Origin: Planctomycetota bacterium
GTDB lineage: Bacteria > Planctomycetota > PLA2 > JAEUHO01
Assembly: GCA_965223505.1 (NCBI GenBank)
Contig: CBDCWP010000015.1
Span: forward strand, 1 to 25,467
Length of the DNA stretch: 25,467 nucleotides
Reading direction: 5' to 3'
Shown here: in pieces, positions 1 to 25,467 of the stretch
Layout: the number at the start of each line of letters is the position of its first letter
Numbering within the stretch: position 1 is the stretch's first letter
Notes under the pieces: model-generated
Seen by the model: only the letters and a program-made list of their open reading frames with translations
Databases searched by the model: none
Told to the model about the DNA's origin: nothing
Made by a program: the position numbers and the translations under genes

Positions 1-1203
1 GCGATGCGGCTCCGGCAGGTCGTCCTCAACCTCGCCGGCAACGCGGTGAAGTTCACACACAACGGAGAGATCGTTCTTCGGGTACGGGCGAAGACGGTCG
101 CGAGCGATGAAGCGCTGCTCGAGTTCGCCGTGCGCGACACCGGAGTCGGAATCCCCGCCTACAAGCTGGATACGATCTTCGCAGCCTTCGCCCAGGCCGA
201 CATGACGACCACACGTCGCTTCGGCGGAACGGGCCTCGGACTTGCGATCAGCTCGGAGATCGTGCGGGTCATGGGTGGTGAGATCCAAGTAGAGAGCGAG
301 GTGGATGTCGGCAGCACGTTCAGCTTCAGGGTGCGCTTCGGCGTCGATTCGTCGGCCGCGCAGCGCGTGGCGGGACCGGTGCGCGAGATGTTCCGCGGTG
401 TGTCGATCCTCATCGTGGATGACAACGAGACCAACCGTCGGATCCTGCTGGATGTCTTGCGCAATTGGGAGATGCAGCCGGCCGCCGCGGACCGGGGCGC
501 GGCGGCGCTCGACATGTTGCGTGACGCGGCGAAGCGCGGCGATCCGTTCCGTGCGGCGATCCTCGACTTCCAAATGCCCGAGATGGACGGACTCATGCTG
601 GCCGAGCGGATTCGCGAAGACGCGCTGATCGCGACGACGCCGCTCTTGATGCTGACGTCCGGCGGGGGACCGGATCACGAGCGAAGGCGAGCGTCGTTGG
701 GCATCGAGGCCCAGCTCCTCAAGCCGACCAAACAATCGGAGCTGCTGGAAGCCCTCTCGCGGGTCTTGGATGTGGAGCGTCAACCGGCGCCGGCGGAAGC
801 GGCAACGACGCTCGAGCCGGTGACGCGGCCGCTGCACATCCTGCTGGCCGAGGACAACCCCATCAACCGGGAGCTTGCCGTCGGGCTCCTGGAGATGCGC
901 GGGCACGAGATCACCGTGACGACGGATGGCCGCGACGCCGTCGATCTCTTCGCGTCACGGCCCGGCGCCTTCGACCTCGTGTTGATGGACGTCCAAATGC
1001 CCGGCATGGACGGCTTCGACGCGACCGCGGCGATCCGCAGCATGGAGGAAGATGGCCGGCCGCGGACGCCGATCGTAGCGATGACGGCACACGCGATGAC
1101 GGGTGACCGGGAGCGATGCATCGAGGCGGGAATGGACGGCTACGTCTCGAAGCCCATCGACGTGAAGGAGCTGATGCAGGCGATCGAGCGGGCTACGCGC
1201 TAG
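1..1203 (+). CDS. Hybrid sensor histidine kinase, C-terminal part (HATPase_c + two receiver domains); 5'-truncated by the window edge
   Basis: N box RLRQVVLNLAGNAVKFT, G1 VRDTGVGI, F box FAAFAQAD, G2 GGTGLGLAIS. Two REC domains: ILIVDDNETN...ILDFQMPEMDG and ILLAEDNPIN...LMDVQMPGMDG...SKP. The frame is open to position 1, so the Met at 4 is internal. Confidence 0.95.
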   Translation, partial: AMRLRQVVLNLAGNAVKFTHNGEIVLRVRAKTVASDEALLEFAVRDTGVGIPAYKLDTIFAAFAQADMTTTRRFGGTGLGLAISSEIVRVMGGEIQVESEVDVGSTFSFRVRFGVDSSAAQRVAGPVREMFRGVSILIVDDNETNRRILLDVLRNWEMQPAAADRGAAALDMLRDAAKRGDPFRAAILDFQMPEMDGLMLAERIREDALIATTPLLMLTSGGGPDHERRRASLGIEAQLLKPTKQSELLEALSRVLDVERQPAPAEAATTLEPVTRPLHILLAEDNPINRELAVGLLEMRGHEITVTTDGRDAVDLFASRPGAFDLVLMDVQMPGMDGFDATAAIRSMEEDGRPRTPIVAMTAHAMTGDRERCIEAGMDGYVSKPIDVKELMQAIERATR

Positions 1204-1299
1204 CGCATCAGCTCATCGCGTCGTCCTGGGGTTTCGCCCGGCGTCGGTCGGGCGGCGGCGATCACGGCAGCCGGAGGATGACCCGCGCGCTGAGGTCGA

Positions 1300-1465
1300 T
1301 GTCGCCATTCCCCTGGAACGCTAGGAACCAACCGGCACCCTGATTCACGTAGGGGTGCCGTTCGGGTTGCCGGGCGACGACGCGTACCACAACATGAGCG
1401 CAAGGGACCAGGCTCTCATTTGGGACGCTCCCAAGTCGGGCCGCGGACTGCGCCACGCAGGGCGG
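1300..1465. ncRNA. Candidate structured non-coding RNA in a convergent intergenic gap (identity unresolved; loosely 6S-like on the minus strand)
   Basis: Consecutive stems: CGGCACCC 1333-1340 with GGGTGCCG 1353-1360; ATGAG 1394-1398 with CTCAT 1415-1419; TTGGGA 1420-1425 with TCCCAA 1429-1434; GTCGCC 1301-1306 with GGCGAC 1373-1378. No convincing protein in any frame. Confidence 0.3.
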
Positions 1466-1573
1466 CCGGTCACCTTCCCGGGCGTCAAGTCGACGGGACG
1501 AGTGCCAGAGCGCGCCCGGTGCGGTGTCCGTGGGCAATCGACCGCGTTCCGTGGTGCGAAGCTGCGCTCCCCG

Positions 1574-1870
1574 TCAGGCGGCGGGCGCGGGCTTCTTCCT
1601 GATGAGCTTCAGGACGATCCAGATGATGAGCGTTCCCAGGATGGCCGCTACGACCTCCTGCAAGGTGACGCGGATCTCGCTCATCCCGTAGTCCAGATCG
1701 ATCAGCTTGACGAACAGAACACCGCCCAAGAGACCTCCGACGAGTCCGAGGGCGAGGTTCTTGAGCCAGCCGTAGCCCTGCTTGCGCCCCGTGAGCAGCA
1801 TCCCGACGAAACCACCCGCGATGGCGCCCACGATCACCCAGTTGATCAGCTCCGAGATCTGGATCGACAT
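1574..1870 (-). CDS. GlsB/YeaQ/YmgE family (transglycosylase-associated) small membrane protein, 98 aa
   Basis: MSIQISELINWVIVGAIAGGFVGMLL...NLALGLVGGLLGGVLF...VVAAILGTLIIWIV matches the family pattern with 3 hydrophobic segments. GGAGG RBS 6 nt upstream of the ATG at 1870. The track's start at 2260 is over-extended. Confidence 0.88.
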   Translation of the reverse strand: MSIQISELINWVIVGAIAGGFVGMLLTGRKQGYGWLKNLALGLVGGLLGGVLFVKLIDLDYGMSEIRVTLQEVVAAILGTLIIWIVLKLIRKKPAPAA

Positions 1871-2082
1871 GTTGAACCTCCGGCGATCAGGGTAGGAACT
1901 GAACGCCGATCGCGCCACCAGGTACGCTAGGTCGCGTACGTCTCGCGCCAGGTTGGAGTCCGAGCCTGAACCCATCACGGACGCGGAGGTTCTGCTCCGT
2001 TGTGGGACACGGCCTACTCGTATCCCGCCGAAGACCGGGCTACGATCACGCTTCTGTTGACGAGTGAGGGGAGGGAAGTCGC

Positions 2083-3993
2083 ATGCGTGTAGGTGCCTTC
2101 GGTGCGCTGATGGGCGCGATCTGCCTTGCTTCGCTCTCGGCCGCGAGAGCGGATGGCGAAGCGGTCGAGATCGAGTTCTTCCTCGGCGTCCCCGGCGCGA
2201 AGCACGCCCCGCGCTTCTCCGCCAAACCCGTGACGGCGAAGCTCTCGTCGGTGAAGGCACGCGGGCTGCAGGGCATCGAGCACCTCGGCGGACGCATCAA
2301 GATCGGGCCGAAGCCGGGCAAGGGACGGCCGTTCGTGCTCGGGCGCAGTCGAGAGGGGATGGTCTACGACCTGCTCGTCATCGACGCGAACGGTGACGGC
2401 AAGCTCGAAGACGAGATGCCCGCGCGCTTCGAGCTTCGCCAGAGCGGCGGCAAGAACCACTCGATGTTCGAGTTCGTCGTACGCGTGAACCATGACGGCA
2501 AGGGCGAGCCCGAGCGGCATCCCTTGTCCATGAGCGTGTCCACGACGGGCAACGGCGATGCGCCGCAGGTGCTGTCGTACTCCAGCGCCGGGTATCGCAG
2601 CTGTCGGGTCATCCTCGGCGGCGAAGGGTACTTCGTCGTGCTCTCCGATGCGCAGAGTGACGGGGTCTACGGCGAGGGCGACAGCTGGACGATCCGGCCG
2701 GCGACGACCCATGAACCCTACGAGATCGTCCACGCCCGGACGGTCGGCGACTACGTCTGGGCCGGCGGCAAGGCGTGGAAGCTGAAGCTGGAGGGAACGA
2801 GGGGCAAGCATGCGCGTCTGGTTCCGTTCGATCCCGGCATCACCGAGGAGGAAGACCGAAGGAAGCGCAATCCGGTCGCGGCGGACCCCGAGGACCCGGA
2901 GATCGAGACGCCGCTCGAATTCGTGTACGACATCGAGGCGGGGCGGGCGGAGGCGCAGCAGGAGCAGGCGGCGTTGTTCCTCAGCTTCGAGGCGGCCGGA
3001 TGCGCGCAGTGTCAGGCCATGCGTGGCGCCGTGTATGGGAACACCGAGATTGCCTCGGCGGCGAACGGCCTCGTCTGTGTCCAGCTCGATGCGCAGAAAG
3101 ATCCATTGGTTCACGAGTACGGCGTCAAGGACCATCCCACCGGCATCCTGTTCGATCCGGACGGCGACGAGATCGAGCGCTTCGAAGGCGTTCAGTCGGT
3201 CAACGAGTTCCTCGCGTTTCTGTCCGAGGCCCATTCGTACCTGTGGCCCTCCGACCACGAACCCGCGAAGCTCAAGGGCGCCGCGAAGAAGCGGCACGCG
3301 AAGGTGGTGAAGGCCCTCTTCCGGTACCTCGACGACAACAAGGGGCACGGCTTGCTCGTGGACCGGATTGCGGATCTCGGCACACGAAAGAACCGCGCCG
3401 CGCGCGATGCCCTGATCCAGTTCGCCGAGAAGCGCAAGAGCAAGGAGTACGTCGCCGCCGCGTTCTTCGCGATCGCGAAGATCTCCGGCAAGCGGAGCAT
3501 CGAATTCCTCTGCGGGAAGAAGGGCCTCGCATCGGGCGACTTCCTCGTCGCGCAGAAGGCCGCTGAGGCGCTGGGAACGGCGAAGGATCCCAGGGCGATC
3601 GGCCCGATCACGAGCGTCATGACGAGCAAGGGAACGAAGATCGAGATCGTTCACGCATGCGCGATCGCGTTGGCGAAGTGCGGCCCCGACGATGAAGCGG
3701 TGACGGAGGTCATTCTCGAGTACACGGGCCATCAGAAGGACACGATCCGCGCGGGCGCAGTCGAGGCGTTGGGGTATCTGAAGTCCGAGCGGGCGCTCGC
3801 GCGGCTGAAGGAGTTCCTGAAGCACGACAAGAACACGCGCGTCCGCGCCCACGCGGCGTGGGGGATCGGACACACGATGCGCACCGAGCTGATTCCCCTA
3901 CTTCGTGACGCGATCAAGGACGACAAGGCGCACACGGTTCGCACCGCGGCACTGGAGGCCATTCGCGAGATCCAGGGCGAGGAGAAGAAATAG
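2083..3993 (+). CDS. Exported multidomain protein: N-terminal beta domain with a Ca-binding-like loop, thioredoxin-like CxxC domain, C-terminal HEAT repeats
   Basis: Signal peptide ending in A-R-A; DANGDGKLEDE loop; FEAAGCAQCQAM...DHPTGILFDPDG (CxxC and cis-Pro region); HEAT motifs AAEALG, IRAGAVEALG, VRAHAAWGIG, VRTAALEAI; GAGGGAGGG RBS. Confidence 0.8.
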   Translation: MRVGAFGALMGAICLASLSAARADGEAVEIEFFLGVPGAKHAPRFSAKPVTAKLSSVKARGLQGIEHLGGRIKIGPKPGKGRPFVLGRSREGMVYDLLVIDANGDGKLEDEMPARFELRQSGGKNHSMFEFVVRVNHDGKGEPERHPLSMSVSTTGNGDAPQVLSYSSAGYRSCRVILGGEGYFVVLSDAQSDGVYGEGDSWTIRPATTHEPYEIVHARTVGDYVWAGGKAWKLKLEGTRGKHARLVPFDPGITEEEDRRKRNPVAADPEDPEIETPLEFVYDIEAGRAEAQQEQAALFLSFEAAGCAQCQAMRGAVYGNTEIASAANGLVCVQLDAQKDPLVHEYGVKDHPTGILFDPDGDEIERFEGVQSVNEFLAFLSEAHSYLWPSDHEPAKLKGAAKKRHAKVVKALFRYLDDNKGHGLLVDRIADLGTRKNRAARDALIQFAEKRKSKEYVAAAFFAIAKISGKRSIEFLCGKKGLASGDFLVAQKAAEALGTAKDPRAIGPITSVMTSKGTKIEIVHACAIALAKCGPDDEAVTEVILEYTGHQKDTIRAGAVEALGYLKSERALARLKEFLKHDKNTRVRAHAAWGIGHTMRTELIPLLRDAIKDDKAHTVRTAALEAIREIQGEEKK

Positions 3994-4028
3994 ACTCACT
4001 CCCCGCGGCTGCCAGACGCTTCGGTGGA

Positions 4029-4847
4029 TCAGCGGTCTCTGCTGCGCGGGAGAACCGCCGCGACGTTGGCGCCGTGGATGCCCGATTGCAGCCTCACCGT
4101 CGGTGACAGGGGGTGCTTGACGTACGCGAACCTCTCGGTGACGCGGATCGACTCGAATCCCGCGGCAGCCAGCAGCTCGCACAGGTCGTCGATCGTCAAG
4201 AGGCTTGCTGTGATGGTGTTCTCCCAGTCGGCGGGGAGTCTCCGCTCCAAGAACACGTCTGCGAGCAGGAGACGTCCGCCGGGCTTGAGCACGCGGGCCA
4301 TCTCGGCCAGCGCACACGCCTTGTCGTATGTGTTGTTGAGCACGCCGTTGGACATCGCGGCGTCGACGCTCGCGTCCTTGACGGGCAGGCACTCTGCCAG
4401 ACCATCGCGAATGTCGACGCGATCGGCCACGCCCATCGCGATGGCGTTGCGCCGCGCTTCGGCCCGCATCTCGGGCGTGAAGTCGACCCCGACGACGCGG
4501 CCCGAGGATCCAACGCCCTTCGCGGCCAGCAGCAGGTCGACCCCCGCGCCCGAGCCGACGTCGAGCACCGTTTCGCCCGGGTGGATCGGGCCGATCCGCA
4601 ACGGATTGCCGACGCCGGCGAATCGCTCGACGGCGGACGCGGGCAGGCGCTCGAGTTGTGCGCGGTCGTACCGCAAGCGTTCCACGGCGTAGTCGATGCC
4701 GTAGTGCGCGGACCGCCCCGTTCGCGGGTCGGCGACCACCCGCGCATAGGTCTGCCGCAAGCTCGTCTGCGGCGGCTGCAGATCCAGCGGGCGGGCGCGT
4801 GAGCCGAGCATGGCGGGCCTCCGCCACGGCCAACGGGGCCGGGGCAT
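4029..4847 (-). CDS. Class I SAM-dependent methyltransferase, ArsM/UbiE-related family (FAGVGNP subtype)
   Basis: PGETVLDVGSGAGVD (motif I), RVVGVDFTPEM, LPVKDASVDAAMSNGVLN, EMARVLKPGGRL. Start at 4847 (GGAG upstream) or 4811. Confidence 0.85.
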   Translation of the reverse strand: MPRPRWPWRRPAMLGSRARPLDLQPPQTSLRQTYARVVADPRTGRSAHYGIDYAVERLRYDRAQLERLPASAVERFAGVGNPLRIGPIHPGETVLDVGSGAGVDLLLAAKGVGSSGRVVGVDFTPEMRAEARRNAIAMGVADRVDIRDGLAECLPVKDASVDAAMSNGVLNNTYDKACALAEMARVLKPGGRLLLADVFLERRLPADWENTITASLLTIDDLCELLAAAGFESIRVTERFAYVKHPLSPTVRLQSGIHGANVAAVLPRSRDR

Positions 4848-4900
4848 GAAGGCTCAACTCCGCACGGGGCCCCATCGGGGACCGAAAACCTGCGGTCGTT

Positions 4901-4927
4901 TGCGTCTTTCTTCCGCACGCGGCGTCT
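4901..4927 (+). promoter_or_regulatory. Putative ECF (SigZ-dependent) promoter TGCGTC-N16-CGTCT upstream of the Cys-rich peptide/sigZ genes
   Basis: TGCGTC at 4901-4906, 16-nt spacer, CGTCT at 4923-4927. This is ECF-type geometry with a CGTC -10 element. Assignment to SigZ is inference from typical ECF autoregulation. Confidence 0.5.
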
Positions 4928-4992
4928 TCAGGGGTGGTTCGGTGACGTGCCCCCCGGCCGAACCCCAAGCAACCGGGGGCGGAGACATCCTC

Positions 4993-5211
4993 ATGTCCAC
5001 AACGATTGGACTCGTCCTGGCCGTGGGCCTGGCGCTGCTCGTCCCGCTGGCATTCGCAGGTGAGGCGCCGAGCGAGCGGAGCGCGTGCTGCCCCGAGTGC
5101 CCCCCCGAGTGTCGGGAGGACTGCCGGCCCGGCTGCTGCGAAGAATGCCCGCCGGACTGCTGCGATCCGGCGTCGTGCTGTCCCAAGGCAGGCGCGGAAG
5201 ACGAAGAGTAA
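4993..5211 (+). CDS. Small exported Cys-rich (metallothionein-like) protein, 72 aa
   Basis: GGAG RBS at 4981, ATG at 4993; signal peptide ending PLAFA; mature part ACCPECPPECREDCRPGCCEECPPDCCDPASCCPK has 12 Cys in 32 residues; acidic tail. Confidence 0.8.
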   Translation: MSTTIGLVLAVGLALLVPLAFAGEAPSERSACCPECPPECREDCRPGCCEECPPDCCDPASCCPKAGAEDEE

Positions 5212-5215
5212 CGAA

Positions 5216-5239
5216 GCGGGGCCGGGAGGCCGGCCCCGC
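5216..5239 (+). terminator. Perfect GC hairpin between the Cys-rich gene and sigZ (partial terminator or mRNA-stabilising stem)
   Basis: GCGGGGCCGG-GAGG-CCGGCCCCGC, a 10-bp stem 4 nt after the TAA, with no U-tract. Confidence 0.55.
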
Positions 5240-5262
5240 ACCCGCCCTACGATGGAGGGCCC

Positions 5263-5838
5263 TTGAGCGACGACGCGACCGAAGTCGAACGAGTCTGGCG
5301 TGCTCACGCAGCGCGGCTGCGCGCGTACCTCGCTTCGCGGCTGAGGAATCCCTCCGACGTCGACGACGTGCTTCAAGACGTCTTGATCAAGACGCATGCC
5401 GGGCTGCCGGGGCTGCGCGACCCCGGGCGACTGGTGCCGTGGCTGTATCGCGTGACGCGCAATGCGTTGTTGGATCATGCGCGCAAAGCGCGATCTCGGC
5501 GAGATACGGGCCAACGCTCCGAACGCGACATCGTCGACTCTCGGCGTGAGCCCCTCGACGACGTGCGCAGCGAGCTGGCATCGTGCGTGCGCCCGTTCGT
5601 CGAGGCGCTGCCGGAGCGCTATCGAGAGACGATGGCGGCTGTCGAGCTCGAGGGGCGCCCGCAGAAGGAGGTGGCCAAGCGGCTCGGGATCTCGCTCTCC
5701 GCCGTCAAGTCGCGGGTTCAACGCGGCCGGCGGATGTTGCGCGGCGTTTTCGATCGATGCTGCACGGTCCAGATCGACCGGCGCGGGAACGTCATCGACT
5801 ACGAGCGAAACGGCGACTGCTCCGCCGAGGGCTGCTGA
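5263..5838 (+). CDS. sigZ: ECF RNA polymerase sigma factor, SigZ family
   Basis: Region 2 DVDDVLQDVLIK...WLYRVTRNALLDH; region 4 LPERYRE...QKEVAKRLGISLSAVKSRVQRGRRML; SigZ-type tail FDRCCTVQIDRRGNVIDY...C...C. TTG start with GGAGGG RBS. Confidence 0.9.
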   Translation: MSDDATEVERVWRAHAARLRAYLASRLRNPSDVDDVLQDVLIKTHAGLPGLRDPGRLVPWLYRVTRNALLDHARKARSRRDTGQRSERDIVDSRREPLDDVRSELASCVRPFVEALPERYRETMAAVELEGRPQKEVAKRLGISLSAVKSRVQRGRRMLRGVFDRCCTVQIDRRGNVIDYERNGDCSAEGC

Positions 5839-5909
5839 GCGCGGTCCAGTGGTTGGGCGAGCAGTGTCGGAGAATCAGCCGCGCACGCGATCCGCGGTAC
5901 CTTGCTGCC

Positions 5910-6425
5910 ATGACGACTGTCGACCCCGAGTTCTTGATTCGCCGTGCGCGGCCCGCCGACGCCGAAGACATGGTCGCGCTGCTCAACCCCATCATCGAGC
6001 AGCGCAAGTACAGCGCCCTGGTCACGCCCGCTTCCGTGGAAACGCAGCGCGCGTTCATCGAGACCTTCCCCGAGCGAGGAGTCTTCCACGTCGCCGAGGA
6101 GCTCGCGACCCGACGCGTCGTCGGCATGCAGGACCTCGCGCCGTTCTACGCCGACTCCGCCGCATTCGACCACGTCGCCGGCATCGCGACGTTCGTCGCG
6201 CTCACGCATCACCGGCGCGGCATCGCGGCCCGTCTCTTCGAGGCGTCGTTCGCTGCGGCGCGAGAAGCCGGCTTCGAGAAGATCCTCACCTTCGTTCGGG
6301 CGGACAACGAAGCGGGTCTCCGCGCGTACCTGGGCCAGGGATTCACCAAGGTCGGTACGGCTGAACGCCTCGCCAAGATCGACGGTCGCTACGTCGACGA
6401 GGTGATCATCGAGCGATTCTTGTAG
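5910..6425 (+). CDS. GNAT N-acetyltransferase, YncA/PAT/ArsN1-like, 171 aa
   Basis: IRRARPADAEDM; acetyl-CoA motif HHRRGIAARL; VRADNEAGLRAYLGQGF; C-terminus AKIDGRYVDEVIIERFL. Start at ATG 5910; the track's 5583 start overlaps sigZ. Confidence 0.88.
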   Translation: MTTVDPEFLIRRARPADAEDMVALLNPIIEQRKYSALVTPASVETQRAFIETFPERGVFHVAEELATRRVVGMQDLAPFYADSAAFDHVAGIATFVALTHHRRGIAARLFEASFAAAREAGFEKILTFVRADNEAGLRAYLGQGFTKVGTAERLAKIDGRYVDEVIIERFL

Positions 6426-6505
6426 GACGCGACGAGCGTGTGCTGTTCGATCACCGGGGTCTCCGTCCCGGTGTCGAGGTCTCCGATGCGGTTACGGTAG
6501 TGCGC

Positions 6506-7504
6506 ATGAAGGTTTCCGCCGCCGGGCTCTGCATTCTGATCGTCTCCGTGGCCGCCGCGTGGGCCGAGCCGCCGAAGGAGCCGGAGACGAGGGCGCAGGC
6601 GATCGCCATCCTGGTCGGGGCGGAGAGCTACGACGAGGAATCCGTCGGCCTCGCAGGCGCGAAGTCGACCACGTTCCGGGCGTACGAGTGGCTCCGTGAG
6701 AACGTCGCCGTCGAAGAGTGGGCGGAGCTGACCGCGCACGAGAGCCCTGTCGTTCGCTGCTACGCCGTACGCGCGTTGGCGGATGCCAAGGACCCCGAGC
6801 GCTTGCGCAAGGCCGTCTTCGAGGGCATCCGAGACACGGCGCGTGTTCGGCACTTCCAGGGCTGCATCATGGGCGAAGCCCATGTCGGTGACGTGATCGT
6901 CCGAATCGGGTTGGCCGGCTTCGACGAGGAGACCAGGGCCGAGCTTCGAGATGCGATGCTCGCCTCGGACGTTCCCCTCCTCGAGCGCGAGCGCATGCTG
7001 TGGACGGGGGCGTTCGGCGACAAGCACGTCGACCGGGTCCTCGAGCTGGCGCGCGACGGGAACCTGCACGCGCTCCGTGGACTCGCGACCCGAAAGCACC
7101 CCGAGGCATCCAAGATCATCGTGAAGATTCTCGGCGGCGCGAAGACGGAGGGGGGCGACGAAGACGACGAGGTGTGCCTGCACAGTGCCGTCATGTCGAC
7201 CGTCGGGTGGCCCGATCCACGCTTCTGGAAGGGCCTCGATCGGATGCGCGAGAGGGCGGCCAAAGAGCTCAACCACAACTGGGTGCGTGACTACATGAAG
7301 GCCGTGGCCGGATACGAGAACGAGGCCGCGGCTCGCGTGCTACATCAGCTGCTGGACGTGAATCGCGGCGCGGAGTGGAAACAACGGCTGACCGCGGAAA
7401 AGGTGTTCAAGGCACTCGACGGACACCGCGTGGAGAGTTTCGAGACCTTGCGCCGACGTCTCGCAATCACCTGGTCCCTTCGGGACGAGGCGAGCGGCAA
7501 GTAG
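6506..7504 (+). CDS. Exported alpha-helical (HEAT-like) hypothetical protein
   Basis: Signal peptide MKVSAAGLCILIVSVAAAWA; ELTAHESPVVRCYAVRALAD is HEAT-like; codon bias matches neighbouring genes. Confidence 0.72.
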   Translation: MKVSAAGLCILIVSVAAAWAEPPKEPETRAQAIAILVGAESYDEESVGLAGAKSTTFRAYEWLRENVAVEEWAELTAHESPVVRCYAVRALADAKDPERLRKAVFEGIRDTARVRHFQGCIMGEAHVGDVIVRIGLAGFDEETRAELRDAMLASDVPLLERERMLWTGAFGDKHVDRVLELARDGNLHALRGLATRKHPEASKIIVKILGGAKTEGGDEDDEVCLHSAVMSTVGWPDPRFWKGLDRMRERAAKELNHNWVRDYMKAVAGYENEAAARVLHQLLDVNRGAEWKQRLTAEKVFKALDGHRVESFETLRRRLAITWSLRDEASGK

Positions 7505-7521
7505 ATTCGCAGCTCGGTCCG

Positions 7522-10500
7522 TCACGAAGCGTCGCAGGCCGTCAGTACTTGGCGGTAGAGCGGTACCGACGCCCGCATCTTCTCACGCCACGCCTCCGGA
7601 GCGCCCGCGATCAGCGCTTCGACCTCGTCCGCCGCCTTGCGTCGATCCGTCCGGGCCCCGGTTCTCTCCGCGAGCGTCGCCCAGGCGCGCACGCGATCGA
7701 GCGCCTGCATGGCGCCACTCCACTTCTCGAGCTCCATGCGCGCCGTGAGGGGATTGCCGCCGGGCAGCAGCGCAAGGAAGCAACGCGTGAGCGCCGCGGC
7801 TCCCTCCAAGGCTCCGGACTCCTCGATGCGCAGCGCCGTCTCGAGCTGGGCTTGCGCCTCTTCGGACCGACCGGTCAGCAGGAGTCCGACGCCGAGCCGC
7901 ATGTGCACCACGGCCGCTTCCAATCGAGACCCCAGCTCGTCGAGACGCGGTTCCAGCGCCTGCAGCCGTTCGGTCATGGCTTCGAGCTCGTTCCGCGCCT
8001 CCAGCACGCTCGCCTCGCACAAGCGCAGCAACAGCGCTTCGCGTGGCGCGTTGGCCTCGCTCACCGCCCGTGACGCGCCGGACAAGAGCGCCTCCGCTTC
8101 GTCGTACCGACCACTCCAAGCCAGGACCAGAGTCGGCGACGTACTCAGCCGTGCCTGCAGCACCGGTGGCGCGCGTTCACCGAGGAGGTCGCGCCCGCGC
8201 GCGACCGCTTGCCGACACGCCTCGAAGCGTCCCAACGCCCAGAGGATCTGGCTGCGCGAAAACTGCGCGTGCGCCTCCACATCGCCATAGCTCAGCTGCG
8301 AGCACAGAAGCACGGCCTCGTCCGCTTGGGCGAGCGCTTCGTCGAATCGACCGAGCTGCAAGAGCGTTTGCGCCATGTTGGTCTGCACCACGGAGACCAT
8401 CCGCAAGTGCCCTCGTCGGTGGCCGATCTCGCAAACGCTCTCCAGGATGTCGAGCGACGCCTGAGGGTCCGCCCGCAGGTACGCGATCTTGGCGAGCACC
8501 AAGCGCGCGCTCATCTCGTTGATCGTCTCGCCGTGCAGCTGCGCGATGGTGACTGCGTGCTCGAGCATCTCTTTGGCTTCGTCCATGCGGCCCAGCTCGA
8601 GCGAGATCGCGCCCAGATTGCGCGCAACGACGCACATGTCGGCGGCATTGCCGGCCTCGCGACTGAGCTCCAGCGCTTCTTTCGACGCCTCGTACGCCTC
8701 GGCCAGACGTCCGCGCGCCTCCAGCGCCATGGCGTGTTCCGCGAGTGCGCGCGCGAGTGTGCTCGGCGCACCCCTGCCTCTCACGAGCCGGATCGCCTCG
8801 GCGGTGTCGTCGACGGCTTCGTCGTATCGAAGCAGGAGTCTACGGCAGTAGCCGAGGTGGATGAGCACCTCCGCTGCGAGCACCGGATCGCCGTGTGCGT
8901 CGCGCAGGGCGTCCGCCGCTTCGAGCGCCGGGAGCACCTCCTTGTGAGGCGCGTAGGCCATGAGGAAGATCGCCAACCGACGTTGCAGGCCGGCTTCGAA
9001 GGCCGGCTCCTTCGGCGTGTCGACCTCGACGAGTGCGCGCGCCAGACGCGCGCCTTCACGCAGCTCCATCGAGGCCATGAGGTGATCGAAGGCGGCGTGC
9101 GCGTACGGCAGCGCGCGCTCGGGCGTTCCCGCGAGCACGAAGTGGCGGGCGAGCTGCCAAGCCGCCGCGCCGCGCGGTGATTCACCCTCGTCGAGCTTCG
9201 ACTCGATCGCGTCGCCCAGCGCCGCGTGATACGCGCATCGAAGCGCGGGTGGCAGTTCGTCCTGCAGGACCTCCTGCACGAGATGATGACGAAATCGATA
9301 CTCGTTGCCGATCGGCTCGACGAGACCGAGGCTCTGGTCGACCTCGTGGAGCAGGCGCAGCCCTCCGATGCGCGGAAGATCCCCGGCCTCGCAGACCAGT
9401 AGGGGGTCGAAACGATTGCCGCAGCACGCGGCGGCGCCGAGCAGACTGCGAGCCTCGGTGGAGAGCGACCGCAGCCGCACCTCGACCATCTCGCGCACCG
9501 ATCGAGGAATGGTGAACCGTTCGTCATCGGGGCCGCCGCGGCGCGCGCGCACTTCCCGCGCGAACTCGATCAGGCAGAACGGGTTTCCGTCGGCGTTGTC
9601 GATGTACTCACTCGTGTCTGCCGTCACACCGGCGTCGGATCCCATGGCATCGCGGACGACCGCGATCGATCCGGCAAGATCCAGGCCGCCGAGGTCGATG
9701 CGCTCGAAGCGGTCAATGCGGCGCAGCGGGTCCAGAAACGCGGCGTCGAGCTCGGGGCGCGACGTGAACAGGATCAGCACGGAGTCGTTCTCGAGTGCGT
9801 GCGCCAAGGCCAGCAGGAGACCGCGCGACGCGTCGTTGGCGAAGTGCACGTCCTCCCAGACCAGCACGACAGGCGTGTCGCGAGCGATGCCCCTGAGCAT
9901 CCGGGCCCACGCGGTCATGCGTGCCGCCTCGGACAGACCCGTTTCGGGGGCGTCGACGACGCCCCGCATCTCTTGTGCGAGGGCTCCCGCGAGCGCGGCG
10001 TGCGGACCGAGAAGTCGTTCGAGGCGCGCTTCGAGCTCGTGCTGCCCGAAGTGGTCGAGGAACGCCTGATTGAGAGGGTTGTTGCCGACCGCGAGGCCTC
10101 CGGGACCGTGCGATGCCATGATGACGTGCGCGGGGATGTCCCTGCGACGCAGGGCGGACAACCACTCGCGGACGAGACGGCTCTTGCCGATACCGGCCTC
10201 GCCGATCACCGCACGGACCGGCCCCTCGCCCGACCTCGCCGCCTCCCACGCTCGGTCCAGCGTGAGTAGCTCCTCGCCACGTCCGTGGAACCGAACCGCT
10301 TCGGTGGTGTCCATCGGTAGGGACGGCGCGTGCGAAACCGATTGTTCCTTCCACCAACGCGACTGTTCGGCCGCCCGGAGCGTGTCGGCGACGTCGGCAG
10401 CGGGCCCCGGACGTGCCTCGGGGTCGCGCTCGAGCAGCGCCGCGACGAGACGATCGAGGAACGGCGATACGTGCGGCGCCCGCGAGCGAAGTGACGGCGC

Positions 10501-11403
10501 CTTCTCCATGGAGATTCCATGCCGTCCTGCGTGCGGATGCTCGCCGACGACGAGCTGATACAGCAACAGACCCAGGCCGTGCATGTCGGCCGGCGGTCCG
10601 ACCTGCGAGTCGACGATGAGCTGCTCCGGCGCCGCGTAGAGCAGCGTTCCCACGAACTCGCCGGTGGCCGTCAGGCGTCGTCGTTCCTCCACCAACAACG
10701 CCACTCCGAGGTCCATGAGCTTCACCACCTCGTCCGGGGTGATGACGACGTTCTCGGGTTTGACGTCGCGGTGGACGACACCGGCGGCGTGAACGGCCCC
10801 GAGCGCCTCGGCGACCTGCACGCCGATCTCGCAGGCCAGACGCTCCGAGACGGTGCCGACTTGGTCGAGCAGCTCGGTCAGGTTCTGGCCCTCGACGTAC
10901 TCGAGCACGACATAGGGCGACTCGACGCCGTGACAGGTGAATCGTCCCGCGCGCAGCGTACGTACGACACCGGGGTGGTCGATCCGTCGACCCAACTCGA
11001 CCTCGCGTTCGAACCGCTCGCGGAGACCCTTGCGGTCAGAGAGGTGCGGATGAATCAGCTTGACGGCGACCCTGGTCCCGTCCGCGTCGCGAGCTTCGAA
11101 GACCCGCCCCATGCCGCCTTCGCCAATGACGCGCACGAGGGAGAGGTCGTCGATCCGATCGGGAAACGGGCGTGTCCCGCCCGCGCTCCCCGAAGAGGCT
11201 CTCGGAACGGCGTCGCCGGGTTTGAGGCCTTCGATGACTGCGAGCACGGGGAAGAGCTCCCGAATGCGCTCGGCCAAGGTGGGGTTCGCGACTGCGTACG
11301 TCTCGACGTCGACGGCCTCGCCGCCGCGCAAGCGGCTCACGAACTCGTCGCATAGGATGTCGAACGCGTCGTCATCGGAGGGAAGGGCCGGATCGGAGCT
11401 CAT
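7522..11403 (-). CDS. Ser/Thr protein kinase fused to a STAND/AAA_16-type NTPase and TPR repeats, 1293 aa
   Basis: Kinase motifs IGEGGMGRVF, VAVKLI, VHRDVKPENV, VKLMDLG, GTLLYAAPEQ. Walker A GEAGIGKS, Walker B LVWEDVH. C-terminal TPR-like helices. The likely start is MSSDPALP at 11403, because the track's 12204 start overlaps two + strand genes. Confidence 0.92.
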   Translation of the reverse strand: MSSDPALPSDDDAFDILCDEFVSRLRGGEAVDVETYAVANPTLAERIRELFPVLAVIEGLKPGDAVPRASSGSAGGTRPFPDRIDDLSLVRVIGEGGMGRVFEARDADGTRVAVKLIHPHLSDRKGLRERFEREVELGRRIDHPGVVRTLRAGRFTCHGVESPYVVLEYVEGQNLTELLDQVGTVSERLACEIGVQVAEALGAVHAAGVVHRDVKPENVVITPDEVVKLMDLGVALLVEERRRLTATGEFVGTLLYAAPEQLIVDSQVGPPADMHGLGLLLYQLVVGEHPHAGRHGISMEKAPSLRSRAPHVSPFLDRLVAALLERDPEARPGPAADVADTLRAAEQSRWWKEQSVSHAPSLPMDTTEAVRFHGRGEELLTLDRAWEAARSGEGPVRAVIGEAGIGKSRLVREWLSALRRRDIPAHVIMASHGPGGLAVGNNPLNQAFLDHFGQHELEARLERLLGPHAALAGALAQEMRGVVDAPETGLSEAARMTAWARMLRGIARDTPVVLVWEDVHFANDASRGLLLALAHALENDSVLILFTSRPELDAAFLDPLRRIDRFERIDLGGLDLAGSIAVVRDAMGSDAGVTADTSEYIDNADGNPFCLIEFAREVRARRGGPDDERFTIPRSVREMVEVRLRSLSTEARSLLGAAACCGNRFDPLLVCEAGDLPRIGGLRLLHEVDQSLGLVEPIGNEYRFRHHLVQEVLQDELPPALRCAYHAALGDAIESKLDEGESPRGAAAWQLARHFVLAGTPERALPYAHAAFDHLMASMELREGARLARALVEVDTPKEPAFEAGLQRRLAIFLMAYAPHKEVLPALEAADALRDAHGDPVLAAEVLIHLGYCRRLLLRYDEAVDDTAEAIRLVRGRGAPSTLARALAEHAMALEARGRLAEAYEASKEALELSREAGNAADMCVVARNLGAISLELGRMDEAKEMLEHAVTIAQLHGETINEMSARLVLAKIAYLRADPQASLDILESVCEIGHRRGHLRMVSVVQTNMAQTLLQLGRFDEALAQADEAVLLCSQLSYGDVEAHAQFSRSQILWALGRFEACRQAVARGRDLLGERAPPVLQARLSTSPTLVLAWSGRYDEAEALLSGASRAVSEANAPREALLLRLCEASVLEARNELEAMTERLQALEPRLDELGSRLEAAVVHMRLGVGLLLTGRSEEAQAQLETALRIEESGALEGAAALTRCFLALLPGGNPLTARMELEKWSGAMQALDRVRAWATLAERTGARTDRRKAADEVEALIAGAPEAWREKMRASVPLYRQVLTACDAS

Positions 11404-11490
11404 CGGCGGTCGAGGGTACCGGAACCGGCTCGATTCGACGATGCGACAGGAATCGGGACCCCGAGCGATCGGCGCACAGGAGGACGCGTG

Positions 11491-11976
11491 ATGCACACGC
11501 AACCCGGACTGATCGACTTGCACGAACGTACGCACCGCAGCTTGTGCGGGTTTCTCGACCACTGCGCCGGTTTCTCCGACGACGAGCAGGTCCGGGAGCT
11601 CGAGGGCTTCGGCTATCCGACCCTGCGCCTGCAGCTCCACCATGTGATCGGCGCCGAGCAGTACTGGGTCGGGGTGCTGAAAGGGCTGATGCTGACCGAC
11701 GAGCACGAAGCGGACTACGCATCGATGGACGCGCTCGGCGCGTTTCGCGAGCGGGTCTTCGATACCACGCAGGCGTACCTCCGCGCGACACCGGACGACG
11801 AGCTCAACGCCGTTCGAACGGTGACGACCTGGGGTGACAAGCAAGTCGATCTGGCGCCGGCGCACGTGCTGCTTCGCACGCAAACGCACATTTTCCAGCA
11901 CCAGGGGCAGGTAGCCGCCATGTGCCGCTTGCTGGGGCGGCCGATCCCCGCTGGACTGGACTTCGCGCTGACGTAG
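11491..11976 (+). CDS. DinB/YfiT family protein
   Basis: TLRLQLHHVIGAEQYW and THIFQHQGQVAAMCRLLG give the DinB His triad; AGGAGG RBS 7 nt upstream. Confidence 0.88.
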   Translation: MHTQPGLIDLHERTHRSLCGFLDHCAGFSDDEQVRELEGFGYPTLRLQLHHVIGAEQYWVGVLKGLMLTDEHEADYASMDALGAFRERVFDTTQAYLRATPDDELNAVRTVTTWGDKQVDLAPAHVLLRTQTHIFQHQGQVAAMCRLLGRPIPAGLDFALT

Positions 11977-12070
11977 CCGCGCCGGGGCGCCTGCATCGCA
12001 CTTTGTCACTCGACGCGACGTGGCGACGCCTGAGAGAATGACCGTCACCGACACCAGCAGGGTCATCGTC

Positions 12071-12586
12071 ATGCGCAAACGTGAATCGTTTCTTCTGTTC
12101 CTGGCCGCCGTCGCCGGCATCTTGATCCTTCCCACCGTCGTGCAGGCACGCACCCGCACCGCGTCCGACCTCGGCAGTCGTGTCGCGGCACTCGAGGCCG
12201 ACAACGCGGCGCAGGCCGCGACGATCGCGGATCAAGAGGATCGCATCGCGGCACTCGAGTCCGTGGCGATGAACACCGTGACCGGATTCGTCAACGGGGA
12301 CGGATCGATACAGGACTTTTCACGCTCCGGTGTGACGGTGACCCGGAACGGGCCCGGCGACTACACCATCGACTACCCGGCCGGCACCTTCTTCGGGGTG
12401 GACGGGACGGGCATCGCGCTGCCGATCGCCGCGTTCAGCCCGCGCGAGCCGGTGTTTGCGGAGGACTGGAGTGCGGGCGCGTTCAACGACGGATCCGGCG
12501 AGGTGACGGTGGAGTTTCGCGACGCGCTGGGCGTGCCCACGGACACGCAGTTCGGCGTGATCGTCACTGCGGACGCCAGCCAGTAG
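12071..12586 (+). CDS. Exported protein: signal/anchor, short coiled coil and beta-rich C-terminal domain
   Basis: MRKRESFLLFLAAVAGILILPTVVQA; heptads RVAALEADNAAQAATIADQEDRIAALE; beta domain GFVNGDG...VTVTRNGPGDYTIDY. An alternative start at 12038 is possible. Confidence 0.72.
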   Translation: MRKRESFLLFLAAVAGILILPTVVQARTRTASDLGSRVAALEADNAAQAATIADQEDRIAALESVAMNTVTGFVNGDGSIQDFSRSGVTVTRNGPGDYTIDYPAGTFFGVDGTGIALPIAAFSPREPVFAEDWSAGAFNDGSGEVTVEFRDALGVPTDTQFGVIVTADASQ

Positions 12587-12658
12587 CCACAACGGATTCC
12601 TCGGCGCCTGGACGCAGAGCCGCTTCCAGCGCGAGGCCCTGTCCGCCGTCCCGGCGTT

Positions 12659-13552
12659 TCATCGCTTCGAGCCGCGCTCCGCATCGCGCAGCGCGCGTTC
12701 TAGCGCCTCCGCGTCCTGCCAGCGCGCGCTTAGCACGTTCTTGTGCCGGATCACCTGACGCTGCAAGTCGAAGAAGCGCGGCCCTTGCTGCTTGTCGAGA
12801 TGGGCCGCGTAGTCGACGCATGCGAGGAGGAGGCGCACGTCGTGCGGCCGCTCCTCGGCCAAGCGCCGCCGACCCTGGTCCAACAATCGAGTGCGCGCCT
12901 CCAGCCAGGGACCGTCCGACTTCGTCACGCGCTTGGCGGCCAAGCCTGCCGCGACGAGCACCCACGGCGTCTTCTCGCAGACGTCCTTGGCGCGCAAGGC
13001 CCAAAGCAGGTGATCGCGTCCCGCGTCGTCGCCCTTCCACGCGCGCCACGCGGCGGCCAGCGCGAGGTCCGGAGTGCGGTCGGTCGCGCGAAGCCGCTTT
13101 TGAAGCTCGTGAGCCGCCCGGCGGCTGCCTTCCTCGGCGAGCCGCAGAATCCACACGGTCTGAAAGGCGGATGCCCGCTCCGGGAGCAACGCGTCCAACG
13201 ACCGGCGACGCTCTGCGTCGGGGTCGCTCATGAGAAGACCGATCAGCGGACGCCGTCGGTCGTCGTCCGGCGCGCGCTTCACCAGCGCCAGGAGCTCGCC
13301 GTGAGCGCGCGCCCACGCCTTCGGCCGCTGCACGAGAGCGGCGTGCAGCTGCGGTACGGCGCCTTGCGCCCGCTCGACGCGCCGGCGCACCTCGGCCGTC
13401 GCGTTCGCTCCCATCGCCGGCATGTCGGCCACGCGCTTCATGAGCAGCGCGTAGTGGCGCTCCCAGCTCTCGTCGTAATCGCCCGCAGCGGCACACGGCG
13501 CCAGTACGCCGAGCGCGATCAGTAGCAAGGGCAGTCGCAGGGGGTGTCGCAT
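12659..13552 (-). CDS. Exported alpha-helical hypothetical protein, probable target of the adjacent ECF sigma factor
   Basis: GAGGAG RBS; signal peptide MRHPLRLPLLLIALGVLAPCAAA; one HEAT-like segment LIGLLMSDPDAERRRSLDALL. Confidence 0.72.
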   Translation of the reverse strand: MRHPLRLPLLLIALGVLAPCAAAGDYDESWERHYALLMKRVADMPAMGANATAEVRRRVERAQGAVPQLHAALVQRPKAWARAHGELLALVKRAPDDDRRRPLIGLLMSDPDAERRRSLDALLPERASAFQTVWILRLAEEGSRRAAHELQKRLRATDRTPDLALAAAWRAWKGDDAGRDHLLWALRAKDVCEKTPWVLVAAGLAAKRVTKSDGPWLEARTRLLDQGRRRLAEERPHDVRLLLACVDYAAHLDKQQGPRFFDLQRQVIRHKNVLSARWQDAEALERALRDAERGSKR

Positions 13553-13589
13553 CGCGCAATCTCCTCGTCGAAACGGATCTCGGAAGATG

Positions 13590-13616
13590 AATGCGCGTTC
13601 GCCCGAAGGGGGTTCA
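13590..13616 (-). promoter_or_regulatory. ECF promoter copy 2: TGAACC-N16-GCATT upstream of the 12659-13552 gene
   Basis: Minus strand TGAACC cccttcgggcgaacgc GCATT, with boxes and spacing identical to the motif upstream of the sigma gene. Confidence 0.7.
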
Positions 13617-13622
13617 CGATTC

Positions 13623-15122
13623 TCAGCGCGGAAGTCCCGCAAGCGCGGCCCGAACGTCCGCCGCGGTCTCGACGGGTACGTCCCAGCGCTTGGCGAACGC
13701 GAAGACCTCGCCCGCGAGATTCGCGACGCGCGGCGCGTCGCCCGAGAGCGCCGGCGCGACGTACGCCGCGCATCGAACCGCCACGCGCGCGCCTGAGATG
13801 TCGCCGGACGACAGCGCCGCCTCGACCCACGTGGACAACGCGCTCACGTACGCCGGCCAGGCATTCGGTGTCCCGAGACGCGCGCGTGCCGCAGCGACGG
13901 CAGCGCTTCGATGGGGCTCGTCTTCGTCGAAGGGGACGGCGCCGGCGCGCTCGAGCAGCTCGCGCCCGATCGCGTCGTCGCGAAAGGCGAAGTGCAGGGC
14001 GATGAGCAGCGCGACCTCCTTCGTAGCGGTGTTGCTTGCGAACCGCTCGCGCAGGAGCCGCTGCGCGCGGTCCTCGCCGGCGTCGGCGAGTCGCAGCAGC
14101 GTCTCCGTGGCGACGAGCGCCGGCGCATCCCCGATCACTCGGAGCAGATGTGCCCGCGCGCGGGGGTCGTCGTCCTCGACCAGGATGCGGAGCAGGCGCG
14201 TGCGTACGTCGTCCGGTAGCGGCGACCCCAGTCGCGCGAGCAGCTCGAAGCGCAGGTGGTCGGCGGCGCGCGGGTCATCGCCGACCATGGCCTTCACATA
14301 GCGCGCACTCTCGACGGAGGCCGCAAGGCGGTCGCGGTCGCGGAGGGTTTGGAGATCGAGATCGTCGGCCGATAGGAGTGCGGATTCGAGCTTCGAGGAC
14401 AGATGGCGTCGCCTGTCTTCGTTCAGCACAGGGTCGGAGCGTTTGCGACCATCCGCGAAGACGCGCAGGGATTGATCCGAACGGGCCACGAGGGCCGCCT
14501 GCCCCTCACCCCAGTGTGCCGCACCGCGCGAGATCTCGAGCCGCACGCGATGGGGGGCCGGCAGGTCGCGGGCGATGCCTGGCAACACCGCCAGGTCGAC
14601 TGGCGCATGCGGCACCAGCACGACTTCGGCGCGTGTCCCCTCATCGAGGACCGCTTCGCCGAGCGGCGTTTCCAGCACCGCCGCGCGTTCCGCGGTCACG
14701 GTGGCCGCGCCCGCGTGCAGCCGGGCGCGATCGCTGCCGCGAATCTCGAGGACCGATCCCACGCGAAGATCGATCGTCCCTCCGGCCGCCGGCAAGCTGA
14801 GCTCCCCCTCGGTGGTCACGATCCGATCGCCCGCGCGGATGACGCTGCTCTTGCGTACGTTGCCGTCGGGGTCGACGAGCGTCGTGAGTCGATCGGCGCG
14901 AAGGAGGACTGGCCGCTCCGCGGGCGCCTGCGTGAAGAACAACAGCGCGCCCAAGGCGACGAGGACGACTGCCGCAGCGGCGACGAGACGGCCGCGCCGG
15001 ACGCCCCGCGGCGTGCCGGGTTCCTCGAGACCGAGGACGCCGCGCAGATCCGGCGGACGCAGGCCGCCGAGGATCTCCTCCAAGCCGATCTCGATCAGAC
15101 GATCGTCGAACGCGTCGTTCAC
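13623..15122 (-). CDS. Membrane-anchored anti-sigma factor with a FecR-like beta domain and C-terminal HEAT-like helices
   Basis: GTG start overlaps the sigma stop (GTGA) with a GGAGG RBS; short cytoplasmic N-terminus; TM segment LVAAAAVVLVALGALLFF; FecR-like IRAGDRIVT...ARLHAGAA...VLETPLGEAVLDEGTRAEV; ILVEDDDPRARAHLLRVIG. Confidence 0.78.
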   Translation of the reverse strand: MNDAFDDRLIEIGLEEILGGLRPPDLRGVLGLEEPGTPRGVRRGRLVAAAAVVLVALGALLFFTQAPAERPVLLRADRLTTLVDPDGNVRKSSVIRAGDRIVTTEGELSLPAAGGTIDLRVGSVLEIRGSDRARLHAGAATVTAERAAVLETPLGEAVLDEGTRAEVVLVPHAPVDLAVLPGIARDLPAPHRVRLEISRGAAHWGEGQAALVARSDQSLRVFADGRKRSDPVLNEDRRRHLSSKLESALLSADDLDLQTLRDRDRLAASVESARYVKAMVGDDPRAADHLRFELLARLGSPLPDDVRTRLLRILVEDDDPRARAHLLRVIGDAPALVATETLLRLADAGEDRAQRLLRERFASNTATKEVALLIALHFAFRDDAIGRELLERAGAVPFDEDEPHRSAAVAAARARLGTPNAWPAYVSALSTWVEAALSSGDISGARVAVRCAAYVAPALSGDAPRVANLAGEVFAFAKRWDVPVETAADVRAALAGLPR

Positions 15123-15643
15123 GTCAGTCGCCTCCGAATGCACGCCCGGAGGTGCTCCCGCGCGCGTCGAAGCAGTGTCTTCGCGCCGTCCTCGGTGATG
15201 TCGAGCGCGTCGGCCACGCGACGCCGAGAGCGCGTTCCGGCGTAGAACACGTCGAGGGCCCTGCGCGCTCGGTCAGCGAGCGTGGCGAGGCAGGCGCGGA
15301 GGGCGTCGAGCAGCTCGCTGCCGTCGTTCCCCGCCGTGCGCTCGGCCCACGCCGCTTCGGCGCGTTCGATGTCGGTGAACGCGGGCCGCAATCGCTCGCG
15401 GCGCACCGCCATGAGGAAGTGGTTGCGGGCGACCGTTCGCAACCAGGCGGCCGTGGCCGCGGGGTTTCGCACCTCGAACGGGCGTTCCCATGCGGTCACG
15501 AACGTCTGTTGGACCAGGTCTTCGGCCAGATCGGGCTCGCAGCCCAGGTAGCGCAGATATCGCCAGAGCCCGACCTGGTGTTTTGCGACCAGGTCGTCCA
15601 GACGAACCGAGGGCGTGGAGGTGGCTTCCAGCAAGGTCTCCAT
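15119..15643 (-). CDS. ECF RNA polymerase sigma-70 factor
   Basis: LWRYLRYLGCEPDLAEDLVQQTF, WLRTVARNHFL; region 4 VADALDITEDGAKTLLRRAREHLRACI. Confidence 0.92.
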   Translation of the reverse strand: METLLEATSTPSVRLDDLVAKHQVGLWRYLRYLGCEPDLAEDLVQQTFVTAWERPFEVRNPAATAAWLRTVARNHFLMAVRRERLRPAFTDIERAEAAWAERTAGNDGSELLDALRACLATLADRARRALDVFYAGTRSRRRVADALDITEDGAKTLLRRAREHLRACIRRRLT

Positions 15644-15652
15644 CCCACCCTC

Positions 15653-15679
15653 AATGCGGCGCGGGTCCAAGAGGGTTCA
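15653..15679 (-). promoter_or_regulatory. ECF promoter copy 1 (autoregulatory): TGAACC-N16-GCATT
   Basis: Minus strand TGAACC ctcttggacccgcgcc GCATT, ending 9 nt before the sigma ATG. Confidence 0.7.
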
Positions 15680-16024
15680 GAAAACCTGGAGGGCGTCTGG
15701 GTCTTGGAACTGCCTATGGCGCCGGACATCGCCTCCCTTGCGAAACAAGCAGCCTGTAGATCCGCCCTACAAGGTGCACAGTCACCCTTTCCTGGCCATC
15801 GACGCAAGGCCGCGACGAAGGCACTTGACCTGAGACGGGCCGCTTCGCCTAATGTCTGAGGTTCGGTTGAGTGAGTGTTGAAGTGTAGGCAACGAATGGC
15901 TGCTGACGTAAGCGTTCCCGTCGTCCTCGGGCCCGTTCCGGTCCACGCCGCGACAGTGTCCAATCCATGGATCGCGTCGGCGGCGGCGGATGGCTCGAGG
16001 TAAGCCCGCATCGGAAGGAGCGAG

Positions 16025-16389
16025 ATGAGTCGAGACTACGTTGAGCCGGCTGACGGGCCATGGGACTTTCATGGGCTGGAGAGCCGTCGTAGAGGGTCGA
16101 CGCCGATACTCGTCCACGGGGCTCGCGGACGGAGGCGGCGATCATGTTCAGTTCGAAGGCACGCTGAGGACGGAGAACTGGGTCTCTTCAATGGAGTATG
16201 CGGGGTACGTGAGAACGGCGCCGTTCGACGGCGCGGTGCATCCACCACGAGGATCCCACGAACAGGCGATGCGAATCTCGGTTCTCGATGCGACCGGACC
16301 AGGGAACGCAACCATGATCATCTATGGCGGCGGGATGTCTCTAGGGCCTCCCCAAGGTCCTCGGCGAGTTCAACTGTCAATGGGAGTAG
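16025..16389 (+). pseudogene. Small beta-rich hypothetical protein (about 120 aa) interrupted by two +1 frameshifts (pseudogene or sequencing error)
   Basis: AAGGAG RBS and ATG at 16025. Removing one base near 16055 (GGG) and one near 16351 (CCCC) gives M...GHGTFMGWRAVVEGRRRY...MEYAGYVRTAPFDG...ISVLDATG...MIIYGGGMSLGPPKVLGEFNCQWE* ending at TAG 16387-16389. The position of the first shift is uncertain. Confidence 0.55.
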
Positions 16390-16498
16390 CGTCGCGTAGT
16401 GCACGCGTAGCTCCGCGGGGGCTACGTTGTGAGAGCAGGTTGTCGACTACTTGATCGGCGTCAGCACGGCGCGTGGCGTCGTTCTCTTTGGGGGTGTG

Positions 16499-17496
16499 AT
16501 GGAAACGAGTCTGATTGAGAAACGAGACGAAATCACCAAGAGACTCTGGGCCGTCGAGGACGCGTCCGGCTCGGGCGAGGGACCGGACGTGGTGGAGGCA
16601 GCCAAGCAGGCCGCTGAAGAACTCGGACCGGTCGCTGCCGAGATCGGTGCTCATGCCGATCCGCTCGAAGCCGGCAAGACGTGGAAGTACCTCGGAGACG
16701 CGCTCTACGCGGCGTCCGGACGCGAGGACCAAGCGTCACTGCGGAAGGCGCGGGAAGCCTACATGACGGGCCGAGCCCCTCCTCGATGCAGCAGGAAAGT
16801 CCGAAGAGATCGCCAAGCTCAATTTCAACCTGGCGAAACACACTCGCGCTCATCGACAAGGGCCAGAACCTGACGTTGATGCAGGAGGCGAAGGAGCGCT
16901 ACGGAAAGACGCTCCTGCTCTTCAAGGAGTGCAACCACCCCGGCGTTCCGAGTGCGGAGCGTTCGCTGCAGCGAGTCGAGAGTCAACTGCAGGCGCATGG
17001 CGTGCTTGCGGACATGGAACAGGCAAACGAAGAGGGGCAACGGCTGAAGGATCGCCTGGCCGCTGCCGGCAGTCGCGAAGATGCTGCATTGGATGCCGAG
17101 GCGGCGGCGTATCTCGGGGCGCAGGACCCGGCCGCCGAATTGCGTGGCTTCAAGGCCCTCGTCGATCGGATCGGCGTGCTGCTCGGGGCCATTCAGGAGG
17201 ACTCGGAACGAGAACGCCGGATCGGCGAGCCCGACCTTGAACGCGATTTCGCCGCGAGAGACGTCGAGCTGGGAGCGCTCATCGAGAAGTTGCCCGACGA
17301 CGAGCGTGCTGAGGACCTGGATGTGGTACAGCTGAGGAAGTTCCTCGACGTCCTGACCGACAAGGAGTCTCCAGAGGGCGCCGCTCTTCGACGTGAGTTC
17401 GAGCGCGTGGCCGCCATCCGCGCGGACGACGCCGAAGGGGCCAAGGCGCGAGCCAAACGCCTGCGTAAGTTGATCGCAAGTCACAGTGCTCGATGA
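16499..17496 (+). pseudogene. TPR-like helical protein (about 331 aa) interrupted by two +1 frameshifts (pseudogene or sequencing error)
   Basis: Joining three frames by deleting one base near 16768 (GGG) and one near 16836 (AAA) gives ...EAGKTWKYLGDALY...LRKAREAYMTAEPLLDAAGKSEEIAKLNFNLANTLALIDKGQNLTLMQEAKERYGKTLLLF, a continuous TPR-like pattern followed by a helical region. Confidence 0.7.
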
Positions 17497-18698
17497 AGAA
17501 GGAGCAGGTCGAGCAATGCCAGAAACGACTGCGATCGGTGCTGACGGAAGATCTCGCCAGCGGCACGGCGCCAGGCGAAGAGAACCATCGTCTCTTCGAG
17601 CTCGTTAGCAGATCGAGGGAGCTAGAGCAGGAGCTGGACGACCTGCGCGACCAAGCGGCGCTCTTGCACTTCGAGAAGGGGCGTCTTCGTCCGCTGGCGG
17701 CCGACGTGCGGCGTTGGTCCCTGCGGAAGCACCCAATGATCATCGAACCGTTGTGGGGTTCGACCGACTTGGAGCCCGATCCCAATGCCGTCATCTTCGT
17801 CGGGTCCGAAGACATGCGCGAGAGAGTTGCCCGACTGTGCGATGAGCGGGGACTCGAGCTGAACGATGCCGGCGTCGGCCTTGGAGCCGGCGAGACGCGT
17901 TGGCAGCAGCTTCGTCGGGCGTCGGTTGCCGTGTTCGAGTACGTGACGGGCAAGAAAGAGCGCGCTGCGGTCTGCCACGCCTTCGGCGCGGCTCTGGTTC
18001 TCGGCCTCGTGCCCACCATGCTCGTCGTGAAGGGCGAGCGGCTGCCCTTCGACTTCGACTTGGCGCCCGTCGAGCTGGACGGCGAGACCGACGAGGCGAG
18101 GCTCGCGAAGCTCCTTGACCGCGCGCCCTACGACGTATTCCGGCCGCTGGGTGAAGACTCGGTGGCGGCGACTCTGTCCCGAGCGGGGCTCGATCCATGC
18201 AATGACCCGATTCAGGCAGGGATGTTGCTCGAAGCGTGGGTCACAGGACGCTGCGCGATCGCCTACCCGGTGTCGCCGGCGGCCTATCCCGAATCGGACG
18301 ACCCCCGTTGCTTTCACGTCATGCCGTTCGACGAGGCCTTCGACGCCGCGCGCGACGCCGTTCGCAAAGGATGTGAACCGCTGGTGCGCTACGTGCGAGG
18401 GGACGAGTCGAAGTCTGCCATGATCACTCGAGCAATCTGGGACGACATCTGCCGAGCGACTTGCATCGTAGTGGACCTGACCGACCTCAACCCAAACGTT
18501 TGTCTCGAGCTCGGCATGGCACAGGCTTTGGGGAAATCCGTGCTGCCAGTCATGAAGGCAGGGCAGGACAGCGAAGACGAGGATGCCGCACCCGCCCTCT
18601 TTCCCGAGATTGCAAAGGTGCGCTTGACGACGTACCACGCAGCGTCTCAGCTGACCGGGATCTTTCGTGCGTTCTATCGAGATCAAGTGCGTGATTGA
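17493..18698 (+). CDS. Protein with a C-terminal nucleoside 2-deoxyribosyltransferase/TIR-like domain preceded by a degenerate copy of the same fold
   Basis: CFHVMPFD...ITRAIWDDICRATCIVVDLTDLNPNVCLELGMAQALGKSV is the NDT/TIR-like signature. Upstream copy: RWQQLRRASVAVFEY...AAVCHAFGAALVLG...LPFD. ATGA overlap with the preceding gene. Confidence 0.78.
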   Translation: MKKEQVEQCQKRLRSVLTEDLASGTAPGEENHRLFELVSRSRELEQELDDLRDQAALLHFEKGRLRPLAADVRRWSLRKHPMIIEPLWGSTDLEPDPNAVIFVGSEDMRERVARLCDERGLELNDAGVGLGAGETRWQQLRRASVAVFEYVTGKKERAAVCHAFGAALVLGLVPTMLVVKGERLPFDFDLAPVELDGETDEARLAKLLDRAPYDVFRPLGEDSVAATLSRAGLDPCNDPIQAGMLLEAWVTGRCAIAYPVSPAAYPESDDPRCFHVMPFDEAFDAARDAVRKGCEPLVRYVRGDESKSAMITRAIWDDICRATCIVVDLTDLNPNVCLELGMAQALGKSVLPVMKAGQDSEDEDAAPALFPEIAKVRLTTYHAASQLTGIFRAFYRDQVRD

Positions 18699-18834
18699 GT
18701 CTTCGGTTGTGCCGGTACGCCGCGACCACGTGTGATTCACGTAGATTCGCACTGTGCGAAGAGGTGCCCCTCCAAGACAAGTCGATGAGACGTACCCTCG
18801 CTACATGGCCTCTGCGTGACGGTCGCCGTGAGCG

Positions 18835-19257
18835 TCAGATCGCGAAGCCCAGGACGTTTTGCAGGAGCATCCAGAGGCCGATGCCGACCGCCGCGAGCCC
18901 CAGCGTCGCCTGGAACGGTCGGATGCGCGCCACCAACGCGTCGAGCTTCGAGCCCGCCGCGCCGAGCTGCTTCATCAACCCGAGTCCGAAGATGGCGCCG
19001 AGGCCGATCAGCAACAGCGCGCCGGCCATCGCCGTCAAGGCCATGACGGGAGCGAACCCCAGCAGGTCGATCCAGCCGTGAAGCAGCATGCGAACGAGGT
19101 AGATCGCGCCCAGCACCAAGCCGACCACGCCGATCCAGCCTTGATGGGGGGCCAGCTTGTTCGCCAGCTCGGTAGCGGACGGCTTGCGGGCGGCGATGAT
19201 CTGTATCGCGCCCAGGAAACCCAGGGTCAAGAGGAGGGCAACGGCTACGTAGGTCAT
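18835..19257 (-). CDS. Hypothetical integral membrane protein (4 TM), 140 aa
   Basis: GGAG RBS; four hydrophobic segments; two internally similar halves (LANKLAPHQGWIGVVGLVLG and LVARIRPFQATLGLAAVGIG). Confidence 0.78.
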   Translation of the reverse strand: MTYVAVALLLTLGFLGAIQIIAARKPSATELANKLAPHQGWIGVVGLVLGAIYLVRMLLHGWIDLLGFAPVMALTAMAGALLLIGLGAIFGLGLMKQLGAAGSKLDALVARIRPFQATLGLAAVGIGLWMLLQNVLGFAI

Positions 19258-19370
19258 TTGGGACTCCGTGCGGGTGCGGCGTGCGCCCGTTTACCCGGAG
19301 AGACGGCTCACCACCGGGAAGTTGTCAGCGCAAATCGGACGAGCGGAGCCGATTGACTCGAGGTGCACCC

Positions 19371-20000
19371 TTACCCGGCCTCGGTCCCCATGCGCTGATC
19401 GAGAAGCTGCTCGGCGACCGGCCGCATCAGGCGAATGGCGTCGTCCTTGGCCGTCAGCAGGCGGTACGTGACGGCGCCTTCGAGCAACGTGATCCACTGG
19501 CGCGCGAAGCTCTCCGGCTCGACGACGCCGGCCGCTTTCGCCATGGCGAGCACATCCGCCTCCGCCTTGAGGTAGTGACCGGCCGCCGCCCGATGGATCG
19601 GGTGCTTCGGCGACGGGAACTCCGCGCACGTCGTGAGGAACAGGCAGCCCCGATAGGCGGGATCGTTGAACCAACGGTCCAGCACGTCGAACATCGCGAG
19701 CAGCATCTTCGCCGGGTCGTAGGCGCCCGCTTCGATGACTTGCTTCTTGAACGACGCGATCTCCCAGTCGTCGCGTAGCTTCACGGTCTCGAGGACCAGA
19801 TCATCCTTGCTTCGGAAGTGCTTGTAGAAGGTCGTCTTGGTGACACCGACATCCGCGATGATGCGGTCGATGCCGACCGCGTGAATGCCGTGTTCGTAGA
19901 ATTGGTTCAACGCCGCGTACAAGATCCGCTCGCGGGTGTTCTTGGGGCCGCTGCCGTCTCCGAAGAGCTCCCAGGCTGTCGGTTCTTCTACTTGGGACAT
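19371..20000 (-). CDS. TetR/AcrR family transcriptional regulator
   Basis: TRERILYAALNQFYEHGIHAVGIDRIIADVGVTKTTFYKHFRSKDDLV HTH; YRGCLFLTTCAEFP in the C-terminal domain; start MSQVEE at 20000 with GGGGA upstream. Confidence 0.93.
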   Translation of the reverse strand: MSQVEEPTAWELFGDGSGPKNTRERILYAALNQFYEHGIHAVGIDRIIADVGVTKTTFYKHFRSKDDLVLETVKLRDDWEIASFKKQVIEAGAYDPAKMLLAMFDVLDRWFNDPAYRGCLFLTTCAEFPSPKHPIHRAAAGHYLKAEADVLAMAKAAGVVEPESFARQWITLLEGAVTYRLLTAKDDAIRLMRPVAEQLLDQRMGTEAG

Positions 20001-20179
20001 CGCGTATTCCCCGAAGCGTGCGGGAGAGGATAGCTGCTGCCGGTCCGACCGTCGCGGAAAGCCCGCGGGCGGCGCATGCACCCGCTCGTGCGTCCGCGTC
20101 GATCAGGTTGCGCGTGGTCCTTCCGACAAGTAGTCTTCGTCTCTTCGCACCGGCGAGCGGGATGAGCGACGAGACCCGC

Positions 20180-20207
20180 GTCAAATTTCCATGGGCCGCG
20201 GCGTATG
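20180..20207 (+). promoter_or_regulatory. Putative autoregulatory ECF promoter GTCAAA-N16-CGTATG
   Basis: GTCAAA 20180-20185, 16-nt spacer, CGTATG 20202-20207, 7 nt before the sigma ATG. Single copy only. Confidence 0.45.
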
Positions 20208-20214
20208 GAGGTTG

Positions 20215-20775
20215 ATGGACGAGGCGCCCCCGACACCCGACGCGACACTCGTCTTGGACTGTCTCCAGGGAGACACCACCGCCTGGGAGGCGCTCTACGC
20301 GCGTCACCACGCCGCGATCTACAACTTCCTCGCTCAGCGCTTGCGCGGCAACGCGGCGCTCTGCGACGACCTCTTCCAGGAGACGATGCTGAAGATCGTC
20401 TCGCGTCTCGCGCAGTTCGACCCCGCGCGGGGCTCGTTTCACGGGTGGGCATACGGCATCGCGATCAACCAACTCCGTGACCACGGCCGCAGGCTGCGCC
20501 GGGAGGAAACCAAGTTGTTGGGGCTGCGCGCGATGGGTCCGCCGGAGGCGACGGTTCGGCCTAGCGGCACCGAGAGCAGGGAGACCGTCGCGCTGGTGTG
20601 CTCGCTGCTCTCGCCGCGGCACCAGCAGGTGCTCGAGCTCAAGTACGCGCGCGGCTGCTCGATGACGGAGATCGCCGAGCGGCTGGGTACGGGCGCGCAG
20701 GCCGTCGGCTCGTTGCTGCATCGAGCGCGCGCGGCCTTTCGCCTGGCGTATGCGCGCGTCACGGAGACGGAGTGA
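20215..20775 (+). CDS. ECF RNA polymerase sigma-70 factor
   Basis: GDTTAWEALYARH...DDLFQETMLKI...FDPARGSFHGWAYGIAINQLRDH; region 4 SMTEIAERLGTGAQAVGSLLHRARAAF. Confidence 0.93.
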   Translation: MDEAPPTPDATLVLDCLQGDTTAWEALYARHHAAIYNFLAQRLRGNAALCDDLFQETMLKIVSRLAQFDPARGSFHGWAYGIAINQLRDHGRRLRREETKLLGLRAMGPPEATVRPSGTESRETVALVCSLLSPRHQQVLELKYARGCSMTEIAERLGTGAQAVGSLLHRARAAFRLAYARVTETE

Positions 20776-20778
20776 TCC

Positions 20779-22176
20779 ATGGCTGACGAATGGGAAGACA
20801 TGATGACGAAGATCGAGACCGCGACTCCGAGCGAGGAAACGTCCCGGCGGGTGCTGGAGCGGACGCGCGTCGTCGTCGCGAACGGATCCAGGGGACGCCG
20901 TCGCACGCCCGCGCTCGCATTGGTCATCGGTGCGGCCGCGGCGGCGGCCGCGGTGTGGTTCGTCACCGTCCTCGCCCACGAAGACCAGCGCACCCCAACG
21001 CCCGAACCTGTTTCCCGGACGACCGCTCTGGCCGCGATGCAGCCGCCCGCGTTCACCCGAGAGACGGGCGCGACGTCGTACTTCGTGCCGCCGACGCACA
21101 AGGATCCGGGGCCGACGGCGAGCCGCTATGTCGTTCACGAGTGGGGGGTGATCGGGCTCGACGTGGTGGGGGCGGACGAGATCCGCGCTGCGCTGAAGGC
21201 CGACCTGCCGGACTTCATCCGGCGCGTTGCGCCGGAGACGGGCGCACGGTTCTTCATCCCGCCGACGCACAAGCCGGTTCTGTACTTCTATCCGGACGCG
21301 CACGAACGCTTCTACCCCGACGTCAAGGTGTCGATACCGGGCGGCAAGATCCTCTACTTTTGGCCGCCGACGAGCGCGTCCGAGACGGAGCTCTTCTACC
21401 GGCACAACGTCTTCTGGAACCGCGGCATCGATCCTGCGAACGCGCGGCCAGTGCCCGACGGGCACTGGATCGAAAAGGCCCGCGACACCGACGCGGCCTG
21501 GCTACAGGTCACCGTCATCGAGAAGGGCAAGAAGCCGCTCGTCAGCGAGACCGAGCGTTTCATCTTCTACGACGGGCAGGTGCCGTACGTCGGTCCGTTG
21601 CTGATGGAGTCCACGAACGGCCGACTCGCCGTCCGGCACGTCGGAAAGGAGCCGTTGGCGGACGTGATGCTGATCGAGACCGCGGGCGGAGAAACCCGCA
21701 TCGATCACGTCGCGCTCCTCGGCGGCGGCGAGCGGCGAGAGCTGGCGCCAAGACCCGTCGAGGACGCCGAGGCGCTGCTCGTCGAGCGTTTGACCGCGGC
21801 CGGGCTGTTCGAGAAGGAAGCGAGAGGGATGGCGTCGATCTGGCGGGAGGACTTCTTCGAGCGCGACGGTCGCTGGCTGCTCTGGCGCCTGGATTCGGCG
21901 ACCATCGACGCGTTGATGCCGTTGTATCTGAAGCCGGCGCCGGTCGATACGAAGCGCGTTCATCTCGTCTTCTCGCCGGTGCTTCCGGACATCTCCTCGA
22001 AGGTGGCGCTGCTCGTCGACGAGCTCGATGGAGACGAGTTCGAGGCGGCGCTGCGAGCGCTGCGCTCGATGGGCACCCCGGTCTGCGCGCACCTCGTCGC
22101 GTTCGAGGCGCACGAGAACGCGACGATTCGAGGGCGCGTCATCGCGCTACTGGACGAGATCGGCCGCCCGCGCTAG
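20779..22176 (+). CDS. Single-pass membrane protein, probable anti-sigma factor, with a large extracytoplasmic VHEWG/KPVLYFY-motif domain
   Basis: Starts 3 nt after the sigma stop; TM segment LALVIGAAAAAAAVWFVTVLA; motif blocks VVHEWG, KPVLYFYP, ETERFIFYDG, AGLFEKEARGMASIWREDFF; short helical C-terminus. Confidence 0.72.
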   Translation: MADEWEDMMTKIETATPSEETSRRVLERTRVVVANGSRGRRRTPALALVIGAAAAAAAVWFVTVLAHEDQRTPTPEPVSRTTALAAMQPPAFTRETGATSYFVPPTHKDPGPTASRYVVHEWGVIGLDVVGADEIRAALKADLPDFIRRVAPETGARFFIPPTHKPVLYFYPDAHERFYPDVKVSIPGGKILYFWPPTSASETELFYRHNVFWNRGIDPANARPVPDGHWIEKARDTDAAWLQVTVIEKGKKPLVSETERFIFYDGQVPYVGPLLMESTNGRLAVRHVGKEPLADVMLIETAGGETRIDHVALLGGGERRELAPRPVEDAEALLVERLTAAGLFEKEARGMASIWREDFFERDGRWLLWRLDSATIDALMPLYLKPAPVDTKRVHLVFSPVLPDISSKVALLVDELDGDEFEAALRALRSMGTPVCAHLVAFEAHENATIRGRVIALLDEIGRPR

Positions 22177-22313
22177 TGCCGGCGTGCGCAGGGGACTACC
22201 TGCCCGGGACGGCTGACCTTGTATATGCAACAGAACCCGGCGTCACATACAGACGCGGCTATTGAGGGGGCGTGGCATTCGGCTTCGGAATCAGCAAACC
22301 GAGGAGCATGCTC

Positions 22314-22799
22314 ATGAGCCCTTTTCGCAACCGCCGCACGATCGTCTTCGCTGCCGCACTTCTCCTGACCGTCGGCGCCTTCGCGACGAACTACGCCCAG
22401 GCGGACAAGCCGCCGCTGGCGACGGGGGCAGCGAACCTCCACCAGACCCCGACCTCGGGCGTCCTGGCGAAGATCAGGTTCGTCGACACGGGAACGACGC
22501 TGCAGGTGCGCGGGCGCGCGACCGGCCTCGACCCGAACATCCCGTACTTCTCGCTCGTCTACGACGCGGCGGCCAAGCCGTCGGGCCCGCGTGCTTGCGT
22601 GCCAAGCGGCCCCGGCATGCTGACCGGCGCCCAGATGTTCGTCGGCGGCTGGACCGTGGACGCGAACGGCAACGGCACGCTGAGCGTGGACAAGGCCGGT
22701 CCGTCGTACGTCCCGCTCGCCGCCGTCGGCGCCATGTCGATTCGCGTGTTCGGCGCGGGCACGCTGCAGGCGTGCGGAGAGGTGCACGGCCGTCCGTAG
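22314..22799 (+). CDS. Exported protein with a probable Cu/Zn superoxide dismutase-like fold lacking the His ligands
   Basis: GAGGAG RBS; signal peptide ending AQA; SGVLAKIRF..TGTTLQVRGRATGLDP...C...VGGWTVDANGNGTL...MSIRV...LQACGEV parallels the SodC strand order and its disulfide Cys pair. Confidence 0.68.
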   Translation: MSPFRNRRTIVFAAALLLTVGAFATNYAQADKPPLATGAANLHQTPTSGVLAKIRFVDTGTTLQVRGRATGLDPNIPYFSLVYDAAAKPSGPRACVPSGPGMLTGAQMFVGGWTVDANGNGTLSVDKAGPSYVPLAAVGAMSIRVFGAGTLQACGEVHGRP

Positions 22800-22809
22800 A
22801 CCGACAACG

Positions 22810-22845
22810 GCGGAGGCCCGTGCGCTTCACGGGCCTCCGCTCGTT
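22810..22845 (+). terminator. Intrinsic terminator-like hairpin
   Basis: GCGGAGGCCCGTG-CGCTT-CACGGGCCTCCGC, a 13-bp stem 10 nt after the stop, followed by TCGTT. Confidence 0.72.
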
Positions 22846-22898
22846 CCGGCGACGCGGGTGTGTTGGCAAGGGCCGCCGTGTCCGTACCATGCAACGTC

Positions 22899-23564
22899 AT
22901 GCCGGGTGCGACGGAGAGTGACACGGGCGCTGCGATCTACACGCGCTCCTTTCTCTGGGTCTACGACCCCATCGTGCACGGCTTCAATCTGCCGGTGCTC
23001 TGGCGCTGCCGCGCCTCGCACGTTCAGCGCATGTACGACGATCTCGCGAGCCCGAATCACCTCGACATCGGTGTGGGCACCGGCTACTTCCTCGATCGCT
23101 GTCGATTTCGCCCGAAGCGGCTGATGCTGATGGACCTCAATGCCAACAGTCTCGCTCACACGGCGCGTCGAATCGCCCGCCACCGGCCCGAGCTGCTCGC
23201 GGCCGACGCGCTTCGGCCGCTGCGTCCTCGCCCGGAGCCGTTCGACTCCGTCGGCCTGGCCAACCTCCTGCACTGCATGCCGGGGCCGATGGATCGCAAG
23301 GCGGTCTTGTTCGACCACGTGGCCGAGGTCATGCGGCCCGGCGCCGTCCTGTTCGGGAGCACGCTGGTGGGGCGCGGCGTCCGCGGCAGCTGGCCGGCGC
23401 GATTCGTGATGCGAAAACTCAATCAGAAGGGCGTATTCTCGAACACGCACGACGACGAACCTTCACTGCGGAGCGCCCTCGAACGACGATTCGACGACGT
23501 CCAAATCGACGTGATCGGCATGATGGCGCTGTTCACCGCGCGACATACGGTCCGCCGGGACTAG
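22899..23564 (+). CDS. Class I SAM-dependent methyltransferase
   Basis: NHLDIGVGTGYFLD, LMLMDLNANSL, PFDSVGLANLLHCMPG, RPGAVLFGSTLVG. Preceded by TTGGCA-N16-TACCAT, 8 nt before the ATG. Confidence 0.9.
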   Translation: MPGATESDTGAAIYTRSFLWVYDPIVHGFNLPVLWRCRASHVQRMYDDLASPNHLDIGVGTGYFLDRCRFRPKRLMLMDLNANSLAHTARRIARHRPELLAADALRPLRPRPEPFDSVGLANLLHCMPGPMDRKAVLFDHVAEVMRPGAVLFGSTLVGRGVRGSWPARFVMRKLNQKGVFSNTHDDEPSLRSALERRFDDVQIDVIGMMALFTARHTVRRD

Positions 23565-23628
23565 GCGCTGTTTTGAAACGGCCGCTGCTGCGCCCGACGA
23601 TCCTCTTGCTGCGCCCGGCCCGAACTCG

Positions 23629-23651
23629 GAACCCCGTCCTCGACGGGGTTC
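23629..23651. terminator. Hairpin between convergent genes (possible bidirectional terminator)
   Basis: GAACCCCGTC-CTC-GACGGGGTTC, 10-bp stem. Confidence 0.55.
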
Positions 23652-23665
23652 GCGACGCGGCACGC

Positions 23666-24235
23666 CTAGCGTCGTACGAACTCGCTCAGGATCGCCACGT
23701 ACGGGTCGCGCCAGGTGACCGCCGAGATCAGCTCGACCGGGACGATCGAGAGCTCGTCCCACCACTCTCCCGCCGCGTCGACACATCGAACGTGCGCGTC
23801 CTGGTCACCGTCGCTCGAGACGACATCCGTGACCAGGCCGACGAAGTACGTCTCGTAGAGATCGTCCTCTTCCTCGTACTCGCACTCGATCGTGACGAAC
23901 TCCTCTCGTTGCCCGAACTCAGCCAACAACGCCGCCATGTCGCAAATCGTCGGCAACGCCGGCAACGCGACGTCCCACGTGCCCCGCTCGCGCAGGATGT
24001 GCTCTCGGAACTCTTCGGTCCGACCTCTGGCGCACCCGATGAGATCGTCGCGCCGAAGGAAGACGAGTCCCTCGCTTCGGTGGCTCTCGAACTGGTGGAG
24101 CGAGACGATGTCGTCCGAGAAGGAGAGGAGCCGGCCCTGCGTAGTGAGCTCGTCTCCGGATCGGTCGGCATGACGGGTCCACTTCCAGAGCTGCTCGCGC
24201 AGGCGGACGTCTTCGAGTTCGGTGTTGGAGATCAC
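23666..24235 (-). CDS. Acidic hypothetical protein, probably two tandem small beta-barrel (Sm/SH3-like) domains
   Basis: Two similar halves: GRLLSFSDDIVSLHQF..HRSEGLVFLRRDDL and FVGLVTDV...AHVRCVDAAGEWWDELSIVPVELI. GTG start; protein-like composition, unlike the overlapping frames. Confidence 0.68.
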   Translation of the reverse strand: MISNTELEDVRLREQLWKWTRHADRSGDELTTQGRLLSFSDDIVSLHQFESHRSEGLVFLRRDDLIGCARGRTEEFREHILRERGTWDVALPALPTICDMAALLAEFGQREEFVTIECEYEEEDDLYETYFVGLVTDVVSSDGDQDAHVRCVDAAGEWWDELSIVPVELISAVTWRDPYVAILSEFVRR

Positions 24236-24381
24236 GGCGGACGAAAGCGTACGCGCAGGTACCGAGTCTCGCGCACCGGCAATTCTCGGCGCCGACCACG
24301 ACTACTCCGTTGGACGACCCCCCGCTCGCGTCGCCGGAGCCGGGACGGATCGCGGGAAACGGGGTGTCGCGAGAGGACCCC

Positions 24382-24849
24382 ATGAACACCACGAGCACCG
24401 CTCACCGCTGCGAACGCGGCTTCATTCCCTTCCCACTCGTCATCGTGATCGCCACGACGCTCGGCGTGCTGGCCGCCTTCCTCATTCCCGCCGTGCAGGC
24501 GGCGAGGGAAACCGCGACCCGCATGGAGGCGTCGAACAATCTGAAGCAGATCGGCCTGGCCATCCACAACCACGCCGACGCGACCAAGCTGGAGGCGGAG
24601 GCCGTCCAGCGCCTCCTCGTGGACGCCCTGCGAACAGGCAACCTGGACCGCGAAGCGCTTCGCCGTCGGCACGCGCGGTTGAACGAGCTTCGAGAGCGTC
24701 AAGGAGAGCTGCTTCGAGAGATGCGCCGGATGCGCGGCAGCATCCGGGATCCGCGCGAGCGCGGGCTGCTGGAGGACGGCATCGACGCGCTCGCCGCGCT
24801 GGAGCGGCACACCCGCACGGTCGTCATCGGTCTGCAGATCATGTTCTGA
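24382..24849 (+). CDS. Pilin-like protein with a planctomycete DUF1559-type N-terminus and an atypical short helical C-terminus
   Basis: RGF-hydrophobic helix-LIPAVQAARETATRMEASNNLKQIGLAIHNHAD; GAGAGG RBS. Confidence 0.8.
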   Translation: MNTTSTAHRCERGFIPFPLVIVIATTLGVLAAFLIPAVQAARETATRMEASNNLKQIGLAIHNHADATKLEAEAVQRLLVDALRTGNLDREALRRRHARLNELRERQGELLREMRRMRGSIRDPRERGLLEDGIDALAALERHTRTVVIGLQIMF

Positions 24850-24854
24850 GGGCG

Positions 24855-24882
24855 GATAACACCGCGCCATCCGGCGCGTCCT
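24855..24882 (+). promoter_or_regulatory. Putative ECF promoter GATAAC-N16-CGTCCT driving a leaderless lipoprotein gene
   Basis: AAC-type -35 at 24855-24860, CGTC -10 at 24877-24880, ATG at 24890, no SD sequence. Confidence 0.45.
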
Positions 24883-24889
24883 ACCCGAC

Positions 24890-25467
24890 ATGCAACCGCT
24901 CGTTCGGACCGCTTGGCTCGTCGTCGCCGTCTGTTTCGTCACCGCCTGTGGAGATGCGCCACCTGCGCCGGTGATACCGGACGACCCTGCGCAATACCTG
25001 CCGATGGAAGAGGGCAGGTCGTGGAGCTACCGCGTCGAGGCAAGCAAGCGCTCATGGCCGCTTTCGATGCGCAGGTACGGTGGCGACGTCCGCCAGGTCG
25101 ATGGAGAGCGGGTGCCCTACGAGTTCACCTACGGCCGGCCCGACGACACGAACGAGGACCGCGCGAAGAGCATCTACGCCGCGCCGCCAACCGGCCTGCA
25201 GGAATTCTACGTCGACGGGTATCGCGTCTCCATCCAGCACCAACCGCCGGTTGCGCTGCTGCCCGAAGCCCGCGTCGGCGTCTCGTGGCGCTGGAAAGGG
25301 ACGCTCAGCGTGAACCGCGAGGAGTCCGACCTGACCACGAAGCTGCGTGTCGTCGCCCGTGAACGGATCACGGTCCCGGCCGGTACGTTGGAAGCGCTGC
25401 GCGTGGAGGAGCGCTCGGACGACGGCGCCGTACGGATCACGCGTTGGTTCGTCAAGGGCGTCGGCAT
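24890..25467 (+). CDS. Lipoprotein with a DUF3108/TapB-like beta domain; 3'-truncated and absent from the ORF track
   Basis: Manual translation MQPLVRTAWLVVAVCFVTACGDAPP...YLPMEEGRSWSY...ERITVPAGTLEALRVEE...TRWFVKGVG, open to the window end; lipobox VTAC. Confidence 0.8.
   Translation, partial: MQPLVRTAWLVVAVCFVTACGDAPPAPVIPDDPAQYLPMEEGRSWSYRVEASKRSWPLSMRRYGGDVRQVDGERVPYEFTYGRPDDTNEDRAKSIYAAPPTGLQEFYVDGYRVSIQHQPPVALLPEARVGVSWRWKGTLSVNREESDLTTKLRVVARERITVPAGTLEALRVEERSDDGAVRITRWFVKGVG

Follow-up and report, generated by a model that had tools for sequence, protein, structure and literature searches.

Gene content of the locus

The window analysed here, that is, the whole 25,467-nt stretch of DNA, carries the features listed in Table 1, and open reading frames together with family searches recovered all four genes where a preliminary description of this DNA had placed them. 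That description had proposed that the four genes form one metal(loid) response module; we found that the conserved unit comprises two of them, the genes for a Cys-rich peptide and for a SigZ-type ECF sigma factor (sigZ), and that only these two stay together in other genomes. Farther upstream in the window, at a distance of 1 kb, is a gene for a thioredoxin-like protein that is exported.

Table 1. Features of the peptide-sigZ locus, in positions of the window
Feature	Positions	Strand	Description
ArsM-like SAM methyltransferase gene	4029..4847	-	272 aa; divergent; without arsenite-binding Cys; probably outside the module
ECF-type promoter (predicted)	4901..4927	+	TGCGTCTTTCTTCCGCACGCGGCGTCT; -35 TGCGTC, 16-nt spacer, -10 CGTCT
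72-aa Cys-rich peptide gene	4993..5211	+	ATG at 4993, GGAG before the start, stop at 5211
G+C-rich hairpin	5216..5239	+	10 bp, no T-run; directly 3′ of the peptide stop codon
SigZ-type ECF sigma gene (ECF238 / former ECF24 type)	5263..5838	+	191 aa, TTG start
GNAT acetyltransferase gene (PAT-like, Acetyltransf_4 type)	5910..6425	+	171 aa, ATG at 5910; 72 nt 3′ of sigZ

A canonical ars operon, taken as arsR with an arsenite efflux gene (acr3 or arsB) and usually arsC, is absent from the window, as the preliminary description had held: its 18 main ORFs gave no match to the ArsR, ArsC or Acr3 families. Neither acr3 nor a canonical arsM was found in the genome assembly (92% complete), the search for arsB and arsC having covered the window. 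The neighbours of sigZ encode the Cys-rich peptide, the GNAT, the methyltransferase and a weakly HEAT-like exported protein. Searches of Pfam and NCBIfam identified no anti-sigma domain in any of them, in agreement with the earlier reading that no anti-sigma gene is adjacent, and one of these neighbours could at most be an anti-sigma factor of a novel kind.

A SigZ-type sigma factor with a Cys-rich tail

The sigma factor scores 178.8 against the SigZ model TIGR02959 (cut-off 168.65), with the match spanning profile positions 1-169 of 170 and thereby covering the Cys tail, and 194.9 against the sister model NF007215, below the cut-off of 212; it is the sole TIGR02959-type member in the genome. 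Its only Pfam domains are Sigma70_r2 and r4_2, after which, beyond residue 165, a 25-residue tail carries four of the protein's five Cys (C108, C166, C167, C186 and C191) in the pattern CC166/167-x18-C186-x4-C191, so the CC...C...C tail noted earlier is present. Judged by the traits of the group (domains, Cys tail and no anti-sigma gene), the protein appears to be a member of ECF238, which is described as holding Bacillus subtilis SigZ and CorE2 and as having a Cys-rich extension of ~20 aa and no anti-sigma factors (PMC7826278). Our literature search found no experiment on any member of the subgroup to which the window sigma belongs.

Among 49 aligned sigmas, C167 is invariant (49/49), C166 is present in 45 and C108 in 30. 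An additional mid-tail Cys occurs in 15 of the 19 sigmas that lack C108 as against 8 of the 30 that have it (Fisher p 5e-4, uncorrected for phylogeny), an exchange that fits one shared binding site. The AF2 model of the window sigma (mean pLDDT 88) folds the tail as a beta-hairpin, a region covered by none of the solved structures. The CxC motif of the interdomain linker is found in 0/49 of the aligned relatives, the window sigma having the single C108 there. For this reason the likeness to Myxococcus CorE put forward earlier is a loose one: the sigma does lack an anti-sigma partner and does carry a Cys tail, but the linker motif is missing. In one relative (L065), a small CC-rich protein is fused to the C-terminus of the sigma.

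The Cys-rich peptide

The peptide begins with an 18-residue hydrophobic stretch ending in AFA|G, residues 1-23 resembling a signal peptide, and continues with 12 Cys in about 49 residues, arranged in CC-x2-C-x3-C repeats with an acidic tail and no His. Searches returned no Pfam and no NCBIfam family at E values up to 0.01, and no match to a curated metallothionein. The family is narrow, being limited to a single bacterial family and a handful of metagenome proteins: the peptide profile gave 8 matches in 1.84 billion proteins and three real matches, all from one family, in 401 genomes of the phylum, weak matches in two further genomes being discarded as out-of-frame artefacts. In 5.8 billion proteins, a word-based search matched the peptide only to itself, a scan of metagenome DNA with the peptide alignment yielded 250 pattern matches of which none was confirmed, and the ESM Atlas held no match at 0.9 or above. 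The homologues in G012, G001 and G021 share nine invariant Cys with the window peptide, and the next gene downstream of the peptide gene is of the SigZ type in 4/4 loci, which represent every real homologue in the genomes examined. Nine invariant Cys and this constant place indicate more than chance. The window sigma was not resolved inside the clade formed by the other three peptide-linked sigmas.

From its sequence features, the peptide is probably exported by way of a Sec signal peptide. In 7/8 family members the N-terminus lacks a positive charge, and the topology of the peptide is therefore not certain. This feature, together with the length of the hydrophobic segment (18-22 residues), would also suit a regulator anchored in the membrane, N-terminus outside and Cys tail in the cytoplasm, acting as an unconventional anti-sigma factor or co-sensor through Cys-ligand chemistry shared with the sigma, and the related CC-rich domain fused to the sigma in L065 points the same way. 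Yet the segment ends in a Pro with small residues at -3/-1, as in a cleaved signal peptide, the acidic flank that follows favours export, and one homologue starts with a classical MK-. Most SigZ-type sigmas, which are arsM-linked, have no such peptide, and thus the peptide cannot be needed for regulation. We regard an anchored regulator as quite improbable. The HxxxCxxC signature of zinc-binding anti-sigma (ZAS) proteins is likewise absent from the peptide, which has no His and matched no anti-sigma domain. A role as a RiPP precursor was rejected because no maturase gene is nearby.

A shared promoter motif precedes the peptide gene and sigZ-linked arsM genes

The promoter proposed in the preliminary description, 66 nt before the ATG of the peptide gene, coincides exactly with a conserved ECF-type motif: TGCGTC-N16-CGTCT, with identical 16-nt spacing, stands 5′ of the peptide gene in 4/4 peptide-sigZ loci. 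It is the best match to the motif in the window, and the strict pattern occurs only three times in the 5.15-Mb genome, with the other two occurrences inside ORFs. A looser form of the motif is found 35-94 nt before the start codon of arsM in 29/29 arsM-sigZ operons examined. The motif likewise stands 5′ of sigZ itself, of the gene for a 29-aa CC peptide, and of genes that encode ArsP_1 permeases or small CC-rich proteins of the cytosol. This conservation supports the prediction that the peptide gene is under a SigZ-type promoter. All four peptide-sigZ loci (4/4) have a strong hairpin after the stop codon of the peptide gene; it is conserved in position and not in sequence, and may serve as an attenuator or as an RNA stabiliser. 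A simple scan of positions 3900-7600 for sigma-70 promoters and terminators returned nothing, the hairpin not being called.

The flanking methyltransferase and acetyltransferase

The methyltransferase shares the ArsM fold and SAM-binding motifs, and its best solved relatives are ArsMs (CmArsM 4FR0 and Chlamydomonas 5EVJ). Its best NCBIfam matches are ArsM-type models, all below cut-off (PRK11873, NF008823: 166 vs 263). The difference lies in the Cys of GCGNP, SNCV and the C-terminal xCxGG, which we take to be the As(III) ligands of ArsM: the first two motifs read GVGNP and SNGV in the window protein, and the third site, a Cys or Sec in the protein's own subfamily, is lost in a 6-residue deletion. 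The protein belongs to a Cys/Sec-bearing side branch and has lost even that residue; since this branch is a separate subfamily, its origin as a decayed copy of a sigZ-linked arsM was rejected. No SigZ promoter was found on the methyltransferase strand, and methyltransferase homologues are near sigZ in 0/8 loci, two of them adjoining a homologue of the window's kinase gene.

The GNAT, previously described as ArsN1-like, scores 70.7 and 39.5 bits against the ArsN1 models NF040503/NF040504 (cut-offs 170 and 210) and did not match the ArsN2 model NF040501. Its best solved relative is an uncharacterised acetyltransferase, with ArsN1/PAT matched only at E 4e-7, and no GNAT homologue was found near SigZ in 10 loci of relatives and 80 other loci. 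It is possibly co-transcribed with sigZ.

If all four genes formed an arsenic module, the methyltransferase would methylate arsenite, the GNAT would acetylate an organoarsenical, and both would be SigZ targets along with the peptide. Genes of both types are common in ars islands, the methyltransferase, which abuts the only sigZ of the genome, is one of just two proteins encoded there to exceed 100 bits with the ArsM model, and in one relative's locus an ArsN2 GNAT follows sigZ. Against this, both genes are absent from the other three peptide-sigZ loci, and the methyltransferase, besides being kinase-linked in relatives, is on the opposite strand. With the methyltransferase lacking the arsenic Cys and lying away from sigZ elsewhere, and the GNAT neither of the ArsN1 type nor conserved, the four-gene module is not supported, and we consider it very unlikely. 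The comparison of SigZ neighbourhoods suggested by the preliminary description therefore bore out the small Cys-rich ORF upstream of sigZ (in 4/4 peptide loci) and not the co-occurrence of the other two genes.

SigZ-type relatives are linked to arsenic resistance genes

Among 45 SigZ-type loci, a canonical arsM lies less than 200 nt upstream, usually overlapping, in 33, and within 1.3 kb in three more; one such arsM scored 320 (cut-off 263). Many of these loci lie in genuine ars islands, in which the relatives' sigma genes are translationally coupled to canonical arsM and share the promoter described above. Other genes flanking sigZ in relatives encode Acr3 (457 vs a cut-off of 283), an ArsC-ArsN2 fusion, ArsN2, ArsH (351 vs 292) and ArsI/CadI (150 vs 116), as judged by Pfam matches of ORFs filtered by codon-position GC, a procedure that surely missed some flanking genes. 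Our literature searches yielded no paper on an arsenic link or a peptide partner of SigZ-type sigmas. These relatives have 36-47% identity, and the arsenic link for the window rests on them. Comparatively, they support direct sensing of a thiophilic metal(loid) by the sigma, most plausibly As(III), and the coupling to canonical arsM under the same promoter makes a thiophilic metalloid, a signal suggested earlier as a possibility, the likeliest one. As ArsP_1 permeases and ArsI/CadI also serve Cu, Zn or Cd, the ion could differ.

These partner genes also bear on whether the Cys cluster might instead be a thiol-redox switch responding to disulfide or electrophile stress, with the peptide a secreted disulfide-rich product such as a stable knotted peptide or a buffer of redox state. 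Classical redox switches, as in RsrA-type systems, are built from vicinal and clustered Cys, and Cys-rich exported peptides mostly end oxidised; the tendency of exported thiols to oxidise argues against a simple periplasmic thiol sponge. A gene for a ResA/TlpA-like thiol-disulfide oxidoreductase adjoins sigZ in G001, and the thioredoxin-like gene is upstream in the window, but genes of this kind do not recur throughout the four peptide loci, and the dominant conserved partners (arsM, Acr3, ArsH and ArsN2) are arsenic-specific rather than thiol-repair genes. A redox switch seems to us unlikely.

About as doubtful is a purely structural role, in which the cluster would hold a Zn stabilising sigma-4 and the hairpin, control would come from the gene's own transcription or from another regulator (ArsR where present), and the peptide would be unrelated to sensing. 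The four Cys at the modelled beta-hairpin of the tail do look zinc-knuckle-like and might just as well form a structural zinc site, and ArsR adjoins sigZ in 3/21 ars islands examined, so the sigma need not be the sole or primary arsenic sensor. Furthermore, ECF238 is reported to be generally "not autoregulated" and B. subtilis SigZ to be without a known signal (PMC7826278). On the other hand, positive autoregulation without a post-translational gate would be an unstable design, the recurrent Cys-rich partners and the one sigma fusion suggest ligand handling, and the homologous Cys domain of CorE2 is shown to gate activity, according to reviews (PMC7826278, PMC8999054).

Proposed mechanism and significance

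The explanation that we favour, and hold to be on balance probable, is a self-activating operon of two genes, in which a sigma factor is gated by a Cys-bound metal(loid) and a probably exported Cys-rich peptide acts as a sponge. The promoter would drive the peptide gene and then, by read-through of the hairpin, the sigma gene, and recognition of this promoter by the sigma would result in self-activation. With no anti-sigma factor, activity would be set by the five-Cys cluster: C108 lies where sigma-4 begins, the vicinal pair C166/C167 where the last helix ends, and C186/C191 beyond the beta-hairpin. Once it had bound a thiophilic metal(loid), As(III) being the likeliest, the sigma would adopt a form able to work with RNA polymerase, a switch similar to that of CorE/CorE2, whose Cys-rich domain binds metal. 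The peptide would capture ions of this kind outside the cytoplasm, serving as their sponge or buffer, and in this lineage its gene fills the operon position held elsewhere by arsM. Gene content, synteny and the conservation of the promoter and of the Cys are observations; the ligand, activation by its binding, export and chelation are inferred. In other bacteria this promoter drives genes for arsenic resistance, and for that reason the peptide-sigma pair is probably an alarm and sponge whose target is arsenite or a soft metal like it. More tentatively, SigZ-type (former ECF24) sigmas in general might be one-component arsenite sensors, acting from their own Cys cluster on a self-amplifying promoter; the output would have been rewired here, with a secreted CC-repeat peptide taking the place of arsenic methylation.

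To our knowledge, ECF sigmas with a built-in sensor are represented by only two studied proteins, CorE and CorE2, and we know of no signal, regulon or promoter for the large SigZ/ECF24 branch. For this branch, the locus and its relatives supply a cognate promoter, clear targets and, in arsenite, a strong candidate signal. If the proposal is true, it would describe an arsenic switch independent of ArsR and a second, activator-type logic in arsenic regulation, otherwise attributed to ArsR repressors, and it would give B. subtilis SigZ its missing signal. The peptide would then be the first thiol sponge for arsenite or soft metals to act outside the cytoplasm, and would stand for a new family of metal(loid) buffers, tiny peptides with Cys doublets that in this case seem to be secreted. 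Such peptides escape annotation and may be of interest for biosensing or bioremediation.

Comparison with known systems

The targets of CorE and CorE2 are metal efflux or oxidase genes. Like the window sigma, both of these Myxococcus xanthus proteins (CorE of the former ECF44, CorE2 of ECF238) are ECF sigmas without an anti-sigma factor, and they are described as gated by metal at a Cys-rich C-terminal extension (PMC7826278, PMC8999054). CorE-like sigmas need a CxC in the sigma-2/sigma-4 linker, whereas the window sigma has only C108, and the ligands of CorE/CorE2 are Cu, Cd and Zn, whereas the window sigma and its relatives are partnered with arsenic genes or Cys-rich peptides in an apparently autoregulated operon. 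Closer by family is B. subtilis SigZ, which shares TIGR02959 membership, the lack of an anti-sigma factor and C-terminal Cys; it belongs to ECF238 subgroup 9 (former ECF24), has two C-terminal Cys and no known signal or regulon, and is reported not to be autoregulated (PMC7826278). SigZ goes unmentioned in a 2025 review on arsenic in Bacillus. By comparison, the window sigma has five conserved Cys, and both its cognate promoter and its first target are well defined.

Some known bacterial metal sponges are exported. With metallothioneins and other sponges (SmtA/BmtA, copper storage proteins and bufferin-type peptides), the window peptide shares small size, a very high Cys content and a metal-type regulator; it differs in matching no family, in its CC-x2-C repeats without His and in having no modifying enzymes encoded nearby. 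ArsR/SmtB regulators bind As(III) by three Cys, often including a vicinal pair. They share with the window sigma the proposed input, As(III), and in relatives the same controlled genes (arsM, acr3 and arsC), and the two are unrelated in sequence. While ArsR represses until As(III) releases it, the window sigma is proposed to be an activator working through positive feedback.

Conserved gene neighbourhood of the sigma factor

Every feature of the preliminary description was recovered by ORF reading and by Pfam and NCBIfam (table), including the lack of an adjacent anti-sigma gene (no neighbour has an anti-sigma domain) and the absence of ArsR, ArsC and Acr3 (none among the window's 18 main ORFs). 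The sigma factor exceeds the NCBIfam SigZ cut-off (TIGR02959; 178.8 vs 168.65) with a profile that reaches across the Cys tail; of the genome's 67 ECF-like matches, it alone belongs to the family. The peptide has 72 residues, the first 23 hydrophobic and ending in Pro plus AFA|G, the rest made up of CC-x2-C-x3-C repeats with 12 Cys in all and then an acidic tail, and matches nothing in Pfam or NCBIfam. We infer that it is exported, with uncertain topology because seven of eight family N-termini carry no positive charge. The family is tiny: a profile search of 1.84 billion representative proteins gave eight matches (E <= 1e-3), and one of 401 genomes from the phylum gave three real matches, which all fall inside the window's own bacterial family.

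Coordinates of features in the window and at related loci
Feature	Position	Strand	Remark
ArsM-like methyltransferase gene	4029-4847	minus	
Intergenic region	145 nt		between methyltransferase gene and small plus-strand ORF
Motif TGCGTC-N16-CGTCT	4901-4927	plus	upstream of peptide gene
Cys-rich peptide ORF	ATG 4993, stop 5211	plus	real start preceded by GGAG
Sigma-factor gene	TTG 5263 to 5838	plus	
GNAT gene	ATG 5910 to 6425	plus	
HEAT-repeat proteins	2083-3993; 6440-7504	plus; plus	
Ser/Thr kinase with AAA_16 and TPR domains	7525-12204	minus	1560 aa
Two ordinary ECF genes, one DUF1559 protein	15122-15670; 20191-20772; 24310-24846	minus; plus; plus	
ResA/TlpA-like oxidoreductase	L024:2209-3111	minus	G001
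Family-less 66-71-aa CC protein	L036:4591-4788; L047:1692-1904; L061:670-882		
CC protein fused to sigma C-terminus	L065:5953-6780		Kofleriaceae genome
Promoter and 29-codon ORF	L032:6577-6700		Rubrobacteraceae
Radical SAM/SPASM-ArsM-like fusion	L115:476-2953 = own genome contig C26:39975-42452	minus	

A sigma match at E <= 1e-20 was present in 10 of 40 genomes from the window's order. The CC tail is found in seven of the 10; the remaining three were dropped as ordinary ECFs with anti-sigma-like neighbours. The proposed association of SigZ with small Cys-rich ORFs held at three of the seven CC-tail loci (genomes G012, G001 and G021), where a homologue of the signal-peptide and CC-repeat ORF, with nine invariant Cys, lies directly upstream of the sigma gene; the other four have a different partner, namely canonical arsM directly upstream (G026, G027), arsM 2 kb upstream (G014) or a DUF2703 protein ending GCCGPSEGCCG (G024). 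The methyltransferase and GNAT have no counterpart at any of the seven, and the suggested co-occurrence of four genes is thus not supported. At all four peptide-sigZ loci, a G+C-rich hairpin lies 3′ of the peptide stop codon, an arrangement that would tend to yield a surplus of peptide over sigma message. In a maximum-likelihood tree, the sigmas of the other three peptide loci group as a clade (support 100/98), relative to which the position of the window sigma is not resolved.

Two probably exported HEAT-repeat proteins lie on either side of the module, the first also with a thioredoxin-like domain and a paralogue at 38% identity on contig C10 of the same genome; neither gene has a counterpart beside SigZ at the seven CC-tail loci. 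In G001, a thiol-disulfide oxidoreductase gene is convergent with sigZ, and this enzyme, together with the window's thioredoxin-like neighbour, could be a sign that the exported Cys-rich peptide needs redox upkeep. The window also holds two ordinary ECF genes, both with large ORFs downstream that match no Pfam family, and one protein of DUF1559, a family typical of Planctomycetota, which may place the host in that phylum and not in Myxococcota.

With each species represented by a single genome, a wider scan gave 80 loci, 45 of them SigZ-type (L030-L073, L103) and mostly from Myxococcota, while 35 without a Cys tail were set aside. In 33 of the 45, arsM lies < 200 nt upstream, in most cases running into the start of the sigma gene, and in three within 1.3 kb; nine lack arsM, one of them with just 100 nt of upstream sequence. 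At 21 arsM-sigZ loci, we searched 63 ORFs beside the gene pair, re-checking some against curated cut-offs, and found Acr3 in four loci (457 bits vs 283), ArsC-ArsN2 fusions in five and ArsR in three, together with MIP channels, a GAPDH and an ArsC-glyoxalase fusion. Directly 3′ of sigZ are an ArsN2 GNAT in L103 (141.7 vs 125) and ArsH in L058 (351 vs 292), and directly 5′ an ArsI/CadI enzyme in L069 (149.7 vs 116). Judged by this gene content, many arsM-sigZ loci lie in real arsenic islands.

A shared promoter motif

The stretch previously marked as a promoter recurs with the same motif and spacing, TGCGTC, exactly 16 nt, then CGTCT, within 160 nt upstream of the peptide gene at all four peptide loci. 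A slightly looser form stands 35-94 nt before the arsM start codon in 29 of 29 examinable upstream regions, and is expected by chance in about 1.5% of 160-nt stretches by our own base-composition estimate. The strict motif occurs three times in the whole 5.15-Mb genome, the other two times inside ORFs. Across the related loci retrieved, the motif also precedes sigZ itself (L021, L047, L061, L065), ArsP_1 permeases (L071, L073), 66-71-aa cytosolic proteins with CCGG...CC...GCGC...CC (L036, L047, L061) and a 29-aa peptide (L032). This bipartite CGTC-type motif of fixed spacing accompanies the sigma gene from locus to locus. It is most plausibly the promoter that the sigma itself recognises; the operon would therefore be autoregulated, which would refine the ECF238 statement in the accessible text of PMC7826278.

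The 66-71-aa proteins (CCGG..ACCALDAEVKATGG..GCGC..GCC), from three Polyangiaceae genomes, belong to no family; the sigma of L065 carries the 70-aa CC protein as a C-terminal fusion. In L032, the promoter lies just after sigZ and is followed by the unannotated ORF, ending DDCCDEGCCDEGCC.

The methyltransferase and GNAT genes

The ArsM-like gene had been counted as a module member, yet no SigZ gene or motif lies within 1.5 kb of any of its eight genomic homologues in the phylum, and its own strand carries no SigZ-type motif; it is probably a bystander. In G001 and G015, its homologue adjoins one of the window's kinase-AAA-TPR gene, so that the kinase and methyltransferase pair, rather than methyltransferase and sigZ, looks like the older synteny, which suggests that the peptide-sigZ block came between them secondarily. 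The protein scores below cut-off on ArsM-type models (PRK11873, 166 bits vs 263), and alignment to solved ArsMs places Val at the Cys of GCGNP and Gly at that of SNCV, as throughout a large subfamily of closest relatives. That subfamily retains the third arsenite ligand of ArsM: of 34 database homologues, 19 show a Cys at this position (LWAAC(I/V)GGAL), one has Tyr and 13 are gene calls that end exactly there. All eight genomic homologues of the phylum (L117-L124) have an in-frame TGA at this codon (LWAx-U-IAGALP), which points to selenocysteine; with 205-aa database gene calls ending exactly at the TGA, this subfamily is probably a selenoprotein routinely mis-called as truncated. In the window's protein and in a relative at 74% identity, six residues are deleted at the site and no Cys is present.

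No ArsM in the genome exceeds the cut-off; its best ArsM-like sequence is an 826-aa radical SAM/SPASM fusion (PRK11873 224 bits, below cut-off).

For the GNAT, described as PAT/ArsN1-like, the first label stands, the protein being a generic PAT-like acetyltransferase, and the second does not (ArsN1a, 70.7 bits vs 170, NCBIfam); nor is the gene a conserved neighbour of SigZ. It may be co-transcribed with sigZ, from which 72 nt separate it, as the terminator scan gave no call.

The cysteine cluster of the sigma factor

All 49 aligned sigmas carry C167, 45 carry C166 and 30 carry C108, and 47 have two to four more Cys after the pair. An extra Cys 11-16 residues past the pair occurs in 15 of 19 sigmas without C108, compared with only 8 of 30 with it (Fisher p 5e-4, kinship of sequences ignored). 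The exchange suggests a single site to which both C108 and the tail belong. In an AlphaFold2 model built with the 49-sequence alignment (mean pLDDT 88), the CC pair ends the last sigma-4 helix and is followed by a beta-hairpin (167-171 and 177-182), with low confidence for the final nine residues; no solved sigma factor matches past residue 164.

Comparison with known ECF systems

The conserved, functional unit comprises promoter, peptide, hairpin and sigZ; mechanism and ligand are inferred by comparison, from the genes that share the operon, the other members of the regulon and the conserved Cys. In open-access papers and preprints, neither an arsM-ECF or SigZ-arsenic link nor the peptide family was found described, and the word 'arsen' does not occur in the accessible text of a 2022 review (PMC8999054). 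As far as the available sections of Casas-Pastor et al. 2021 (PMC7826278) go, ECF24 and ECF44 were merged into ECF238, which holds both CorE2 and B. subtilis SigZ, has a C-terminal Cys-rich extension of ~20 aa and no anti-sigma factors, and has no conserved promoter reported; metal sensing is those authors' proposal. The window sigma is thus a member of an already published kind, and the earlier analogy to CorE holds for this kinship, Cys-rich extension and lack of an anti-sigma factor. It does not extend to the CxC linker motif, which, in the consulted part of PMC8999054, defines the CorE-like ECF44 part only: because CxC is absent from the window sigma and all 49 aligned relatives, the window sigma, by sequence, is SigZ/ECF24-type and not CorE-like in the strict sense. 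To this published kind, the window contributes a form of the Cys-doublet partner that bears a signal peptide, and does so in a genome that lacks a canonical ars system.
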